From: Alphaproteobacteria bacterium
GTDB taxonomy: Bacteria > Pseudomonadota > Alphaproteobacteria > MPNO01
Direction: 5' to 3'
NCBI GenBank assembly: GCA_964291675.2
Contig: OZ219865.1
Span: forward strand, 1,056,001-1,120,000
Length of the DNA: 64,000 nucleotides
The notes under the pieces are model-generated. The model had not been told where the DNA came from, did not search any database, and was given only the letters and a program-made list of their open reading frames with translations. Shown here in pieces: positions 1 through 64,000 of the stretch. The position numbers and the translations under genes were made by a program. The first letter of the stretch is position 1. The number at the start of each line of letters is the position of its first letter.

Positions 1-54
1 GATCCACGGCGCGAGCGCGCAGGTGACCGGAGCGTAGTAGAGGGTGATGTCCAT
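1..54 (-). CDS. Glutathione S-transferase family protein, N-terminus (runs off window edge)
   Basis: Reverse strand reads MDITLYYAPVTCALAPWI, a typical GST N-terminus; AGGAG RBS at 61-65. Confidence 0.7.
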   Translation of the reverse strand, partial: MDITLYYAPVTCALAPWI

Positions 55-225
55 GACGTGCTCCTGGCGGGAATATTGATGGCGGCAGGAGCGTAGGAAC
101 CCCCGCCCGACGCGGCAATGGGAGAGTGAGTGTCATGCAGCGGTCGCGGGCATGACGCGAGTCGTGGCGACTCCACCCCGCGTTGAGCGCACTATACTGA
201 CGTAGGGTAGCTTGCAGCGCTGGGG

Positions 226-1056
226 GTGGTATTGGACGCCGTGCAGTTGCCGGGCTGGCTCGAGGCGTTGCGGAGAGACGAGATCATCGGCCCGGTCCGC
301 AACGATCCCCGATCGCAAGGCGGCACGCGCTTCGGCATGACCTCGGACCAGGCGGTTGAAGCCATCGGCCGCGGTCAAGCCGACTTCGATGCCCCATTGG
401 GAGCTTTGTCCCCGGACGACTTGGCGCTGCTCTACGCGTTCATGAACCAGAGGGGCCACGTCGAGGAACTGGTTACCGCTTTCGGCCAACTCCTGGCTGG
501 CGCGCGGCCGGAGAATCCCATCGTCGTGGATATAGGCTGCGGTCCTTTCACCGGAGGCCTCGCCCTGGCGGCGACGCTTGGGGACGAGCCGTGCTTCGAC
601 TATATCGGTGTTGACCGCGCGGAATCGATGCGGCGGCTCGGCGCGCGCCTGGCAGGCTCGAATCTCCTGCCCGGACAGGTGACAGCGCGTTGGGCTTTCG
701 ACATCGACTCTGTCAAATGGCAGCGGCCTCCCGGGTTTCGGGAAGTGATCGTGATCGTCTCGTACCTGTTTGCCAGCCCGACCCTGGACGTCGAAGCCGT
801 CTTCGGGGACCTCGAACGCCTGCTCGATCGGCTCGGCCGCGGTGCCGTGACGCTGCTCTACACCAACTCGGCGCGGCAAGAGCCCAACCGGCACTATCCG
901 GAGTTCCGGGAGAGACTCGAATCGGCGGGCTTTCGCGTGCATGCACAGGATCAAGGCGAGATCGTCGTCGAGCGGTCCAGTCGTCGCCAAGCGCGCAGGC
1001 TGTACTACGCCCTTTTCCGCCGCCCTCCGCGGCAAACTCTGCGACTTGGAGACTGA
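226..1056 (+). CDS. Class I SAM-dependent methyltransferase (Rsm22-like), substrate unknown
   Basis: Motif I VVDIGCGPFTG, acidic motif II YIGVD, VIVSYLF; start may be GTG 241. Confidence 0.75.
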   Translation: MVLDAVQLPGWLEALRRDEIIGPVRNDPRSQGGTRFGMTSDQAVEAIGRGQADFDAPLGALSPDDLALLYAFMNQRGHVEELVTAFGQLLAGARPENPIVVDIGCGPFTGGLALAATLGDEPCFDYIGVDRAESMRRLGARLAGSNLLPGQVTARWAFDIDSVKWQRPPGFREVIVIVSYLFASPTLDVEAVFGDLERLLDRLGRGAVTLLYTNSARQEPNRHYPEFRERLESAGFRVHAQDQGEIVVERSSRRQARRLYYALFRRPPRQTLRLGD

Positions 1057-1057
1057 C

Positions 1058-2146
1058 GTGCGGCTGCCGACCTACGAAGAGATCGCTCGCGTCGAGGAGC
1101 AACTCGCGGTCTACGAGACGCCGTTCGACCAGTCGCTGTTTGTAGTGGGACCGCCCGGCTCCGGTAAGACGGTGCTCGCGGTCCATCGCGCCCAAATGAT
1201 CGCCGGCGCCGACGTCCAAGTAGTACTGATAACCTACAATCGAATGCTCCGTCGTCTCATCGTCCAGTTGACGGAGGAACAGGTCCAGGCGCAGACCATG
1301 CACAGCTTCGTGAGCGCTCGCTACTACGAGCAAACGAAGACTGGAGCGCCGCAGCCGGAAGAGTTCGATTACGACTGGCATGCGATGTTCGCGACGCTCA
1401 AGGAGCGTGGCGTGGTGCCCCAACCGATTTGTGCCATCGTCGACGAAGCCCAGGACCTTCCCCGGTCATTCTTCCGTTACCTCCGGGATTACGTGGCGAG
1501 CGCCGTCACGGTGTTCGCCGATGAGGACCAGGCCCTCCGCGCAGACCGTTCCACGCTCCGCGACATCCAGTCTGAGGGGCGTTTCGGCGATCCGGTCCTG
1601 CTGAGCGCCAATCATCGCAACACGCCCGAGATCGCGCGTGTCGCCGAGTTCTTTCACGCGGGCGATGCTCCCGTGCCCGAGGTGAAGCGCGGTCGGTCCA
1701 GCGAACTGCCGCGCCTGGTAGCCTGTCGCATGGAGAGCGCGACCGTGCTGATCGCCAACTGGTACAGTACACGCGGTGGCCGCGTCGGTGTCGCGGTGGT
1801 CCGCAACGACACGGGAGAGAGCCTGTACTCCCGCTTGCGCGATCGACTCCCGGGACAACCTGTCAACATCTACACGACCGACAGAAAGAACGAGAACGAG
1901 ATCGACCTCCTGGGACGGGGAGTGACGATATTGAACGTGGGGTCGATCAAGGGGCAAGAGTTCGACACCGTCTTCGTCATGGAGGTCGGCAAACTTCTTC
2001 TCCACAGCAACCCGGTGAATCAACGCAAGATGTACATGCTTTGCGCCCGGGCGCGGGATAGTCTCTTCCTGATGCATGAGGGCGACCGCTTGCCCGATGC
2101 GCTCCTCGACCGGTTGCCGGGCCCCGAATTCCTGGAACGGCCATGA
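1058..2146 (+). CDS. Compact superfamily 1 (UvrD-like) helicase/ATPase
   Basis: GPPGSGKT, LITYNRML, TMHSF, IVDEAQD, FADEDQ, NHRNT, KGQEFDTV, YMLCARAR; GTG start 1 nt after upstream stop with GGAGA RBS. Confidence 0.9.
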   Translation: MRLPTYEEIARVEEQLAVYETPFDQSLFVVGPPGSGKTVLAVHRAQMIAGADVQVVLITYNRMLRRLIVQLTEEQVQAQTMHSFVSARYYEQTKTGAPQPEEFDYDWHAMFATLKERGVVPQPICAIVDEAQDLPRSFFRYLRDYVASAVTVFADEDQALRADRSTLRDIQSEGRFGDPVLLSANHRNTPEIARVAEFFHAGDAPVPEVKRGRSSELPRLVACRMESATVLIANWYSTRGGRVGVAVVRNDTGESLYSRLRDRLPGQPVNIYTTDRKNENEIDLLGRGVTILNVGSIKGQEFDTVFVMEVGKLLLHSNPVNQRKMYMLCARARDSLFLMHEGDRLPDALLDRLPGPEFLERP

Positions 2147-4419
2147 GCGGACAGACAAATTTCGACTTCATGGACCCGCCGGACGGAAGCGCGGAGCGTG
2201 CGGCCGATGGAAGTCCTCCGGGCCAGGACGGCGACCGGAGATCGGCTGGTTGGCTGGGCCTCGCGACGAACCATCGAAGGCTGTTCGTCGCCAGCCAGGA
2301 CGGTTGGCTGCGCCCGCCCCCCGGCTCCTGCTTCCTTCTGGGACGGGAGAGCTTCGTATCGGAGGAAGTTTCCGGTGCCCGAAACGCGATCCCGATACGC
2401 CTCGCCTTCGACGTTGACAAGCTCCCCTTCCCGGACGCCCGGAGAGACCTGGAACGTGACGATGGCGACGTGTCCCCGGTCGTTCCCTGGCGCGCACCGA
2501 TCCCCCTCTATGCGGCCACGACCGTCGAAGTCCCCTCCGACGGACAGAAGACACACCTCCTCGCGATGGCGGGACAATTCTCCAACCTCTCCCTGCCGGA
2601 CACAGCGGTCGCGGTGACCGGGTTCGCGCCGGAACCTGCCCCGACGGGCGATCCCGGAACCCCGGAAGCCCGACCTTTGGAATTGCCCGAGGCGTTGAAC
2701 GCCATCCAGGGGGCGATGGCGATGGCGGTTTGGGCGGTGCCCCACGTGGAGCCGTGGATCGAGGTCTTGCGCCGGATCCTCGGGCGGAACGCGGCCGGGT
2801 TTGCGAAAGAAACCTTACGGCTCGACGCGCAATGGTTGCAGGTCCCTTGGCTGGATGGAGACCCTTCGGAAGGTGTTGGGGACAATTCAGACGATCAAGA
2901 GCGGCTGTGGCGGGCGGCATTGTCCTGCATGGAATGGCCGAAAGCCGAGGAAGAATCCCCCGCCACACTCGCCGGCCGGATAGCGCAAACAGCCTCTCTC
3001 GACGAGACGCACCCTTGGCCGGAGCGGACTCGACGGATCGTCGCAGGAAATGAGACGGTCTCCTGCGACGATTGGCGCGGCAACGGCGCAGGCCTCGCCA
3101 TATGGCTCGCCCTGCTGCGGCCGGACCCGATGAGATTCAGAACCTGGAACCAGGACCTGCCGGGTCTGCCGCCCGGGGTGTGGTGGGCCGCCGCCACCCT
3201 GTGCGGATGGCGCCACGGCTACCGGGCTCTCGACAGGGAATTCCGCGGCGATGCCGGGCTGCGGGAATACCTGGCGACCCGCGCTCTGGCGGCTTCCTGG
3301 CCGGGCGGCGAGGCGGCGGCGCTGCCGCCCTCTCAACGGTCTGCCCTCGAACGGATGGACGAGGACGGCTACTTCACGCTGGCCTGGCGCGGCGCGCCGG
3401 TGCTTCGCAAGCAGTGGAAAGCCCGCGCCAAGTGGTACGCCGCCGACCTCACCGCCACCGCCGCCGGCGAGGCGGCCCGGGACCTCGCCGGTCGGTTGGC
3501 CTGGCCGTGCATCGAGCGCCGGCTTTCCTTGCCGAAAGGGCGCTGGCATGCCGATGGAAGCGGCAACTGGTTCGTCGATGGCGACGATCTTGTCGTTGAA
3601 GGGAAGAAAAGCCTTCGACTGCCGCAGGACGTCGATGTCGAAGAGCGCGTGGATCCCGACGAGTTTCGTCGCAGGCTGGCGACCGAAGCCGGCGTCGTTC
3701 CAGACCCACCGCAGGTCTTTGCGCGCCGGTTCGAGGCGGTGGCCGGCGTCGTCATGGAGTCGCCGGAGGCCTATCGTGCCCCGTCGATGACGGAGGAAGT
3801 CGTCACGGCGGACTTGCCGCGAGCCGATCGAGCCCAGTCCGCAATCGAGCCGCCGGGCTTGATTTGCAGGCCGGAATTCATCACGGAGGAAGAAGAGGCC
3901 AAGCTGTTGGCGTGGATCGACGGAGCCGAGTGGAGCACGGAACTTCAACGCCGAGTGCAGCACTATGGGTGGCGCTACGACTACAAGAAGCGCGGGATCG
4001 ACGAATCGGACCGCGCGCCGGAACTCCCGGAATGGGCGCACGAATTGGGCCATAGACTAGTGGACGAAGGGTTGATCCCGAACCGGCCCGATCAGCTGAT
4101 CGTCAACGAATATCTCGGCGACCAGGGCATCGCGCCCCATATCGACCATCCGGACGACTTCGCCGAGCATATAGCGACGATCAGCCTGCTCGAGACGTGG
4201 CTGATGTTTTTCCACCGCACGAGCGACCGGAAAATGCTACCCAAACACCTGGAACGTCGCAGCGTCGCGGTCCTGACGGGCGATGCGCGATACAAATGGA
4301 AACACGAAATCCCGCAGCGCAAGACCGTCCCTCCGATAGGCGGCAAGGGCAAACGCACGCCACGATCCCGACGGGTTTCACTGACCTTCCGCACAACGCG
4401 ATTCAGCCTGGACGCCTGA
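2143..4419 (+). CDS. Fusion protein: large unknown N-terminal region plus C-terminal AlkB-family 2OG-Fe(II) dioxygenase
   Basis: C-terminus RRVQHYGWRYDY, QLIVNEY, HID (HxD), KHEI, RVSLTFR; ATGA overlap with helicase stop. Confidence 0.85.
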   Translation: MSGQTNFDFMDPPDGSAERAADGSPPGQDGDRRSAGWLGLATNHRRLFVASQDGWLRPPPGSCFLLGRESFVSEEVSGARNAIPIRLAFDVDKLPFPDARRDLERDDGDVSPVVPWRAPIPLYAATTVEVPSDGQKTHLLAMAGQFSNLSLPDTAVAVTGFAPEPAPTGDPGTPEARPLELPEALNAIQGAMAMAVWAVPHVEPWIEVLRRILGRNAAGFAKETLRLDAQWLQVPWLDGDPSEGVGDNSDDQERLWRAALSCMEWPKAEEESPATLAGRIAQTASLDETHPWPERTRRIVAGNETVSCDDWRGNGAGLAIWLALLRPDPMRFRTWNQDLPGLPPGVWWAAATLCGWRHGYRALDREFRGDAGLREYLATRALAASWPGGEAAALPPSQRSALERMDEDGYFTLAWRGAPVLRKQWKARAKWYAADLTATAAGEAARDLAGRLAWPCIERRLSLPKGRWHADGSGNWFVDGDDLVVEGKKSLRLPQDVDVEERVDPDEFRRRLATEAGVVPDPPQVFARRFEAVAGVVMESPEAYRAPSMTEEVVTADLPRADRAQSAIEPPGLICRPEFITEEEEAKLLAWIDGAEWSTELQRRVQHYGWRYDYKKRGIDESDRAPELPEWAHELGHRLVDEGLIPNRPDQLIVNEYLGDQGIAPHIDHPDDFAEHIATISLLETWLMFFHRTSDRKMLPKHLERRSVAVLTGDARYKWKHEIPQRKTVPPIGGKGKRTPRSRRVSLTFRTTRFSLDA

Positions 4420-4439
4420 GCGATCGCCTGCCGGGGCTA

Positions 4440-6827
4440 TCACACCCGCCCGAGCGCCCTCAGCACGGTCTCCGGCGTGATCGGGTGCTCGGTCACCCTG
4501 GCGCCGAACGGCGTGAGCGCGTCGTTGACCGCGTTCATCACCGCCGACGGCGCGCCGCCGACGCCCGATTCGCCGACCCCCTTGGCGCCGAGCTCGGATT
4601 CGGCGGTCGGCGTCTCGACATGGGCCACGTCGATGTCGGGCATCTCCAGCGCCATCGGCGTCAGGTAGTCGACCATGGTGCCGTTCTGGAGCTGCGCGTT
4701 CTCGTCGTAGATGCAGTGCTCGTAGAGCCCGCCGCCGATCCCTTGGATGGCGCCGCCGCGGACCTGCTCGTCGGCCAGCATGGGGTTGACCACCCGGCCG
4801 CAATCCTCCACCACCCAGTGGTCGAGCAGCCGCACCATGCCGGTCTCGACATCGACCTCGACATGCGAGGCGTGCGCGCCGTTGGTAAATATGTAGATCC
4901 GGTCGCGCAGGCGGAAATGCCGCGTCTGGGTGAGCTCGGGCTGGATGTCGTTGGGCAGCTCGCCGACCTGGAAATGGCCGATGCGGCCGATCTCGGCGAG
5001 CGAGACTCTGGCCGTCGTGCCGCCCGCATCCACCACCTCGCCGCCGGCCACGTCCAGCCGCTCCGGCGCGGTCTGCAGCAGCGCCCCGGCGAGCCGCAGG
5101 ATCTCGGCGCGCAGCGCGCGGCCGGCGAGCCAGGTCGCCTCGCCGCCGATCGCCGTCGCCCGGCTGGCATAGGTGCCCCCGCCATAGGGCACCGCGTCGG
5201 TATCGCCCGAGATCACCCGGACGCGCTCGATCGGCACGCCGACGGCGGTCGCCGCGATCTGGCGCATCGCCGCATCCGCCCCCTGCCCCTGCTCGGTGAC
5301 GCCGACGGCACACAGCACGCCGCCGCCGGGCTCCAGGCTCATCGTGCAGGCGTCCTGCGAGGCGATCGGCGCCTTGCCGGCGCCGTAATAGCCCTCCGGC
5401 CCGGGCGCGGTGCCCTTGATGAAGCAGCAGACGCCGATGCCGCGCCAGACGCCGTCTGCGCGCAGCCGCGCCTGCTCGGCGCGCAGGCGGTCGTAGTCGA
5501 TGCGCGCGACGAGCTGCTCCAGGCAGGCCTGGTGCGACAGGTCCTGGACGTGCACGCCGGATGCGGTGCTGCGCGGGTAGGAGTCGTCCTGCATCAGGTT
5601 GCGCCGGCGCAGCTCGACCGGGTCCATGCCGATGGTCCCGGCGGCGAGGTCGAGCAGCGCCTCGCTGGCGGAGATGCCGATCGGGTGGCCGACGCCGCGA
5701 TACTGCGAGGTCGGCACGCCGTTGAGATAGACGATTTTCGCCACCGCCCGGTAGTTCGCGTGCCGGTAGGGCCCGCCGGCGATATTCAGGATCTGGTTGG
5801 CCTCGAACACGCTGGTGCGGGGGTACTGCGAATAGGCGCCGACGCCCGACAGGTCGTCGATCTCCAGCGCGGTGATCTCGCCGTCCCGGGTGAGGGCCAT
5901 GCGCGCCCTGATGCGGTTCTCGCGGGCGTGGATGTCGGTGACGAAGGATTCGAGCCGGTCGGCGACGAACTTGACCGGCCGGCCGAGCAGTATCGCCAGC
6001 GCGCAGACCGCGACCTCGTCGCCATAGGTGTGGATCTTGAGCCCGAACGAGCCGCCGACATCGGGCGCCACGATGCGGATGTTGTGCTCGTCGACCGGCA
6101 GATGCCGCGCGAACACGGTCTTGATCATGTGCGGCACCTGGCTGGAGGTGTGGACGGTGAGCTTCTCCGCCCCGGGGTCCCAGTCGGCGAGCAGGGCGCG
6201 CGGCTCCAGGCTGACCGCGGTGTGGCGGCCGAACTCGTAGGTCTCCTCGACCGTCACCGCGCCGGCGGCGGCGAAGGCGGCATCGACGTCGCCGTTGTCG
6301 ATGTCGCGGCGCCAGGCGAGGTTGTCGCCGAGCCCGGGATGCAGCACGGTGGCGCCCGGGCCGAGCGCGCGCTCCTTGTCGATGACGACGGGAAGCTCCT
6401 GCCACTCGATCTCGACCAGCTCGGCCGCGTCCTCGGCCTCGGCCCGGGTGCGCGCGCAGACCGCCGCCACCGGCTCGCCCTGCCAGCACGCGCGGTCGGT
6501 CGCCATCGCGTGCTGCTCGGCCGCCTTCATCCCCTCGAAGCTGGTCAGCATCCCCGACCAGGGCGGGCAGTGGCGGGCGAGCTCGGCGCCGGTCATCGCG
6601 CAGACCACGCCGGGATGGGCGGCCGCCGCCGCGGTGTCGATGCCGAGGATGCGGGCATGGCCGTAGGGGCTGCGCACGAACGCCGCGTGCACCATGCGGG
6701 GCAGCGCGATGTCGTCGGTATAGCGCCCCCGCCCCGCCACCGCCCGCCTGGCGCCGGGGCGCGACAGCACCCGGCCGACATAGGAGTTGGGACCGTCGAA
6801 GGGGGTGACCGGATTGCCAGACGACAC
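4440..6827 (-). CDS. Xanthine dehydrogenase family molybdopterin-binding large subunit
   Basis: GRGRYTDD, VRSPYGHARI, GGSFGLK, YRGVGHP, GQG, GAKGVGE motifs. Confidence 0.92.
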   Translation of the reverse strand: MSSGNPVTPFDGPNSYVGRVLSRPGARRAVAGRGRYTDDIALPRMVHAAFVRSPYGHARILGIDTAAAAAHPGVVCAMTGAELARHCPPWSGMLTSFEGMKAAEQHAMATDRACWQGEPVAAVCARTRAEAEDAAELVEIEWQELPVVIDKERALGPGATVLHPGLGDNLAWRRDIDNGDVDAAFAAAGAVTVEETYEFGRHTAVSLEPRALLADWDPGAEKLTVHTSSQVPHMIKTVFARHLPVDEHNIRIVAPDVGGSFGLKIHTYGDEVAVCALAILLGRPVKFVADRLESFVTDIHARENRIRARMALTRDGEITALEIDDLSGVGAYSQYPRTSVFEANQILNIAGGPYRHANYRAVAKIVYLNGVPTSQYRGVGHPIGISASEALLDLAAGTIGMDPVELRRRNLMQDDSYPRSTASGVHVQDLSHQACLEQLVARIDYDRLRAEQARLRADGVWRGIGVCCFIKGTAPGPEGYYGAGKAPIASQDACTMSLEPGGGVLCAVGVTEQGQGADAAMRQIAATAVGVPIERVRVISGDTDAVPYGGGTYASRATAIGGEATWLAGRALRAEILRLAGALLQTAPERLDVAGGEVVDAGGTTARVSLAEIGRIGHFQVGELPNDIQPELTQTRHFRLRDRIYIFTNGAHASHVEVDVETGMVRLLDHWVVEDCGRVVNPMLADEQVRGGAIQGIGGGLYEHCIYDENAQLQNGTMVDYLTPMALEMPDIDVAHVETPTAESELGAKGVGESGVGGAPSAVMNAVNDALTPFGARVTEHPITPETVLRALGRV

Positions 6828-7050
6828 GGCGCGCTCCGTCAGGGGTTCGGGATCGGCCGGGACGCTAGCAACATCGGCGGGCCGTGGCTATGGCGGGCGG
6901 GGGCGGTGGCCATATCGATCGGCACCGCGGTCGAATTCACGGACAACCGGCCCGGGCGATCCCTCGATACGGCGCCCCGCGCCTACTCGGGATGAGCCTG
7001 TGCCTGTCCTCGCTGCGCTGCGGCATTTGTCGAGCCATAGCAACCCCCCT

Positions 7051-7161
7051 CGTCATGCCCGGACTTGATCCGGGCACCCATGCGACCCCTCCGCGCGCAA
7101 GGCGGCCGGGCGGGAGAGGCGGTGGCGCCAGTGGGTGCCCGGATCAAGTCCGGGCATGACG
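7051..7161. repeat. CGTC-type REP doublet (REPIN-like), copy 1
   Basis: Perfect 30-bp inverted arms cgtcatgcccggacttgatccgggcaccca at 7051-7080 and 7132-7161, 51-bp spacer. Confidence 0.9.
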
Positions 7162-7225
7162 AATGGGGGGCATGGCGATGGCAGGGACGAAGCCCCGGAA
7201 AATGACCTTATATGCAAATTAATGC

Positions 7226-7254
7226 TTGACATGGGACGCGTTTTGGGGTAGATT
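7226..7254 (+). promoter_or_regulatory. Sigma70-like promoter
   Basis: TTGACA-17 bp-TAGATT in an AT-rich patch. Confidence 0.6.
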
Positions 7255-7272
7255 TGGCATGCTAGCCAATGT

Positions 7273-7300
7273 GGGCGCCGGAACTCCCGGCGCCCTTTTT
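7273..7300 (+). terminator. Intrinsic terminator-like hairpin upstream of amidase
   Basis: gggcgccgg-aactc-ccggcgccc followed by ttttt. Confidence 0.65.
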
Positions 7301-7323
7301 CGTTGCCGCAAAGGAGACCCGCC

Positions 7324-7788
7324 ATGCAATTCGCCAAGCCCGCCCGCCCGGTCGATCGCGTCTTCCTGCATTGCAGCGCGAGCGACAACCCGGACCACGA
7401 CGATATCGGCACGATCCGCGCATGGCATGTCGACGGCAATGGCTGGTCGGATGTCGGCTACCACTATTTCATCCGCAAGGACGGCACGCTGGAAGCCGGA
7501 CGGGCGCTGGAGCGCACCCCGGCGGCGCAGTCCGGCAACAACGCGGGCACCGTGGCGGTCTGCCTGCACGGCCTGGCGGCGGAGAATTTCACCGAGGCGC
7601 AGTTCCGCACCCTCGCCGCCCTCGCGCGCGAGATCGACGAAGCCTATTCCGGCCGCGTCACCTTCCACGGCCATTGCGAGGTCTCGGCCAAGTCCTGCCC
7701 GGTGTTTCCCTATGCCGAGGTGCTGGGGCTCGACGAGGCGGGCCGGATGGCGCAGCCGCGGCCGGACGACCCGGCCGTCGCCGCGTAG
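7324..7788 (+). CDS. N-acetylmuramoyl-L-alanine amidase (T7 lysozyme-like, amidase_2)
   Basis: FLHCSA, WSDVGYHYFIRKDG, GR, FHGH, KSCP zinc-site motifs; AAGGAG RBS; no signal peptide. Confidence 0.9.
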   Translation: MQFAKPARPVDRVFLHCSASDNPDHDDIGTIRAWHVDGNGWSDVGYHYFIRKDGTLEAGRALERTPAAQSGNNAGTVAVCLHGLAAENFTEAQFRTLAALAREIDEAYSGRVTFHGHCEVSAKSCPVFPYAEVLGLDEAGRMAQPRPDDPAVAA

Positions 7789-7789
7789 C

Positions 7790-8152
7790 CTAGCCGGACG
7801 GGCGCGCGGCGACGGCGATCAGCTCGATCTTGTTGCCGCCGGCGAAGGTCACCTGCACGCAGGACCGCATCGGCCAGCCGGCCGGGTCGTCGCCGATCCA
7901 GCGCGCCCACATCTCGTCGAAGCCGGGCTTCTCGCCGATGTCGTGCAGATAGACCTGCACGCCGAGCAGGCGCGACCGGTCGGTTCCCGCCGCCGCCAGC
8001 CCGCGGTCGAGCGCCTCGAAGGCGCGCTCGGCCTGATCCCGGAACGGCAGGGAGAAATCGTCCGACATGCCGAGCACCCAGGCGAGGTTCTCGAAGGCCG
8101 AGCCCCAGCAGCGGCTCGGCACGTTGCCGGGAATGCGCAGGATGTCGGTCAT
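7790..8152 (-). CDS. Rid (YjgF/YER057c/UK114) family protein, YoaB-like
   Basis: QAERAFEALDRGL, VYLHDI, FDEMWARW, PMRSCVQV, KIELIAVAA. Confidence 0.8.
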   Translation of the reverse strand: MTDILRIPGNVPSRCWGSAFENLAWVLGMSDDFSLPFRDQAERAFEALDRGLAAAGTDRSRLLGVQVYLHDIGEKPGFDEMWARWIGDDPAGWPMRSCVQVTFAGGNKIELIAVAARPSG

Positions 8153-8375
8153 GGCGGTTCTCCTCGGCTCATCGGACGGGGCAGGTGGACGGCGATCGGC
8201 GGAATGGCGATCAATAGCGCGAACGGCACGAAGCCGCAGCCGACGAAGCGGACCGCCGCGCGCGCCTCCTCCCACGGCGCGGTTCCCCGCGGCGCCACCG
8301 GCGAGCCCATCGACACCCGACTCGGGGAGGCGGCTTGATCGGGAGCGGATGTGCCATTAGATTGACGGCAACACC

Positions 8376-8419
8376 CCTTGCGGTTTCGACCGCAGGGCGC
8401 GGGGCCTCTTCGGAGGCCC
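8376..8419 (+). promoter_or_regulatory. Tandem TTCG-tetraloop hairpins in NYN gene leader
   Basis: ccttgcggt-ttcg-accgcaggg (8376-8397) and gggcctc-ttcg-gaggccc (8402-8419). Confidence 0.55.
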
Positions 8420-8439
8420 TTGCTTTTGCATGGTCTTCG

Positions 8440-9064
8440 ATGCGCACCTTCGTCTACGTGGGCGGCTTCAACCTCTACTACGGCGCGCTGAAAGGGACGC
8501 CGTGGAAATGGCTCGACCTGGTGACCCTTTTCACCAGGGTGCTTCAGCCTCGGCACCGGATCCAGGCGGTGAAGTATTTTACCGCGCGCGTGTCGGGGAC
8601 GCCCGCCGACCCCTCGAAACCGCAGCGCCAGGACGTCTATCTGCGCGCACTCGGGCGCTACCGGCCCGAGATCGAGGTGTATTTCGGGCATTTTCTGAGA
8701 CACAAGGTCCGCGCGCCGCTGGCGCAACCGGCGGGAAACCAGCGCACGGTCGAAGTGGTCAGGACGGAGGAGAAGGGCTCCGATGTCAATCTCGCCGTGC
8801 ATCTGCTGAACGATGGCTGGCTCGATGCCTATGACTGCGGCGTGGTGGTGAGCAACGACAGCGACATCGCGGAGGCCATGCGGCTGGTGCGCCGGCATTG
8901 CGGTAAGCGGATCGGGTTGGTGACGCCCGGGGACGGGAAGGCCGTCCCGGCAACTCATGGCGCACGCGGATTTCTCGCGGCATATCAGGGCCAACGGATT
9001 GCGGCATTCGCAGCTCCCGGACCCCATCCCGGGAACCAATTTGAGGAAGCCTGCGGGTTGGTAG
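8440..9064 (+). pseudogene. NYN/LabA/DUF88 (PIN-fold) ribonuclease, frameshifted
   Basis: YVGGFNLYYG (usual Asp is Gly), EEKGSDVNLA, SNDSD; family-type C-terminus SRQLMAHADF...SQLPDPIPGTNLRKPAGW* is in another frame after an extra G in the run 8929-8932. Confidence 0.8.
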
Positions 9065-9210
9065 CGAACTCGCCTGGATGGGTCGCGATGCAGGTCCGCT
9101 GGAACATGCAGGCCGGAGGCCGGGCGGTCAGGGCACCGGGGGCTGCCGGTTAGTCGGTGAAAGCGCCGGGAATTCGGGTTACGCTCGATCCGTCCAGCAG
9201 GGAGCCAGCC

Positions 9211-9720
9211 ATGCAGCAGATGCCGATCGCCGATTTGCAGGCCGTCGCCGACGAGCTCGCCGCCTCGGGCGAGCGGGTGCGGGTGCTGTGGCAGGAGGAG
9301 CAGTCGCTCGCCTTCGTCGCCCGCGGGCGCGAGTACCGCAGCGAGTTCCACATCGACCCGGCCGACGAGGTGATGCTGATGATCCGGGGCGACATGAAGC
9401 TCCACTACCTGACGCCGGAGGGGAAGGAGGAGGTCGCCGAGCTGGCCGAGGGGGCGACGATCTATACCCCGGCCGGGGTGCCGCATTCGCCGCGCTTCCC
9501 GCCGGATGCCTTCGTGCTGGTGATCGAGCGCAAGCGGCGCGACGGCGAGACCGACCGCTTCCAGTGGTATTGCGAGGCCTGCAAGGCGCTGCTCCACGAG
9601 GAGGCGTTCACGGTCAGCGACTACAATCTCGATCCGGTCTCGAAGGCTTATGCCAGGTTCTTCGATTCGGAGGCGGCGCGGACCTGCGCCGAGTGTGGCA
9701 CGGTGATGCCGCGCCCCTGA
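9211..9720 (+). CDS. 3-hydroxyanthranilate 3,4-dioxygenase family protein (NbaC-like, divergent)
   Basis: RSEFHIDPADE, PAGVPHSP, VIERKR, WYCEAC and CAECG rubredoxin-like Cys pairs. Confidence 0.85.
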   Translation: MQQMPIADLQAVADELAASGERVRVLWQEEQSLAFVARGREYRSEFHIDPADEVMLMIRGDMKLHYLTPEGKEEVAELAEGATIYTPAGVPHSPRFPPDAFVLVIERKRRDGETDRFQWYCEACKALLHEEAFTVSDYNLDPVSKAYARFFDSEAARTCAECGTVMPRP

Positions 9721-9743
9721 CGCGCAACCGGGAAAGGACAGCG

Positions 9744-10148
9744 ATGCCCAAGCAGATCGTCACCTCGGCGCACTCGCCGACCACCGGGTTCACCGACCGG
9801 GCCACCCCCTCGCCGCTCGCCCAGGCGGTCCGTTTCGGCAACATGCTGTTCGTCTCGGGCCAGGGCGCGCTCGACCCGGAGACCCGCGAGGTCGTCTCCG
9901 ACGACATCGCCGAGCAGACGCGTCAGACGCTGACCAATCTGCGGAACGTGCTGGCGGCGGCGGGGGCGGATTTCACCAACGTCGTCAACATGCGCGTCTG
10001 CCTGCGCGACGTGGCCGATTTCCAGGCCTTCAACCGGGCCTTTACCGAGTTCATGCAGGGCGAGAAGGTCTCCCGCACCTGCATCGGCGGGACGCCCCAC
10101 CGCCAGGGCGTCAATGTCGAGATCGACTGCGTCGCGATGTTCGACTGA
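9744..10148 (+). CDS. RidA family deaminase (possibly 2-aminomuconate deaminase-like)
   Basis: LFVSGQG, EQTRQTLTNL, FNRAF, SRTCI, VEIDCVA; follows the 3-HAO-like gene. Confidence 0.85.
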   Translation: MPKQIVTSAHSPTTGFTDRATPSPLAQAVRFGNMLFVSGQGALDPETREVVSDDIAEQTRQTLTNLRNVLAAAGADFTNVVNMRVCLRDVADFQAFNRAFTEFMQGEKVSRTCIGGTPHRQGVNVEIDCVAMFD

Positions 10149-10155
10149 CGGGCGC

Positions 10156-10265
10156 CCTTCGATACGCCCCGGATCAGGTCCGGGGCTACTCAGGGTGAGG
10201 GATCGTTGTGGATGGCAAACCAGAACCCTCATCCTGAGTAGCCCCCGAAGGGGGCGTATCGAAGG
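10156..10265. repeat. REP doublet of a second family between convergent genes
   Basis: Inverted arms ccttcgatacgcccc...ggggctactcagggtgaggg (10156-10201) and ccctcatcctgagtagcccc...ggggcgtatcgaagg (10226-10265). Confidence 0.85.
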
Positions 10266-10270
10266 ACAGC

Positions 10271-10699
10271 CTAGCCGTCGAAGCGCCGGGTGCCGGGGAG
10301 CGCGGCGAGGCCGGCATTGGCGACCTCGAGGTCCTCGTGGCCGGCGCCCGAGCCGACGCCGATGCCGCCCACCAGGTGGCCGTCGACGACGATCGGGAGC
10401 CCGCCCGGCAGGTTGACCCGCTTGCCCTGGGTGGCGATGGCGAGCTTGAGGTCGACGCCTTCGGCGATATGCCCGGTGGGCTCGCCGTAGGAGGCCGCCG
10501 TCATCGCCTTCATCAGCGAGGAGTCGATCGACAGCACGAACGCCCCGTCCATGCGCGCGAAGGCGAGCAGGTGGCCGCCGGCGTCGACGATGGAGATGCA
10601 TTGCGGCACCCCCATCTCGTCCGCCTTGGCCATCGCCGCGTTGAGGATCGTCATCGCCCCCTCGTTGGTGAGCCGGAGGGCCGGCGCGGTTTCAGCCAT
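10271..10699 (-). CDS. GlcG/HbpS family heme-binding protein
   Basis: SIVDAGGHLLAFARMDGA, KAMTA, GGLPI, GGIGVGSG. Confidence 0.9.
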   Translation of the reverse strand: MAETAPALRLTNEGAMTILNAAMAKADEMGVPQCISIVDAGGHLLAFARMDGAFVLSIDSSLMKAMTAASYGEPTGHIAEGVDLKLAIATQGKRVNLPGGLPIVVDGHLVGGIGVGSGAGHEDLEVANAGLAALPGTRRFDG

Positions 10700-10809
10700 G
10701 CGAATTTCCCCAAAAATGCGTTTCCGTCCGGGCGGGAGGGTAGCACAGCCGGCTTGCCGCGGGGCACCGGGCCGATAGACTGGCGCGGCGACGGACGGGA
10801 GACGGCGGC

Positions 10810-11493
10810 ATGGCGCGCGATTTCGAGGATCACTGCTGGAAGGACATCGTTCCGCCGGAGGTGCTCAGGGTCTACGAATGCTATCGCCGCGAGCTCCGCA
10901 TCGGCACGCGGCCGGCACTGCTGGCGGTCGACCTCTACGACCTGGTCTATCGCGGCGGGCCGCACCCGCCGCACGAGCTGCTGGAATACCCCAACACCTG
11001 CGGGATGTACGCGTGGGCGGCGATCGAGCCGACCAGGGCGCTGTTCGCCGCCTGCCGGGCGGCCGGCCTGCCGGTGCTCTACGTGACCGGCTCGACGCGC
11101 AAGTCGCGGGTGCAGTCGACCAAGCGCCGGAGGCGCGACCGCATCGGCCCCGACGCCTACGAGATCTTCGAGGCGTTCACGCCGGAGGACGGCGATGCGG
11201 TGTTCCGCAAGGAGCGCGCGAGCGCCTTCGCCGGCACGCCGCTGGCCGCCCATCTCAACGAGCTCGACGCGAACAGCCTCATCGTCTGCGGCGAGAGCAC
11301 GTCGGGCTGCGTCCGCGCCTCGGTGGTCGATGCCTACTCGGCCGGGTTCCACGTCACCGTCGTCGAGGAATGCGTGTTCGACCGGAGCGAGCTGTCGCAC
11401 AAGGTCAACCTGTTCGACATGCACCACAAATACGCCGATGTGATGGTTCTCGAAGAGGTGCTCGACCACCTCGACCTGCGGCGCGCCGCCTGA
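10810..11493 (+). CDS. Isochorismatase-family cysteine hydrolase
   Basis: ALLAVD, KERASAFAGT, GESTSGCVRASVVDA (D-K-C triad). Confidence 0.9.
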   Translation: MARDFEDHCWKDIVPPEVLRVYECYRRELRIGTRPALLAVDLYDLVYRGGPHPPHELLEYPNTCGMYAWAAIEPTRALFAACRAAGLPVLYVTGSTRKSRVQSTKRRRRDRIGPDAYEIFEAFTPEDGDAVFRKERASAFAGTPLAAHLNELDANSLIVCGESTSGCVRASVVDAYSAGFHVTVVEECVFDRSELSHKVNLFDMHHKYADVMVLEEVLDHLDLRRAA

Positions 11494-11546
11494 TCCCTCG
11501 ATGTAGTGCCCGCCGCGCCTACTCCGAACGAGGACATGTTGCGAAC

Positions 11547-11777
11547 ATGGCAACGACGATCCGGATCCGAAACGTTCCCGACGAGCTGCACCGCGAGCTC
11601 AAGGCGCGCGCGGCGCTGGCCGGCCTGTCGCTGTCCGACTTCCTGCTCGCCGAAATCCGCGAGGTCGCGGCGCGCCCGACCGTCGACGAACTCCGCCAAC
11701 GCATCGCGCGCCGCGGGGTCGTCGCGCCCTCCGTGCCGCCCGCCGAGGCAGTCCGGCAAGAACGCGAAACCCGGTGA
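11547..11777 (+). CDS. Ribbon-helix-helix antitoxin (FitA/VapB-like)
   Basis: MATTIRIRNVPDELHRELKARAALAGLSLSDFLL. Confidence 0.85.
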   Translation: MATTIRIRNVPDELHRELKARAALAGLSLSDFLLAEIREVAARPTVDELRQRIARRGVVAPSVPPAEAVRQERETR

Positions 11778-11862
11778 TCGTCGTCGACACCTCCGCCCTT
11801 GTCGAACTGCTCCTGCCCACTGAGGGTGGGCGGTGCCCAAGACCGTCTCCTCGTCCCGAGTA
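11774..11862 (+). pseudogene. VapC/PIN toxin remnant
   Basis: GTGA overlap with antitoxin stop; reads VIVVDTSALVELLLPT then TGA at 11821-11823; rest of the domain absent. Confidence 0.8.
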
Positions 11863-11866
11863 GGCG

Positions 11867-12712
11867 CTACGGCGTATTGATCGCCCGCGCCACGTCGCCC
11901 ACCGCCTCGATGCCGCCGTCCACGCCGAAGAAGCAGACGATCCGGCACGGGCAGGCCTCCAGCCCCTCGTAGCGCCACGGGAAGGCGCCGATCACGCAGC
12001 GCTGGTTGAGCACCCGCTCGATGTCGCCGCCGACATTCTCGGCGTGGATCAGCCCCTCCTGGAAGGCGTAGGAATGGAACGGGAAGATGTCCGCCTTCAC
12101 CTTCCGTCCGGACAGGCTGTGGGTGTACTCGTACTCGCCGAAGAACTCGCGGCAGCTCATGCCGACCCGGTTCTCGAACTCCTCGGTGAGGTCGGGGCGC
12201 ATGTAGCGGATCGAGGTGTTCATCGCGTGGTCGCCCGACCCGCAGTCGATGCCGAACCACTTGATCTTCTTGTCCAGCATCCATTGCAGCAGGGCGAAAT
12301 TGCCGCCCGGATGCAGGCAGAAATAGCGCACCAGGTCCTGCTGCGGCCGGCCCTCGTAGTATCGGTGATAGCCGGTGTGGACGATCAGGATGTCGCCCTC
12401 TTTGATCTCGACATCGGCGCTCTCCATCATCTCGGGCGTGATGACGGCCCAGTCCTCCATGTGCTCGGAGACGTCGACCACGCAGCCCGGGCTGACCAGG
12501 TAGTCGAGCGGATAGGAGGCCATGTCGCCCTTGGCGTCGGTGGCGTGCATGGCGCCGTCGAGATGGGTGCCGACATGCAGCGCGGTGTCGATCCGCTGGG
12601 CGACGATCGCCTTGGTCTGCAGGTTCTGGGCGTAGTACATATTGTTGCCGGCATAGCCGACCCAGCCCGGCGTGTGCAGGTTCATCATGTGCGACAGGTC
12701 GACCATCCTCAT
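11867..12712 (-). CDS. Cyclase family metal-dependent hydrolase (kynurenine formamidase-like)
   Basis: VDLSH, HVGTHLDGAMH, GDILIVHTG, GID, HAEN. Confidence 0.9.
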   Translation of the reverse strand: MRMVDLSHMMNLHTPGWVGYAGNNMYYAQNLQTKAIVAQRIDTALHVGTHLDGAMHATDAKGDMASYPLDYLVSPGCVVDVSEHMEDWAVITPEMMESADVEIKEGDILIVHTGYHRYYEGRPQQDLVRYFCLHPGGNFALLQWMLDKKIKWFGIDCGSGDHAMNTSIRYMRPDLTEEFENRVGMSCREFFGEYEYTHSLSGRKVKADIFPFHSYAFQEGLIHAENVGGDIERVLNQRCVIGAFPWRYEGLEACPCRIVCFFGVDGGIEAVGDVARAINTP

Positions 12713-12815
12713 GGCTTGCCTCCTCGGCCTCGATTGGCGCGGCTGACCGCGGCTTGCTATCGTCGGCCCGCATGAGACAGCGTTTGCACATGCCCGCGCA
12801 AGCCGCCGGCGCCCC

Positions 12816-15089
12816 GTGAGCCGGATCGGCGAGAGCGTAACCCGTCTGGAGGACGGGCCGCTGCTGACCGGGAGCGGACGCTTCGCGGACGACTACAATT
12901 TTCCGGGCCAGCTCCACATGCGGGTGGTGCGCGCGCCGGCCGCGCATGGCCGGATCGCGGCGATCCGCACCGAACAGGCTCTGGCGATGGCGGGCGTCGT
13001 CGCCGTCTGGACCGGCGCGGACGTAGCCGACATCCCGCCCATCGACTTCCGCCTCTCCCGGGTGGCGGGGCTCGAACCCTACCGGCAGCCGGTGCTGGCG
13101 CAGGGGATCGTGCGCTATGTCGGCGAGCCGGTCGCGCTGGTCTTCGCCGAGCAACGCTACATCGCCGAGGACGCCGCGGAGGCGGTGCTGGTGGAGGTCG
13201 ATTCGGAGCCGCCCTATCTCGACTGCACCGCGGCCCCGCCGCCATTCCTTCCCGGGCTCGACTGCGAGGCGGCGCTGGTGGAGAAGTACTATGGCGACCT
13301 CGACGCCGCCTTCGCCGCCGCCGACCACATACTGGAGCTCGAATTCGCCGTCGGCCGGCATAGCGGGGTGCCGATCGAGACGCGCGGCGCGCTCGCCCTC
13401 TACAACGCCGAACGGCGGCGGACCGAGCTCTACGGCGCGGCCAAGGTGCCGCATTACAACCGCAACGCCATCGCCGCCATGCTGGGGCTCGGGCGCACCG
13501 AGCTGGAGCTCTTCGAGGGCCATGTCGGCGGCGGGTTCGGCATGCGCGGCGAGCTCTACCCGGAGGACGTGCTGGTCTGCATCGCCGCGACCCGGCTCGC
13601 ACGCCCCGTCAAGTGGATCGAGGACCGGCGCGAGAACCTGCTCGCGCTCAACCACTCGCGCGACCAGGTGCACCGCGTCCGCGCCGCCGTCGACGAGCGC
13701 GGCTTCGTGCTCGGGCTCGACGACGAGATATTTTCCGACCAGGGCGCCTATGTGCGGAGCCACGGCGTGACGGTGGTCGACCTCGCCACGGCGATGCTGC
13801 CGGGCCCCTATCTGGTCCCGGCCTACCGCGCCCGCGCGCATGTCCGGCTGACCAACAAGACGCCGGCCGGCACCTACCGCGCGCCGGGGCGCTACGAATC
13901 GACCTTCGCGCGCGAGCGTCTGCTCGACGCGGTGGCCGAGCGGGTGGGCATCGACCGCATCGAGGTCAGGCGGCGCAACCTGATCCCGGCCGACCGGATG
14001 CCCTATTCGCGCTACTTCCAGGCGATGGAGACCCCGGTGCTGCTCGATTCGGGGGTTTACGAGGACCTGCTGGACCGGCTGCTGGAGGGCGTCGACTACC
14101 CGGCGCTCCAGGCGGAGATCGCCCGGCGCCGCGAGGCCGGGGCGTGCGTCGGTCTCGGGCTCGGCTATTTCGTGGAGAAGAGCGGGCTCGGCCCGTTCGA
14201 CGACGTGCGGGTCGAGATCGCGGCCGACGGCGGCATCGAGGTGATCACCGGCGTCGCCTCGGTCGGCCAGGGGGTGGAGACGGCGGTGGCGCAGATCTGC
14301 GCCGGGGCGCTGGGGACGGACTACCGCAGCATCGCCGTCACCCACGGCCAGACCGACCGGATCGAGCGCGGCATGGGCGCCTTCGCCTCGCGGGTGACGG
14401 TGATGACCGGCATGGCGACCCATCTCGCGGCGACCCGCCTGAAGGATGCGCTGCGCCCGGTCGCCGCCCGCCTGCTCCAGTCGGGCGAGCACGGGATCGC
14501 CTTCGCCGAAGGCATGGTGCGCGCCGGCGGCGACGGCCCCTCGGCGCCGCTCGGCGCGGTGGCGGCGGCGCTCGCCGAGGAGCAGGGGAACGCGCGCGCC
14601 ACCGCCGAGGCGACCTTCGAGGTCGAGCACATGACCTACCCCTACGGCATCCACCTGGTCGTGCTCGCCATCGACCGCGAGACCTGCGGCATCGAGATCG
14701 AACGCTTCGCGGTCGCTTTCGACATCGGCCGCGCGGTCAACCCGATGCTGGTCGAGGGGCAGATCCACGGCGGCGCGGCGCAGGGGCTCGGCGGGGCGCT
14801 CTACGAGGAGTTCCTCTACGACGAATCGGGCCAGCCGCTGTCGGCGAGCTTCGTCGACTACCTGATCCCGGGCTCGGAGGAGATCCCGCGCATCGATTCG
14901 CTGGTCCGCGAGGACGCGCCGTCGGGCACCAACCCGCTCGGCCTCAAGGGGGCGGGCGAGGCCGGCATCAACGGCGCCGGCGCGGCGGTGGCGGCGGCGA
15001 TCGACGATGCCATCGGGCGCCCCGGCGCGATCGACCGCCTGCCGGTGACGCCGGCGCGGCTCTACGCATTGCTCAACGAGGAGGCTTGA
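12816..15089 (+). CDS. Xanthine dehydrogenase family molybdopterin-binding large subunit
   Basis: RLEDGPLLTGSGRF, VGGGFG, TYRAPGRYE, GQG, GLKGAGE. Confidence 0.92.
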   Translation: MSRIGESVTRLEDGPLLTGSGRFADDYNFPGQLHMRVVRAPAAHGRIAAIRTEQALAMAGVVAVWTGADVADIPPIDFRLSRVAGLEPYRQPVLAQGIVRYVGEPVALVFAEQRYIAEDAAEAVLVEVDSEPPYLDCTAAPPPFLPGLDCEAALVEKYYGDLDAAFAAADHILELEFAVGRHSGVPIETRGALALYNAERRRTELYGAAKVPHYNRNAIAAMLGLGRTELELFEGHVGGGFGMRGELYPEDVLVCIAATRLARPVKWIEDRRENLLALNHSRDQVHRVRAAVDERGFVLGLDDEIFSDQGAYVRSHGVTVVDLATAMLPGPYLVPAYRARAHVRLTNKTPAGTYRAPGRYESTFARERLLDAVAERVGIDRIEVRRRNLIPADRMPYSRYFQAMETPVLLDSGVYEDLLDRLLEGVDYPALQAEIARRREAGACVGLGLGYFVEKSGLGPFDDVRVEIAADGGIEVITGVASVGQGVETAVAQICAGALGTDYRSIAVTHGQTDRIERGMGAFASRVTVMTGMATHLAATRLKDALRPVAARLLQSGEHGIAFAEGMVRAGGDGPSAPLGAVAAALAEEQGNARATAEATFEVEHMTYPYGIHLVVLAIDRETCGIEIERFAVAFDIGRAVNPMLVEGQIHGGAAQGLGGALYEEFLYDESGQPLSASFVDYLIPGSEEIPRIDSLVREDAPSGTNPLGLKGAGEAGINGAGAAVAAAIDDAIGRPGAIDRLPVTPARLYALLNEEA

Positions 15090-15848
15090 ATGGGACGGCT
15101 CGACGGCAAGGTCGCCTTCGTCACCGCCGCCGGCGGCGGGATCGCCGGCGCGACGGCCAGGCTCTACGGCGCCGAGGGCGCGGCGGTGGCCTGCCTCGAC
15201 ATCATGGGCGACACGGTCGGGCGGACCGCGGCGGATATCGAGGCGGCGGGCGGCAGGGCGATCGCGCTGACCTGCGACGTGACCGACCCGGACGCGGTCG
15301 CCGCCGCGCTCGCAGACACCGCCGCCGCGTTCGGGCGGATCGACACCGTGTTCGACGCCGCCGCCTATTCCGAGCCCAAGCACACCGTCGCCGACATGCC
15401 GGTGGAGACCTGGAAGGCGGTGATCGAGGTCAACCTCACCGGCATGTTCATCGTCGCCAAGCTCGCCATCCCGCATCTCAGGGCGGCGGGCGGCGGCACC
15501 GTCGTGCTGGTGTCGTCGATCTACGGCCATATCGGCGCCAGCGAGCGCCCGGCCTATTGCGCCTCCAAGGGCGGGGTCAGGATGCTCGCCAAGGCGATCG
15601 CCATCGACCACGCCGACGACAACATCCGCGCCAACGCGATCCTGCCCGGCCCCATCGAGACCCCGCGGCTGTTGCAGCGCAACGCCTCGATGGACGGCGT
15701 GCGCGAACGCCACGGCGCGCGCCTGTTGCAGCACCGCCTCGGCCAGCCGGACGAGGTGGCGAAGGCCGCGCTCTACCTCGCGAGCGACGAATCCACCTTC
15801 ACATCGGGCGCCGACTTCTTCGTCGACGCGGGCTACACGGCGATCTAG
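15090..15848 (+). CDS. Short-chain dehydrogenase/reductase
   Basis: TAAGGGIA, VNLTG, SS, YCASK, NAILPG. Confidence 0.92.
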   Translation: MGRLDGKVAFVTAAGGGIAGATARLYGAEGAAVACLDIMGDTVGRTAADIEAAGGRAIALTCDVTDPDAVAAALADTAAAFGRIDTVFDAAAYSEPKHTVADMPVETWKAVIEVNLTGMFIVAKLAIPHLRAAGGGTVVLVSSIYGHIGASERPAYCASKGGVRMLAKAIAIDHADDNIRANAILPGPIETPRLLQRNASMDGVRERHGARLLQHRLGQPDEVAKAALYLASDESTFTSGADFFVDAGYTAI

Positions 15849-15862
15849 GGGACGGTTTGGAC

Positions 15863-16651
15863 ATGAACGATCATCTGAGGGACCTGATCGAGGCGAGCGC
15901 GCCGCTCTGGGCCGGCGAGGCCGAGGTGGTGCGGACCTATTTCGACTCGCCCGCGCGCAGCGCCGAGACCGACCGCGTCTGGCTCAAGCGGCAGTGCTTC
16001 AAGGAGTTTTACGGCTCGGGATACGGCGAGCCGGAGCACGGCATGCTGGTCGAATGGGGCCGCGAGATCATCGCGCTGCGCCCGGAGCTCGATAACGGGC
16101 TCGACCGCCACGAGCTGCTGGAGCTGGTCGAGGCGCATTACGCCGAGTACCACCATTACTGCCTGTTCGCCGACATATACGACGAGCTCGGCCCGCCCGG
16201 CGCGCCGCCGCTCGCCCCGCTGATGTGCGAGAACTGGGCCGAGGGAAAGGCGCTCGACGACTTCCGCCACGCGATGCGCAAGACCCATGGCGCGTTCGGC
16301 CAGGCGGCGATGGATTTCACCGAGGGCGGCTACTGCACGCTCTATTCGGAGGGCGCCAAGCTCGCCGGGCGCGGCGGGGTCGACGACCGGATCGCGGCGG
16401 CATGCCAGCGGGTCTATGACGACGAGGTCGACCACATGCTGAGGGGCGTGGTCGGGCTCGGCGACCTCGCGCCGGAGACCGCCGACTGGGAGCTCGCCGG
16501 CGAGCTGGTCGCCGGCCAGCTGCGCCGCCGCATCCACATGCGCAACGGCCAGTTCGGCCACCCGGTCTCCGAGCGCCGCATCGAGGAGATCTTTGCCGGC
16601 GACATCGAGCCGATCGCCTTCGACTATTCCCTCGCCGACAGGGCGGCCTGA
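15863..16651 (+). CDS. Putative ferritin-like di-iron protein of unknown function
   Basis: Helical ORF with KE, EYHH, TEGG and DEVDH spaced like di-iron ligands; last gene of the XDH-SDR run. Confidence 0.6.
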   Translation: MNDHLRDLIEASAPLWAGEAEVVRTYFDSPARSAETDRVWLKRQCFKEFYGSGYGEPEHGMLVEWGREIIALRPELDNGLDRHELLELVEAHYAEYHHYCLFADIYDELGPPGAPPLAPLMCENWAEGKALDDFRHAMRKTHGAFGQAAMDFTEGGYCTLYSEGAKLAGRGGVDDRIAAACQRVYDDEVDHMLRGVVGLGDLAPETADWELAGELVAGQLRRRIHMRNGQFGHPVSERRIEEIFAGDIEPIAFDYSLADRAA

Positions 16652-16663
16652 GGCCCGTCCCCC

Positions 16664-17905
16664 TCAACCCCCGCCGCTGCGCTCGCGCTCCAGCGCGTTG
16701 CGCGCCAGCACCCTGCCGCGCTTGATCACCCAGCGCGGCGGCTGTTGCAGGCGGAGCACGTGCTGCACCGTGGGCGCGGCGAGGATGTTGAAATCCGCCC
16801 TGGTGCCGACATCGAGACCGTAGCCTTCGAGCCTCATCGCCTTGGCGGCGTTGCCGGTGATGAAGTCGAACACCGCGCGGATCTCGTCGGGATAGGTCAT
16901 GTGGCAGGCGTGGCAGACATGGGCCGCCACCTCCTGCTGGTCGTTGCGCCCGAACGGGTAGTAGGGGTCGTTCACGTCGTCCTGCGAGGCGAACACGTTG
17001 GCGCCGATCTTCCACAGATCCTTGGTCCGGGTCACCCCGCGCCGCATGTTGTTGGTGTCGTAGCGCCCCTGCGCCACCAGGCTGATCTGCGGGTTGGACG
17101 AGATCGAGACGCCGGCGTCGCGCACCAGGTTCATCACCTTGTGGGCGTGCACCTCGTCGTAAGCCGCGAGCGCGCCGCAATGGCTCGCCGACACCCGTCC
17201 CTGGTAGCCCTCGCGGATCGTCCTGGCGGCGAGGTATTCGAGCGAGCGGCTGTTCGCGTTGTCGGTGTCATCCACCAGCATGTGGATGTCCTTGTCGTAT
17301 TTCCTGGCGAGCTCGAAGCAGAAATCGATATGGGCGCGCGCGTCCTCGTCGAGATGCTCGTGCCAGGGCAGGCCGCCGACCACGTCGGCGCCCATGCGCA
17401 TCCCCTCCTCCATCAGCTCGTCGGTGCCGGGGTCGCGGATGATCGCCTCCTGCGGGAAGTCGACCGCCTCGATCTCGACGATCCCGGCGTATTTCTCGCG
17501 AAGCGCGATGATCCCTTCGAGCGGGCGCAGCCCGCCGATCGAGTCGACGTCGGCGAAGACGCGGAACACCGTCGAGCCGTTGAGGATCCCCTCCTCGATC
17601 GCCCGGCTCGCGCGCTCGACGATGTCGTCCACCGTGTAGGTCCGCTTGTGCTCCCAGGTGATCTCCAGGCATTCCTGGAAGCTGTTGGTGAGGTTGGGGC
17701 GCATCACGTCGCCCAGATTGCACTTGTCGAGATGGACGTGGCCGTTGACATAGGTGGGCGCGGCGAGGTTGCCCGCGGCGTCGATCTCGCTCTCCGCGCT
17801 CGCCTCGATCCCGCGGTCGATGGCGGCGATCCTGCCGTCCTCCACGCCGATTTCCCACGCGCCGTCGCGGTCGAGAAGCCGCGCGTTGCGAACGATCAGG
17901 TCCAT
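16664..17905 (-). CDS. Cytosine deaminase-like amidohydrolase
   Basis: NGHVHLDK, FPQE, SHCGAL, QDDVNDPYYPFG. Confidence 0.9.
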   Translation of the reverse strand: MDLIVRNARLLDRDGAWEIGVEDGRIAAIDRGIEASAESEIDAAGNLAAPTYVNGHVHLDKCNLGDVMRPNLTNSFQECLEITWEHKRTYTVDDIVERASRAIEEGILNGSTVFRVFADVDSIGGLRPLEGIIALREKYAGIVEIEAVDFPQEAIIRDPGTDELMEEGMRMGADVVGGLPWHEHLDEDARAHIDFCFELARKYDKDIHMLVDDTDNANSRSLEYLAARTIREGYQGRVSASHCGALAAYDEVHAHKVMNLVRDAGVSISSNPQISLVAQGRYDTNNMRRGVTRTKDLWKIGANVFASQDDVNDPYYPFGRNDQQEVAAHVCHACHMTYPDEIRAVFDFITGNAAKAMRLEGYGLDVGTRADFNILAAPTVQHVLRLQQPPRWVIKRGRVLARNALERERSGGG

Positions 17906-17926
17906 GATGTCTCTCCCGCCGGCGTT

Positions 17927-18448
17927 TCAGCTCTGCTTTATCTTGCCTTCCTCGTCGAGCTCCAGCCCGGTCTCGCGGGCCGCCTCGATGACCTTGTCGT
18001 GCCATTGGACGCCCGGCGGGTTGCTGCCTTCGATGACCCCGATCAGCACGGCGTACTCGTCGCCCGCGTTCCTGAAGCCGCGCATCACCCCGGTCGGGAT
18101 CGAGATCACGTCGCCCTGCTCCAGGATCGCCTCGTTCTCGCCGTCGTCGCCCCAGTAGATCGACCAGCGCCCGGTCAGCGGGATGAACACCTCGATGGTC
18201 TCGTGGCTGTGCAGCGCGGATCCCTTGCCGGGCTCGCAGCCGTTATGAGTGACGGTGAAGCTGCGGGCATCGGCGATGGCGGGCCTGGTGTCGGGGTCCT
18301 CGTTAACGCCGTAGCCGATCATGTTGAATATGTCGCGCTCGTGGTCGGGAAGCCTGGTGTCCACGAAAGCCATCTTGTTCGGCTTCATGCCGGCGAAGCG
18401 CGCGATCCTCGTCTCCATCTCGGCCTTGGAAACATTGCGTGTCTTCAT
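17927..18448 (-). CDS. Cupin domain protein
   Basis: GSALHSHETIEVF, GDVISIPTGVMRGF. Confidence 0.85.
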   Translation of the reverse strand: MKTRNVSKAEMETRIARFAGMKPNKMAFVDTRLPDHERDIFNMIGYGVNEDPDTRPAIADARSFTVTHNGCEPGKGSALHSHETIEVFIPLTGRWSIYWGDDGENEAILEQGDVISIPTGVMRGFRNAGDEYAVLIGVIEGSNPPGVQWHDKVIEAARETGLELDEEGKIKQS

Positions 18449-18568
18449 CGTCCGTCCCCGGTCTCGATAAGGCTGTCGGCAGCGTAGCGCCGCGCCGCCG
18501 CAAGCCGCAAGCGGGCTCGGGGTCCGGAATGGCCGCCGTGAGCCGGGATCTGGAACGGTGGGCGGCCC

Positions 18569-19267
18569 CTACTCCGCCGCTTCGGTCCCCGCGTCGAGGA
18601 GTTGGGCGACGTAGAACCCGCGCCGGGTCAGGCTCTTGGCGAACTCGTCCTCGAAATGCGCGACCACCGAGCCGGTGACCAGCTCCTCGGCGAGCAGCGC
18701 ATCCGACCACGCCTTGACCAGCGGAAAGCCGTCCAGGAACCCGGTCGCGAGGTAGCGCTCGGCGAACGCGAAGCGCTGGAAGAACGGCGCATAGGCCGCA
18801 TCGACCAGGCACAGCGTCTCGCCGTTGAAGAACGGGCCGTCATTGCCGCGCTCGCGCTCGATCGCCTCTTCGAGCCGGGCCACCCGCCTGGGCGCCTGGG
18901 CCAGCCCTTCCGCCATCGCTTCCGGGGTCTTGGTGTAGTAGATGCCCATCAGCGCCTTGGCGAAGTCGGGCACGAAGTCGGTCCACGCGCGGTTGCGGGC
19001 GCGCTCGACCGGGTCCTCGGGGTGCAGCCGGGGCGGCACCATCTCGTCGAGGAACTCGGCGATGGCGTTGGATTCGTAGAGCGGCTCGTCGCCGACCACC
19101 AGCACCGGAACCTTGCCGTGCGGCGAGATCTTCAGGAACCAGTCGGGCTTCTCGAGCAGGTTGATGTAGGTTACGTCGAACTCGACTCGCTTGGCGCGCA
19201 TCAGGATCACGGCGCGCTGCACCCAGGGTCAGGTGAACGAGCTGATCAGGTGATATTTTTCGGTCAT
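18569..19267 (-). CDS. Glutathione S-transferase (omega-like), probable selenoprotein with Sec13
   Basis: MTEKYHLISSFT-TGA-PWVQRAVI in frame with KPDWFLKISPHGKVPVL, YESNAIAEFLDE, CLVDAAYAP; GGAGA RBS before ATG 19267. Confidence 0.8.
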
Positions 19268-19352
19268 TCGCTGTCTCCGTCGCGGACCGTCGGCGGCCCG
19301 GTGCCGAACATAGGGCGCGCTTCCGTCCCGGTCAAAACGACGGGATGAGCGG

Positions 19353-19946
19353 ATGCCCGACTTCGCGCTCGAAGAGGCCTCCGGCGGGCCGGTCGCCGGC
19401 ATCGACGAGGCCGGGCGGGGGCCGTGGGCCGGGCCGGTGGTCGCGGCGGCGGTGATCCTCGATCCCCTGGCGCTGCCCGCCGGGCTCGACGACTCGAAGA
19501 CGCTCACGGCGGCGCGGCGCGGCGACCTCTATCGCCGGCTCCTGGGTTGCGCCGAGATCGGCGTCGGCGCCGCCAGCGTGCGCGAGATCGAGCAGCTCAA
19601 CATCTTGCAGGCCACCCTGGCCGCGATGGCCCGGGCGCTCGCCGCCCTGCCCCGGCGCCCCGCCACCGCCCTGGTCGACGGCAACCGCGCCCCCGACCTG
19701 CCCTGCCGGGTGGAGACGGTGGTGCGCGGCGATTCGCGCTCGCTCTCCATCGCCGCCGCCTCGATCGTCGCCAAGGTGACGCGCGACGGCATCATGGCGC
19801 GGCTCGCTTCGCGCTATCCCGGCTTCGGCTGGGAGCGCAACGCGGGCTACGGCACGGCGGAGCACAGGCGGGCGCTCGCCCGGCTCGGCGCGACCCCGCA
19901 TCATCGGCGGTGCTTCGCGCCGATCCGCGCGATCCTCGAGAGCTAG
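19353..19946 (+). CDS. rnhB: Ribonuclease HII
   Basis: [35 protein letters not shown]. Confidence 0.97.
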
Positions 19947-20989
19947 CCCGAATGCGCCAGCGCGTGGCGCACGACCTTCTTCATCACCGACGGCAGCGCG
20001 TGTTCGCCGAGCCGCGCCACCGGCGTCCAGACCCCTTCCACCGGTCGCCACTCCTTGACGACGCCGGAGACGATCTCCAGCTCCAGGTGGAAATGGGTGA
20101 AGGTATGGCGCACCCCTCCCGGTACGGGCCGCCAGTCGGCGCGCGCGGGCGCGTGGGCGAGCGCCCGCGGACCCGCCCGCGTGTCCCGCCAATCGGTCGA
20201 GGGGATTTCCATCATCCCGCCCAAGAGCCCGCTCTCGGGGCGCCGGCGGAGCAACACCGCCCCGTCGGGCCGCCTCGCCCAGAAGGCGGTGCCGTAGCGC
20301 GTCGGCCGCTGCGCCCGGGTCTCGCGCCGGGGCAGGTTTTCGGCGGTCCCGGCGCGGAACGCCGCGCAGTCCTGCGGCAACGGGCAGATTCCGCAGCGGG
20401 GCGACCGCGGCGTGCAGACCGTCGCGCCGAGATCCATCATCGCCTGGACGTGGTCGCCCGGCCGGGCATGCGGCGTGAGACCGGCGGCGAGGCGGCGCAG
20501 CGCGGGCTTGGCGCGCGGCAGGGGCTCCTCGACCGCGAACAGGCGCGCCACCACCCGCTCGACATTGCCGTCGACCGCGGTGGCCGGGCGGTCGAAGGCG
20601 ATCGCGGCGATCGCCGCCGCGGTGTAGGCGCCGATCCCGGGGAGCGCCCGCAGGGCCTCCTCGCTGTCCGGGAAGCGGCCGCCATGCTCGCGGACCAGCA
20701 GCCTCGCGCATCTGTGCAGGTTGCGCGCGCGGGCGTAGTAGCCGAGCCCCTGCCAGGCATGCAGCACCTCGTCGAGCTCCGCCTGGGCGAGCGCTTCGAG
20801 GGTCGGCCAGCGGGCGAGGAAACGCCCGAAATACCCCGCCACCGTTGCGACCGTCGTCTGCTGCAACATGATTTCGCTGAGCCAGACCCGGTAGGGATCG
20901 GGACGGCGGCCGGGCGGCGCGCGCCACGGCAGGTCGCGGCGGTGCCGGTCGTACCACGCCAGCAGCTTCCCGGCTGCGCTTCGGTCCAC
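19943..20989 (-). CDS. mutY: A/G-specific adenine glycosylase
   Basis: [41 protein letters not shown], 4Fe-4S Cys motif; start approximate. Confidence 0.96.
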
Positions 20990-21076
20990 GCGACGAGTTC
21001 CCACGGGCGTCGGTTCGTTGTCTCGCCCGTCCGCCCAGCCTACCATGCCTCGGCGGAAGCCTGCGGCGGAGCGGCC

Positions 21077-21517
21077 ATGGCAGCGCGCTTGAGCAAGCTG
21101 ATCCCCGGGATCGTCGGCGAAGCGTTTCGGCGGCGGGGCTTCGTGGAGCCCGTGCTGGCGACCAGCTGGCGGGACATCGTGGGCGAGGAGACGGCGCGGC
21201 GCGCGATCCCGATCCGGATCGACTTTCCGCGCGGGTCGAGAAGCGGCGGGACGCTGCACATCCGCGTCGAAGGCGCGCATGCGCCCGACCTCCAGCACAA
21301 CGCGCCGCGAATCGTCGAACGGATCAACAGCTTCCACGGCTATGCCGCGGTCGCCCGGATCGCGCTGCACCAGGGACCGGTGGAGACGCGCGAGCCGTCG
21401 CCCACACCCCGCGAGCCCGCCGGGAGGAAGGCGCCGGAGATCGGCGGCGTGAACGACCCGCGGTTGCGGGAAGCGCTGCGCGGGCTGGGAACGACGATCC
21501 GGGACGGTTCGGAATAG
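21077..21517 (+). CDS. DciA/DUF721 family protein
   Basis: RRGFVE, WRDIVG, LHIRV, LQH, IVERINSFHGY; conserved mutY-DUF721-dsbA-smc order. Confidence 0.88.
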   Translation: MAARLSKLIPGIVGEAFRRRGFVEPVLATSWRDIVGEETARRAIPIRIDFPRGSRSGGTLHIRVEGAHAPDLQHNAPRIVERINSFHGYAAVARIALHQGPVETREPSPTPREPAGRKAPEIGGVNDPRLREALRGLGTTIRDGSE

Positions 21518-21602
21518 CCCCGCCCGGCAGAAACCCCGTTCGGCGCCGACGCAACATGAAGCTGGACGCCGATAGCGGAATCCATCTAAATATTGTGGTA
21601 GG

Positions 21603-22283
21603 ATGACCGAAATGTGGAACATGTGGCATATGAGCCGCCGAACGCTGGTTGGCGGCATCGTGTCCCTCGGGTGCTTTCTGGCCGTCTCCGGCGTCTTCTG
21701 GAGCACCGCGCCGAAGGCTCAGGTCCCGAAGCCGGAAGAGACTTTCGGCTCGGTGGCGATCGACGCCGGGGACAAGGTGCTGGGCCGCGCCGATGCGCCG
21801 GTGACCATCGTCGAGTACGCCTCCTTCACCTGCCCGCATTGCGCACATTTCCACGCCGACATCCTGCCGGAGCTCAAGAAGGCCTATATCGATACCGGCA
21901 AGGCCCGGCTGGTCTATCGCGATTTCCCGCTCGACCGCTACGCGTTCGCCGCCTCGGTGGTGGCGCGCTGCGCCGCGAACGACCGCTATTTCGGCATGGT
22001 CGACCTGCTGTACCGGGAACAGCCGCGCTGGTCGGGCGCGGAGAACCCGGTCGCCGCGCTCGGCGGCCTCGCCATGCTGGCCGGCATTTCGAAGAAGAAG
22101 CTGGAATCCTGCCTCCGCGACGAAGGGCTTCAGAAGACCGTGCTCCAGCAGCGCCTCACGGCGAGCCAGCAATACAAGGTGACGTCGACGCCGACCCTGA
22201 TCGTCAACGGCGCGAATTATGGCGGCGATCTGACGCTCGACCAGCTCCGCGCCGTGATCGACGCGATCCTGTCGGGGTCGTAG
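21603..22283 (+). CDS. DsbA family thiol-disulfide oxidoreductase
   Basis: EYASFTCPHCAHF, YRDFPLD, STPTL; N-terminal signal/anchor; start may be ATG 21630. Confidence 0.93.
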   Translation: MTEMWNMWHMSRRTLVGGIVSLGCFLAVSGVFWSTAPKAQVPKPEETFGSVAIDAGDKVLGRADAPVTIVEYASFTCPHCAHFHADILPELKKAYIDTGKARLVYRDFPLDRYAFAASVVARCAANDRYFGMVDLLYREQPRWSGAENPVAALGGLAMLAGISKKKLESCLRDEGLQKTVLQQRLTASQQYKVTSTPTLIVNGANYGGDLTLDQLRAVIDAILSGS

Positions 22284-22298
22284 CGGGGACGGGTTCCG

Positions 22299-25200
22299 GT
22301 GGAATTCTCACGCCTCCGACTGACCGGGTTCAAGTCCTTCGTCGACCCGACGGATGTCTACATCGACCCGGGCCTCACCGGCGTCGTCGGTCCGAACGGC
22401 TGCGGCAAGTCCAATATCGTCGAGGCGTTGCGCTGGGTGATGGGCGAGACCGCGCCGCGGCAGATGCGCTCCTCCGAGATGGACGAGGTGATCTTCGCGG
22501 GCACCGCCGACCGGCCGGCGCGCAACATGGCCGAGGTGCTGCTGAGCCTCGACAACTCGGAGCGCGACGCGCCGGCGGCCTATAACGAGGGGCCCGAGAT
22601 CAATGTCGCGCGCCGGATCGAGCGCGGCAGCGGCTCGCAGTTCCGCGTCAACGGCCGGGAGGTGCGCGCGCGCGACGTGCAGACCCTGTTCGCGGACGCG
22701 GCCTCGGGGGCGCGCGCAACCGCGATCGTCAACCAGGGACAGGTCGGCGACCTGATCGGCGCGAAGCCCGCGGAACGCCGCCGGGTGCTGGAGGACGCCG
22801 CCGGCATCACCGGGCTCCACGCCCGCCGCCACGAGGCGGAGCTCCGCCTGCGCGCGGCGGAGACCAATCTGGACCGGCTGGAAGACGTCATCGGCGCGCT
22901 GGAGGAGCAGCATCGCGGGCTCAAGCGCCAGGCGCGCCAGGCCACGAGATACCGCAATTTGAGCGACCGCATCCGGCGCGCCGAGGCCGCCCTTCTCCAT
23001 CGCCGCTGGATCGCGGCCACCCGGGCGATGGCGGAGGCGCGGGACGCGCTTGCGCAGGCCGAGACGGCGGTGGCGGAGATCGCCGGCGTCGTGGCGCGCG
23101 CAACCGCGGCGCGGGAAGACGCCGAGGCGGCGATCCCGCCGCTGCGCGAGGCGGAACGGCAGACGGCGGACGCCCTGCGGACGCTGATGGTCCGGCGCGA
23201 CGGGCTGGAGCAGGAGGCGCGCAGGGTCGCGCAGGCGGTCGAGGCGCTGGACGTGCAGATCCGCCAGCTCGAAGGCGACGCCGCGGGCGCGCGCGACCGC
23301 GCCGCCGACGCCGAGGCGGCCCTCGCGCGGCTCGCCGCCGAGCTCGACGGCATCGCCGCCGGCGAGGCGGGCCACGAGGAGGCGCTGGCCGAGATCGCCT
23401 TCCGGCTCGCCCGCGCGGGAGAAGCGGACGAGGCGGCGGAGCACGCGCATGCAACGGCGCTGCGCGACCTCACCGAGGCCAGTGCGGGCAGGCGCGCGCT
23501 CGAGCAGCGGATCGCGGAAGCCCGGGCGCGGCGCGACCGAATCGCCGCGCGCCGCCGGGGGCTCGAGGAGGAGCGGGCGACACACGGCCCGCTCGGGCAG
23601 TTCGAGCGCGCTGTGGCCGACGCCGAGGCGGCGACCTCCGGGGCGGAGTCGCGGCTGCGCCAGGCGCAGGCGGCGCTGGAGACTGCCGAGGCGGGACGCG
23701 CGCGTTGCGCCGCGGAGGACGAGGCGGCACGTCTTGAATTGCGCGCCGCCGAGGGCGAGGCCGGCAAGGCGAAATCGGAGATCGACGCCCTCGCCGCGCT
23801 GCTCGATCTCGGCGAGCCGGGGCTCTGGCCGCCGATGATCGACCTGGTCGCGGTCGAGACCGGATACGAAATCGCGCTCGGCGCCGCGCTCGGCGACGAT
23901 CTCCTGGCATCCGGCGACCGGGCCGCTCCGCTGCACTGGCGCGAGACCGCCGGGGATGGCGCGGCGCCGGCCCTGCCGCCCGGGACCCCTCCCCTTTCCG
24001 ACTTCGTCGATGCGCCGGCCGCGCTGCGGCTCAGGCTGTCGCAGATCGGGCTGATCGACGAGGCGGATGGCGATGCGCTGTCGCGGGACCTGGTTCAGGG
24101 CCAGCGTCTCGTCGCGCGGAGCGGCGCGCTGTGGCGCTGGGACGGCTACCGCGTGACGGCGGGAACGCCCACCGCCGCCGCCAAGCGCATGGCCCAGCGC
24201 AACCGGCTGGAAGAGCTGCGCGGCACCCTCGCGGCGCTGGATCGGTCGCGCGAAGACGCCGCCGCCGCCGCCGAGACGGCCGGCGGGCGTCTCGGCGCGG
24301 CGATCGCGGCGGAGGACGGGGCGCGCGCCGCCCGGCGGGATGCGGAAGCGGCGCTGGCCGATGCCAGGGCCGGCGAATCCGGGGCCGCGGCGGCGCTCGC
24401 CGGCGAGCGGTCCTGGCGCAAGTCGGCGGCCGACGCCGAGGCCGCCATGGCGACCGAGCTCGACGAGGCGGAGGCGGCGCTGGCCGAGGCGGAAGGGGAG
24501 CTCCGCTCGCTCGCCGATTCCGCGCTCCTGAGCGACGCGGTGGAGCGGGCGAAGGCCGTGCTCGACGAAGCGCGCCGCCGGGTCGCCGAAATCGGCCGGG
24601 AGCATCAGCGGACACTCGCCCAAGCCGAGCAGCGGGCGCGGCGCAAGACGGCGATCGAGGGCGATATCGGGTCCTGGCGGGAGCGCGCGTCCGACGCCCG
24701 ACGCGGCATCGAGGATTTCGCCGCGCGCATCGACGAGGCGGCGGCGGAGCGCGCCGCGCTGGCGGAACGCCCGGCCGCGCTGGCCCGCGAAGCGGAAACC
24801 CTATCCGCCGATATCGCCGGGGCGGATGCCGAGCGCGACCGGGCGGCCGGCGCACTCGCGGATGCCGAAGCGCGGCTGGACGACGCCGCGCGGTCGCTGC
24901 GCACCGACGAGAACCGGCTCGCCGAGAGGCGCGAGGAACGCGTCCGCCGCGAGGCCGAGCTGGAGCAGGCGAGGCAGGGCCTCGACGCCGTGGCTGAGCG
25001 CGTGCGGGAGCGGATCGGCTGCGAGCCCGAGGCGATCGCCGAGGCGTTCGGGATCGACCCGGATGCGGAGCTGCCCGACGCCGACGCCCTCCAGGCGAGG
25101 CTCGACAAGCTCAACCGCGAACGCGAGAACATCGGACCGGTCAATCTGCGCGCCGATATCGAGGCGGCCGAGCTCGAAACCCGCATCGCCGAGATGTTCG

Positions 25201-25757
25201 GCGAGCGGGAGGATCTGCTGGGCGCCATCGCCAAGCTGCGCCACGGCATCGCGGGCCTCAACCGCGAGGGGCGCGAACGGCTGCTGGCGGCGTTCGAGAC
25301 CATCGACGGCCATTTCCGCACCGTCTTTACCCGGCTGTTCGGCGGCGGCAGCGCCCGGCTTGCGCTCACCGAGTCGGAGGACCCGTTCGAATCGGGTCTC
25401 GAGGTGATGGCGAGCCCGCCGGGCAAGCGGCTCCAGTCGATGTCGCTGATGTCGGGCGGGGAACAGGCGCTGACCGCTATCTCGCTGCTGTTCGCGGTGT
25501 TCCTGACCAACCCGGCGCCGATCTGCGTGCTCGACGAGGTCGACGCGCCGCTCGACGACAACAATGTCGACCGGTTCTGCAATCTGCTGGAAGAGATCTG
25601 CCGCGGCGGCGAGACCCGCTTCCTGCTGATCACCCATCACCGCCTGACCATGGCGCGGATGGACCGGCTCTACGGGGTGACCATGCCGGAGCCCGGCGTC
25701 TCCCGGCTCGTCTCGGTCGACCTGATGGCCGCCGAGCGGCTGCGCGAGCCGGCCTAG
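22299..25757 (+). CDS. smc: Chromosome segregation protein SMC
   Basis: GFKSF, GPNGCGKSN, long coiled coil with hinge, MSGGEQ, LDEVDAPLDD. Confidence 0.97.
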   Translation: MEFSRLRLTGFKSFVDPTDVYIDPGLTGVVGPNGCGKSNIVEALRWVMGETAPRQMRSSEMDEVIFAGTADRPARNMAEVLLSLDNSERDAPAAYNEGPEINVARRIERGSGSQFRVNGREVRARDVQTLFADAASGARATAIVNQGQVGDLIGAKPAERRRVLEDAAGITGLHARRHEAELRLRAAETNLDRLEDVIGALEEQHRGLKRQARQATRYRNLSDRIRRAEAALLHRRWIAATRAMAEARDALAQAETAVAEIAGVVARATAAREDAEAAIPPLREAERQTADALRTLMVRRDGLEQEARRVAQAVEALDVQIRQLEGDAAGARDRAADAEAALARLAAELDGIAAGEAGHEEALAEIAFRLARAGEADEAAEHAHATALRDLTEASAGRRALEQRIAEARARRDRIAARRRGLEEERATHGPLGQFERAVADAEAATSGAESRLRQAQAALETAEAGRARCAAEDEAARLELRAAEGEAGKAKSEIDALAALLDLGEPGLWPPMIDLVAVETGYEIALGAALGDDLLASGDRAAPLHWRETAGDGAAPALPPGTPPLSDFVDAPAALRLRLSQIGLIDEADGDALSRDLVQGQRLVARSGALWRWDGYRVTAGTPTAAAKRMAQRNRLEELRGTLAALDRSREDAAAAAETAGGRLGAAIAAEDGARAARRDAEAALADARAGESGAAAALAGERSWRKSAADAEAAMATELDEAEAALAEAEGELRSLADSALLSDAVERAKAVLDEARRRVAEIGREHQRTLAQAEQRARRKTAIEGDIGSWRERASDARRGIEDFAARIDEAAAERAALAERPAALAREAETLSADIAGADAERDRAAGALADAEARLDDAARSLRTDENRLAERREERVRREAELEQARQGLDAVAERVRERIGCEPEAIAEAFGIDPDAELPDADALQARLDKLNRERENIGPVNLRADIEAAELETRIAEMFGEREDLLGAIAKLRHGIAGLNREGRERLLAAFETIDGHFRTVFTRLFGGGSARLALTESEDPFESGLEVMASPPGKRLQSMSLMSGGEQALTAISLLFAVFLTNPAPICVLDEVDAPLDDNNVDRFCNLLEEICRGGETRFLLITHHRLTMARMDRLYGVTMPEPGVSRLVSVDLMAAERLREPA

Positions 25758-25853
25758 GGGCGGATTCGCCGCGCCGCGAAGGCGGCGTGGGAGAGCCACC
25801 CCGATCCCCGTTTCATCATTGTTTTCAATCGTTTGAGAGGTATCCGTTAGACC

Positions 25854-25882
25854 TTGACAGGGTATCGGCACCTTCCTATCGT
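25854..25882 (+). promoter_or_regulatory. Sigma70 promoter of atp F0 operon
   Basis: TTGACA-17 bp-TATCGT with AT-rich upstream tract. Confidence 0.7.
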
Positions 25883-25947
25883 GCGCCCGCCGTTGGCCTT
25901 GGCGCTCCCCGCGCCCGGGGTGCGCGGCGCGGCGTTGCAAGCGATCC

Positions 25948-26280
25948 ATGACCGAGCCCGAGCCTCCGCAACCCCTCCGGGACCTGGATAGGCGGCTCAA
26001 GCGGTTGCGTGCCGAAGAAGACGACGGTGCGCGCAGCGCGGCGGAGCGCGGCCGCGGGTTGAGCCTCGCGGTCAGGATCGGCGCGGAGCTGGTGGCCGCG
26101 CTGGCGGTGGGCGTCGGTATCGGGCTCCTGCTCGACGGCTGGCTGGGCACGGCGCCGTGGATGCTGGTCGGGTTCTTCGTTCTCGGCGCCGCCGCCGGGA
26201 TGCTGAACGTCTACCGGGTGATGGAGCGCATGAACCGGACCGCGGGCGACGCGACGGGCAAGAGAACGGGGGGCGAGTGA
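25948..26280 (+). CDS. atpI: ATP synthase protein I (AtpZ/AtpI)
   Basis: ELVAALAVGVGIGLLLDGWLGTAPW, GAAAGMLNVYR; first gene of F0 operon. Confidence 0.9.
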   Translation: MTEPEPPQPLRDLDRRLKRLRAEEDDGARSAAERGRGLSLAVRIGAELVAALAVGVGIGLLLDGWLGTAPWMLVGFFVLGAAAGMLNVYRVMERMNRTAGDATGKRTGGE

Positions 26281-26281
26281 C

Positions 26282-27019
26282 ATGGCGAGCGCCGAACATC
26301 ACGGCCCGCTCTCGCAGTTCGAGATCAAGACGCTGCTGCCGATCCGCCTCGGCGAGGCCGACATCTCGTTCACCAACTCGTCGCTGATGATGGTGATCGC
26401 GCTATTCGCGATCACGCTGTTCCTGCTGCTCGGCGCGCGCAAGCGGGCGCTGGTGCCGGGGCGCTGGCAGTCGATCGCGGAGCTCTCCTACGAATTCATC
26501 GTCGGCCTGCTGCGCGACACCGTGGGGCCGGACGGGCGGCGCTATTTCCCCTTCGTGTTCACGCTGTTCATGTTCGTCCTGTTCGGCAACATGCTGGGGA
26601 TGATCCCCTACAGCTTCACCTTCACCAGCCACATCGTCGTGACCTTCGCCCTGGCGGCGGTGGTGTTCGTCGGGGTGACGATTCTCGGCTTCGTCAAGCA
26701 CGGTTTCCACTTCTTCTCGTTTTTCGTGCCGCCCGGCATTTCCGTGGCGCTGTGGCCGCTGATGATCCCGATCGAGATCATCTCCTACCTGTCGCGCCCG
26801 ATCAGCCTGTCGGTGCGGCTGTTCGCGAACATGCTTGCGGGGCATACGCTGCTCAAGGTGTTCGCCGGATTCGTGCCGGTGCTGGGGTTTGCCGGGGTCG
26901 TCCCGCTCGCCTTCGTCGCCGCGCTCTCGGGGCTCGAATTGCTGATCGCGTTCCTTCAGGCCTATGTGTTCGCGATCCTCACCTGCCTGTACATCAACGA
27001 CGCTCTGCACATGCACTGA
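26282..27019 (+). CDS. atpB: F0F1 ATP synthase subunit a
   Basis: PGRWQS, SLSVRLFANMLAGH, LQAYVF. Confidence 0.97.
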   Translation: MASAEHHGPLSQFEIKTLLPIRLGEADISFTNSSLMMVIALFAITLFLLLGARKRALVPGRWQSIAELSYEFIVGLLRDTVGPDGRRYFPFVFTLFMFVLFGNMLGMIPYSFTFTSHIVVTFALAAVVFVGVTILGFVKHGFHFFSFFVPPGISVALWPLMIPIEIISYLSRPISLSVRLFANMLAGHTLLKVFAGFVPVLGFAGVVPLAFVAALSGLELLIAFLQAYVFAILTCLYINDALHMH

Positions 27020-27049
27020 GCGGCGGCATCCTGCGAAAGAGAGGACAAC

Positions 27050-27274
27050 ATGGAGCTTGACGCAGCCAAGGTCATCGGCGCCGGTCTCGCGGTGATCGGG
27101 GTCATCGGATCGGGTATCGGCATCGGTTCGATCTTCTCGGCATTCATCACGGCCGTGGGACGCAACCCGGCGGCTCGCGACGAAGTGTTCACCATGACCA
27201 TGCTGGGCTTCGCGCTGGTCGAGGCCATCGCGCTGTTCGCGCTGGTGATCGCGCTGATCATCCTGTTCGGCTAG
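27050..27274 (+). CDS. atpE: F0F1 ATP synthase subunit c
   Basis: GxGxGxG, RNP loop, ALVEAIALF (H+-type carboxylate). Confidence 0.97.
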   Translation: MELDAAKVIGAGLAVIGVIGSGIGIGSIFSAFITAVGRNPAARDEVFTMTMLGFALVEAIALFALVIALIILFG

Positions 27275-27295
27275 CCGCCGGCGTTCGGAGCGGCC

Positions 27296-27790
27296 ATGCC
27301 CCAGCTCGAACAGGTCGATACCTTTCTCAGCCAGATCGTCTGGCTGTTCCTCACCTTCGGCGTGCTCTATGTCGTGATACTGCGCTCCGCCCTGCCCCGG
27401 ATCTCGCAGATCCTGGCGACCCGACAGGAGCGCATCGACGGCGATCTGCGCCGCGCGGAGGAGATCAAGGCGGAGGCCGAGTCGGTGCTCGCGGCGTATG
27501 AGGCGGCGGCGGCCAGGGCGCGCGCGGAAGCCCAGGACATCCTGCGCGCGGGCGCCGAACGCTTCGCCGCCGAGGCGGCGGAGAAAAACGAGGCGCTGAC
27601 CCGGCTGCTGGCCGAGCAGGCGGCGGCGGGAGAGGCGCGCATCGGGGCTGCACGGGAGCAGGCGATGACGGAGGTCGAGACCATCGCCGCCGAGCTCGCG
27701 GGGCTCGCCGCCGAACGGCTGACCGGGGCGGCCGCCGACCGGGCTTCGGCCGAGGCCGCGGTCGCCCAGGTGATGGGGGAACGCGGCTGA
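27296..27790 (+). CDS. F0F1 ATP synthase subunit b'
   Basis: MPQL, SQIVWL, LPRI, RQERIDGDL. Confidence 0.93.
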   Translation: MPQLEQVDTFLSQIVWLFLTFGVLYVVILRSALPRISQILATRQERIDGDLRRAEEIKAEAESVLAAYEAAAARARAEAQDILRAGAERFAAEAAEKNEALTRLLAEQAAAGEARIGAAREQAMTEVETIAAELAGLAAERLTGAAADRASAEAAVAQVMGERG

Positions 27791-28272
27791 TGCTGGCGAC
27801 GGCGGAATTCTGGGTCGCGGTGGGGTTCGCGATCCTGGTCGCCGGCATCGCGCGGCCGGCATGGCGCGGCATTACGGCGGCCCTCGATGCGCGCAGCGAG
27901 CGCATCAAGCAGACCCTCGACGAGGCCCGCACGCTGCACGAGGACGCCCAGCACCTGCTCGCGGAATACCAGCGCAAGCAGCGGGACGCCGCGCGCGAGG
28001 CGGAGCAGATGATCGAGCAGGCGCGCATCGAGGCCGAGCGCATCCGGGCCGAGGCGACGGAAGCGCTGGAGCGGACCCTCGAACACCGCCAAGCGCTGGC
28101 GCGCGAAAAGATCGCCCAGGCCGAGGCCGACGCGCTGCGCGAGGTGCGCAACGCCGCCGTCGACATCGCGATCGCCGCGACGGCGAGGGTCATCGGCGAG
28201 CGGCTCGGGGAAGACCGGGCCTCGGCGCTGGTCGACGAAGCGGTCAGGGACCTTCCCAGGCATCTCAACTGA
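27790..28272 (+). CDS. atpF: F0F1 ATP synthase subunit b
   Basis: EFWVAVGF, LDARSERI, KIAQAE. Confidence 0.93.
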   Translation: MLATAEFWVAVGFAILVAGIARPAWRGITAALDARSERIKQTLDEARTLHEDAQHLLAEYQRKQRDAAREAEQMIEQARIEAERIRAEATEALERTLEHRQALAREKIAQAEADALREVRNAAVDIAIAATARVIGERLGEDRASALVDEAVRDLPRHLN

Positions 28273-28352
28273 GCCGTCGGCGCCATGGCCAAGCGCGCCG
28301 ACCTTTGGCACCATGACGGGCGCCGCCGAGCGGGCGCCCGGAACCCCGGCCG

Positions 28353-29873
28353 ATGAACGCACCAGCCACGAGCTACGCGGATCTCCGCGCCTTCGTCGAA
28401 CGGCTCGAATCCGCGGGCCGGCTGGTGCGCGTCTCCGCCCCGGTCTCCACCGCGCTGGAGATGACCGAGATCCAGACCCGGCTGCTGGCCGAGAAGGGTC
28501 CGGCGGTGATCTTCGAGAACCCGGTGAAGGCGGACGGGGCGCCGTCCGAAATGCCGGTGCTCGCCAATTTGTTCGGCACCGTCGAGCGCGTCGCCTGGGG
28601 GATGGGGCGCGAGCCCGGCACGCTGCGCGCGCTCGGCGAGCAGCTCGCCTTCCTGCGCCAGCCGGAGCCGCCGGGGGGCTGGCGCGAGGCGCTGGACATG
28701 CTGCCTCTGCTCAAGACCGCGATGGCCATGAAGCCGCGCACGGTAAGCCGCGCCCCCTGCCAGGAGGTCGTGCTGACCGGCGCCGACATCGACCTCGCGC
28801 GCCTGCCGGTGCAGATGTGCTGGCCGGGCGAGCCGGCGCCGCTGATCACCTGGCCGCTGGTCGCCACCGCCGATGCGGAAGGCCGCACCAATCTCGGCAT
28901 CTACCGCATGCAGGTCACCGGCCGGAACACCACCCTGATGCGCTGGCTGCGTCATCGCGGCGGCGCCCGCCACCATGCCGAGCGCGCGGAGACCGGCGCG
29001 GGCGGGGCGCGCAGCCTGCCCGCCGCGGCGGTGATCGGCGCCGATCCCGCGACGATCGTTGCCGCGGTGGCGCCGGTGCCGGACACCATGTCGGAATACC
29101 GCTTCGCCGGGCTGCTGCGCGGCCGCCGGCTCGACCTGGTCGACTGCAAGACGGTGCCGCTCAAGGTGCCGGCCGAGGCGGAGATCGTGCTGGAGGGCGA
29201 GGTCTCGCTCGACGAGTACGGCGAGGAAGGTCCCTATGGCGACCACACCGGGTATTACAACGCGGCCGACCGCTTCCCGGTGTTCACGGTCACGGCGATG
29301 ACGATGCGCCGCACGCCGATCTACCTCACCACCTTTACCGGGCGCCCGCCGGACGAGCCCTCGGTGCTCGGCGAAGCCCTCAACGAGGTGTTCGTGCCGC
29401 TGCTCACCCAGCAATTTCCCGAGATCGCCGATTTCTGGCTGCCGCCCGAGGCGTGCAGCTACCGGGTAGCGGTGGTCGCGCTGAGGAAGGCCTATCCCGG
29501 CCATGCCAGGCGGATCATGATGGCCGTCTGGTCCTATCTGCGGCAGTTCATGTACACCAAGTTCGTCATCGTGGTGGATGCCGGGCTGGATGCGCGGCGC
29601 TGGTCCGACGTGGTCTGGGCGATCTCGACCAATGTCGACCCGGCGCGGGACTTGACGGTGATCGAGAACACGCCGATCGACACGCTCGACTTCGCCTCGC
29701 CGGAGCCGGGGCTGGGCGCCAAGCTCGGGATCGACGCGACCACCAAGATCCCGCCCGAGACCTCGCGCCCGTGGGGGCGGCCGATCCGCATGGACGGGGA
29801 CGTGATCGCGGAGGTCACGCGGCGCTGGGCGGAGTACGGCCTGCCCGGCGCGGGCGATCCGATCTGGCGCTGA
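28353..29873 (+). CDS. ubiD: UbiD family decarboxylase
   Basis: NLFGT, NLGIYR, EGPYGDHTGYY, GRPPDEP, PPEACSYR. Confidence 0.93.
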   Translation: MNAPATSYADLRAFVERLESAGRLVRVSAPVSTALEMTEIQTRLLAEKGPAVIFENPVKADGAPSEMPVLANLFGTVERVAWGMGREPGTLRALGEQLAFLRQPEPPGGWREALDMLPLLKTAMAMKPRTVSRAPCQEVVLTGADIDLARLPVQMCWPGEPAPLITWPLVATADAEGRTNLGIYRMQVTGRNTTLMRWLRHRGGARHHAERAETGAGGARSLPAAAVIGADPATIVAAVAPVPDTMSEYRFAGLLRGRRLDLVDCKTVPLKVPAEAEIVLEGEVSLDEYGEEGPYGDHTGYYNAADRFPVFTVTAMTMRRTPIYLTTFTGRPPDEPSVLGEALNEVFVPLLTQQFPEIADFWLPPEACSYRVAVVALRKAYPGHARRIMMAVWSYLRQFMYTKFVIVVDAGLDARRWSDVVWAISTNVDPARDLTVIENTPIDTLDFASPEPGLGAKLGIDATTKIPPETSRPWGRPIRMDGDVIAEVTRRWAEYGLPGAGDPIWR

Positions 29874-29938
29874 GCCCCTTGTCCTCGCGCCCTTCGGCCC
29901 AATCTCGTATAAGACCCGGCGCGCAACCGGAGGCCAAG

Positions 29939-31282
29939 ATGTCCACCGTCCCGGACCCCCTCGAGCTCCTCGCAGACCTGCTCTCCGCCGCCAGGCGGGC
30001 GGGCGCCGACAGCGCGGATGCGGTGTTCTTCGAGGCGGCCTCGCTCGCGGTCGCCCAGCGGCTCGGCAAGTCCGAGAAGCTCGAACGCTCGGAAAGCCGC
30101 GATCTCGGGCTCAGGGTGCTGGTGGGCAGGCGGCAGGCGATCGCCTCGACCACCGATTTTGCGCCGGACTCGCTGGATGCGCTGGTCGAACGCGCGCTCG
30201 CGATGGCGCGGGCGGCGCCGGAAGACCCCTATTGCGGGATCGCCGATCCCGGCCAGCTCGCGACACAGGTCGGGGACCTCGACATCTGCGACCGGGACGA
30301 ACCGACGGCCGAGACCCTGGTCGCGCGAGCGCGCGAGGCCGAGGACGCCGCGCGCGCCGTCGAGGGGGTCACCAACTCGGAGGGCGCGGAGGCGGGCTGG
30401 AGCCGCTCGACCATCGCGCTCGCCGCGACCAACGGCTTCGCCCGGCGCTACGCGACATCGTCGCAGAGCATCGCCGCATCGGTGCTGGCCGGCGAAGGCA
30501 CGGCGATGGAACGCGACTACGACTTCCACACCGCGGTCCACGGCGGCGACCTGCGCGCGCCGGTGGAGATCGGCCGCGGCGCCGGGGAGCGCGCGGTGCG
30601 CCGGCTCGGGGCGCGCAAGATCGAGACCGCCCAGGTGCCGGTGGTCTACGACCCCCGCGTTTCGGGCGGGTTGCTGCGCCATCTCTCCAGCGCGATCAAC
30701 GGGCCGTCGGTCGCGCGCGGGACCTCGTTCCTCAAGGACCGGCTGGGACATCGGGTCTTTCCGAAGGGTGTCCGCGTCGTCGACGACCCGCACCGCCCGC
30801 GCGGGCTGCGCTCCAAGCCGTTCGACGCCGAGGGTGTGGCGAATGGCCGCCGCGCGGTGGTCGAGGACGGCGTGCTGAAGACCTGGATCATGGATCTCGC
30901 CTCGGCGCGCCAGCTCGGGCTGGAGACCACGGGTCACGCCGCGCGCGGAACCGCCTCGCCGCCGTCCCCCGCCGTCACCAATCTGTGGATGGAGGCGGGC
31001 GCGGCCTCGCCCGCCGCGCTGATCGGCGGGATCGACAGCGGCTTCTACGTCACCGAGCTGATCGGCATGGGGGTGAACGGGGTGACCGGCGACTACAGCC
31101 GGGGCGCGACCGGGTACTGGATCGAGAACGGCGAGATCGCCTACCCGGTGAGCGAGGTCACGGTGGCCGGCAACCTCAAGGACATGTTCGCCAATCTCAC
31201 CCCAGCCGACGATCTCGAATTCCGCTTCGGCGTCGATGCGCCGACGATCCGCATCGACGGGATGACGATCGCCGGCATCTGA
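29939..31282 (+). CDS. pmbA: TldD/PmbA family protein (PmbA/TldE)
   Basis: LERSESRDLGLRV, PFDAEG, GVNGVTGDYSRGA, EVTVAGNL. Confidence 0.9.
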   Translation: MSTVPDPLELLADLLSAARRAGADSADAVFFEAASLAVAQRLGKSEKLERSESRDLGLRVLVGRRQAIASTTDFAPDSLDALVERALAMARAAPEDPYCGIADPGQLATQVGDLDICDRDEPTAETLVARAREAEDAARAVEGVTNSEGAEAGWSRSTIALAATNGFARRYATSSQSIAASVLAGEGTAMERDYDFHTAVHGGDLRAPVEIGRGAGERAVRRLGARKIETAQVPVVYDPRVSGGLLRHLSSAINGPSVARGTSFLKDRLGHRVFPKGVRVVDDPHRPRGLRSKPFDAEGVANGRRAVVEDGVLKTWIMDLASARQLGLETTGHAARGTASPPSPAVTNLWMEAGAASPAALIGGIDSGFYVTELIGMGVNGVTGDYSRGATGYWIENGEIAYPVSEVTVAGNLKDMFANLTPADDLEFRFGVDAPTIRIDGMTIAGI

Positions 31283-31329
31283 GCCCCGCCCCGTGCTAGA
31301 CTCCGGAAGCCATCGTCTCTGGACCGCGC

Positions 31330-33156
31330 ATGACTAGCCCGCACAGCAAAGGCCTGTCGGCGGGGGTGGCCGCCCGGTCGAGCACCGGCGATCTGGTGCG
31401 CCGGCTGCTGCGCGAGCGGATGCGCGGCTACTACGTCGCCGCCACGGGCGCGCTGTTCTTCATGGCGGTGGTTGCCGCGGCGACCGCCGGGAACGCCTGG
31501 CTGATGGAGCCGGCGCTCGACAAGGGTCTCAACGGGCGCGATTGGCAAGTCCTCTATCTGGTCACTCTGGGCGTCCTCGCGCTGGCGCTGCTGAAGGCCG
31601 CCGGGACCTATGTCCAGACGGTCCTGATGGCCCGGGTGGGCGAAGGAATCGTCGCCGACTTCCGGCGCGACATGTATGTCAGGCTGATGCAGGCCGATCT
31701 GGGATTTTTCGCCAATACCCAGACCGGCAACCTGATCGCACGCTTCACCGTCGACGCCTCCATGCTGCGTGTGAACCTGATCCGCGCCATGACGGGCATG
31801 GTCAAGGACACGCTGGAGCTCGTCTTCCTGGTCGGGGTGATGTTCTACCAGGATTGGCTGATGGCGATGGTCGCAGCGGTCGCCTTTCCTCTGTCGATCT
31901 GGCCCATCGTTGCGGTAGGCCGGCGCATAAGAAGCGCCGCCTCGATCACCCAGGCGCGGATGGCCGACCTCACCGTCCGCCTCGACGAGAGCTTCCCGGC
32001 TGCCCGGCTCATCAAGGCCTATCGCATGGAGCGCGCGGAGGTCGGCCGGGCAGGCGCGGTGATCGAACAGGTCTTCAAGCGCGCATACCGCGCGGCGCGG
32101 ATCGCCGCGATCACCCGGCCGGTGATGGAGATTCTGGGCGGTGCGGTGGCCGCCGCCATCATCCTGTTCGGCGGCAGCAGAGTGATCGGCGGGTCGATCA
32201 CGCCGGGCGAGCTGTTCTCGTTCATCGCCGCGCTTCTGCTCGCCTACCGGCCGCTCAAGGCGCTCGCGGGGCTCAACAACTTCCTGCAAGAGGGGCTGGC
32301 GGCCGCACAACGCGTCTTCGCCGTGCTCGATATCGAACCCGACATCGTGGACGCGCCGGATGCCAGGCCGCTCGCCGTCGACGGCGGCGAGGTTCGATTC
32401 GACAATGTGCGCTTCTCCTACACGCCCGGCGTTCCGGCGGTGGTCGACATCGATCTGGTCGCGCCGGCCGGCGCGACGGTGGCGCTGGTCGGCGCCTCCG
32501 GCGCGGGCAAGTCCACCCTTCTCAACCTGATCCCCCGCTTCTACGACACGGACAGCGGTGCGATCCGCATCGACGGCCAGGATGTGCGCGAGGTCACGCT
32601 CGCCTCGCTGCGCGACGCCATCGGCCTGGTCAGCCAGGAGGTGACGCTGTTCGACGACACGGTGCGGGACAACATCGCCTTTGGCCGGGCGGGCGCGACG
32701 ACGGACGAGATCGTCGCGGCCGCAAAGAACGCCGGGGCGCACGACTTCATCCTGAGGCTGCCGGAGGGCTACGACACGCCGGTCGGCGAGCTCGGCGAAC
32801 GCCTCTCCGGCGGCCAGCGCCAACGCATCGCGATCGCCCGCGCCATGCTCAAGGACGCGCCCATCCTGCTCCTCGACGAAGCCACCTCCGCGCTCGACGC
32901 GGAATCCGAGCGCGCGGTCCGCGAGGCGCTCGACCGCCTCAAGCGGGGCCGGACCACGATCGTCATCGCCCACCGCCTGTCGACCGTGGTGGGCTCCGAT
33001 ATCATCTATGTGATGGAGCGCGGCCGGGTCGTCGAATCGGGCAGGCATGCCGAGCTTCTCGCGGCGGGCGGCGCCTATGCGCGGCAATACGCGCTCCAGT
33101 TCGTCGATATCGAAGACGCCGCCGAACCGGCGGCCGCGGCCGACGCCGCCGAGTAG
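31330..33156 (+). CDS. msbA: Lipid A export ABC transporter
   Basis: TM domain plus GASGAGKS, LSGGQRQR, LLLDEATSALD; adjacent to waaA-lpxK. Confidence 0.88.
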   Translation: MTSPHSKGLSAGVAARSSTGDLVRRLLRERMRGYYVAATGALFFMAVVAAATAGNAWLMEPALDKGLNGRDWQVLYLVTLGVLALALLKAAGTYVQTVLMARVGEGIVADFRRDMYVRLMQADLGFFANTQTGNLIARFTVDASMLRVNLIRAMTGMVKDTLELVFLVGVMFYQDWLMAMVAAVAFPLSIWPIVAVGRRIRSAASITQARMADLTVRLDESFPAARLIKAYRMERAEVGRAGAVIEQVFKRAYRAARIAAITRPVMEILGGAVAAAIILFGGSRVIGGSITPGELFSFIAALLLAYRPLKALAGLNNFLQEGLAAAQRVFAVLDIEPDIVDAPDARPLAVDGGEVRFDNVRFSYTPGVPAVVDIDLVAPAGATVALVGASGAGKSTLLNLIPRFYDTDSGAIRIDGQDVREVTLASLRDAIGLVSQEVTLFDDTVRDNIAFGRAGATTDEIVAAAKNAGAHDFILRLPEGYDTPVGELGERLSGGQRQRIAIARAMLKDAPILLLDEATSALDAESERAVREALDRLKRGRTTIVIAHRLSTVVGSDIIYVMERGRVVESGRHAELLAAGGAYARQYALQFVDIEDAAEPAAAADAAE

Positions 33157-33177
33157 GCGGGCGGTCCGGCGGGCGAC

Positions 33178-34491
33178 ATGACCGCGCCGCGGCGCCCGGG
33201 ACCCGATCCGACGCTCGGCCTCTATCGCGCGGCCGCGGCGATGGCGGGGCCGTTGCTGCGGCGCTACGTCGAATACCGGGCACGGAGGGGCAAGGAAGAC
33301 CCGGCGCGCCTGGCCGAGCGCTTCGGCCGCGCCTCGCAGGCGCGCCCGGCGGGACCGCTGGTCTGGCTCCACGCGGCGAGCGTGGGCGAGGCGCTCTCCT
33401 TCCTGCCGCTGGTCGAGGCGGTTATCGGACGCTGGCCCCGGCTCGCCCTGCTGGTCACCACCGGAACCGTCACCTCCGCGCGGCTGATGGCGGAACGGCT
33501 GCCCGCCGGAGCGATCCACCAGTTCGCCCCCGTCGACCGGCCGCGCTGGATCGGGGCGTTTCTCGATCACTGGCGCCCCGATCTCGCGATCCGGGTCGAG
33601 TCGGAGCTCTGGCCGGCGACGCTGGATGCGATCGAGGCGAGGTCGATCCCGTCGCTTCTGGTCAATGCGCGCATGTCGCGGCGCTCGGCGCGAAACTGGC
33701 GGCGCGTCCCGGGGCTCGCGCGGCGGGTCCTCGGCACGTTCGCGCTCTGCCTCGCCCAGACGGAGGAGGATGCGGCGCGCTTGCGCGGCCTCGGCGCGCC
33801 GGACGTTCGCTGCCTGGGCAATCTGAAGCTCGCGTCACCGGCGCTGCCCTTCGACGCGGGTCTGCTGGAGACCCTGCGGCAACGCTGCGCCGGGCGTCCG
33901 GTGTGGATCGGCGCGAGCACCCATGACGGGGAGGAGGAGCGGCTCGCCGCCGCCCATCGCGCGATTCGTGCCCGCCTGCCGGACGCCCTGCTGATCCTGG
34001 TGCCGCGCCACCCGGCCCGCGGCCCGCGAATTGCCGCCCGCCTGCGCGGGGACGGCCATGCGGTCGGGCTGCGCTCGGCCCACCAGCCGCCCGGTTCGGA
34101 GATCTACGTGGCCGACGGGCTGGGCGAGCTCGGCGTCATGTACCGTCTGGCGAAGGTGGGCTTTGTCGGCGGCTCGCTGGTTCCCCATGGCGGGCAGAAC
34201 CTGCTCGAACCGGCGCGGCTCGATTGCGCCATCCTGCACGGCCCGCACATGGCCAATTTCGCCGAGATAACCGGCGAGATGGCGCGGGCGGGCGGCAGCG
34301 TGCAGGTCGAGACGGAGGAGGCGCTGGCGGAGGCGGTCGCCGAACTGCTCACCGACGAGGCGATGCGCTCGCGAAGCTGCGCCGCCGCCGCCCGCATCGC
34401 CGAGGGCAAGACGCGGATCCTCGATGCGGTGGTGGACGCCATCGCGCCCTATCTCGACCGGGCGCAGGAGGGCGCGGGTGCGGACGCCTGA
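33178..34491 (+). CDS. waaA: Kdo transferase
   Basis: WLHAASVGE, ESELWP, NARMS, VPRHP, GGQNLLEPA. Confidence 0.95.
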   Translation: MTAPRRPGPDPTLGLYRAAAAMAGPLLRRYVEYRARRGKEDPARLAERFGRASQARPAGPLVWLHAASVGEALSFLPLVEAVIGRWPRLALLVTTGTVTSARLMAERLPAGAIHQFAPVDRPRWIGAFLDHWRPDLAIRVESELWPATLDAIEARSIPSLLVNARMSRRSARNWRRVPGLARRVLGTFALCLAQTEEDAARLRGLGAPDVRCLGNLKLASPALPFDAGLLETLRQRCAGRPVWIGASTHDGEEERLAAAHRAIRARLPDALLILVPRHPARGPRIAARLRGDGHAVGLRSAHQPPGSEIYVADGLGELGVMYRLAKVGFVGGSLVPHGGQNLLEPARLDCAILHGPHMANFAEITGEMARAGGSVQVETEEALAEAVAELLTDEAMRSRSCAAAARIAEGKTRILDAVVDAIAPYLDRAQEGAGADA

Positions 34492-35473
34492 ATTCTGGCG
34501 GCGCGACGGCCTCGCCGCCCGCGCGCTCGCGCCCGCATCGTGGGTCTATGGCGCGGTCGCGGCGGTCAGGCGTGGCACCGCCCGGGCCGTGCGACCGCCA
34601 GTGCCCGTCTTGTGCGTCGGCAATCTGGTGGCGGGCGGCGCCGGCAAGACACCGGTGGCGCTGGCGCTCGGCGGGAAGCTCGCCGCGCGCGGTCACGCGG
34701 TGCACTTCCTGTCGCGCGGCTATGGCGGCCGCGAGCGGGACCCCCTCCTCGTGGACCCCGCCCGGCACGGCGCGGACGCGGTGGGCGATGAGCCGTTGCT
34801 GCTCGCCCGCGTCGCTCCGACATGGGTTTCCGCCGATCGCGCGGCCGGGGCCACCGCCGCGGCCGAAGGCGGCGCCGGGCTGATCGTCATGGACGACGGC
34901 CATCAGAACGCGACCGTCGCCAAGGCCTGCTCCATCGTCGTCGTCGACGGGGTCTACGGCTTCGGTAACGGCCGGCTGCTGCCGGCGGGGCCGCTGCGCG
35001 AGACGGTGGCGGCGGGCCTCGCCCGCGCCGACGCGGTGATCGTAATCGGCCCCGACGAGGCGGGAATCGGCGCCGCGATTCCGACCGGTGTCCGCGCCTT
35101 GGCGGGACGCCTCGCCCCGCTGCCCGACAGCGCCGGGATCGCGGGCAAGCCCGTGGTCGCCTTCGCCGGCATCGCCCGGCCGGAAAAATTCTTCGCCACC
35201 CTGCGAACGCTCGGCTGCCGGATCGAGCACAAGCAGGCTTTCGCCGATCACCACCGGTTCCACGCATCCGAGATCGCCGCTCTTCTACAGATCGCGGAAA
35301 GCCTGGGCGCGGTAGCAGTCACCACCGCGAAGGACGCGGTGAGGCTGCCGCCCGCCCTGCGCGGCGGGGTTCGGGTCCTCGACATCGCCTTCGAGTGGGA
35401 CGACGAGGCCGCGGCAACGGCCCTTATCGCCGAGATCGAGGCGCGTGCGGGGATCGCATCCGGGGCGGGTTGA
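34478..35473 (+). CDS. lpxK: Tetraacyldisaccharide 4'-kinase
   Basis: VGNLVAGGAGKTP, SRGYGG, GDEP, MDDGHQN, PAGPLRE, TTAKD. Confidence 0.95.
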   Translation: MRTPEFWRRDGLAARALAPASWVYGAVAAVRRGTARAVRPPVPVLCVGNLVAGGAGKTPVALALGGKLAARGHAVHFLSRGYGGRERDPLLVDPARHGADAVGDEPLLLARVAPTWVSADRAAGATAAAEGGAGLIVMDDGHQNATVAKACSIVVVDGVYGFGNGRLLPAGPLRETVAAGLARADAVIVIGPDEAGIGAAIPTGVRALAGRLAPLPDSAGIAGKPVVAFAGIARPEKFFATLRTLGCRIEHKQAFADHHRFHASEIAALLQIAESLGAVAVTTAKDAVRLPPALRGGVRVLDIAFEWDDEAAATALIAEIEARAGIASGAG

Positions 35474-35479
35474 AGACCC

Positions 35480-36973
35480 TTACAGCAGCCGCCCTTGCGT
35501 GCCGTCGTCCGAACCCTGCCCGGCCCTCCGCGACCGGGACGGCCTCCCGTCCAGGCGAGCGGCAAGGCGGGCGTCGGAGAACTGGATTTCGATGGCGCCG
35601 CCCGGCACGGCCTGGGCGGCTCGCGCGACGGGCCTCCCGGAGGCATCCCGGACGACCGTGAAGCCGCGCTCCAGCACCCGCTCGTAGGACAGGCTTTCGA
35701 GCAGGGCGGCGAGCGCGCCCAGCCGTGTCCCCGCCGCGCTATGGCGGCGCTCCGCCGAGTCCCGCATGCGCCGGCCCGCGTCCAGCGCACGGTACCGCGC
35801 GTCGGCGCCGGCGAGGCGGCCGTCGACGGCGTTGGCGAGCCGTTCGGCGAACCCGCCGACGCGCTCGCCCGCCCGCGCCACCTGCTCGGCCGGGCTGCGA
35901 ATCCCTGCCGCCGCCCGTTCGACGGAGGCGCCGCGCGCAGCCAGCAGGTTGGCGAGCGCGTTGCGCAGCCGGTCGCTCTGGTCGTCGAGGGCCTGGCTCG
36001 CCTGCTCCAGCAGGCGCTCCGGCCTCGGCAGACCGCGCGCGAAGCCCTCGGCGACGCGCGCCCGCTCGCGCAGCTCGCGCTCGACGGCCGCGCCCATGCG
36101 GCGCTCGATGTCGAGTATCCTCTCGCGCAGCTCGGCGCGTACCGGGACCGCCATCTCGGCGGCGGCCGTCGGCGTCGGCGCGCGGCGGTCGGCGGCGAAA
36201 TCGATCAGCGTCGTGTCGGTCTCGTGCCCGATCGCCGAGATCAGCGGGATGTCGGAGGCGGCGGCGGCGCGGACCACGGGCTCCTCGTTGAAGGTCCACA
36301 GATCCTCCAGGCTGCCGCCACCGCGGGCGACGATCAGCACGTCGGGGCGCGGGACCGCCCCGTCCGGGAGGAGCGCGTTGAACCCGGCGATCGCGGCGGC
36401 CACGCGCGCGTCCGCGCCTTCGCCCTGAACCGGCACCGGCCACAGGATCACCCGGCGGGGAAAGCGGTCGGCGAGGCGGTGGAGGATGTCGCGGATCACC
36501 GCGCCGGTGGGCGAGGTGACGACGCCGACGATGTCGGGCAGGAAGGGGATGTCCTGCTTGCGTTCGCTGTCGAACAGCCCCTCGGCGGCGAGCCGCTTGC
36601 GGCGGTCCTCCAGCAGCTTGAGAAGCGCGCCCTCCCCCGCCAGCTCGACCGCCTCGACGACGACCTGGTAGCGCGAGCTGCGCGGATAGGACGAGATGCG
36701 CCCGGTGCAGACGACCTCCATGCCCTCTTCGATTCGGAGCCCGAGGCGCCCCACAGTGCCGCGCCAGCAGACCGCGTCGAGCGACGCCGAATCGTCCTTC
36801 AGCGTGAAATAGAGATGGCCGGAGCCGTGATAGTTGGGCCTGCCCACCTCGCCGCGCACCCTCACATGCTCGAAATTCCCTTCGAGCGTCCGCTTGACGG
36901 CCTGGGAGATCTCGCTGACCGAGTATTCGACGACGTTGGGCTGGACCGCCGTCAACGGGGGGATGTCCGCCAT
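35480..36973 (-). CDS. xseA: Exodeoxyribonuclease VII large subunit
   Basis: SGHLYFTLKD, TSPTGAVIRDI, RGGGSLEDLW, GHETD, TPTAAAE. Confidence 0.97.
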   Translation of the reverse strand: MADIPPLTAVQPNVVEYSVSEISQAVKRTLEGNFEHVRVRGEVGRPNYHGSGHLYFTLKDDSASLDAVCWRGTVGRLGLRIEEGMEVVCTGRISSYPRSSRYQVVVEAVELAGEGALLKLLEDRRKRLAAEGLFDSERKQDIPFLPDIVGVVTSPTGAVIRDILHRLADRFPRRVILWPVPVQGEGADARVAAAIAGFNALLPDGAVPRPDVLIVARGGGSLEDLWTFNEEPVVRAAAASDIPLISAIGHETDTTLIDFAADRRAPTPTAAAEMAVPVRAELRERILDIERRMGAAVERELRERARVAEGFARGLPRPERLLEQASQALDDQSDRLRNALANLLAARGASVERAAAGIRSPAEQVARAGERVGGFAERLANAVDGRLAGADARYRALDAGRRMRDSAERRHSAAGTRLGALAALLESLSYERVLERGFTVVRDASGRPVARAAQAVPGGAIEIQFSDARLAARLDGRPSRSRRAGQGSDDGTQGRLL

Positions 36974-37025
36974 GCGGGCATTCTATGCTAATGCTGGGCC
37001 GGGGTGCACGGGGGGGCGCGTGGCG

Positions 37026-38294
37026 ATGCGGGTGCTGGTGGTGGGCGGCGGGGGCCGCGAACACGCGCTGTGCTGGGCCATCGCCGCCTCCCCGCTGGTG
37101 GATGCGCTCTTCTGCGCCCCCGGCAATGCCGGCATCGCGGCGGATGCGACATGCGTCCCCGTCGGGGCGGAGGATATCGGCGGTATCGTCCGTTTCGCGC
37201 GCGACCGGGGCATCGATTTCGTCGTGGTCGGCCCCGAGGCGCCGCTGGTCGCCGGGCTGGTCGACCGGCTGGCCGATGCCGGCATCAAGGCGTTCGGCCC
37301 GACCGCCGCGGCGGCGAGGCTGGAGGGGTCCAAGGCCTTCGCCAAGGATCTGTGCGCGCGCCACGGCATTCCCACCGCGGCCTATGGCCGCTTCACCGAT
37401 CTCGCGGCGGCGGGCGCGTTCATCGAAGACCGCGAACCCCCCATCGTGGTCAAGGCGGACGGGCTCGCCGCCGGCAAGGGGGTGACGATCGCCGAAACCC
37501 GCGACGCCGCGCTCGACGCCGCCCGGGACATGCTGACCGGCGGGCGGTTCGGCAAAGCGGGCGAGGAGATCGTGATCGAGGCGTTCCTCGCCGGCGAGGA
37601 GGCGAGCTTCTTCGCCCTGGTCGACGGGGAGACGGCGCTGCCGCTCGCCGCCGCGCAGGACCACAAGCGGGCGGGCGACGGCGACACGGGGCCCAATACC
37701 GGCGGCATGGGCGCCTACTCCCCCGCCCCAATCGTCACCGAGGCGGTGGCCGAGCGCGTCATGGCGCGCATCGTCCGCCCGACCGTCGCGGCCATGAAGG
37801 CCGAGGGCGCGCCCTTCAGGGGCGTGCTCTATGCCGGGCTGATGATCGACGGCGGGGAGCCCAGCCTGCTCGAATACAATGTCCGGTTCGGCGATCCGGA
37901 ATGCCAGGCGCTGATGGTCCGGCTCGCCTCCGACCTGCTGCCGGCGCTGATCGCGAGCGCCGACGGCGTGCTCGACATGTTCGACCTCCGTTGGCATGAC
38001 GACGCGGCGCTGACCGTGGTCATGGCGTCGAAGGGCTACCCGGGCGCCTACGAGACGGGCGGCGTCATCGGCGGCCTCGAAGCATCGTCGGCGATCGACG
38101 GGGTGACCGTGTTCCATGCCGGCACGCGCGAGGACGGCGGCACAATCCGCGCTTCGGGCGGGCGGGTGCTCGGCATCACCGCCTGCGCGCCGTCCATCGC
38201 GGATGCGCAACGCCTGGCCTATCGCGCGGTCGACGCGATCGACTGGCCGGGCGGGTTCTGCCGGCGCGACATCGGCGCGCGCGCCAACGACTGA
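37026..38294 (+). CDS. purD: Phosphoribosylamine-glycine ligase
   Basis: GGGGREHAL, KADGLAAGKGV, QDHKR, GPNTGGMG, RFGDPE. Confidence 0.97.
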   Translation: MRVLVVGGGGREHALCWAIAASPLVDALFCAPGNAGIAADATCVPVGAEDIGGIVRFARDRGIDFVVVGPEAPLVAGLVDRLADAGIKAFGPTAAAARLEGSKAFAKDLCARHGIPTAAYGRFTDLAAAGAFIEDREPPIVVKADGLAAGKGVTIAETRDAALDAARDMLTGGRFGKAGEEIVIEAFLAGEEASFFALVDGETALPLAAAQDHKRAGDGDTGPNTGGMGAYSPAPIVTEAVAERVMARIVRPTVAAMKAEGAPFRGVLYAGLMIDGGEPSLLEYNVRFGDPECQALMVRLASDLLPALIASADGVLDMFDLRWHDDAALTVVMASKGYPGAYETGGVIGGLEASSAIDGVTVFHAGTREDGGTIRASGGRVLGITACAPSIADAQRLAYRAVDAIDWPGGFCRRDIGARAND

Positions 38295-38304
38295 GGAGCG
38301 AGAC

Positions 38305-39072
38305 ATGCGGGCAAATCCGATTCGCCGGATCTGGGAAGACGGCGGCTGGGTGCTCAACGCCTGGTGCGCGATCCCGAGCGCCTTCGCGGCGGAGGTGATG
38401 GCCAATCTCGGCTGGGATTCGGTCACCGTCGACATGCAGCACGGGGTGAACGACTACCAGTCGGCGGTCGGCATGTTCCAGGCGATCTCGACCACGCAAG
38501 CGGCGCCGATGGCGCGGGTGCCGTGGAACGACCCGGCCATCGTCATGAAGATGCTGGACGCCGGCGCCTATGGGCTGATCTGCCCGCTGGTCAACTCGGC
38601 CGAAGAGGCGGAGCGCTTCGCCGGGGCCTGCCGCTACCCGCCGCGCGGCTACCGGAGCTCGGGGCCGATCCGGGCGCTGATCTATGGCGGGGCCGATTAC
38701 TTCGACCACGCCGACGACACCATCGTCACCTTCGCCATGATCGAGACCACCGACGCGCTCGCCAATCTCGATTCCATCCTCGCGGTGGACGAGATCGACG
38801 CGGTCTATATCGGCCCCTCAGACCTCTCGCTCTCGCTCGGCTGCAAGCCCGGGCTCGACCGGACCGAGACGGTGGTGGTCGAGGCGATCGAGACCATCCT
38901 CGCCGCCGCCAAGCGGCACGGCAAACGCGCCGGCATCCAGTGCAACGACACCGGCTACGCCAGGCGCATGGTGGAGCGGGGCTTCGACCTGGTGACGGTG
39001 ATGAGCGACCAGCGCCTGCTCGCAGCCGCCGGCAACAAAATCGTCGCCGACATGCGCGATGGCGGCGACTAG
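38305..39072 (+). CDS. HpcH/HpaI aldolase family protein
   Basis: VDMQHG, ARVPWND, LDAGA, MIET, YIGPSDL. Confidence 0.92.
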   Translation: MRANPIRRIWEDGGWVLNAWCAIPSAFAAEVMANLGWDSVTVDMQHGVNDYQSAVGMFQAISTTQAAPMARVPWNDPAIVMKMLDAGAYGLICPLVNSAEEAERFAGACRYPPRGYRSSGPIRALIYGGADYFDHADDTIVTFAMIETTDALANLDSILAVDEIDAVYIGPSDLSLSLGCKPGLDRTETVVVEAIETILAAAKRHGKRAGIQCNDTGYARRMVERGFDLVTVMSDQRLLAAAGNKIVADMRDGGD

Positions 39073-39174
39073 CGGAGACAGGCCGAGGGCGCGATCGCGC
39101 CGCGCCTCCCTCGGTATGTTAGCCTGAACGGCGCTCGGGGCGATCAAATTGCCGCATTCATCGGGGGCGGTCCC

Positions 39175-39417
39175 ATGAAATGGTACGACTATATCCATAG
39201 CGATCCGTCGGTCATGGTCGGAAAACCGGTGATCCGCGGCACCCGGCTGTCGGTAGAGTTCCTGCTCGGACTGTTGGCCGAAGGCTGGACCGAACAGCAG
39301 ATACTGGAAAGCTACCCGCAGCTCTCGCGGGAAGCGTTGCGCGCGACATTCGCCTTTGCGGTCGAATGCACGCGGGACGAGCTGGTCTACGATGTCGGCA
39401 ACGGGGCGACGGGTTGA
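39175..39417 (+). CDS. DUF433 antitoxin (VapB45-like)
   Basis: GKPVIRGTRLSV, ILESYPQL. Confidence 0.92.
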   Translation: MKWYDYIHSDPSVMVGKPVIRGTRLSVEFLLGLLAEGWTEQQILESYPQLSREALRATFAFAVECTRDELVYDVGNGATG

Positions 39418-39791
39418 AGCTGCTGGCGAACGAGAACATACCGCTCGACAGCGTGCGAACTCTGCGGAGCAATGGACACGATGTCGTTTCGATCGGCGAG
39501 CGGTCTCCCGGAATCTCCGACGAAGAGGTCATTCGGATCGCCCGAACGGAGAACCGGATAATCGTAACCTTCGACAGGGATTACGGAGAGCTGGTCTTCC
39601 GTCGTGGATCGCCGCCGCCTGCGGGCATCTTGTATCTGCGCTTCGTTCCGAACAGCCCGTCGGAAGTCGCCACATATGTTTCCAAGCTGATCGAGAGCGG
39701 TATCGACCTGGACCGCCGATTCACGACGGCGGACCGTGGAAGAGTGCGACAGACAATGCTCGACCGTCTCTCGCAGGGCGGTCCCGGTTGA
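39414..39791 (+). CDS. DUF5615 PIN-like toxin (VapC45-like)
   Basis: KLLANENIP, GHDV, DEEV, RIIVTFDRDYGEL; TTGA overlap with DUF433 stop. Confidence 0.9.
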   Translation: MKLLANENIPLDSVRTLRSNGHDVVSIGERSPGISDEEVIRIARTENRIIVTFDRDYGELVFRRGSPPPAGILYLRFVPNSPSEVATYVSKLIESGIDLDRRFTTADRGRVRQTMLDRLSQGGPG

Positions 39792-39824
39792 GCGTCGGCG
39801 AGTCGGGGAAACGGAACGGAAACG

Positions 39825-40706
39825 ATGACGGCGGACAATAGCGGCGCGTTCGAGAGCATCTGGGCGGATCTGCAGGGGGTTCCCTTCGAGCAGGGCTATG
39901 TCGATGTCGGCGGTATCGCCACCCGCTACCTGCATGCCGGGAGCGCGGGCCAGCCGGGGCTCGTGTTCCTGCACGGCACCGGCGGCCATGCCGAGGCCTA
40001 TGTGCGCAACCTCGCCGCCCACGCCCCGCATTTCGACACCTACGCGATCGACATGCTGGGCCACGGCTATACCGGGAAGCCGGACTACGACTACGAGATC
40101 CCGCGCTATATCGACCACCTGGCGGGGTTTTTGGACGCCATCGGCATCGACCGGGTGTCGCTGTCGGGCGAATCGCTCGGCGGCTGGGTGGCGGGCGCCT
40201 TCGCCATCGCCCATCCCGACCGGGTCGACCGGCTGGTGCTCAACACCGCCGGGGCCGACATGGTCGACCCGGACGCGCTGGCGGCGCTCCGCGCCTCGAC
40301 CGCGGCGGCGGTGGAGGACCCGAGCTGGGAGCGCGTGCGGACGCGGCTCGAATGGCTGATGCACACCAATTCCGACGTGCACGATGATCTGGTGGCGAGC
40401 CGCCAGGCGATCTATTCCCGCCCGGAGATGAAGGCGGGCGTCACCCGCATCCTCTGCCTCCACACCCCGGAGGCGCGCCGGCGCTTCGCGGTCAAGCCGG
40501 AGGAATGGGCGCGGATCGCGGCGCCGACGCTGGTGCTGTGGACAAGTCACGACCCTACCGCCACCGTCGATGTCGGCGAGACGCTGGCCGGGATGATCCC
40601 GGGCGCCAGATTCGTCGTCATGCAGGATTGCGGGCACTGGCCGCAATTCGAGGACGCCGAGACCTTCAACCGCATCCATGTCGATTTTCTGCTCGGCCGC
40701 GGCTGA
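39825..40706 (+). CDS. Alpha/beta hydrolase, meta-cleavage product hydrolase-like
   Basis: FLHGTGG, DMLGHG, GESLGG, CGHWPQFE. Confidence 0.88.
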   Translation: MTADNSGAFESIWADLQGVPFEQGYVDVGGIATRYLHAGSAGQPGLVFLHGTGGHAEAYVRNLAAHAPHFDTYAIDMLGHGYTGKPDYDYEIPRYIDHLAGFLDAIGIDRVSLSGESLGGWVAGAFAIAHPDRVDRLVLNTAGADMVDPDALAALRASTAAAVEDPSWERVRTRLEWLMHTNSDVHDDLVASRQAIYSRPEMKAGVTRILCLHTPEARRRFAVKPEEWARIAAPTLVLWTSHDPTATVDVGETLAGMIPGARFVVMQDCGHWPQFEDAETFNRIHVDFLLGRG

Positions 40707-40733
40707 GCCCGTCCCCCTTTCAGGAGAGCCGCC

Positions 40734-41090
40734 ATGGCCGACCATCACGACATGCTGGGCAAGAGGTTCTTCGCGATCCTCACCGAGGCCGCGCCCGGCG
40801 CCACGCCGTTGGAGCTCCAGGCCACGCTGCCGGACCATCTCGACCACCAGGTGAGGCTCGAGCAGGAGGGCATTTTGTTCGCCGCCGGCCCGCTCGACGC
40901 CGAGGACGGCTCGCGCCGCGGGCTGATCGTCATCCGGGCGGAGTCCTTCGAGGACGCGCGCCGGATCGCCGATACCGACCCCTTCCATGCCCAGGGGCTG
41001 AGGACCTACACCGTGGAGCAATGGACCGTGAACGAGGGGAGCTACACGGTCCGCCTGACCTATTCGGACCAGCGCCTCGCGCTCGACTAG
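40734..41090 (+). CDS. YciI family protein
   Basis: HL, LFAAGP, GLIVIRA, DPF. Confidence 0.85.
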   Translation: MADHHDMLGKRFFAILTEAAPGATPLELQATLPDHLDHQVRLEQEGILFAAGPLDAEDGSRRGLIVIRAESFEDARRIADTDPFHAQGLRTYTVEQWTVNEGSYTVRLTYSDQRLALD

Positions 41091-41100
41091 GCATCGGGCG

Positions 41101-42687
41101 ATGCGCAATTTCGAGCTGCCGGGGCGGTCGCCCGTCTACGGCACCGGCGGCATGGCTGCGACCTCGCACCCGCTGGCCAGCCTGACCGCGATCGAGACGC
41201 TCAAATCCGGCGGCAACGCGGTGGACGCCGCGGTGGCGGCGGCGGCGGTGCTCGCCGTCGTCGAGTCGCATATGACCGGCATCGGCGGCGACTGCTTCGT
41301 CCTCTACGCGCCGCAGGGCGGCGGCATCGTCGCCTATAACGGCTCGGGCCGCAGCCCGGCGGCGGCGGAGATCGACTGGTATGTCGCCAGGGGCATCGAC
41401 CGGATGCCGGTCATCGGGCCGCACGCGGTCACGATCCCGGGCGCGGTCGAGGCCTGGGACCGGCTGGTCGGCGATCACGGCCGGAAGCCGTTCGGCGAAT
41501 TGCTGGCGCCCGCGATCCGGCTCGCGGCCGACGGAGCGGTCGTCCATCCGCGGGTCGCCTGGGACTGGGCGGGCTGCGAGCGCCTGCTGGCGCGGACGCC
41601 GGAGACCGCGGCGCTCTACCTGCAAGGCGGGCGCGCGTACCGGGCCGGCGAGGTCCACCGCCAGGAGGCGCTGTCCGCGACGCTGGCTGCCATCGCCGCC
41701 GACGGACCTTCCGCGTTCTACGAAGGCGAGGCGGCCGAGCGCATGGCGGCGACGCTCGCCGCCTATGGCGGGCTGCACGGCGTGGCGGACTTCGCGGCGC
41801 ATCGCGGCGACTATGTCGAGCCCATCGCGACCGCCTATCGCGGCCACGAGATCCACGAGTGCCCGCCCAACGGCCAGGGGCTCACGGCGCTCCTGATGTT
41901 CAACATCCTCGCCGGCTTCGACCTCGAAGGCTCGGATCCGGCGGACCCCCGCCGCCTGCATCTCGAAGCCGAGGCCGGGCGGCTCGCCTATCGCGAGCGC
42001 GACCGCCATATCGCGGACCCCGACGGCGCCGAGATCCCGGTCGATGCGCTGCTGTCGGAGGGTTACGCGGCCGAGCTCCGCCGCCACATCGATCCGGGCC
42101 GCGCGATGGCCGGGCTGCCGCCGGCGCGGATGCCTGCGAGCTCGGACACGGTCTACCTCGCCGTGGTCGACGGCGACGGCAACGCGATCAGCTTCATCAA
42201 CTCGCTGTTCGCCATGTTCGGCGCCGCCATCGCCGATACCCGCACCGGGGTGCTGTTCCAGAACCGCGGCAGCGCCTTCCTGATCGACCGCAGGCACCCC
42301 AACGCCATCGGCCCGTCCAAGCGCTCGCTGCACACGATCATGCCCGGGATGATGGCGAAGGACGGCGCGGCGGTCATGCCGTTCGGCGTCATGGGCGGGC
42401 ACTACCAGCCCTTCGGCCACGTCCACCTGATCGCCGGGCTGCTCGATTGCGGGCTCGACGTGCAGCGCGCGATCGACGCCCCGCGCGTCTTCCACTTCGG
42501 CGGCGCGCTCGCGCTGGAGGCCGGCATCCCCGCCGAGACCGCCGACGCGCTGGCGGCGATGGGCCACGCCGTCCGCCCCGCCGGCGCGCCGCTCGGCGGC
42601 GGCCAGGCGGTGGCCATCGACCGCGAGACTGGGGTTCTCGCCGGCGGCTCCGATCCCCGCAAGGACGGCTGCGCGCTCGGCTATTGA
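41101..42687 (+). CDS. Gamma-glutamyltransferase family Ntn hydrolase (no signal peptide)
   Basis: GGNAVDAA, GIGGD, PPNGQG, DTVYL nucleophile, QNRG, GVMGG, SDPRKDG. Confidence 0.93.
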   Translation: MRNFELPGRSPVYGTGGMAATSHPLASLTAIETLKSGGNAVDAAVAAAAVLAVVESHMTGIGGDCFVLYAPQGGGIVAYNGSGRSPAAAEIDWYVARGIDRMPVIGPHAVTIPGAVEAWDRLVGDHGRKPFGELLAPAIRLAADGAVVHPRVAWDWAGCERLLARTPETAALYLQGGRAYRAGEVHRQEALSATLAAIAADGPSAFYEGEAAERMAATLAAYGGLHGVADFAAHRGDYVEPIATAYRGHEIHECPPNGQGLTALLMFNILAGFDLEGSDPADPRRLHLEAEAGRLAYRERDRHIADPDGAEIPVDALLSEGYAAELRRHIDPGRAMAGLPPARMPASSDTVYLAVVDGDGNAISFINSLFAMFGAAIADTRTGVLFQNRGSAFLIDRRHPNAIGPSKRSLHTIMPGMMAKDGAAVMPFGVMGGHYQPFGHVHLIAGLLDCGLDVQRAIDAPRVFHFGGALALEAGIPAETADALAAMGHAVRPAGAPLGGGQAVAIDRETGVLAGGSDPRKDGCALGY

Positions 42688-42742
42688 GCCGGGCGGGCGG
42701 GTTCATGCTACGCTAGCTCAGGGCTCACACGGAGGTTCCGCC

Positions 42743-43144
42743 ATGGCCAAGCTGCGCCATATCGCGATCGCCTGCGACGATGTCGAGGCGACCGCCAGGT
42801 TCTACGAGGAGGTATTCGACATGGAGCGCGTGGGCGAGACCAACGCCTCGCTCGCCGACGGCGTCTACCTCTCGGACGGCGTGATCAACCTCGCCATCCT
42901 CGACTACAAGACCGACGAAGCCGCCGGCGAGGAGCGCGGCAAGGACTATGTCGGGGTGCACCATTTCGGCTTCTGGGTCGACGATCTGGAGGACGCCGAG
43001 AAGGACATCGAGGCCAATGGCGGGACGTTCTTCCTCGACCTGCCGATCGACAAGGAATCGCTCTACTACGAGAAGAAGTACCGCGACCCCAACGGCATCA
43101 TCTTCGACATCTCCCAGAACGGCTGGGTGGGAACCTCGAAATAG
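42743..43144 (+). CDS. VOC family protein (single domain)
   Basis: LRHIAI, FYEEVF, HHFGFWVDD, DPNG. Confidence 0.88.
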   Translation: MAKLRHIAIACDDVEATARFYEEVFDMERVGETNASLADGVYLSDGVINLAILDYKTDEAAGEERGKDYVGVHHFGFWVDDLEDAEKDIEANGGTFFLDLPIDKESLYYEKKYRDPNGIIFDISQNGWVGTSK

Positions 43145-43153
43145 GGCACGGCG

Positions 43154-44050
43154 ATGAACCATGCACGGGTGACGGCTGTAAGAAGCGTCGAGCTCGGCGT
43201 CCGCGACGTGGCGGCGGCGGCGGAGTTCTACGCCGGCGTGTGGAACCTGGACCCGGTGGCGGAGCGGAACGGCTCGCGCTATTTCCGCGGCACCGGGGCG
43301 GAGCACCACATCCTCGCCCTGCATGAGCGCGGCGAGCCCGCCCTGATCCGGGTCAACTTTGCCGCGCTGGACCGGCGGAGCGTCGACGGCCTGCACGCGC
43401 GGCTCGCGGCGCTGGGCCTGGCGGATATCGGCGAGCCGGGCGAACTGTCGAGCCCGGGCGGCGGCTACGGCTTCGCCTTCTCGGACGGGGAGGGACGCAA
43501 GCTCGCGGTCTCGTCGGATGTCGCAACCCACGTCGACGCGGCGGACGCGCCCGACCGGCCGCGCAAGATCTCGCACTGCGTGCTGAACGCCGCCGACATG
43601 GAAGGCTCGATTGGCGTCTTCACCGAAGGGCTCGGCTTCACGGTCATCGACCGGACGGGCCATCTCTGCTTCCTCTGCTGCGGCTCGGACCATCACAGCA
43701 TCGCGCTGGGGCATGGCGATGCGCCGACGCTGCACCACATCGCTTTCGAGATGACGGATCTCGATTCGGTGATGCGCGGGGCGGGGCGGATGCGCGACGC
43801 CGGCTATCCGATCGAATGGGGCGTCGGCCGGCACGGCCCGGGCGCCAACGTGTTCTCCTATTTCCTCGGCCCCGACGACTTCATCATCGAGTACACCGCC
43901 GAGGTCGAGCAGGTGGACGACAGCTACCCGAAGCGAAGCGCCGAGTACTGGGCCAGGCTCAACCCGCCCGGCTGGACCGACCGCTGGGGCGTCTCCGGCC
44001 CGCCTTCCGAGCGGATGCAGGCGGCGCAAACCAGGATCGGCTTCGCCTGA
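43154..44050 (+). CDS. Two-domain VOC extradiol dioxygenase-like protein
   Basis: SHCVLN, DHH, LHHIAFE, GRHGPG, YF, IEY (H-H-E metal triad). Confidence 0.88.
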   Translation: MNHARVTAVRSVELGVRDVAAAAEFYAGVWNLDPVAERNGSRYFRGTGAEHHILALHERGEPALIRVNFAALDRRSVDGLHARLAALGLADIGEPGELSSPGGGYGFAFSDGEGRKLAVSSDVATHVDAADAPDRPRKISHCVLNAADMEGSIGVFTEGLGFTVIDRTGHLCFLCCGSDHHSIALGHGDAPTLHHIAFEMTDLDSVMRGAGRMRDAGYPIEWGVGRHGPGANVFSYFLGPDDFIIEYTAEVEQVDDSYPKRSAEYWARLNPPGWTDRWGVSGPPSERMQAAQTRIGFA

Positions 44051-44061
44051 GGGCCGCCGCA

Positions 44062-45012
44062 ATGAATTTCGTCGATATCGACACGCTGGTCTTCGCCGCG
44101 CCCGACATGAAGACCGCCAGGCGGTTCTACACCGACTGGGGGCTCAGGAAGGTGAGCGACCGCCGGTCGGGCGCCGTCTTCGAGACCGGAATCGGCGCGA
44201 AACTCGACATCCGCCCCGCGGGCCACCCGTCGCTGCCGCCGCCGGCGGTGCCGGGGATGAACTTCCGCGAGGCGATCTGGGGGGTCGAGACCGAGGACGA
44301 CCTCGACGCGGTCCACCGGGAGCTCGCGCGCGACCGCGAGGTCGCGGTCGACGAGGACGGGACCATCCACTGCGTCGATCCCTATAGCGTCGCGGTGGGC
44401 TTTCGCGTCTGGAAGCACGACAGGCAGGTCGATGCCGCGCGCTCGGCGGTCAACGGCTACGGCAATATCGAGCGCCCGGACGAGCGCGCGAAAATCTACC
44501 GGCGGGCGCGGCCGATCCGCATGGGGCATATCGGCTTCCTGCTTCCCGACCTCAAGCCGGCCGAGAAGTTCTACGCCGACCGTCTCGGCTTTTCGGTGTC
44601 GGACCGCTATGCCGGCGGGCGCGGGCTGTTCCTGCGCTGCGCGGCGGAGGCCGACCACCATAATCTGTTCCTGATCAGGAGCGGCAACGGCGCCACCGCT
44701 TTCCACCATGTCGCCTTCGAGGTGCGCGACATCCACGAGGTGTTCGGCGGCGGCATCCATTTCGACCGCAAGGGCTGGGAGACCGAGGTGGGCCCGGGGC
44801 GCCACCCGGTGTCCTCGGCCTATTTCTGGTACTTCAAGAGCCCGTGCGAGGGCGCGGTCGAATACTTCGCCGATTCGGACTATTTGACGGCGGAGTGGAA
44901 GCCGACCTCGTTCCGCAAGAACCGGTTCTCGGAATGGCACCTGGTGGACGGGATCGACACCGGCCGGAACGCGATGCCGCGCCCCTCGATGGCCGCCGAC
45001 GCGGGGACATAG
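44062..45012 (+). CDS. Two-domain VOC extradiol dioxygenase-like protein
   Basis: MGHIGF, DHH, FHHVAFE, GRHPVSS, YF, VEY. Confidence 0.88.
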   Translation: MNFVDIDTLVFAAPDMKTARRFYTDWGLRKVSDRRSGAVFETGIGAKLDIRPAGHPSLPPPAVPGMNFREAIWGVETEDDLDAVHRELARDREVAVDEDGTIHCVDPYSVAVGFRVWKHDRQVDAARSAVNGYGNIERPDERAKIYRRARPIRMGHIGFLLPDLKPAEKFYADRLGFSVSDRYAGGRGLFLRCAAEADHHNLFLIRSGNGATAFHHVAFEVRDIHEVFGGGIHFDRKGWETEVGPGRHPVSSAYFWYFKSPCEGAVEYFADSDYLTAEWKPTSFRKNRFSEWHLVDGIDTGRNAMPRPSMAADAGT

Positions 45013-45022
45013 GAAGGACGCG

Positions 45023-46051
45023 ATGTTTCTCAGAAATTGCTGGTACGCGGCCTATTGGTCGAAGGATCTCGGCCGCGGGCCGGAAGCGCGCACGATCCTC
45101 AACGAGCCGGTGGTGTTCTTCCGCAAGGAGGACGGCACGCCGGTGGCGCTCGCCGATCGCTGCTGTCACCGCGCGGCGCCGCTGTCGCGCGGGAGCTGCG
45201 TCGGCGACGGGCTGCAATGCGGCTATCACGGGCTGCGCTACGACGACACCGGCGCGGTCGTCGAGGTCCCCGGCCAGGCGCGGGTCCCGCCCGGCGCCCG
45301 GGTTCGCCGCTACCCGGTGCGCGAGAAGTGGAAGACGGTGTGGATCTGGATGGGCGATGCGGACAAGGTCGACGAGAGCGCCATCCCCGAGCTGTTCTGG
45401 CTCGACGATCCGGGCTGGGTCTCCACGCCGGGCCGGTTCCACGTCAAGGGCAACTACCAGCTTCTGGCCGACAACCTGCTCGACCTCACCCATGTCATCT
45501 ACCTGCACAAGAACACGATCGGCGGCGACCCGGCGGAGGCGACCTGGCCGACCGAGACCGAGCGCATCGAGAACGGGGTGCGCGTCGGCCGCTGGATGAT
45601 CGACCTCACGCCGCCGCCGCTGTTTGACAGGGTCGGCGAATTCGAAGGCAATTGCGACCGCTGGCAGCACGTCACCTGGCTGGCGCCGTCGAACATCTAT
45701 CTCGACATCGGCGCCGCGCCGACCGGGACGGGGGCGCCGGAAGGCAACCGCAGCCAGGGTTTCTCGATCTGGTCGACCCACCTGCTGACGCCGGAGACCG
45801 AGACCACCACCCACTACCACTGGGGCTATGCCCGGGATTTCCGGCTCGACGACGAGGCGCTGACCAAAACCCTTTTCGAGGGCTCGCGCGACACGTTTTA
45901 CGAGGACGTGGAGATGATCGACGCGCAGCAGGAGCGCCTCGGCGCGACCTCGCTCGACGGGCTGATCGACATCAACGCCGACTACGCCCAGCTCCAGGCG
46001 CGGCGCTATCTGGAAGACCGCATCCGCGCGGAGGCCACCGCGAACGCCTGA
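45023..46051 (+). CDS. Rieske non-heme iron oxygenase (VanA-like)
   Basis: RNCWY, CCHR...CGYHG Rieske motif, DNLLDLTHVIYLH, ED. Confidence 0.93.
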   Translation: MFLRNCWYAAYWSKDLGRGPEARTILNEPVVFFRKEDGTPVALADRCCHRAAPLSRGSCVGDGLQCGYHGLRYDDTGAVVEVPGQARVPPGARVRRYPVREKWKTVWIWMGDADKVDESAIPELFWLDDPGWVSTPGRFHVKGNYQLLADNLLDLTHVIYLHKNTIGGDPAEATWPTETERIENGVRVGRWMIDLTPPPLFDRVGEFEGNCDRWQHVTWLAPSNIYLDIGAAPTGTGAPEGNRSQGFSIWSTHLLTPETETTTHYHWGYARDFRLDDEALTKTLFEGSRDTFYEDVEMIDAQQERLGATSLDGLIDINADYAQLQARRYLEDRIRAEATANA

Positions 46052-46082
46052 GCGCCGGGGGCGAAGGACGTATTCGGTCGAA

Positions 46083-46376
46083 TCACCGGTCGCGCCGGTT
46101 CTCGTCAAGTTGCGCAAGGATCTCGTTCAACGGGGCGACCGGCTTCGTCGATGGCGGCGGCCCGGAGCCTGCCAGTAGCGGCGGCGTCAGCACGCCCGAG
46201 CGCACCGCATCGGCCAGCAATGCGTCGGCAAGGACTGGGCTACGGGTCTCTTTGGGTGGGCCGAGCTCCGCCACCACCCGGTCACGGTCCGTCACCAGGA
46301 TCGTTTCGCCGGACGCCGCGAGCCGCACCCAGTCGTTCAACCGGCTCTTCAGTTTCCTGATTCCGACCGACTTCAT
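46083..46376 (-). CDS. Phd/YefM family antitoxin (orphan)
   Basis: MKSVGIRKLKSRLNDWVRLAASGETILVTDRDRVVAEL; no toxin ORF follows. Confidence 0.88.
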   Translation of the reverse strand: MKSVGIRKLKSRLNDWVRLAASGETILVTDRDRVVAELGPPKETRSPVLADALLADAVRSGVLTPPLLAGSGPPPSTKPVAPLNEILAQLDENRRDR

Positions 46377-46494
46377 GCCCGTTAAGATTGTAATCGAGTG
46401 CAGCTTCGTCAATCGGCATGGGTTGTGGTTCGTGCCGGTCGGCGGGCGCACATCTACCCCGCCGCCCGTCATCGCCATCCCTGCCCTGTATCCT

Positions 46495-46605
46495 CGTCAT
46501 GCCCGGACTTGTTCCGGGCATCCACTGGCGCCGCCACCGCTCCCGGCCGACCGCCATGCGCGCGGACGCGCCGCATGGATGGCCGGATCGAGTCCGGCCA
46601 TGACG
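46495..46605. repeat. CGTC-type REP doublet, copy 2 (inverted relative to copies 1 and 3)
   Basis: 30-bp arms 46495-46524 and 46576-46605; 51-bp spacer homologous to the reverse complement of the other spacers. Confidence 0.9.
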
Positions 46606-46687
46606 GGATGGTGGTGGCGGTGGAGGAGCAGGGAGAGCCGGGTGCGGCTCGCGTCGAAAATCCAGACCGGACAGCAGTGGAACACCC

Positions 46688-46778
46688 CCGGACTTGATCC
46701 GGCGGCCGGGCATGACGGAAGAAACGTCGCGGGCCACCCGCCCGCCAAGCGATCTGGACAAGCCCCTATCGAAGGACA
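46688..46778. repeat. Fragmentary REP sequences
   Basis: ccggacttgatccgg core, gggcatgacg end, and tatcgaaggaca identical to 10257-10268. Confidence 0.6.
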
Positions 46779-46802
46779 TCCTCCGCCGTGGCCCTTCGCC
46801 CG

Positions 46803-48626
46803 CTACTTCAACTGCGTCTGGACGTCGACCAGGGCGACCCCGCCGCGCGCGACCTCGGCCACGGCGTCGCGGAACGCGCCGGCGAGATCGGACGGGTGGG
46901 CGATCGGTCCCGTCCCCCAGGCGCCATAGCCGCGGGCGATCGCCGCGTAGTCGGGCTCTGGCGCGACCATGCGCTGGCCGATCCAGGCGTTGTCGACCGG
47001 GCGTCCGCGCGCTTGGGCGAGCGCGATCTGGTGTTCCTCGTCGTTGCCGAAGGACGTGTTGTTGTGCAGCACGACCAGGCACGGGATGCGGTAATGCGCC
47101 GCCGTCCACAGCGCCGACGGGTTCATCGTGAAATCGCCGTCTCCCAGGATGGCGAGCGGGAACTTGCCGCTGCCGCGCAGCGCGAGCGCCGCGCCCACCA
47201 CCCCGCCCGGCCCGTAGCCGACCCCGCCCCCGCCGTTGTGGCCCAAAAAACGCCCGGCGCCCGGAAAGTCCCAGATCCCCTCGTACCAGCAGCGCCCGTT
47301 GCGGCTGACCAGCACCCAGTCCCGCCCGCGCACCGCCTGCCACAGCTCCTCCATCATGCGCGGGACCGAGATCGGCACCGCGTCCCGGTCCTCCTGCGCC
47401 CGGGCGCGCTGGGCGGCGCGCAGCGCCTCGTGGCGCCGGGCAAGCTCCTCGCGGCGCTGCTGCGCGCGCCGGTACCAGGCCGGCGCGCCGTCCGCCCGGC
47501 GCTCGATCTCGGCGACGAGCTGGCCCAGCCCGTGCAGCGGGTCGGCGAGAAGCTGGACGTCGAGCGGGGCGAGCGCGCCGCCCGCGTTCGACCAGTGATC
47601 GACCGCGAGATCGTTGACCGAGAGCTCGATCACCTTGCGCGTGCCCGTGGTCGCGTTGCGCGTATCGCCGCGCGCGCCGGCATAGCCGCCGACCAGCGCG
47701 GTCAGATCGGGGCAGTCGATCCCCAGCACGACGTCGGACTCGCTGCGGATCGGGTTGGGCGGCGGGCGGTAGCCGCCGTTCAGGTTCTGCTTGTGCGCGG
47801 TCGGCACGCAGACGATGTCGGTGCCGTCCTGATAGGCCGCGCCCAGCAATTCGATCAGCCTGACCATGGGCGGCCCTGCCTCGGCATGGCGGCCGAAGCG
47901 CCCGCCGAAGACGAGCGGCATCGACGCTTCGGTCAGCAGGTCCACCGCCGCCGCGATCCCGGCCTGCGCGGCGGCGATGGGCGGCGCCGGGCGGTAGCGC
48001 GGCAGGCCGACATCGGGAAGCGCGGGCGGCTCGTCGAGGGGCTCCTCCTGGATCCCGGCGTCGATCGAGACGTAGGTCGGGCGCCGCGGCGCGCTCTCGG
48101 CGATGCGCCGCGCCCGCAACAGGGAGTCGAAGACCGCCTTGAGCGTCGGCGGCTCGTCGGTCCACTTGGTGTAGGGCCTGACCGATTCGCTCTGCGTGTT
48201 GGCCGAATGGAGCCAGTCGATGGCGCGGCGCTCGGCCGGGTCCGCCGGGCCGGACCCGCCGAGCACGAGGACCGGCACCTCGTCGGCCCAGGCGTTGTAG
48301 AACGCCATCATCGCGTGCTGCAGCCCGACAAGGTCGTGCAGGATCACGAGGCTCGCCTTGCCGGTGACCTTGCTGTAGCCCTGCGCCATGTGGAGCGCGA
48401 TCTCCTCGGCGCCGCAGAGGACGATCTCCGGCGTGGCGTTGCGCGTGTGGTTGACCAGCGAGTCGTGCAGCCCGCGGAAGCTCGATCCGGGGGTGAGCAT
48501 GACGTGCTCGAACCCCATCGCCTGGAGCAGCTCGCAGATCGCGTCCGAGCCGTACTCGGCGTCCGCCCGGTTGTGCGGCAGGTTGACCGGGACCTCGGAT
48601 GCGAAGCGGTCTGCGGGCTGGTCCAT
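46803..48626 (-). CDS. Thiamine diphosphate-dependent enzyme (acetolactate synthase/benzoylformate decarboxylase-like)
   Basis: PGSSFRGLHDS, EE, LHDLVGL, LGDGDF...HNN. Confidence 0.92.
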   Translation of the reverse strand: MDQPADRFASEVPVNLPHNRADAEYGSDAICELLQAMGFEHVMLTPGSSFRGLHDSLVNHTRNATPEIVLCGAEEIALHMAQGYSKVTGKASLVILHDLVGLQHAMMAFYNAWADEVPVLVLGGSGPADPAERRAIDWLHSANTQSESVRPYTKWTDEPPTLKAVFDSLLRARRIAESAPRRPTYVSIDAGIQEEPLDEPPALPDVGLPRYRPAPPIAAAQAGIAAAVDLLTEASMPLVFGGRFGRHAEAGPPMVRLIELLGAAYQDGTDIVCVPTAHKQNLNGGYRPPPNPIRSESDVVLGIDCPDLTALVGGYAGARGDTRNATTGTRKVIELSVNDLAVDHWSNAGGALAPLDVQLLADPLHGLGQLVAEIERRADGAPAWYRRAQQRREELARRHEALRAAQRARAQEDRDAVPISVPRMMEELWQAVRGRDWVLVSRNGRCWYEGIWDFPGAGRFLGHNGGGGVGYGPGGVVGAALALRGSGKFPLAILGDGDFTMNPSALWTAAHYRIPCLVVLHNNTSFGNDEEHQIALAQARGRPVDNAWIGQRMVAPEPDYAAIARGYGAWGTGPIAHPSDLAGAFRDAVAEVARGGVALVDVQTQLK

Positions 48627-48737
48627 CGCGGTCTCCTCTGGCCGGGAGGCGCCAGTTTGGCGGGCCGTCGGCGGGCTGCCAAGCCGGCCGGGCATCCCAT
48701 ATAGTCGGGTACGAGCACTCGACGAGGGGGGACGACA

Positions 48738-49163
48738 ATGGCCAAATCGATCGAGCATGTGCACTGGGCCGACGCGCCGGACATGTGGATGCCCTATGCG
48801 CCGGCGATCACCGTCACCGGCGGCAAGACGGTGTTCCTCGCCGGGGTGACGGCGGCGCCGGTCTACCACCACCACCCGCACCGCCCGGAAGAGTTCGACT
48901 CCATGCCCACCGACATGGAGGGCCAGTCGCGCGCGGCGCTCGATCAGCTCCGGCGCAGCCTGGAGGCGGTGGGCGCCGGCTTCTCCGACGTGGTCAGCGC
49001 CAACCGCTTCGTGACCGACCTCGGCGACCAGGATTCGCTCAACAAGGTCTGGGCCGAGTATTTCGGCGACAGCAAGCCGACCACCACCACGGTCCAGGTG
49101 GTCGAGCTCGCCACCGACCCGCGCTGCCTGGTCGAGATCAACGCGATCGCGGTGATCGATTGA
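48738..49163 (+). CDS. Rid family protein lacking the catalytic Arg
   Basis: VFLAG, GQSRAALDQL, NKVWAEYF, PTTTTVQV, LVEINAIA. Confidence 0.85.
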   Translation: MAKSIEHVHWADAPDMWMPYAPAITVTGGKTVFLAGVTAAPVYHHHPHRPEEFDSMPTDMEGQSRAALDQLRRSLEAVGAGFSDVVSANRFVTDLGDQDSLNKVWAEYFGDSKPTTTTVQVVELATDPRCLVEINAIAVID

Positions 49164-49167
49164 GCGC

Positions 49168-49869
49168 ATGGCGGCGGACCGGCTGATCGTCCCCTATGGC
49201 TGCGCGAGCTGGCGGGACGGCTGGATCGAAGAGGGACCCGACGGCCGGGTTCGCTGCACGGTGCCGCATGTCGTCATCGACCGGGCGGCGAACGCCCCGC
49301 TCCGCCTGCAGGACGGGCAATACGCGATCCCGCTTCCGGCTCGCGGCTCGCCGGACGAAGAGTTGCGCCAGATCGAGGACGACGCGGTCGCCCGCGCCGA
49401 TCCCTGGTCGAAGCCGCAGGCCGCCTTCCTGCGGCGCTACTTCGCGCATGTCCGCAGGATTGTCGAAAACGATGCCGGGGCGCTGACCGAAAGGCTCGGC
49501 ACGCTGCGCGGCCTGTTCGACCATCGGGCCTTCGTCTTTGCCGCGCCGCGCCCGCTGCCGCGCGCCTTCCTGACGGCCGAGGGCGGCATGATCCGCTGCG
49601 ACTGCGTCTTCTGGACCGGTGGCGGGGCGCTGGCGGTCGAGATCGAGGGAAGGACCGCCCCCCGTCCCGGCCGCGCGGACGAGCTCGCCCGGCTCGCCGC
49701 CGCCGGGGTGGCGGTGGTCCGCTGCCCGCCCGATGCGGAGATCGCCTCGCTCGGCCTGCCGCCGCTCTTCGAGCGCTTCGCCGAGGGGGTGTCGATCCCG
49801 TCCGGCCCCTTCAAGGCGCGCGGGATCGAGGCCTATGCCGAGCCTCAGATATCGAGCTCCAGCACGTAG
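49168..49869 (+). CDS. Hypothetical protein with possible PD-(D/E)xK-like C-terminal fold
   Basis: Fills the space after the Rid gene; RCDCVFW...LAVEIEG resembles DUF559-like motifs. Confidence 0.55.
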   Translation: MAADRLIVPYGCASWRDGWIEEGPDGRVRCTVPHVVIDRAANAPLRLQDGQYAIPLPARGSPDEELRQIEDDAVARADPWSKPQAAFLRRYFAHVRRIVENDAGALTERLGTLRGLFDHRAFVFAAPRPLPRAFLTAEGGMIRCDCVFWTGGGALAVEIEGRTAPRPGRADELARLAAAGVAVVRCPPDAEIASLGLPPLFERFAEGVSIPSGPFKARGIEAYAEPQISSSST

Positions 49870-51077
49870 AGCCCGCCGGTGAACCGGTCGACGGTGTAGA
49901 CGAGGCGGTTCTCGTCGACGAACACGTCGTTGAGCTGGACCGCGCCGACGCGCGAGCCCTCGGGCGTCGCCGGCACGTAATACGCGACCTCTTCCGGCCG
50001 GTAGGGGTCGGAGATGTCGTGCACCCGGATGCCGCCGTTGAAATAGGTGCCGAAGATCAGCACATCGGAGGAGAACGAGCCCGGCTGGTTCTCGTGGATG
50101 TTGTGCGACCCAAAGCGCCCGCCGCGCTCGCTGTACGCCTCGACGGGGGGCAGCGGCAGGGTCGAGATGGGAACCAGGTTGCTCTCGTCCCGCGCATCCA
50201 GCACCCAGGTAAGCTTGGGCCAGTCCCGCCCGGCATCGAGGATGCACTCGTCCGAGACCACCAGCAGGTCGCGGTCGAACAGCGGCAGCACGGTATGGCT
50301 GAACCCGTTCTGCGGCGGGTGCGGGTTCCACTGGCCGACCGGCTTCGGGTTCGCCATGTCGGCGATGTCGAGGATGTAGATGCCGCCGTCGATATAGGCG
50401 AGATAGACCCGGTCGGGACGCTCGGGATAGACGTTGGTGTTGTGCGCCCGCATGCCGATGTCGTAGGTCGGATGGCGCCTCGGCGGCGGCGCGTCGTCGC
50501 CGACCCTGGTTCCCGGCAGCCACCAGCGGCCGATTTCCACCGGCCTCGTCGGATCGGACACGTCGATCGAGCGGTAGAACTGGGAATCGGCCGGGTGGGT
50601 GGGCTCGAAATCGGCCGCCCCGCCGGAGAAATGAATGTACCTGCCGTCGGCGAACCAGAGCTGGTGCACCCCCATGGAGTGCGGCCCGGAGCAGTCGAAG
50701 AAGCCGACGGTGCGGGGCGATTCGGGGGTGCTCACGTCGAACAGCTCGATCCCCGCCGGCTCGAGGCCGAAGCCGGGGTCCATCAGCCCGCCCGGCCCCC
50801 GCGTCTGGTAGGCGACCGCCATGATGTCGCCCACCAGATCGAGCGAGTTGGACCGCATGTTGTTGTGCGCGAGGTCGGTCTGGACGATCACCCGCGGCCT
50901 GGCCGGGTCGGTCACGTCGACGCCGGTGAAATTCTTGGGCGGCCCTTCATGGGCGAGCCACAGGATGCGCCGCCCGCCGGAAGCCTCCTGGATCGCCATC
51001 CCCTCGCCCATGCCGCCCCAGCCGGCCAGCGGATCGTGGGCGATCAGCGTCATGTTGCGCGCTTCGTCCCGGCTCAT
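49845..51077 (-). CDS. LVIVD-repeat beta-propeller protein
   Basis: Repeated DVTDP/DVSTP/DVSDP/DIADM/DISDP units; conserved-looking His (GVHQ, RAHN, FSHT, GSHN). Confidence 0.88.
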   Translation of the reverse strand: MSRDEARNMTLIAHDPLAGWGGMGEGMAIQEASGGRRILWLAHEGPPKNFTGVDVTDPARPRVIVQTDLAHNNMRSNSLDLVGDIMAVAYQTRGPGGLMDPGFGLEPAGIELFDVSTPESPRTVGFFDCSGPHSMGVHQLWFADGRYIHFSGGAADFEPTHPADSQFYRSIDVSDPTRPVEIGRWWLPGTRVGDDAPPPRRHPTYDIGMRAHNTNVYPERPDRVYLAYIDGGIYILDIADMANPKPVGQWNPHPPQNGFSHTVLPLFDRDLLVVSDECILDAGRDWPKLTWVLDARDESNLVPISTLPLPPVEAYSERGGRFGSHNIHENQPGSFSSDVLIFGTYFNGGIRVHDISDPYRPEEVAYYVPATPEGSRVGAVQLNDVFVDENRLVYTVDRFTGGLYVLELDI

Positions 51078-51093
51078 CCCTTGCTCTCCCTGT

Positions 51094-52044
51094 TCACGCG
51101 CCGGCCGCTTCGAGCCCGCGCCGGAGATCGATCCGCTCGATCCCCTCGGCGATGACCACCAGCCGCGTCTCCGCCCGCCCGCCCGGCCACGCCTCCAACC
51201 CCGTCGGGGGGTGCAGCAGGTGATGGATCCCGTTCACCGCGATGGGAAAATCGTATTCCCGCGTGCGCACCACGCCCTTGATCCTGAGCACGTCGGCGCC
51301 GCGGAGCGCGGTCAGCGAATCGAGCCAGCGCACGAACCCGGCCCAGCGTAGCGGCCGCTCCACGACCAGACAATGCGCGGCGATCCCGCTGTGCGAAGCG
51401 TGGTCTCCGTCTTCGAACCGCCCCGGCACCGGGCTCGCCGGCGCCGTCAGCGTCCCGGCATCGACCGCCGCGCCCGGCAGCACCGGGGCGGTCGGGTTGA
51501 TGCGCGCCACCGTCCCGGCCAGCGCCGCCCCGGCGCCGGCCCCGGCGATGTCGAGCTTGGTCAGCGCGATCCGGTCGGCCGCCGCGATCTGGCGGCGCGC
51601 CTCGCCGTGGCGCTCGATCTGCGAGATGCCGTGGACCGCATCGACGGTGGCGGTCGCCGAGCCCGCCCGGAAGCGGCCGGCAAGCGCCGGATCGGTCGCG
51701 AGGGTCTGGAGGATGGGGCCGGGATCGGCGAGCCCCGTGGTCTCGACGATGACCCGCGAGAAGGACGGCACCAGCCCCGCCCGCCGCCGCCCGGCGAGGT
51801 CGGAGAGCGAATCGACCAGGTCGCCGCGAATCGAGCAGCAGATGCAGCCGCTGTTCAGGATCATCGTCTCCTCGGCCGCCTCGGTGATCAGCGCGTGGTC
51901 GACGGCGACCTCGCCGAACTCGTTGACGATCACCGCGCTGTCGCCGAGCGCGGGCGAGGCGAGCAGCCGGTTGAGCAGCGTCGTCTTGCCGCTCCCGAGA
52001 AACCCGGCGAGCACGTGGACCGGGATTTCGGCCCGCCCGGTCAC
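51094..52044 (-). CDS. CobW/COG0523 family GTPase metallochaperone
   Basis: GFLGSGKTT, NEFGE, GCICC, ETTGLADP, TKLD, RIKG. Confidence 0.93.
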   Translation of the reverse strand: MTGRAEIPVHVLAGFLGSGKTTLLNRLLASPALGDSAVIVNEFGEVAVDHALITEAAEETMILNSGCICCSIRGDLVDSLSDLAGRRRAGLVPSFSRVIVETTGLADPGPILQTLATDPALAGRFRAGSATATVDAVHGISQIERHGEARRQIAAADRIALTKLDIAGAGAGAALAGTVARINPTAPVLPGAAVDAGTLTAPASPVPGRFEDGDHASHSGIAAHCLVVERPLRWAGFVRWLDSLTALRGADVLRIKGVVRTREYDFPIAVNGIHHLLHPPTGLEAWPGGRAETRLVVIAEGIERIDLRRGLEAAGA

Positions 52045-52877
52045 GCCAGGAAGGCCAGCTCGGCCAGCTGCTCGTGGGTGGCGATCCACACCCAGTCGAG
52101 CCGCTTGACCATGTCGATGGCGGCCTTGAACTCGATGGCGCCGGCCGGGCGGCCGAACACATGGGCGTGCGCGGTCACGTCGACGGTGGCGTACGGGCTG
52201 CCGATCTCGTGCCAGCGGTCGAGGATGCGGGCGAGCCGCCGGGTGAACGCCTCGGGCTCGTGGCCGTAGCGCAGCGCGATGGGCAGGTCGTTGATGTCCA
52301 TCGTGACCGGCACGCAGGCGAGCGGACCCGCGGCGGTCCGGGTCAGGTAGGGCAGGTCGCGGTCGAACGCATCGAGCGTCCAGCGGAACCCGTGCCTGGC
52401 GAGAAGCTCGGCGGTGTTCTCGCTGCTGGTGGCGCGCGGGCTGACGAAACCCTCCGGGCGCTTGCGGATGCAGGCCTCGAACGCCTCCACCCCGCGGACG
52501 AGATCGCGTTCCTCGGTCTCGCGGTCCTGATAGACCGGGAGCAGGTTCTGCGCCCAGCCATGCGCGCCGACCGGATGGCCGTCGGCATCGATGCGCCGCA
52601 ACAGCTCGGGCCAGCGTTCGGCGATGATGCCGCTGGCGTATGCGGTGCAGGGGATGCCGGCCTCGGCGACGATGTCGAGCAACCGCCACGCGCCCACATT
52701 CATGCCATACAGCGCCCAGGACCGCGCCTGGGTATCGGGGAAGCCGGGCTTGAGCGGGTTGCCCATCGGCCCGACCCCGGGCGCCGCGTCGTCGGTCCAC
52801 GCCTCGCACATGATGTTGATGGACACCGCGATCCTGCGCCCCGCCGGCCAGCCCCGCGGCGGCTCCGTATTCGTCAT
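52041..52877 (-). CDS. Polysaccharide deacetylase family protein (PuuE allantoinase-like)
   Basis: GWPAGRRIAVSINI, YG..VGAWRL, HGW, DLPY, DIND, HAHVFGRP. Confidence 0.85.
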   Translation of the reverse strand: MTNTEPPRGWPAGRRIAVSINIMCEAWTDDAAPGVGPMGNPLKPGFPDTQARSWALYGMNVGAWRLLDIVAEAGIPCTAYASGIIAERWPELLRRIDADGHPVGAHGWAQNLLPVYQDRETEERDLVRGVEAFEACIRKRPEGFVSPRATSSENTAELLARHGFRWTLDAFDRDLPYLTRTAAGPLACVPVTMDINDLPIALRYGHEPEAFTRRLARILDRWHEIGSPYATVDVTAHAHVFGRPAGAIEFKAAIDMVKRLDWVWIATHEQLAELAFLA

Positions 52878-52932
52878 CCCGCGCCCGCTCCCGTTCGGCT
52901 TTTCCTATTCTCTCACAAAGCCGACGCCGCGG

Positions 52933-54330
52933 TCACAGCAGCCACCACGCCGCCAGCCCGAGAAAGGCGAAGAAGGCGATCGCGTCGGTGATCGTGGTCA
53001 GCAGCACGCCGGATGCGATCGCCGGGTCGATCGCGGTGCGCGACAGGCAGAACGGGATCGCCGTGCCGGCAAGCCCGGCGATGACCATGGTCACCGCCAT
53101 GGCCGCGGCCATCACCAGGCCGATCGACGGATCGCCCGACCAGACCCAGGCGACGATGCCGACGATGAGCGCGAACAGCACCCCGTTCAGCAGCCCGACC
53201 AGCCCTTCCTTCGACAGCACCCGCCAGGCATTGGCCGAGGTCAGGTCGCGCATCGCGATCGCCCGCACTGCGACGGTGAGCGACTGGGTGCCGGCATTGC
53301 CGCCCATCGAGGCGGCGATCGGCATCAGCACCGCGAGGATGACGATCTGCGCGATGGTCGCCTCGAACAGCCCGATGACGATGGAGGCGAGGATGGCCGT
53401 CAACAGGTTGACGAAGAGCCAGGAGAACCGCGCCTTGCCGGTGTCGATGACGGCCTCGTAGATGTCGGTCTCCGAAACGCCGCCGAGGCGCATCAGATCC
53501 TCCTCCGCCTCCCGGTGGATGACGTCGACGATGTCGTCGACGGTGATCACCCCGATCAGCCGCCCGACATCGTCGACCACCGGAGCCGAGACCAGATCCT
53601 TCTGGGCGAAGGCGTAGGCGACCTCTTCCTGGTCCATGCCGACCGGCACGGTCGCCACCTCGCGGCGCGACAGCTCGCGCATCGGCACCGGCCGTCTGGT
53701 GCGCAGCACGTGGCTCAGCGCCACCACGCCGACCGGGCGGTGGCCGGGATCGACCACGAAGATGTCGTAAAAGTCGTTGGGCAGGCTGTCGGCCTCGCGC
53801 AGGTAGTCGATGGTCTCGCCCACGGTCCAGAAGGTCGGCACCGCGACGAGGTCGCGCTGCATCAGCCGCCCCGCGCTGTCCTCCGGATAGGCGAGCCCCC
53901 GCTCCAGCGCGTTGCGCAGGGCGTCCGGGATCGCCTGCATCACCTCGCGCTGCCGGGCCTCGTCGAGCGCCGAGATCAGCAACAGCGCGTCGTCCGATTC
54001 GAGCCCGGCGATGGCGCCCGCCAGGCGCTTCGTGCCGAGGCGCTCGGCGATGTCCCCGAACACCGAGTCGTCGAGCTCGGGCAGGATCTGCGGCGGAAAG
54101 GCGGGCTCCAGGATGTCGACCACCCGGGCGCGGTGCTCGGCGTTGAGCTGCTCCAGGAGGTCGGCCACCTCGGCGAAATGGAGCGCGGCCACCAGAGCCG
54201 CCGCGCGCTCGTCCCGGCCGGTCTCCAGCGCATCGATCACCGCGCGCGCCACCGCCGGGTCGAGCCCGGCCAGCCCGGCAAGCACGGCGCCGTCGCCGGC
54301 TTCGGCCGCAGCCTCCTGCGACTGGCTCAT
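52933..54330 (-). CDS. mgtE: Magnesium transporter
   Basis: YPEDSAGRLM, CBS pair, ITVDD, MPIAASMGGNAGTQ, DPAIASG, TTITD. Confidence 0.96.
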   Translation of the reverse strand: MSQSQEAAAEAGDGAVLAGLAGLDPAVARAVIDALETGRDERAAALVAALHFAEVADLLEQLNAEHRARVVDILEPAFPPQILPELDDSVFGDIAERLGTKRLAGAIAGLESDDALLLISALDEARQREVMQAIPDALRNALERGLAYPEDSAGRLMQRDLVAVPTFWTVGETIDYLREADSLPNDFYDIFVVDPGHRPVGVVALSHVLRTRRPVPMRELSRREVATVPVGMDQEEVAYAFAQKDLVSAPVVDDVGRLIGVITVDDIVDVIHREAEEDLMRLGGVSETDIYEAVIDTGKARFSWLFVNLLTAILASIVIGLFEATIAQIVILAVLMPIAASMGGNAGTQSLTVAVRAIAMRDLTSANAWRVLSKEGLVGLLNGVLFALIVGIVAWVWSGDPSIGLVMAAAMAVTMVIAGLAGTAIPFCLSRTAIDPAIASGVLLTTITDAIAFFAFLGLAAWWLL

Positions 54331-54367
54331 GTCAGCCTCCGAACGGCGCGTAGGCCGGATACGGAAC

Positions 54368-54394
54368 GGGCCCGCCCCTCGATTGGGCGGGCCC
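54368..54394 (-). terminator. GC-rich hairpin 3' of tRNA (terminator or processing signal)
   Basis: gggcccgccc-ctcgatt-gggcgggccc; weak U tract. Confidence 0.45.
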
Positions 54395-54401
54395 GGCGAG
54401 A

Positions 54402-54488
54402 TGGTGCGGTCGAGAAGACTCGAACTTCCACGGGATTGCTCCCACAGCGACCTCAACGCTGCGCGTCTACCAGTTCCGCCACGACCGC
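54402..54488 (-). tRNA. tRNA-Leu(GAG)
   Basis: GCGGTCG acceptor stem, CAGCG-TTGAGGT-CGCTG anticodon arm, long variable arm, GTTCGAG, encoded CCA. Confidence 0.97.
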
Positions 54489-54590
54489 ATAGTTGTTGGA
54501 CTCGAGCCCTGCAATGGCCAAATTACGCGGGGCGGGCATAGCAAAATGCACTGCGCGCCGCAAGGCGCGCGGCGTGTCGGGGGATCGCCG

Positions 54591-55247
54591 ATGACGGTCG
54601 AGTGGGCTGTGCAGCCGGGTCTGCAGCCCTATGCGGATGCGGTGCGCAGGATGGAGGAACGGGTGGCCGCCATCCACGCCGGCACCGCGGACGAGCTTGT
54701 CTGGCTGGTGGAGCATCCGCCGCTCTATACCGCCGGCACCTCGGCGCGCGAGGACGACCTGCTGGCGCCGGGACGCTTTCCGGTGCACGCGACCGGCCGG
54801 GGCGGCGAATTCACCTATCACGGGCCGGGCCAGCGCGTGGCCTATCTGATGCTCGACCTGGCCCGGCGCGGGCGCGACGTGCGCCGTTTCGTGCGTTCCA
54901 TCGAGGCCTGGCTGATCGCCACGCTCGCCGAGCTCGGCGTCAGCGGCGAGCGGCGCGACGGGCGCGTCGGGATCTGGGTGGAGCGGCCCGGCGGCGAGGC
55001 CAAGATCGCGGCTGTCGGCCTCCGCCTGCGCCGCTGGATCAGCTATCACGGGGTGTCGCTCAACGTCGCGCCGGAGCTCTCGCATTACGACGGGATCGTC
55101 CCCTGCGGCATCGCCGGGCACGGCGTGACCTCGCTCGCCGAGCTCGGCGTCGCGGCCTCGATGGACGAGGTGGACGAGGCGCTGAAGCGTCACTTCCAGC
55201 GCGCGTTCGCCGTCACGACGGCGCGGCCGAGCGGCACAGCACGATGA
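54591..55247 (+). CDS. lipB: Lipoyl(octanoyl) transferase
   Basis: [39 protein letters not shown]. Confidence 0.96.
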
Positions 55248-55920
55248 ACCGGGCGGCCGCGTCGAGCTCGCGGCGCAGGACCTCGCGCGCCTCGCGGGCC
55301 TCGCCGTCCTCGCCCCAGCGACCGGCCTGGTAGCTCTCGTCGATCTGCGACGCGGCCCAGGCCTCCTCGACGCCGATCCGCCCGGCGGTCATGGCGAGCG
55401 CCAGCACGATCGAGCCGACCGCCCCGGTGGCGCGCTGGAAGGCGGCCAGCACGAAATCGTCGAACCCGGCCACCGCCTCGCGCAGCGCATCGACCGCCTC
55501 GCCGGGCTGCGGCGCCGGGATCAGCGCCGTGGTGACCTCGAGCCGGGCGCCGTATTCCTCGGCGATCCACGCCACCAGAGGGTCCCACGCCGCCTGCTGG
55601 CGCAGCCGCAACTCCTCCGGCGCCTCGACGCGGTAGCACACCAGATCGGTCTCGCCGTAGCCGGCGATCTCCGCCAACACCTCGTCCCGCTTCTCGCCCA
55701 CGATGTCGAGCGCCGTGTTGGCGAGCCTGGTGAGCGGCATCGACAACGGCGCCACGGTTTTCCCCTGGACCGACCATTCCCCGGCGATCGCCTCGGCGAG
55801 CGGGGCGCTCGGCAGCACCAGCGTCCGTTTTCCGGGCGTCCGCACCGGGCGGTCGTCGAGGAACACGCCGAACCCGCTTTCCGCCGGCGCGGAGCTCGCC
55901 CTCTCGTAGAACCGCCGCAA
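55213..55920 (-). CDS. ATP12 family F1 assembly chaperone
   Basis: [36 protein letters not shown]. Confidence 0.92.
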
Positions 55921-55935
55921 TTCCCGGACCGCTCG

Positions 55936-57174
55936 TTAGCCGGCGTCCGAATCCCGGAACACCGCGAGCGCCGCGTCGACGCCCGCGCCCGGCGGGGCGG
56001 CATAGCCGCACTGGCGCAGCGTCGCCTCGAAGGCGGCAAGGGTGGTGAGCACGGCGTCCTTGCGGCAGTTATAGGCCATCGTCCCGATGCGCCAGATTTT
56101 TCCGCGCAGCGGCCCGAAGGAGGTGCCGATCTCGATGCTGAAATCCTCCAGCATGGCACGGATCGCCCGGTCGCCGTCGACGCCGTCGGGGATGACGATT
56201 CCGGTGACGTTGACCATCTTGTTGTCGACGTCGCCGAAGATCTCCAGCCCCATCGCAAGCAGCCCGGCGACCAGCGCCCGCCCGACCAGGGCATGCCGGG
56301 CAAAGCGCGCGTCCAGCCCCTCCTCAAGCGCGATGCGGAAGCACTCCCGGGCGCCGTAGAGCATCGTCGTCGCCTCGGTGTGGTGGTTGAGCCGCATCTC
56401 GCTCCAGTAATCCATCAGCATCGGCAGGTCGAAATAGTTCGAGCGGATCTGCGCGCCTTCCGCCTCGGCCATGCCTTCCGGACGGATGCCCTGCTCGATG
56501 TGGTGCCGCGGACCGAGCGCCTCGACCACCCGCTCGTTGAAGGTGATGGGCGCCGAGCCGGACGGCCCCGACAGGCATTTCTGGAGACCCGCCGCGGCGG
56601 CGTCGATCTGCCAGTCGTCGACCGGCAGCGCCATCCCGCCCAGCGTCGCCGTGGCGTCGACGAACAGCAGCGCCCCGTGGCGCCGGCACAGCTTGCCGAT
56701 CTCGTCGAGCGGCTGGGCCATGGTGGTCGAGGTGTCGCCGTGCACCGCGGCCACCAGCTTGGGCCGTTCCCGTCTGAGCGCGTCCTCCACCCGGTCGGGG
56801 GTGAACACCGTGCCCCACTCGGTGTCGATCGTGCAAACCCGGGCGCCGGCCCGCTCGGCGATCTCGCAGAGAAGATGTCCGAACCGCCCGAATATCGGAA
56901 CCAGCACCCGGTCTCCCGGCTCGATCAGCGAGACCAGGATCGCCTCGATCGCCGCGCGCGCCGTCCCGTCGACCAGCAGCGACCAGTGGTTTTGGGTGCG
57001 CCACACCTGGCGCGACAGCGCCATGACCTCGTTCATGTAGCCGGTGAAGACGGGGTCGAACTGGCCCAGCATCGGCATCGACATCGCCCGCAATACGCGC
57101 GGATCGACATTGATGGGGCCCGGCCCCATCAACAGGCGCGGCGGCGGGTTGAGATCTCCGAAAGTTTCCGACAT
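55936..57174 (-). CDS. Class V aminotransferase, PucG-like (ureidoglycine-glyoxylate aminotransferase candidate)
   Basis: RLLMGPGP, GQFDP, VHGDTST, GLQKC, SNYFDL, LNHHTEAT, WRIGTM. Confidence 0.88.
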   Translation of the reverse strand: MSETFGDLNPPPRLLMGPGPINVDPRVLRAMSMPMLGQFDPVFTGYMNEVMALSRQVWRTQNHWSLLVDGTARAAIEAILVSLIEPGDRVLVPIFGRFGHLLCEIAERAGARVCTIDTEWGTVFTPDRVEDALRRERPKLVAAVHGDTSTTMAQPLDEIGKLCRRHGALLFVDATATLGGMALPVDDWQIDAAAAGLQKCLSGPSGSAPITFNERVVEALGPRHHIEQGIRPEGMAEAEGAQIRSNYFDLPMLMDYWSEMRLNHHTEATTMLYGARECFRIALEEGLDARFARHALVGRALVAGLLAMGLEIFGDVDNKMVNVTGIVIPDGVDGDRAIRAMLEDFSIEIGTSFGPLRGKIWRIGTMAYNCRKDAVLTTLAAFEATLRQCGYAAPPGAGVDAALAVFRDSDAG

Positions 57175-57306
57175 GGGCTGGCGCTTCCCCCCGATCTGCC
57201 GTTCCGACAGGGGGCGATAGCCCAAATCGCGCGGCGCCACAACGATTGCGCGTCGCAAAGCGGCCGGCCTTGGGCTAGGCTTCGCTCGATCAGGGAGCGA
57301 CCCGTC

Positions 57307-58269
57307 TTGGCCCGATACCCGATTCCGGACCGGCTTCTGGTGGCGATCGGCGGCAACGCGGTGCATCCGGAGACCACCTCCGGGACCGTCGCCGAGCAGC
57401 GCGAATACGCCGAGCGGACCGCGGCCTCGCTGCTGCCGCTGATGCGCCTCGGCAACCAGCTCGTGCTGACCCACGGCAACGGGCCGGTGGTCGGCAAGAT
57501 CATGATGCGCCAGGCGATCGCGCGCAGCCGCGTGGCGCCGATGTCGCTCGACATCTGCGTCGCCCACAGCCAGGGCGGGGTGGCCTATCTGCTGTTGCAG
57601 GCGATGGAGAACGCGCTCCGCGTCATCGACAATCCGCGCCACGTCGTGTGCCTGCTCACCCAGGTCGAGGTCGACCCGGACGATCCCGCCTTCGACAACC
57701 CGACCAAGCCGATCGGCTATTTCTACTCCGAGGAGGAGGCGAAGGCGCTGGCCCGCGAGACCGGCTGGGAGATGCGCGAAGACTCCGGGCGGGGCTGGCG
57801 CCACGTGGTGCCCTCGCCGCGCCCGCGCCACGTCGCCGACCTCGCGCTGGTCCGCGACATCGCCGCCCAGGGCGCGGTGGTGATCGCCGGCGGCGGCGGC
57901 GGCATCCCGGTGCTGCGCCTGGCCGACGGCACCCGCACCGGCGTCGAGGCGGTGATCGACAAGGACCTCACCTCGGCGCTGATGGCCGGCGCGCTCGGCG
58001 TCGAGACGATCATGATCCTCACCGGGGTAGAGCGCGTGGCGGTCGATTTCGGCACCCCCGGCCAGCGCAGCCTCGACAGCGTGACGCTGGCCGAGATCAG
58101 GCGCCACCGCGACGACGGGCAGTTCCCGCCGGGCAGCATGGGCCCCAAGATCGACGCGGCGATCGACTTCATCGAACGCGGCGGCAGGCGGGTGGTGATC
58201 GGCCCGCTGGACCGGGCGGTCGACGCGCTTGAAGGGAGGACCGGAACCCACATCGTCGCCGATGGGTGA
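57307..58269 (+). CDS. arcC: Carbamate kinase
   Basis: AIGGNA, THGNGP, NPTKPIG, VPSPRP, GGGGIP, EAVIDKD, GSMGPK; start approximate (TTG). Confidence 0.93.
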   Translation: MARYPIPDRLLVAIGGNAVHPETTSGTVAEQREYAERTAASLLPLMRLGNQLVLTHGNGPVVGKIMMRQAIARSRVAPMSLDICVAHSQGGVAYLLLQAMENALRVIDNPRHVVCLLTQVEVDPDDPAFDNPTKPIGYFYSEEEAKALARETGWEMREDSGRGWRHVVPSPRPRHVADLALVRDIAAQGAVVIAGGGGGIPVLRLADGTRTGVEAVIDKDLTSALMAGALGVETIMILTGVERVAVDFGTPGQRSLDSVTLAEIRRHRDDGQFPPGSMGPKIDAAIDFIERGGRRVVIGPLDRAVDALEGRTGTHIVADG

Positions 58270-59239
58270 GCCGGCGATCCGCCTCGTTCTGACGGGTTGC
58301 GACGCCGCGCGCTGCCTCCGCGCGCTCGGCCGCGACGGCGGCTCGGTGCTCGCGGTGTTCCGCCGCAGCGTCTATCTGGAACACCACGCGTCGGGAGCGA
58401 TCGCCTGCGTCGGGCCTCCCGCGCTCGGCGTCGGGCCGCTCAACGCGCTTGCCGGGGAGAACGAAGCCCTGCCGGATTGGCAGGATTCGGGGCTTGCGCC
58501 CGGCGATCCGGTAGCGCCCGAGGGCGACGGCATCGGCATCGCCGGGCTGCGCGCGCTGACGTTCCGCGACGCCCGGCTGCACGATCCGCCGCGCGGCCCC
58601 CATGCATGGCCCGGAGACAGTCTCGCCAAGGCGCTCGCGCAGCTCTCGGAAATGCTGGCGCCCTTCGCGCTGGCCGACGGGCTGGCGCCGTTGGCCGACC
58701 CCGCGAAGCGCGCCGCCCCGCCCGCCTCGCCGTTGCTCGAACGGGCGCTTCCGGCCATCGCGGCGCTCGAATCCCGGCTCGCTTCCGGCGCCCCGCCGCC
58801 GCGCGAGGCGGTCGAACGGCTGGTCGGGCTCGGACCCGGGCTCACCCCCTCGGGCGACGATTTCCTCGGCGGGGCGATGATCGCGCTCGCGATGTCGGGG
58901 CGCGCCGAGGCCGCCGCCGCGCTGGCCGCACCGGTGCTGGAAGCCGCCCGGCGGGCGACGAATCGCATCAGCGCGGCGCATCTCGGCGCGGCCGCGCGTG
59001 GCTTCGGCGCCGACGCCCTGCACCTTGCGCTCGACGCGATGGCGCGCGGCGACGACCGGGCGCTGGCGGCGGCGCTGCGCGGGCTCGATGCCATCGGCCA
59101 CTCATCGGGTTGGGACGCGATGGCGGGCGCGGTTTCGGCGCTGGCGGCTCAGCCGGCGGCGAGCGCCGCTGCGGTCTCGGCGGCGCCCGCGTTGGATTCG
59201 GCTACCACGATCCCCGCCTCGCGCAGCGCCGCAACCTGA
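58262..59239 (+). CDS. DUF2877 protein (YlbF/AllH-like)
   Basis: LVGLGPGLTPSGDDFLGG, TNRIS, IGHSSGWD. Confidence 0.88.
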   Translation: MGEPAIRLVLTGCDAARCLRALGRDGGSVLAVFRRSVYLEHHASGAIACVGPPALGVGPLNALAGENEALPDWQDSGLAPGDPVAPEGDGIGIAGLRALTFRDARLHDPPRGPHAWPGDSLAKALAQLSEMLAPFALADGLAPLADPAKRAAPPASPLLERALPAIAALESRLASGAPPPREAVERLVGLGPGLTPSGDDFLGGAMIALAMSGRAEAAAALAAPVLEAARRATNRISAAHLGAAARGFGADALHLALDAMARGDDRALAAALRGLDAIGHSSGWDAMAGAVSALAAQPAASAAAVSAAPALDSATTIPASRSAAT

Positions 59240-60639
59240 TCGGAGCGGATCTGCGGGTCCCCCTCGGTGCCGCAGACCGAGGCGATCACCGCCGGCGCCG
59301 GCCCCCGATGCGCCGCCAGCACGGCGGCGAGCCGGCCGGCCGGGTCCGCATGCGCGCCGTGACCGAGCACGACATCGACCAGCACGACGCCGGTGGCGGG
59401 ATCGGCCAGCGCGGCGGCGAGCGGCGTGTCGCGCACCGCCGGCTCGATCATCGGGTGGGGGCGGCCGCGCGTGTATTCGTCGGCGCCGAGATCGATCAGG
59501 CTGTGGCCGGACTCCGCGCCGCCAGCGCCAGGGATGGGCACGTTGGAGGCGAACGCGATGCCGGCGGCCATCAGCACGGCCTGCGCCTCGGCGCAGAGCG
59601 ACCCGCCGCTGTAAAGGCCGCGGATCGCGCCGCCCGTGCGGCGATGCCGTTCAAGAGCTTCCCGCAGCGTGCGCGCCGGCTCCGGGGCGCCCGCCCCGGC
59701 CAGCGCGTCGTCGGCCGCCGCGCGCAGCGTCGCCGCCTGCCCCGCATTGGCCGGCAGATCCATCTTTCCCATGCCGATGAAGCAGAGCGTGAAACGCTTG
59801 CGGCTGCCGGCGATGCGCTCGGCGATGCGCCCTGCCGTCGCCGGGTCGGGCGGCTTCGAGATCAGCACGATGCGCCGCGTCGCCGGGTCGCGGTCGAGCG
59901 CGTCGATCGCGGTCAGCGTCATCGCTCCGCCCACCCTGGCGCCGAGGTCGCGGCCGCCGACGCCGATGCCGTGGCTGACCCCGCCGCCGGCCCGGGCGAT
60001 CAGGCAGGCGACCTCCTGCAAGCCGGTGCCGGAGGCGGCGATCAGCCCGATATCGCCGCGCGGCACCGCGTTGGCGAAACCGATGGGCGCGCCGGCAACG
60101 ATGGCGGTGCCGCAATCGGGTCCCATCATCAGCAGGCCGCGCTCGCAGGCGAGCGCCTTGAGCGCGACTTCGTCCCCGATCGCGACGTTGTCGGAGAACA
60201 GCATCACGTTGAGCCCGCGCTGCAGCGCGCGGCGGGCCTCGCGCGCGGCGAACTCCCCGGGCACCGAGACGATGGCGAGATTGGCGGCGGGCAGCGCGCG
60301 GAGCGCGGTCTCCAGCGAGCGCGGGTTCCACCCCTGGCGCTGCCCTCCGCCGCCGGACGGCCCGGCGAGCGCCGCCTCGGCGCCCTCGAACGCCGCGTGC
60401 AGCGCGTCCCCGTCGTCGGCCCGGATCGCGATCAGCAGGTCGTTGGGTCCGGCGGCGTCCCCCGCTTCATCCAGCAGCCCCGCGTCGCGCAGCAGCGCCT
60501 TGTTGGACGGGCTCGCCATCGTGAGCGAGGCGGCGGCGACCCCGGCGAGGCCCTCGACCTCGCGGGAGATCCGCATCAGCGCGACCGAGTCGAGATAGAA
60601 GCCCGCGCGAATCCGTGTCCCGGCGACGCCCCCGCTCAT
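59149..60639 (-). CDS. fdrA: FdrA (AllF-like) acyl-CoA synthetase-like protein
   Basis: YLDSVALM, SVPG, FSDNV, MGPDCGT, ASGTG, LISKPP, GLYSGG, DLGADEYTRGRPHPMI. Confidence 0.92.
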   Translation of the reverse strand: MSGGVAGTRIRAGFYLDSVALMRISREVEGLAGVAAASLTMASPSNKALLRDAGLLDEAGDAAGPNDLLIAIRADDGDALHAAFEGAEAALAGPSGGGGQRQGWNPRSLETALRALPAANLAIVSVPGEFAAREARRALQRGLNVMLFSDNVAIGDEVALKALACERGLLMMGPDCGTAIVAGAPIGFANAVPRGDIGLIAASGTGLQEVACLIARAGGGVSHGIGVGGRDLGARVGGAMTLTAIDALDRDPATRRIVLISKPPDPATAGRIAERIAGSRKRFTLCFIGMGKMDLPANAGQAATLRAAADDALAGAGAPEPARTLREALERHRRTGGAIRGLYSGGSLCAEAQAVLMAAGIAFASNVPIPGAGGAESGHSLIDLGADEYTRGRPHPMIEPAVRDTPLAAALADPATGVVLVDVVLGHGAHADPAGRLAAVLAAHRGPAPAVIASVCGTEGDPQIRSDQVAALREAGIVVAESNAGAAETAAALAAG

Positions 60640-61904
60640 GCGACGCCGAGCTCGGCCGCGAAGGCTTCGAGCGCCCGTTCGAAGCAGGCCATGGGCGCGC
60701 GCACCACCCCGGCCCCGACCTGGCCGATACCGGCCTCGCGGTGGGCGATCCCTGTATTGATGGTCGGCGCCTGGCCGGTCGCGACCACCTTGCGGATGTC
60801 GATGCCCGTCGGCACGCCGGCGAAGTCGAGCGCGGGGATGGTCCATTCCGGGTTGCGCGCGACCGCGATCTCCTCCATGGCGCGGGTGTAGTCGAGCGCG
60901 TCGGCCGCCGTGCCCGCGCCGACGAAGCCGGCTACGGCGGGCGCCGCGGCCATGGCGAAGCCGCCGAGCCCCACGGTCTCGACGATCGTCGAATCGCCCA
61001 TGTCGGGGTTGGCGTCGGCCTCGGAGAACCCCGGGAAGTAGAGCCCGCGCGGCATCTCCACCGGGGCCGCGAACCAGCGGTCGCCGAGCCCGCTGACGCG
61101 GATGCCGAACATGGTGCCGTTGCGGCTCATCGCGGTGACCACGCTGGATGCCTCGATGCCGCGCACCGGGTCCATGATCGCCTTGCCCATCGCCATGGCG
61201 ACGTTGAGGAAGAACTGGTCGTTGCCGCCGATGAACTCGAACAGCCGGGCGAGCGCCGCGCGGTCCCCGACGGCGCGGGCGAGCGCCGGCGCGATGGCGC
61301 GCAGCAGCAGGCTGGTGCAGGCGACGTTGCGCTGGTGCATCTCGTCGCCCATCGAGAGCCCGCGCGCGATCAGCGGCTTGAGCGCGATCCCGCCGGCCTC
61401 GCGCAGCGCGGCGCCGAAGGCGGGGCCGAACCCGTCGGCCAGCCAGCGCAGCCGGGCCAGCACCTCGGCGTCGTTGCCGCCGAAGCGCATCACCTTGCCG
61501 AGCCCCTCGTTGAGGGTGCAGAAGGCGCGGTTCCCAAAGGACCGGTTCTCGACGACCATCACCGGCATCGAGGGCGTTATCAGCCCCGTCATCGGGCCTA
61601 CCGCGTCGAAATGGTGGTTGGGGTGGAAGACGACGCCGCCGGCGGCGGCGAGTTCCTGCGCGCTCTCCAGATCGTCCGCCCAGCCTTCCAGCACGACGGC
61701 GCCGGCGATGGCGCCCCGCATCGGGCCGCACATCTCGGGCCAGCCGATCGGCGGGCCGGCATGCAGGACGGTGCGGCCTTCGAGCCCGGCGATCGCCTCG
61801 CCGGCGACGGCGACGTCGGCCAGCACGGGATCGGCCGCCAGCATGCGCTCGACCGCGCGCGCATTGGCCGCCTCGATGGCGGCGGCTGCGTCGCCCGCGG
61901 TCAC
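60636..61904 (-). CDS. DUF1116 protein (YlbE/AllG-like)
   Basis: LHAGPP, NEGLGKVMRFG, MGDEMHQRN, DMGDS, INTGIAH, GQVGAG. Confidence 0.92.
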   Translation of the reverse strand: MTAGDAAAAIEAANARAVERMLAADPVLADVAVAGEAIAGLEGRTVLHAGPPIGWPEMCGPMRGAIAGAVVLEGWADDLESAQELAAAGGVVFHPNHHFDAVGPMTGLITPSMPVMVVENRSFGNRAFCTLNEGLGKVMRFGGNDAEVLARLRWLADGFGPAFGAALREAGGIALKPLIARGLSMGDEMHQRNVACTSLLLRAIAPALARAVGDRAALARLFEFIGGNDQFFLNVAMAMGKAIMDPVRGIEASSVVTAMSRNGTMFGIRVSGLGDRWFAAPVEMPRGLYFPGFSEADANPDMGDSTIVETVGLGGFAMAAAPAVAGFVGAGTAADALDYTRAMEEIAVARNPEWTIPALDFAGVPTGIDIRKVVATGQAPTINTGIAHREAGIGQVGAGVVRAPMACFERALEAFAAELGVA

Positions 61905-62086
61905 GCGCCGAGCCTGTCCAAAAGCTCGATCAGCCGCCGGTCGCCGCCCGCCGGCGGCCGCCAGTCGACCTGCACCGCGGCGACCCCCTGCCCCTCCAGG
62001 CTGCGCGCGAACCGGGCGAGCCCGACATTGACCACGGCCACCGGGCCGTCGAGCAGGTCCTGGATGGGTTGCGGGCGGTCTCGCAC
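61901..62086 (-). CDS. Small FdrA C-terminal domain protein
   Basis: VVNVGLARFARSL, VQVDWRPPAGGD; start uncertain (GTG 62086 or 62095). Confidence 0.8.
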   Translation of the reverse strand: MRDRPQPIQDLLDGPVAVVNVGLARFARSLEGQGVAAVQVDWRPPAGGDRRLIELLDRLGA

Positions 62087-62267
62087 CGGCGGCACTTTCC
62101 CGAGCTTCGGTCGCACGACCGCCAGTCTACCGCCCCCGACCGCCGGGGTCAGCGGCCGAACGGGCCCGGGCAAAAAGAAGCGGGCTTATCCAGATCGCTC
62201 GACGGGCGGGCGGCCCGCGCCCGGCCCTTCCCGTTCCTCCCTTGCTCCTCCACCGCCACCCCCGACA

Positions 62268-62378
62268 CGTCATGGCCGGACTTGATCCGGCCATCCATGC
62301 GGCCCCTCCGCACGCACGGCGGTCGGGCGGGAGGGGTGGCGGCACGAGTGGATGCCCGGATCAAGTCCGGGCGTGACG
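62268..62378. repeat. CGTC-type REP doublet, copy 3
   Basis: 30-bp arms 62268-62297 and 62349-62378; 51-bp spacer homologous to copy 1. Confidence 0.9.
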
Positions 62379-62424
62379 AGGAGAGGGGAGCATGGCGATG
62401 GGGCGGGCGACGCCCGGACAAGAG

Positions 62425-62481
62425 GAAGGGCGGCCCCCGCCGCCCTTCGAAAGTGTCGCCGGGACCGGCGGAGCCGGTCCC
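62425..62481 (-). terminator. Two hairpins downstream of porin
   Basis: gggaccggc-gga-gccggtccc (62461-62481) and gaagggcggc-cccc-gccgcccttc (62425-62448). Confidence 0.55.
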
Positions 62482-62497
62482 CGATACGCGTCGGAGG

Positions 62498-63595
62498 CTA
62501 GAACACCACCTTGACGCCGACGATACCGGCGATACCGGAATTCTCCTCGTCTCCGGCGTTGTTCTGGGACTCGTTCCACAGCAGGTTCAGGTGAACCTTC
62601 GTGCCGGGGCCGAGCGCGCGGGCATAGCTGCCCATGACCTTCGTGTGGCTGGCGTCCCCCATGTCCATCTCGCCATGCATACCGACGAGGCTGAAGCTGT
62701 TCGCGCCACTCACGAACCGCACGCCGATATCAGTGAGCACGGCTTGGTTCGCTTCGTTGTCGTCGGTGGTCCGCTTGTGAGCAGCCGACACGCGGAACCC
62801 GCCGCCGAAGTCGAGGCGGGCAGCGACGAGCCAGTCGCTCATGTCTTTCGAACTGCCGTCGTCCGCGCCTTGGTACGCCGTCATGCCGGCGCCGATGGCG
62901 AAGCCGCCATCGTCCAACTTGCCGGAATAGCTGACCGCTCCCTCCAGACCGTCATGAGCCTGATTGATGTTGTTCCGCGCGTTGCTATCGTGGTTCTGGC
63001 GGTTCGGAGAGTACGTCACGCCGACCTGGAAACCGCCGAATTTCGGGGAGATGTAGGTCACCTTCTCCGCGTCGCCGGTGTCCAGACGGGAGTGCCGCAG
63101 CCTGTGGAAATCGGCGGGGTGGTCGGACACGCTCGGAACCCAGCCGTCGTCGAAGCTGAGGTTCTCGCCGACGCCGGTCGCCCAGGACCCGCTCATCCCG
63201 GTCAGCATCTTGACCGGCGCACCGCCGGTGCCGCCGAGGGTGATGCTGCCGAACGACCCGGAGACCTTGACGAAATACTCGTCGATCGGGTCGCCGTGGC
63301 CGGGGCCGTCTTGGCTGTGGTGGTTCTGGCCTTCGAGCTCCACACGGGCGTGGACCTTCATGCCGTTGTCGAGCGAGCCCCGGCCGTTGAAGTGGATCTC
63401 CGCGTCGGTCCGGGTGTCCAGCGCCGTCGTATCCGTCGCCGTATCCTCGTCGAGGATGCCGCCGACCACGCCCTCGTAATAGCCGTTCACGCTGATGGAC
63501 GGCTTCATCATCTTCTTGTCCTGCGCCGCCGCGCCGCCCGCGATCAGTACGCTCGCCGCGGCAATGGCCGTACCGGCCAGTAGTTGCTTCTTCAT
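62498..63595 (-). CDS. Alphaproteobacterial outer membrane porin
   Basis: Signal peptide MKKQLLAGTA, EIHF, LDNG, VELEG, IDE, GSFG, KVTYISPKFGGFQVGVTYSP, C-terminal Phe; GGAGG RBS. Confidence 0.92.
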   Translation of the reverse strand: MKKQLLAGTAIAAASVLIAGGAAAQDKKMMKPSISVNGYYEGVVGGILDEDTATDTTALDTRTDAEIHFNGRGSLDNGMKVHARVELEGQNHHSQDGPGHGDPIDEYFVKVSGSFGSITLGGTGGAPVKMLTGMSGSWATGVGENLSFDDGWVPSVSDHPADFHRLRHSRLDTGDAEKVTYISPKFGGFQVGVTYSPNRQNHDSNARNNINQAHDGLEGAVSYSGKLDDGGFAIGAGMTAYQGADDGSSKDMSDWLVAARLDFGGGFRVSAAHKRTTDDNEANQAVLTDIGVRFVSGANSFSLVGMHGEMDMGDASHTKVMGSYARALGPGTKVHLNLLWNESQNNAGDEENSGIAGIVGVKVVF

Positions 63596-63816
63596 AGCCC
63601 CTCCAGGGAGTTGATGCTGATACCGATCGCGGGGACATTCAACTTGAGAGTGTCGACGCCGTGGTCGACGATGCCGCTCGGATGAGCGGGATGGCAGCCG
63701 CTCGCCGGGACCGACGATCCCATCGTCCTCTTCTCGTCCTGCGCCGCCGCGCCGCCCGCGATGAGCGCGGCGGCGGCGACCGCTAGGGCCGTACCAGCCA
63801 GTCGTTGCTTCCTCAT
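63592..63816 (-). pseudogene. Truncated, diverged duplicate of the porin 5' end (74-codon ORF)
   Basis: 63729-63834 repeats 63511-63613 including the RBS; reads MRKQRLAGTALAVAAAALIAGGAAAQDEK. Confidence 0.7.
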
Positions 63817-64000
63817 AGCCCCTCCATGGAGTTGCACATTTCGCCGCAACCGCGCGGCAAGACCAGCATCCGAATTCGACCTTCTGTTGACTGAACCCTC
63901 GCTCGGGCAATCCTTCTAACTCACGGGAACGTTAGACTTTTTTCCCCATCTCTATTTCCCGTCCGGCTTGCGCTATCGCCGGGACTTGGCTTGAATGTCT

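What the first reader, a model, noticed from the sequence alone, without database searches (positions are those of the whole stretch)
226..4419. Methyltransferase + SF1 helicase + AlkB-fusion operon: candidate undescribed nucleic-acid modification or defence system
Seen: three co-oriented, tightly coupled genes (1-nt gap, then ATGA overlap) between an unrelated divergent GST and a convergent Mo-hydroxylase, by eye less GC-rich than the flanks. Known: the motifs identify a class I SAM methyltransferase, a UvrD-like helicase with all core motifs, and an AlkB dioxygenase with intact HxD..H and RxxxxxR. Inference: one operon combines a methyl writer, an unwinding motor and an oxidative eraser/hydroxylase. 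That fits an anti-phage or self/non-self system acting on modified bases, or a two-step methylate-then-hydroxylate modification. I do not recognise this combination among named systems (RM, BREX, DISARM, Gabija, Hma).
Basis: partly seen in the sequence, partly recalled or inferred. Interest (0 to 1): 0.87.

Follow-up and report, generated by a model that had tools for sequence, protein, structure and literature searches.

The report
Conserved methyltransferase–helicase–AlkB gene cassette
Three tightly linked genes (a methyltransferase, a small helicase and an AlkB oxidase carrying a large unknown domain) travel together as a unit through many bacterial phyla, often beside anti-phage genes, and match no named system, so this is a good candidate for a new nucleic-acid modification or defence system.

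Summary
Window 226-4419 encodes three coupled genes: a 276-aa SAM-methyltransferase-like protein, a 362-aa minimal SF1 (HelD/UvrD-like) helicase, and a 758-aa protein made of a 530-aa domain without any Pfam or PDB match plus an ALKBH8-like AlkB dioxygenase. The trio is a real unit. Of 80 AlkB-anchored genome loci, 68 carry all three genes intact and adjacent. In 43 methyltransferase-anchored metagenome loci the helicase follows wherever the contig allows, bar one. Catalytic motifs are invariant in all three proteins. The cassette is patchy (3 of 11 congeners, 1 of 400 sampled Pseudomonadota), spread over at least eight phyla, lower in GC than its genome, and sits in a slot that holds a HicA toxin gene in two congeners. 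Neighbours are enriched in known defence genes (16 of 25 loci against 6 of 25 control regions). PADLOC gives only weak partial hits, and no paper found describes the cassette. Best reading: a mobile writer-motor-eraser system acting on nucleic-acid bases, probably defensive, possibly with a DarTG-like toxin/antidote logic. Function is untested.

The parts
59..225 (.). Left edge of the swappable segment and divergent intergenic region between the GST and MT genes (presumed promoter region)
   Evidence: DNA homology to two congeners lacking the cassette ends at window 58 and 70. No sigma-70 consensus match.
226..1056 (+). SAM-dependent methyltransferase-like protein, 276 aa (about 90-aa N-terminal extension plus Rossmann-type core)
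   Evidence: Pfam Methyltransf_23/25 below cut-off. Motif I and D130 invariant in 39 homologues. Profile hits to Tmt1 (6e-5) and METTL17 (4e-4). PADLOC C3a159 3e-7 and mad2 1.7e-6.
1058..2146 (+). Minimal SF1 helicase/ATPase, 362 aa (HelD/UvrD-like core)
   Evidence: Pfam AAA_19, 38 bits against a 25.1 cut-off. SF1 motifs I, II, III, IV, V and VI conserved in 48 homologues. Profile against PDB: HelD 3.6e-24, UvrD 1e-11, GajB 1e-6.
2143..4419 (+). Fusion protein, 758 aa: unknown N-terminal region (NTD) plus AlkB dioxygenase
   Evidence: 125 protein clusters, most listed ones of like length and carrying PF13532. AlphaFold2 model pLDDT 88.2, pTM 0.76.
2245..2622 (+). NTD subdomain a (residues 35-160), alpha/beta
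   Evidence: Secondary structure of the model. No Pfam or PDB match. Weak structural lead to DUF952/DarT, not supported by hhalign.
2695..3327 (+). NTD subdomain b (residues 185-395), helical, rich in invariant Trp, Arg and Gly
   Evidence: Subdomains a+b recur next to NADAR or SLOG domains in four giant proteins.
3340..3687 (+). NTD subdomain c (residues 400-515), beta-rich
   Evidence: Invariant R428 and W431.
3724..3840 (+). Disordered, length-variable linker (residues 528-566)
   Evidence: pLDDT below 50. Variable-length region in the alignment.
3850..4416 (+). AlkB-type Fe(II)/2-oxoglutarate dioxygenase domain (residues 570-758), ALKBH8-like
   Evidence: Pfam PF13532, 61.1 bits against a 31.2 cut-off. 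Best solved relative is ALKBH8, 1.5e-22. HxD..H and RxxxxxR invariant.

Best explanation
Window 59-4439 is a self-contained, horizontally mobile three-gene module. It encodes a SAM-dependent methyltransferase (writer), a minimal SF1 helicase (motor) and an AlkB dioxygenase (eraser or hydroxylase) tethered to a large, fast-evolving, apparently non-catalytic targeting domain. I read it as a conflict (defence or toxin-antitoxin-like) system acting on nucleic-acid bases. In this reading the helicase exposes single strands, the methyltransferase methylates bases, and the NTD-AlkB protein oxidatively reverses the mark where its targeting domain directs it. Shown here: the module, its strict co-inheritance, the intact catalytic motifs, its mobility, and its defence-gene neighbourhoods. 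Inferred: the substrate (DNA more likely than RNA), the order of action, the writer/eraser antagonism, and the defensive role.
For: Unit: 63 of 80 loci in the order MT-HEL-NTDAlkB and 5 of 80 in the order HEL-NTDAlkB-MT, all intact and adjacent. The reciprocal test from the MT gave 43 metagenome loci. The helicase is adjacent downstream in 38, and NTD-AlkB follows in every locus with at least 1.5 kb beyond the helicase. No other gene family recurs in more than 8 of 80 flanks. Translational coupling is conserved. Catalytic residues are invariant in all three enzymes. Mobility: found in 3 of 11 congeners, 0 of 29 genomes of other genera of the order, and 1 of 400 other sampled Pseudomonadota. 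The tree mixes phyla, with 11 label changes against a minimum of 7. GC lies at the 6.7th percentile. In two congeners the same GST|Mo-hydroxylase slot holds a HicA toxin gene instead, with an IS3-type transposase in one. Homology breaks at window 58 or 70 and resumes at 4440. Defence context: PADLOC hits at E<=1e-8 within three ORFs on either side in 16 of 25 loci. These include Lamassu three times, a complete type I RM, PglX, DrmD, Cas1/Cas4, PD-Lambda-2 and a CBASS effector. Control regions gave 6 of 25, all generic families, Fisher p=0.0096. Eraser reading: NTD subdomains a+b also occur in four giant proteins, directly after a NADAR domain in the two I checked (P0160, P0268). NADAR is a predicted de-ADP-ribosylase that replaces Macro in DarTG-like systems (PMC9503650, passages read). 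The NTD has no invariant D, E, H, C, K or S, only W, R, G and P, and it evolves fastest (mean identity 37% against 49-53%). Both fit a recognition module. The MT lacks a (D/N/S)PP(Y/F) motif IV (consensus). From my own knowledge, that argues against exocyclic-amino methylation and leaves ring-nitrogen methylation, the classical AlkB substrates, open.
Against: No phenotype, modification or binding was measured. The cassette holds no nuclease or other obvious effector. In this window and its closest relative the neighbours are housekeeping genes, and 9 of 25 sampled loci have no defence neighbour. At E<=1e-20 the enrichment is only 11 of 25 against 4 of 25, p=0.06. The controls are Pseudomonadota only. 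The closest solved AlkB relative, ALKBH8, hydroxylates a tRNA side chain rather than demethylating (recalled knowledge), which favours the two-step modification rival. The MT's substrate is unknown, and its best solved relatives are a small-molecule MT and a ribosome-assembly MT-like factor. No full-length copy was found in 72,556 plasmids or 50,697 phage records.
Confidence: 0.45

Rival explanations
1. Two-step RNA (tRNA or rRNA) modification pathway of the ALKBH8 type. The MT installs a methyl or methyl-ester group, the AlkB domain hydroxylates it to a stable product, and the helicase remodels the RNA. This would be an accessory translation-tuning module, possibly still used in conflicts.
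For: ALKBH8 is by far the closest solved relative of the AlkB domain: 1.5e-22 against 1.6e-10 for the next. ALKBH8 itself pairs an AlkB domain with a class I MT (recalled; cited in PMC4738411, passages read). The MT profile also touches METTL17, a ribosome-associated MT-like protein.
Against: No RRM or other RNA-binding domain was detected. The MT profile did not list ALKBH8 among its solved matches. The helicase's relatives are DNA or RNAP-associated SF1 enzymes: HelD, UvrD, GajB. A patchy, HGT-driven distribution and defence neighbourhoods are unusual for core RNA modification enzymes. The NTD's other partners, NADAR, SLOG and DUF4326, point, by inference from what I recall of DarT chemistry, to reversal of base adducts.
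Confidence: 0.2
2. Helicase-assisted alkylation-damage repair operon, a bacterial counterpart of ASCC3-ALKBH3. The helicase unwinds duplex so that AlkB can repair lesions. The MT has a regulatory or unrelated role.
For: The AlkB fold and all iron and 2OG ligands are intact. Helicase/AlkB adjacency is the most constant feature, kept in both gene orders. NTD-AlkB survives alone in 3 of 80 loci. Short AlkB paralogues in this genome sit beside SSB and NADAR genes.
Against: It does not explain why a catalytically intact SAM-MT is co-inherited in 68 of 80 loci and was not found apart from the cassette, bar one cut contig (L137), in 43 MT-anchored loci. Repair genes are not usually enriched beside defence systems or exchanged with TA modules at a hotspot. 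The domain belongs to the ALKBH8/4/6/7-like side rather than to classical repair AlkBs: TIGR00568 scores only 18.8 bits against a 231 cut-off.
Confidence: 0.15
3. Counter-defence or mobile-element cargo. The cassette serves a plasmid, ICE or phage by erasing or rewriting host marks.
For: NTD a+b occurs in giant multidomain proteins that carry NADAR, DUF4326 and SLOG domains, which the Aravind papers I read describe fused together in phages. I recall such giant proteins as typical of phages and conjugative elements. AlkB paralogues in this genome lie in ICE-like gene sets.
Against: No full-length match in 72,556 plasmids or 50,697 phage records. No integrase, relaxase or phage structural genes among 86 flanking ORFs of 15 loci. 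All 80 loci lie on records titled as bacterial genomes or MAGs, many as chromosomes.
Confidence: 0.05

Closest known systems
ALKBH8 (eukaryotic tRNA wobble-uridine methyltransferase/hydroxylase)
   Same: It is the closest solved relative of the AlkB domain. An AlkB domain works together with a class I SAM methyltransferase.
   Different: ALKBH8 is one polypeptide with an RRM, a Zn finger and a Trm9-like MT (recalled). Here the MT is a separate gene with no detectable Trm9 or ALKBH8 similarity. No RRM is found. An SF1 helicase and a 530-aa unknown domain are added. The host is bacterial and the module is mobile.
DarT-DarG (and DarT-NADAR) toxin-antitoxin defence systems
   Same: The logic is shared: a base-modifying writer and its eraser in one operon, found in defence contexts. 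The NTD of this protein is fused to NADAR, a DarG-replacing eraser, in other proteins.
   Different: The chemistry differs (ADP-ribosylation against methylation). There is no ART or Macro domain. hhalign of subdomain a against the ART-like DUF952 gave 2.4% probability. A helicase is present. Toxicity of the MT is untested.
ASCC3-ALKBH3 alkylation repair complex (human)
   Same: A helicase is paired with an AlkB-family dioxygenase, presumably to supply single-stranded substrate (recalled).
   Different: ASCC3 is an SF2 Ski2-like helicase, while this one is SF1 HelD/UvrD-like. ASCC has no methyltransferase. There is no homology beyond the AlkB fold.
MADS, Gabija and helicase-containing RM-like systems (BREX, DISARM)
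   Same: A methyltransferase and/or a UvrD-like ATPase in a defence operon. PADLOC gives weak partial hits to mad2 (1.7e-6), mad8 (2.2e-8) and GajB (1.6e-7).
   Different: The hits cover only the SAM-binding or P-loop parts. There is no mad6 or mad7 (mandatory, with mad8, in the authors' MADS model; bioRxiv 10.1101/2023.03.30.534895, passages read). There is no GajA, PglZ, DrmA or any nuclease. None of those systems contains an AlkB domain.
AlkB domains in plant-virus replicases (Flexiviridae: MT-AlkB-helicase polyproteins)
   Same: The same three activities lie side by side (recalled). The helicase has a weak Viral_helicase1 hit, 8.8e-5.
   Different: Those are capping MTs and RNA-virus helicases in one polyprotein of eukaryotic viruses. 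No specific similarity was found here, so the resemblance is probably convergent.

Membership tests
AlkB family of Fe(II)/2OG dioxygenases (Pfam PF13532) | Profile match above the curated threshold | tested here: met
   61.1 bits against a 31.2 cut-off, residues 610-750.
AlkB family of Fe(II)/2OG dioxygenases (Pfam PF13532) | HxD...H iron triad and RxxxxxR 2OG-binding arginines | tested here: met
   H666, D668, H721, R744 and R750 are invariant in 80 sequences.
AlkB family of Fe(II)/2OG dioxygenases (Pfam PF13532) | Oxidative dealkylation or hydroxylation activity | not testable with these tools
   Needs an enzyme assay.
Canonical repair AlkB (NCBIfam TIGR00568 equivalog) | Equivalog score | tested here: not met
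   18.8 bits against a 231 cut-off.
ALKBH8 orthologue | RRM + AlkB + Trm9-like MT in one protein | tested here: not met
   Only the AlkB domain matches. The separate MT shows no ALKBH8 or Trm9 hit among solved structures. The ALKBH8 architecture itself is recalled.
SF1 UvrD/HelD-like helicases | Walker A, DExQ motif II, and motifs III, IV, V and VI | tested here: met
   All are conserved in 48 sequences. AAA_19 is above its cut-off. HelD 3.6e-24.
SF1 UvrD/HelD-like helicases | Accessory 1B/2B domains or the HelD N-terminal RNAP-binding domain | tested here: not met
   The protein is only 362 aa. Matches cover the ATPase core, HelD residues 528-757. The NCBIfam HelD equivalog scores 33.8 bits against 419.
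Class I SAM-dependent methyltransferases | Motif I (GxGxG-type) and the acidic residue ending strand 2 | tested here: met
   D102, G104, G106, P107, T109, G111 and D130 are invariant in 39 sequences.
Class I SAM-dependent methyltransferases | Profile match above a curated threshold, or a confirmed Rossmann-like fold | tested here: inconclusive
   Pfam gives 15 bits against 27. Profile against PDB: Tmt1 6e-5, METTL17 4e-4, motif I region only.
N6-adenine/N4-cytosine DNA methyltransferases | (D/N/S)PP(Y/F) catalytic motif IV | tested here: not met
   The consensus at the motif IV position reads VIVSYLLASPTL. The motif definition is recalled.
MADS defence system | mad6, mad7 and mad8 present (mandatory in the authors' model) | tested here: not met
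   Only partial hits to mad2 and mad8. Definition from 10.1101/2023.03.30.534895 (passages read).
Gabija | GajA OLD-type nuclease plus a GajB helicase | tested here: not met
   GajB models match only short end segments at 1.6e-7 or weaker. There is no GajA.
DarTG-type toxin-antitoxin | ART-fold toxin and Macro or NADAR antitoxin | tested here: not met
   No such Pfam domains in the cassette. hhalign of NTD subdomain a against DUF952 gave 2.4% probability. A DarT alignment was not tested.

The most novel reading that the evidence does not exclude
A methylation counterpart of DarTG: the first conflict system in which a SAM-dependent base methyltransferase is the toxic effector. It would place replication- or translation-blocking methyl lesions on single strands opened by its own helicase, for example on phage replication intermediates. 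An AlkB-family dioxygenase, aimed by a new, fast-evolving recognition domain, would be the antidote that keeps self nucleic acid clean. Its dependence on Fe(II), 2-oxoglutarate and O2 would make immunity sensitive to the cell's metabolic state.
Probability: 0.2. Interest if true: 0.9.

Novelty: categorically new. Interest (0 to 1): 0.78.

Why it matters
If the cassette is a defence or toxin-antitoxin-type system, it would add oxidative demethylation, so far known mainly from DNA/RNA repair and eukaryotic epigenetics, to the chemistry of bacterial immunity. It would give a bacterial context for the ALKBH8/ALKBH4-like branch of the AlkB family. It would also define a new domain of about 500 residues that seems to aim base-adduct erasers (AlkB here, NADAR elsewhere) at their substrates. 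The cassette is small (4.2 kb) and self-contained. It is present in cultured strains: Comamonas testosteroni, Curvibacter lanceolatus, Pseudomonas rossensis, and Lysobacter, Variovorax, Paraburkholderia and Rugamonas isolates. The question is therefore directly testable. If it turns out to be a two-step RNA modification or a repair module, it would still be an undescribed, widely transferred pathway.

Tried and rejected
1. NTD identity. There was no Pfam family shared by more than 1 of 38 members even at E<=5. There was no PDB hit by sequence or by profile, and no PHROG. NCBIfam gave only a weak alkb hit.

2. The ESM Atlas does not hold the window's protein. With the stored homologue P0098 it gave weak structural leads for subdomain a to DUF952 and DarT, TM 0.47-0.60 on a poor Atlas model. 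hhalign against a DUF952 alignment built from 9 genomes gave 2.4% probability. The ART reading is dropped. The lack of invariant polar residues also argues against catalysis.

3. The Atlas for the MT (Curvibacter homologue) returned only unnamed clusters and generic MT families.

5. Expression: no RNA holder was listed for the cassette.

6. Plasmids and phages: only AlkB-domain matches in 5 plasmids, none in phages.

7. A fourth conserved gene was sought by all-against-all clustering of flanking ORFs. None was found in more than 8 of 80 loci. A first, larger run timed out.

8. Promoter and terminator scans gave nothing above shuffles.

9. Literature. No paper was found with ALKBH8 + bacterial + AlkB + tRNA + phage defense (0 papers). 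None held AlkB + anti-phage + defense islands (0 papers). Four papers hold AlkB + antiphage, none about such a system by title or abstract. The listed papers of the toxin-antitoxin search (12 of 448) do not use the phrase 'methyltransferase toxin'. NAR 2016 gkw722 is not held. Supplementary tables of large defence-discovery screens, seen in search listings only (10.1101/2025.01.08.631966, PMC12366544), could not be opened and might list this cassette as a candidate.

10. No PADLOC model of those systems matched any of the three proteins among the rows shown.

Full report
**Observation**

- The methyltransferase-like gene (MT) runs 226-1056.
- The helicase gene (HEL) starts at the GTG at 1058, one base after the MT stop. 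The sequence there is TGA-C-GTG. Homologues begin at the same residue (consensus MRLPT...).
- The third gene, 2143-4419, overlaps the helicase stop by ATGA.
- A divergent GST lies upstream and a convergent molybdopterin hydroxylase downstream.
- The cassette has 65.1% GC against 69.4% for the 4.8-Mb genome. That is the 6.7th percentile of equal-sized windows. GC3 is 0.77-0.78 against a median of 0.88.

**The parts**

*Methyltransferase (276 aa).* It has an invariant motif I (D-x-G-C-G-P-x-T-G-G) and the strand-2 aspartate in 39 homologues. It stays below every Pfam threshold. A family profile finds only the SAM-binding region of solved class I enzymes: Tmt1 at 6e-5 and METTL17 at 4e-4. It lacks a (D/N/S)PP(Y/F) motif.

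*Helicase (362 aa).* It is a bare SF1 core with all motifs conserved in 48 homologues. It is nearest to HelD (3.6e-24), UvrD and GajB.

*Third protein (758 aa).* Only residues 570-758 are AlkB.
- The Pfam match is 61 bits against a 31-bit cut-off.
- The iron and 2OG ligands are invariant in 80 sequences.
- The closest solved relative is ALKBH8 (1.5e-22). A DNA 6mA demethylase, then a fission-yeast protein of unknown function, ALKBH6 and ALKBH7 follow, not the repair AlkBs.

*N-terminal region (NTD).* The first 530 residues or so match nothing in Pfam, NCBIfam, PHROGs, PADLOC or the PDB.
- AlphaFold2 with an 80-sequence alignment gives a confident model: pLDDT 88, pTM 0.76.
- It shows three subdomains: a, residues 35-160, alpha/beta; b, 185-395, helical; c, 400-515, beta-rich. 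A disordered linker precedes the AlkB domain.
- Its invariant residues are Trp, Arg, Gly and Pro only. It diverges fastest of all parts.
- I therefore read it as a recognition or scaffold module, not an enzyme.

**Is the trio a unit?**

Yes.
- A search of 5.8 billion proteins found 125 clusters related to the NTD. Most of the 120 listed are of like length and carry PF13532.
- A full HMMER scan found 319 representatives at E<=1e-30.
- Of the 80 best genome loci, 63 have MT-HEL-NTDAlkB intact and adjacent and 5 have HEL-NTDAlkB-MT. Seven are partial or disrupted, 3 have NTD-AlkB alone, and 2 are cut by contig ends. These counts rest on tblastn coverage, and one 'intact' locus, L007, seems to carry an insertion inside the helicase gene.
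- The reciprocal test was anchored on the MT and used 43 metagenome contigs. The helicase lies directly downstream in 38 and upstream in 1 (the alternative order).
- In 4 loci it was absent. Three of those end within 52 nt of the MT. The fourth, L137, begins 10 nt before the MT and so fits the alternative order.
- NTD-AlkB follows wherever at least 1.5 kb remains beyond the helicase.
- No further gene family recurs in more than 8 of 80 flanks.
- Pairwise identities of the parts rise and fall together, Spearman 0.51-0.87 in 56 loci. Co-inheritance predicts this, and it does not show binding.

**Mobility**

- The cassette is present in 3 of 11 other species of the genus. It was not found in 29 genomes of other genera of the order. 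It was found in 1 of 400 other sampled Pseudomonadota.
- It occurs in records titled Pseudomonadota, Acidobacteriota, Gemmatimonadota, Chloroflexota, Cyanobacteriota, Tectimicrobiota, Planctomycetota, Bdellovibrionota and Myxococcota.
- In a FastTree of 75 NTD-AlkB proteins, with 6 rows left out for non-collinear hits, the window groups with a Defluviicoccus MAG. Both sit inside a starred clade of Gammaproteobacteria plus one Chloroflexota and one Synechococcus bin. Phylum labels change 11 times against a minimum of 7. MAG binning errors could account for some of this.
- The clearest evidence is an empty-site comparison. Two congeners without the cassette keep the GST and the 92%-identical hydroxylase gene side by side.
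- DNA homology to the window stops at position 58 or 70 and resumes exactly at 4440. The slot instead holds 1.3 kb with a HicA toxin ORF in one congener, and 2.8 kb with HicA plus an IS3-type transposase in the other.
- The cassette is thus swappable cargo in a variable slot that elsewhere carries a toxin-antitoxin gene.
- No full-length copy was found in 72,556 plasmids or 50,697 phage records.

**Neighbourhood**

Using one ORF-picking routine, I scanned the three ORFs on each side of the cassette in 25 diverse loci (143 ORFs) against PADLOC.
- 16 loci had a hit at E<=1e-8 and 11 had one at E<=1e-20.
- The hits include Lamassu in three loci, a complete type I RM, BREX PglX with a GajB-like helicase, DISARM DrmD, Cas1/Cas4, PD-Lambda-2 A+B, a CBASS phospholipase, mad8 and Hp1. 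Pfam added ABC-3C and SMODS genes.
- 25 control regions, taken at fixed coordinates from Pseudomonadota genomes (149 ORFs), gave 6 and 4 loci. All of those hits were to generic families: sigma-54 activator AAA, GlgB, a cyclase, an HTH protein, an ABC-like ATPase and PD-T4-2_B.
- Fisher p is 0.0096 and 0.06 respectively.
- The enrichment is real but modestly powered. The controls are not phylum-matched, 9 of 25 cassette loci have no such neighbour, and this window's own flanks are housekeeping genes.

**Clue to the NTD**

Subdomains a+b recur, at 45-48% identity, in four giant proteins of 1,213-2,208 aa. These proteins also carry NADAR, DUF4326 and SLOG (DprA-like or YAcAr) domains. In the two I checked (P0160, P0268), a+b follows directly after NADAR. 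NADAR is described as replacing the Macro eraser in DarT-DarG-like systems (PMC9503650, passages read). The same module is thus attached to two unrelated enzymes that remove adducts from bases. This genome's two short AlkB paralogues (44% identical) lie beside SSB and NADAR genes.

**Mechanism**

I favour a writer-motor-eraser system on nucleic-acid bases with a conflict role (confidence 0.45). The module, its integrity, its mobility and its context are shown. The substrate, the order of action and the antagonism are inferred. DNA is favoured because the helicase's relatives are DNA helicases or, like HelD, bind RNA polymerase, and because of the company the NTD keeps.

The boldest version is a methylation analogue of DarTG, with the MT as effector and AlkB as antidote (probability about 0.2).

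The rivals are:
- an ALKBH8-like two-step RNA modification (0.2), supported by the domain's closest relative;
- a helicase-assisted alkylation repair operon (0.15), which leaves the strictly co-inherited MT unexplained;
- mobile-element counter-defence (0.05).

**Known systems**

PADLOC (2023) gives only partial, weak hits to C3a159, mad2, a DRT-associated NERD-helicase, mad8 and GajB. It gives none for the AlkB protein. The defining components of MADS, Gabija, RM, BREX, DISARM and DarTG are absent from the cassette. Ten full-text searches found no description of an AlkB-containing defence or toxin-antitoxin system. Supplements of large screens could not be read.

**Limits**

There was no structural search of the NTD model, no complex prediction, no MT model, no expression data and no access to earlier notes.

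**Verdict**

This is a real, conserved, mobile three-gene system with a new domain. As far as I could search it is undescribed. It is plausibly defensive, but its function is unproven.

Noticed in passing
G000:C1:229993-230502 (L002) and G000:C2:73301-73813 (L003): Two short (about 175-195 aa) AlkB paralogues, 44% identical to the cassette's AlkB domain. They lie in near-duplicate gene sets with SSB, a NADAR gene and a DprA-like/SLOG ORF, which looks like ICE or conjugative-element cargo.
   Followed up: partly
P0160, P0165, P0268, P0269 (protein collection): Giant proteins of 1,213-2,208 aa combine DprA-like SLOG, DUF4326, NADAR or YAcAr domains with NTD subdomains a+b but no AlkB domain. Their genomic context was not examined.
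   Followed up: partly
L167 1331-1738 and L168 1116-1508, 2524-3872 (congeners G068, G066): The GST|Mo-hydroxylase slot that holds the cassette here carries a HicA toxin ORF in two congeners. In one of them it also carries an IS3-type transposase (HTH_Tnp_1 + rve). This makes it a variable hotspot.
   Followed up: yes
L006 732-1559; L007 about 6273-7400; L064, L054, L021, L057, L058: Decayed copies of the cassette: an in-frame stop in the MT of a Defluviicoccus MAG, an apparent insertion of about 1.1 kb inside the helicase gene of L007, and truncated or separated genes in other MAGs.
   Followed up: partly
L075 1485-5126 and 12690-14168; L081 2154-5908: In Comamonas testosteroni and Rugamonas aquatica the cassette abuts a Lamassu/ABC-3C system. 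In Comamonas a SMODS (CBASS-type) gene is also nearby.
   Followed up: partly
window 7303-7788, 7790-8275, 10878-11777: Downstream genes: an Amidase_2 (N-acetylmuramoyl-L-alanine amidase) ORF, a RidA/L-PSP ORF, and a long ORF whose residues 227-256 match a FitA-like RHH antitoxin.
   Followed up: no
G061, G063, G065, G066, G068 (congeners): Each of these genomes holds 35-42 matches to the molybdopterin hydroxylase large subunit at E<=1e-100, an unusually large paralogue family.
   Followed up: no
L007 10862-11713: A second methyltransferase-like ORF lies just downstream of the cassette in a gammaproteobacterial MAG (PADLOC mad2, 8.7e-11).
   Followed up: no

Follow-up and report, generated by a model that had tools for sequence, protein, structure and literature searches.

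The window, by which we mean the whole 64,000-nucleotide stretch of the alphaproteobacterial contig analysed here, carries on its minus strand a glutathione S-transferase (GST) gene with a single in-frame TGA. The coding sequence (18569..19267) has 232 codons when the TGA is counted as selenocysteine (Sec), and it ends with a TAG stop at 18571-18569. A GGAGA ribosome-binding site (19274..19278) precedes the ATG start codon (19265..19267) with a 6-nt spacer. The ATG lies 12 codons 5' of the TGA; these 12 codons encode the N-terminus MTEKYHLISSFT, TGA follows as codon 13 (19229..19231), and then comes PWVQRAVI, giving a T-U-P-W-V-Q-R motif in a frame that is otherwise intact. The ribosome-binding site, the ATG, the TGA with PWVQRAVI, and the GST in the same frame had been set out in a preliminary description of this DNA, all of whose sequence details are present in the window. 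Codons 2-12 (TEKYHLISSFT, 19232..19264) would make up the first strand (beta-1) of the thioredoxin-like domain, and residue 13 would stand for the catalytic Cys of omega-type GSTs. Gene callers drop this segment: the only product in the table-11 ORF list for this region was a 217-aa ORF from a GTG at 19222 (18569..19222, minus strand), which is the standard caller output and represents a GST without its catalytic residue.

The read-through protein matched the Pfam families GST_N_2 (PF13409; 9e-18, the best match), GST_N_3 (2e-15), and GST_C_2 (3e-9), and no NCBIfam equivalog scored above its cut-off against it. Downstream on the same strand lie genes for a cupin (17927-18448) and an amidohydrolase (16664-17905). 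The rnhB gene (19353-19946, plus strand; RNase HII, 2e-43) is divergent from the GST gene across an 85-bp spacer, and mutY ends at 19943. We considered this operon context as a clue to the function of the family and rejected it, as conservation of the neighbours (rnhB, mutY, cupin, and amidohydrolase) extends no further than the 7-9 closest loci.

We examined whether the codons upstream of the TGA behave as coding sequence, using 116 distinct 60-nt segments located 5' of the TGA in relatives. At codons -9 to -1, the entropy of codon positions 1 and 2 was mostly at or below 0.6 bits (codon -2 being the exception), and that of position 3 was 0.8-1.8 bits (n = 116). Codon -12 was ATG in 92 of the 116 segments, and column entropy fell from ~1.9 bits 5' of codon -12 to 0.6-0.9 bits at the ATG codon. 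Codons -16 and -15 were purine-rich in the relatives (enriched in G/R/E), which fits a ribosome-binding site, and conservation started only at codon -12. In-frame stops were found upstream of the ATG position in 17 of the 116 segments. This coding pattern, extending from the ATG up to the TGA, indicates that the ATG opens the reading frame and that the TGA lies within it. The read-through protein could also be aligned over its full length with Cys-containing homologs of 231-232 aa, with a residue-for-residue correspondence that included the 12 upstream codons. Judged by these substitution patterns, the codons 5' of the TGA appear to be translated as protein, in frame with the GST.

The codon aligned with the TGA was then compared among related loci. 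The read-through protein (Sec form) was used as the query against species-representative genomes and yielded 80 loci of 64-95% identity, whose titles were Defluviicoccus sp., Alphaproteobacteria, Rhodospirillaceae, Gammaproteobacteria, and others. Of these loci, 78 had TGA at the aligned codon and two had TGC (L043 and L050); a TGC motif match at position 810 of L042 was an unrelated chance match and was excluded. A metagenome scan with the Cys-form homolog P0043 as the query yielded another 80 loci, of which 79 included the site (L152 lacks the N-terminus), with TGA in 56, TGC in 19, and TGT in 4. The pairing of TGA with Cys codons that the preliminary description had proposed to look for was found: the pooled loci had TGA in 134 of 159, TGC or TGT in the other 25, and zero other codons, although with one scan seeded by each form these proportions are biased by the choice of query. 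The TGA was shared among independent assemblies with identity down to ~61%, and full-length Cys homologs with 63-72% identity carried T-C-P-W-V-Q-R in the same place. Sec is therefore the majority state among the sampled relatives (134/159, from scans seeded with one Sec and one Cys form).

To follow the distribution of the two states, a FastTree tree was built from 157 complete sequences (3 incomplete ones of the 160 rows were dropped) with the Sec/Cys column masked as X. The Sec/Cys label required as few as one change on this tree, compared with a mean of 22.6 for shuffled labels, and 0 of 500 shuffles were as low. The Cys forms fell into a clade of 21 (starred on the tree) and another of 3. 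The single branch separating Sec from Cys had weak support (69), and as the tree is unrooted, it fits gain and loss alike. The small number of changes suggests that the TGA has been inherited rather than produced by recurrent damage.

The site was also inspected in public sequencing data. Contigs of four public runs span 19213-19243, and 0 of the 40 listed differences (of 105) fell at 19229-19231, which supports the TGA weakly. One contig from an RNA library, a type of library in which DNA may also be present, covers 19121-19299 with 13 differences, none of them listed at the TGA. Runs labelled as sponge metagenomes hold parts of the stretch (shares of 0.23-0.38); we make no claim about habitat from this.

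That standard gene callers would truncate the protein had been anticipated in the preliminary description, and the public records bear this out. Among the best 120 public protein hits, 37 contained C-P-W-V-Q-R and were mostly 224-233 aa long (one of 255 aa). The other 83 were 208-217 aa long and started just downstream of the Sec site, with N-termini such as MQRAVI, MILLRA, and MRAK. This is the pattern that gene callers yield when they stop at the TGA. These 83 nearest records thus lack the catalytic residue and the first strand, meaning that most public records of this GST group are wrong and hide its chemistry.

By sequence, the nearest solved structures were Leishmania thiol-dependent reductase 1 (TDR1; 1e-23), pyrimidodiazepine synthase (1e-21), and human GSTO1 (8e-21); tau GSTs, SspA, DHAR, and lambda GSTs ranked behind them. 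In PDB entries 4ags and 10ha, it is the Cys of the CPF/CPY motif that aligned with residue 13. An AlphaFold model built from an 18-sequence alignment had a mean pLDDT of 80.8 and a pTM of 0.82, with a strand at residues 5-10 and a helix at residues 14-25. In this model, the Sec is predicted to sit at the N-terminal start of helix alpha-1. The K-V-P-V-L and E-S-N motifs, which we take to be the cis-Pro and Glu-Ser glutathione-binding elements of GSTs, were invariant in the alignment with the Cys homologs. No resolving Cys was present next to residue 13.

In the Foldseek search, human GSTO1 ranked first (TM 0.77 for the top hit; 0.76-0.79 over the GSTO1 hits), and the scores of tau-class GSTs did not differ from these beyond error. 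The protein has the same two-domain fold as human GSTO1 and GSTO2 (Foldseek TM 0.75-0.79), although the identity is just 23-29%. As in omega and other Cys-type GSTs, the catalytic residue would be part of a C-P-aromatic motif located where alpha-1 begins, with Sec here instead of Cys. Tau-class GSTs use Ser and give equal fold scores, and hence the class assignment rests on the motif. In mammalian omega GSTs, strand beta-1 is preceded by an N-terminal extension. The part of GSTO1 that aligns begins at chain residue 26-31, whereas in the present protein the strand starts at residue 5 and the Sec is residue 13. The extension is thus absent from the Sec GST, which we therefore describe as omega-like without assigning it to the omega class itself.

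The preliminary description had suggested searching the genome for selA, selB, selC, and selD, and the corresponding genes and tRNA were all detected. SelB (456 bits; NCBIfam cut-off 242), selA (566 bits; cut-off 268), and selD (314 bits; cut-off 125) scored above their thresholds, and ARAGORN found one tRNA-SeC(tca) at C2 2837312-2837407, adjoining selB and selA. The genome is a metagenome-type assembly of two contigs (93.7% complete, 6.67% contaminated), with the window on C1 and the Sec machinery, including selB, selA, and selD, on C2. Since selB could have reached this assembly through misbinning, five relatives with the TGA form were searched as well; in all five, selB was above the cut-off and shared a contig (C1) with the GST locus. 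Neither of two genomes with the TGC form gave a selB match, although these genomes are possibly incomplete and this does not demonstrate absence. A Cys paralog of the GST was not found in the genome of the window, where the next best match had 37% identity over residues 26-101.

A scan of the same genome with the AhpD-like model TIGR01926 returned six weak matches, each containing one TGA. The TGA lay in a CxxU motif in all six genes (QCVYU twice, QCPFU, MCFYU, RCRYU, and ECFYU), and CxxU is the motif given for AhpD-like selenoproteins in the consulted parts of the 2022 and 2026 reviews. One of the six genes is on the contig of the window. These genes suggest that the Sec system has several clients in this organism, one of them on the same contig as the GST. 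In five of the six, the sequence CUCCGUG(C/A)GAG follows a few codons after the TGA. Its CCGUG portion is common to these five genes and the GST hairpin described below, but is 7 nt farther from the UGA in the AhpD-like genes. Formate dehydrogenase was considered as a second selenoprotein and rejected, as the matches resembling it had no in-frame stop.

A SECIS-like hairpin (19194..19217, minus strand) starts 11 nt after the TGA, with GCGCGC arms at 19217-19212 and 19199-19194 and a central 12 nt, CGUGAUCCUGAU (19211-19200), between them. In the minimum-energy fold of 19240-19170, the 11-nt spacer is followed by GCGCGC, a bulged C, GU, the 7-nt loop GAUCCUG, AU, and GCGCGC. This is the anatomy that had been drawn in the preliminary description, and it holds for this sequence, but the bulged C and the loop beginning with G are not conserved across the family. 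This fold of 19240-19170 had an energy of -21.7 kcal/mol compared with a mean of -21.95 kcal/mol for dinucleotide shuffles (z = 0.09), and 103 of 200 shuffles folded at least as well. In such GC-rich DNA, the hairpin of a single sequence therefore proves nothing alone, and support for it comes from the relatives. An Rfam scan of 18000-20200 with E values up to 1 gave zero matches.

Within the hairpin, the segment CGUGAU (19206..19211) was nearly invariant. Among 79 TGA forms (the window and the 78 genome loci), columns 21-26, counted from the first base of the TGA, contained C in 75, G in 78, U in 79, G in 75, A in 79, and U in 79. Third codon positions were nearly invariant at columns 15, 18, 21, 24, and 33 of these sequences (counted in the same way from the T of the TGA), and the third position at column 12 was free (G 17, A 18, C 29, T 15).

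We compared the silent sites in distinct 48-nt sequences from 93 TGA forms and 19 Cys forms. Arg was encoded by CGC in 92/93 TGA forms vs 8/19 Cys forms (Fisher p 1.6e-9), Ala by GCC in 88/93 vs 4 of the 10 Cys forms with Ala (p 5.7e-5), and Val by GTG in 84/93 vs 6/18 (p 8e-7), these p values being overstated in that the Fisher tests treat relatives as independent. Two codons served as controls under the same tests: Val as GTC at columns 10-12 (35/93 vs 2/19; p 0.03) and Pro as CCC (64/93 vs 9/19; p 0.11). The Val codon just 5' of the stem was free in the 93 TGA forms (GTC 35, GTG 22, GTA 22, GTT 14). Ser occupied the Ala position in 9/19 Cys forms vs 0/93 TGA forms. The hairpin-forming codons thus appear fixed at their silent positions in the TGA forms, whereas the Cys forms vary there, a pattern in the aligned codons that points to constraint at the RNA level.

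The eight-pair structure drawn in the preliminary description was formed in 91.7% of cells over 65 distinct TGA-form sequences, with next to no covariation (one compensatory change, A15-U38), and its inner U23-A31 pair was formed in 29 of the 65. An alternative register of five pairs, shifted by two columns, was paired in 99.4% of cells. Both registers (15-20/33-38 and 15-19/32-36) fit the alignment, and RNAalifold chose the 5-bp one; they are inseparable because the arms are a GC repeat. In the divergent TGA form L164, the arms, compared by eye, were AGGGC...GCCCU around the same CGUGAUU centre, a replacement that fits a structure being kept. The mean hairpin energy was -9.07 kcal/mol (sd 4.10) in Cys forms vs -10.21 kcal/mol (sd 1.48) in TGA forms (Mann-Whitney p 0.13). 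G22 and U23 were both unpaired in the minimum-energy fold of 10 of the 93 TGA forms, and folding alone therefore lends no support to a reading in which this G-U lies in the loop.

As a model for the GST hairpin we used the SECIS element of E. coli fdhF, for which we assume a spacing of 11 nt from the UGA and SelB contacts at G23/U24. The present hairpin is likewise within the coding sequence, starts 11 nt after the UGA, and has a conserved G-U ~20 nt after the UGA. It differs from the fdhF element in having a 12-nt centre with variable internal pairing rather than a tetraloop with a bulged U. On this analogy, the element could be read as a GC stem that begins 11 nt after the UGA and presents the invariant CGUGAU, with the G-U at 19210-19209 as a candidate SelB contact.

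Sec-containing GSTs have been reported before. In the consulted portions of the selenoproteome study of the Sargasso Sea (Zhang, Fomenko and Gladyshev 2005, PMC1088965), Glutathione S-transferase is given as one of the new selenoprotein families, with four sequences under COG0625. Two entries of its supplement, AACY01041448 and AACY01726075, read ...HLIS(F/S)VTuPWVQRAVIVLR..., with the TGA at nt 37-39, and the other two 'GST' entries are of a different sequence type (RR-u-P-[YW]-A-I-R-A). In a comparison by eye with these printed entries, the present gene shares the same T-U-P-W-V-Q-R-A-V-I with the TGA at codon 13, and its sequence 3' of the TGA is near-identical to that of AACY01041448 and AACY01726075: CC(A/T)TGGGTCCAGCG(T/C)GCCGTGAT... 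The 2005 entries are short environmental fragments, whereas here the gene lies in an assembled alphaproteobacterial genome with its Sec machinery visible; nothing essential differs. The loci nearest to this GST are titled Defluviicoccus sp. or Alphaproteobacteria bacterium.

The GOS selenoproteome, in the part consulted, includes 12 Sec GST sequences (Zhang and Gladyshev 2008, PMC2398784). The relevant sections of the 2022 and 2026 reviews place a GST-like selenoprotein under COG0625 / PF13409; the 2026 review names it 'GST-like protein, PF13409' and describes the functions of such selenoproteins as largely uncharacterised. Among the papers listed by a search of the literature from 2009 onward, there was no bench study of a natural Sec GST. 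The preliminary description had presented Sec GSTs as predicted from environmental sequence and poorly characterised; the family is indeed listed as uncharacterised, but the exact motif, on the evidence of the 2005 supplement, had already been printed. By its sequence, the present gene belongs to the GST-like selenoprotein family known since 2005, and is unannotated rather than undiscovered.

Taken together, these results make us highly confident that the product of this gene is a bacterial selenoprotein, namely an omega-like GST of the Cys type with Sec in the place of its catalytic Cys. The Sec/Cys pairing, the machinery, and the TGA-specific RNA constraint all agree with the placement of Sec at the catalytic Cys (a UPWV site) put forward in the preliminary description, and none of the outcomes named there as refutations was observed. 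Translation would start at the ATG at 19267. The hairpin 11 nt 3' of the UGA (19231-19229), inside the coding sequence, probably recruits SelB carrying Sec-tRNA(Sec), and Sec would become residue 13, where helix alpha-1 of the thioredoxin-like domain begins. If the enzyme works in the manner of omega, lambda, and DHAR-type GSTs, its selenolate may attack a substrate that is glutathionylated or oxidised. A Se-S link to glutathione might follow, and a second glutathione would regenerate the selenolate.

Three other explanations were weighed against this one. The TGA could be a true stop, with the product being the 217-aa protein from GTG 19222 (ATG 19202 in relatives) and the upstream ORF a leader or noise. 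Standard ORF calling does yield this product, and 83 of the 120 closest public records are truncated in this way, but neither strand beta-1 nor the catalytic position would be present in such a protein. Those records vary in their start positions (MQRAVI, MILLRA, MRAK), as expected from an arbitrary choice by the callers, and the 12 upstream codons are conserved as protein and in frame across 116 distinct sequences and align with the Cys homologs. A hairpin no better than shuffles would suit a true stop, but TGA alternates solely with TGC/TGT in the 159 loci and never with another stop. We therefore regard a true stop as very improbable. A pseudogene or a sequencing error, in which a Cys codon (TGC or TGT) was mutated or misread to TGA, is the least probable of the three. 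A single base change would be enough for this, and the sequence comes from a metagenome-type assembly with 93.7% completeness. However, the same TGA occurs in 134 of 159 loci from independent assemblies with identity down to ~61%, and on the 157-sequence tree a single change can account for the distribution of Sec and Cys. The remaining frame is also intact, and the contigs of the four other runs show 0 of 40 listed differences (of 105) at the site.

The UGA might also be decoded as Trp or Cys by a near-cognate tRNA, or be subject to minor regulatory read-through, with the downstream RNA serving some other role. The UGA occupies the site of the catalytic Cys in the fold and is replaced in relatives by Cys codons alone, which argues against such decoding, as does the presence of complete Sec machinery, with selB in five of five TGA-form vs none of two (possibly incomplete) Cys-form genomes. 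On the side of this explanation, covariation does not establish the structure of the hairpin. Six more TGA genes at CxxU redox motifs in the same genome count against this explanation as well, and we hold it to be slightly less probable than a true stop.

For a gene read as a Sec-containing GST, a further proposal concerns the group as a whole. Sec has been kept in 134 of the 159 sampled loci, in genomes labelled as Alpha- and Gammaproteobacteria. It is conceivable, though we think it rather unlikely, that selenium is the rule in this GST group and not an occasional substitute, that a thiol is a poor replacement, that the reaction is unlike the thiol transferase reaction of omega GSTs, and that CCGUG is a lineage-specific SelB signal. 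If this were true, the CCGUG signal could be used to find further unannotated selenoproteins in marine genomes.

The family itself is not new, and its presence here would not surprise a specialist; the contribution lies in the annotation gap and in Sec as the usual state in the sampled group. Re-annotation of the truncated GST records would be relevant to surveys of selenium use in marine and host-associated bacteria. This GST family has been listed for two decades, and a full-length gene in a genome with its own selA, selB, selC, and selD and six candidate selenoproteins offers a practical start for expression and assay.

Four selenoproteins were assigned to the GST family in the first report of GST-like selenoproteins, the 2005 Sargasso Sea selenoproteome study (PMC1088965), and in its supplementary file 1 these appear as two sequence types. 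Two of the four share the motif of the window GST gene (T-U-P-W-V-Q-R), and the other two read RR-u-P-[YW]-A-I-R-A. Judged by these supplementary sequences, the latter type looks like a separate GST-related group.

In the hairpin downstream of the GST TGA, a clear stem replacement was seen in only one of 93 distinct forms carrying TGA at the Sec codon. This is L164, a metagenome locus, whose divergent form (L164:301-348, read by eye) encodes an unchanged peptide with different codons (CAA AGG GCC ... GCC CTC). These codon changes produce an alternative stem, AGGGC/GCCCU, around an unchanged CGUGAUU centre.

In the window, the GST gene is divergent from rnhB (RNase HII; 19353-19946, plus strand), with an 85-bp spacer between them. 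The rnhB gene is in turn convergent with mutY (listed ORF 19943-21706, minus strand), and their ends overlap by 4 bases. In this listed ORF the mutY domains begin only at residue 277, which places the true start of mutY well downstream of the ORF's first start codon. Opposite mutY, an overlapping long plus-strand ORF carries a DciA domain (helicase-loader family) at residues 556-647 (window about 21089-21364); the real DciA-domain gene probably takes up just the final portion of this ORF.

The Sec machinery of the same genome (contigs C1 and C2) lies outside the window, with selA, selB and tRNA-SeC arranged head to tail in one minus-strand cluster (C2:2837312-2841709) and selD located apart (C2:1869115-1870017). 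Six AhpD-like/CMD-like genes, also outside the window, each contain a single in-frame TGA within a CxxU motif: C1:739396-739869, C2:581551-581907, C2:952277-952648 and C2:1280026-1280487 on the plus strand, and C2:1413471-1413971 and C2:2502402-2502749 on the minus strand. In five of them, the hairpin CUCCGUG(C/A)GAG follows the TGA. All six are probable additional selenoproteins of this genome, from an already known family.
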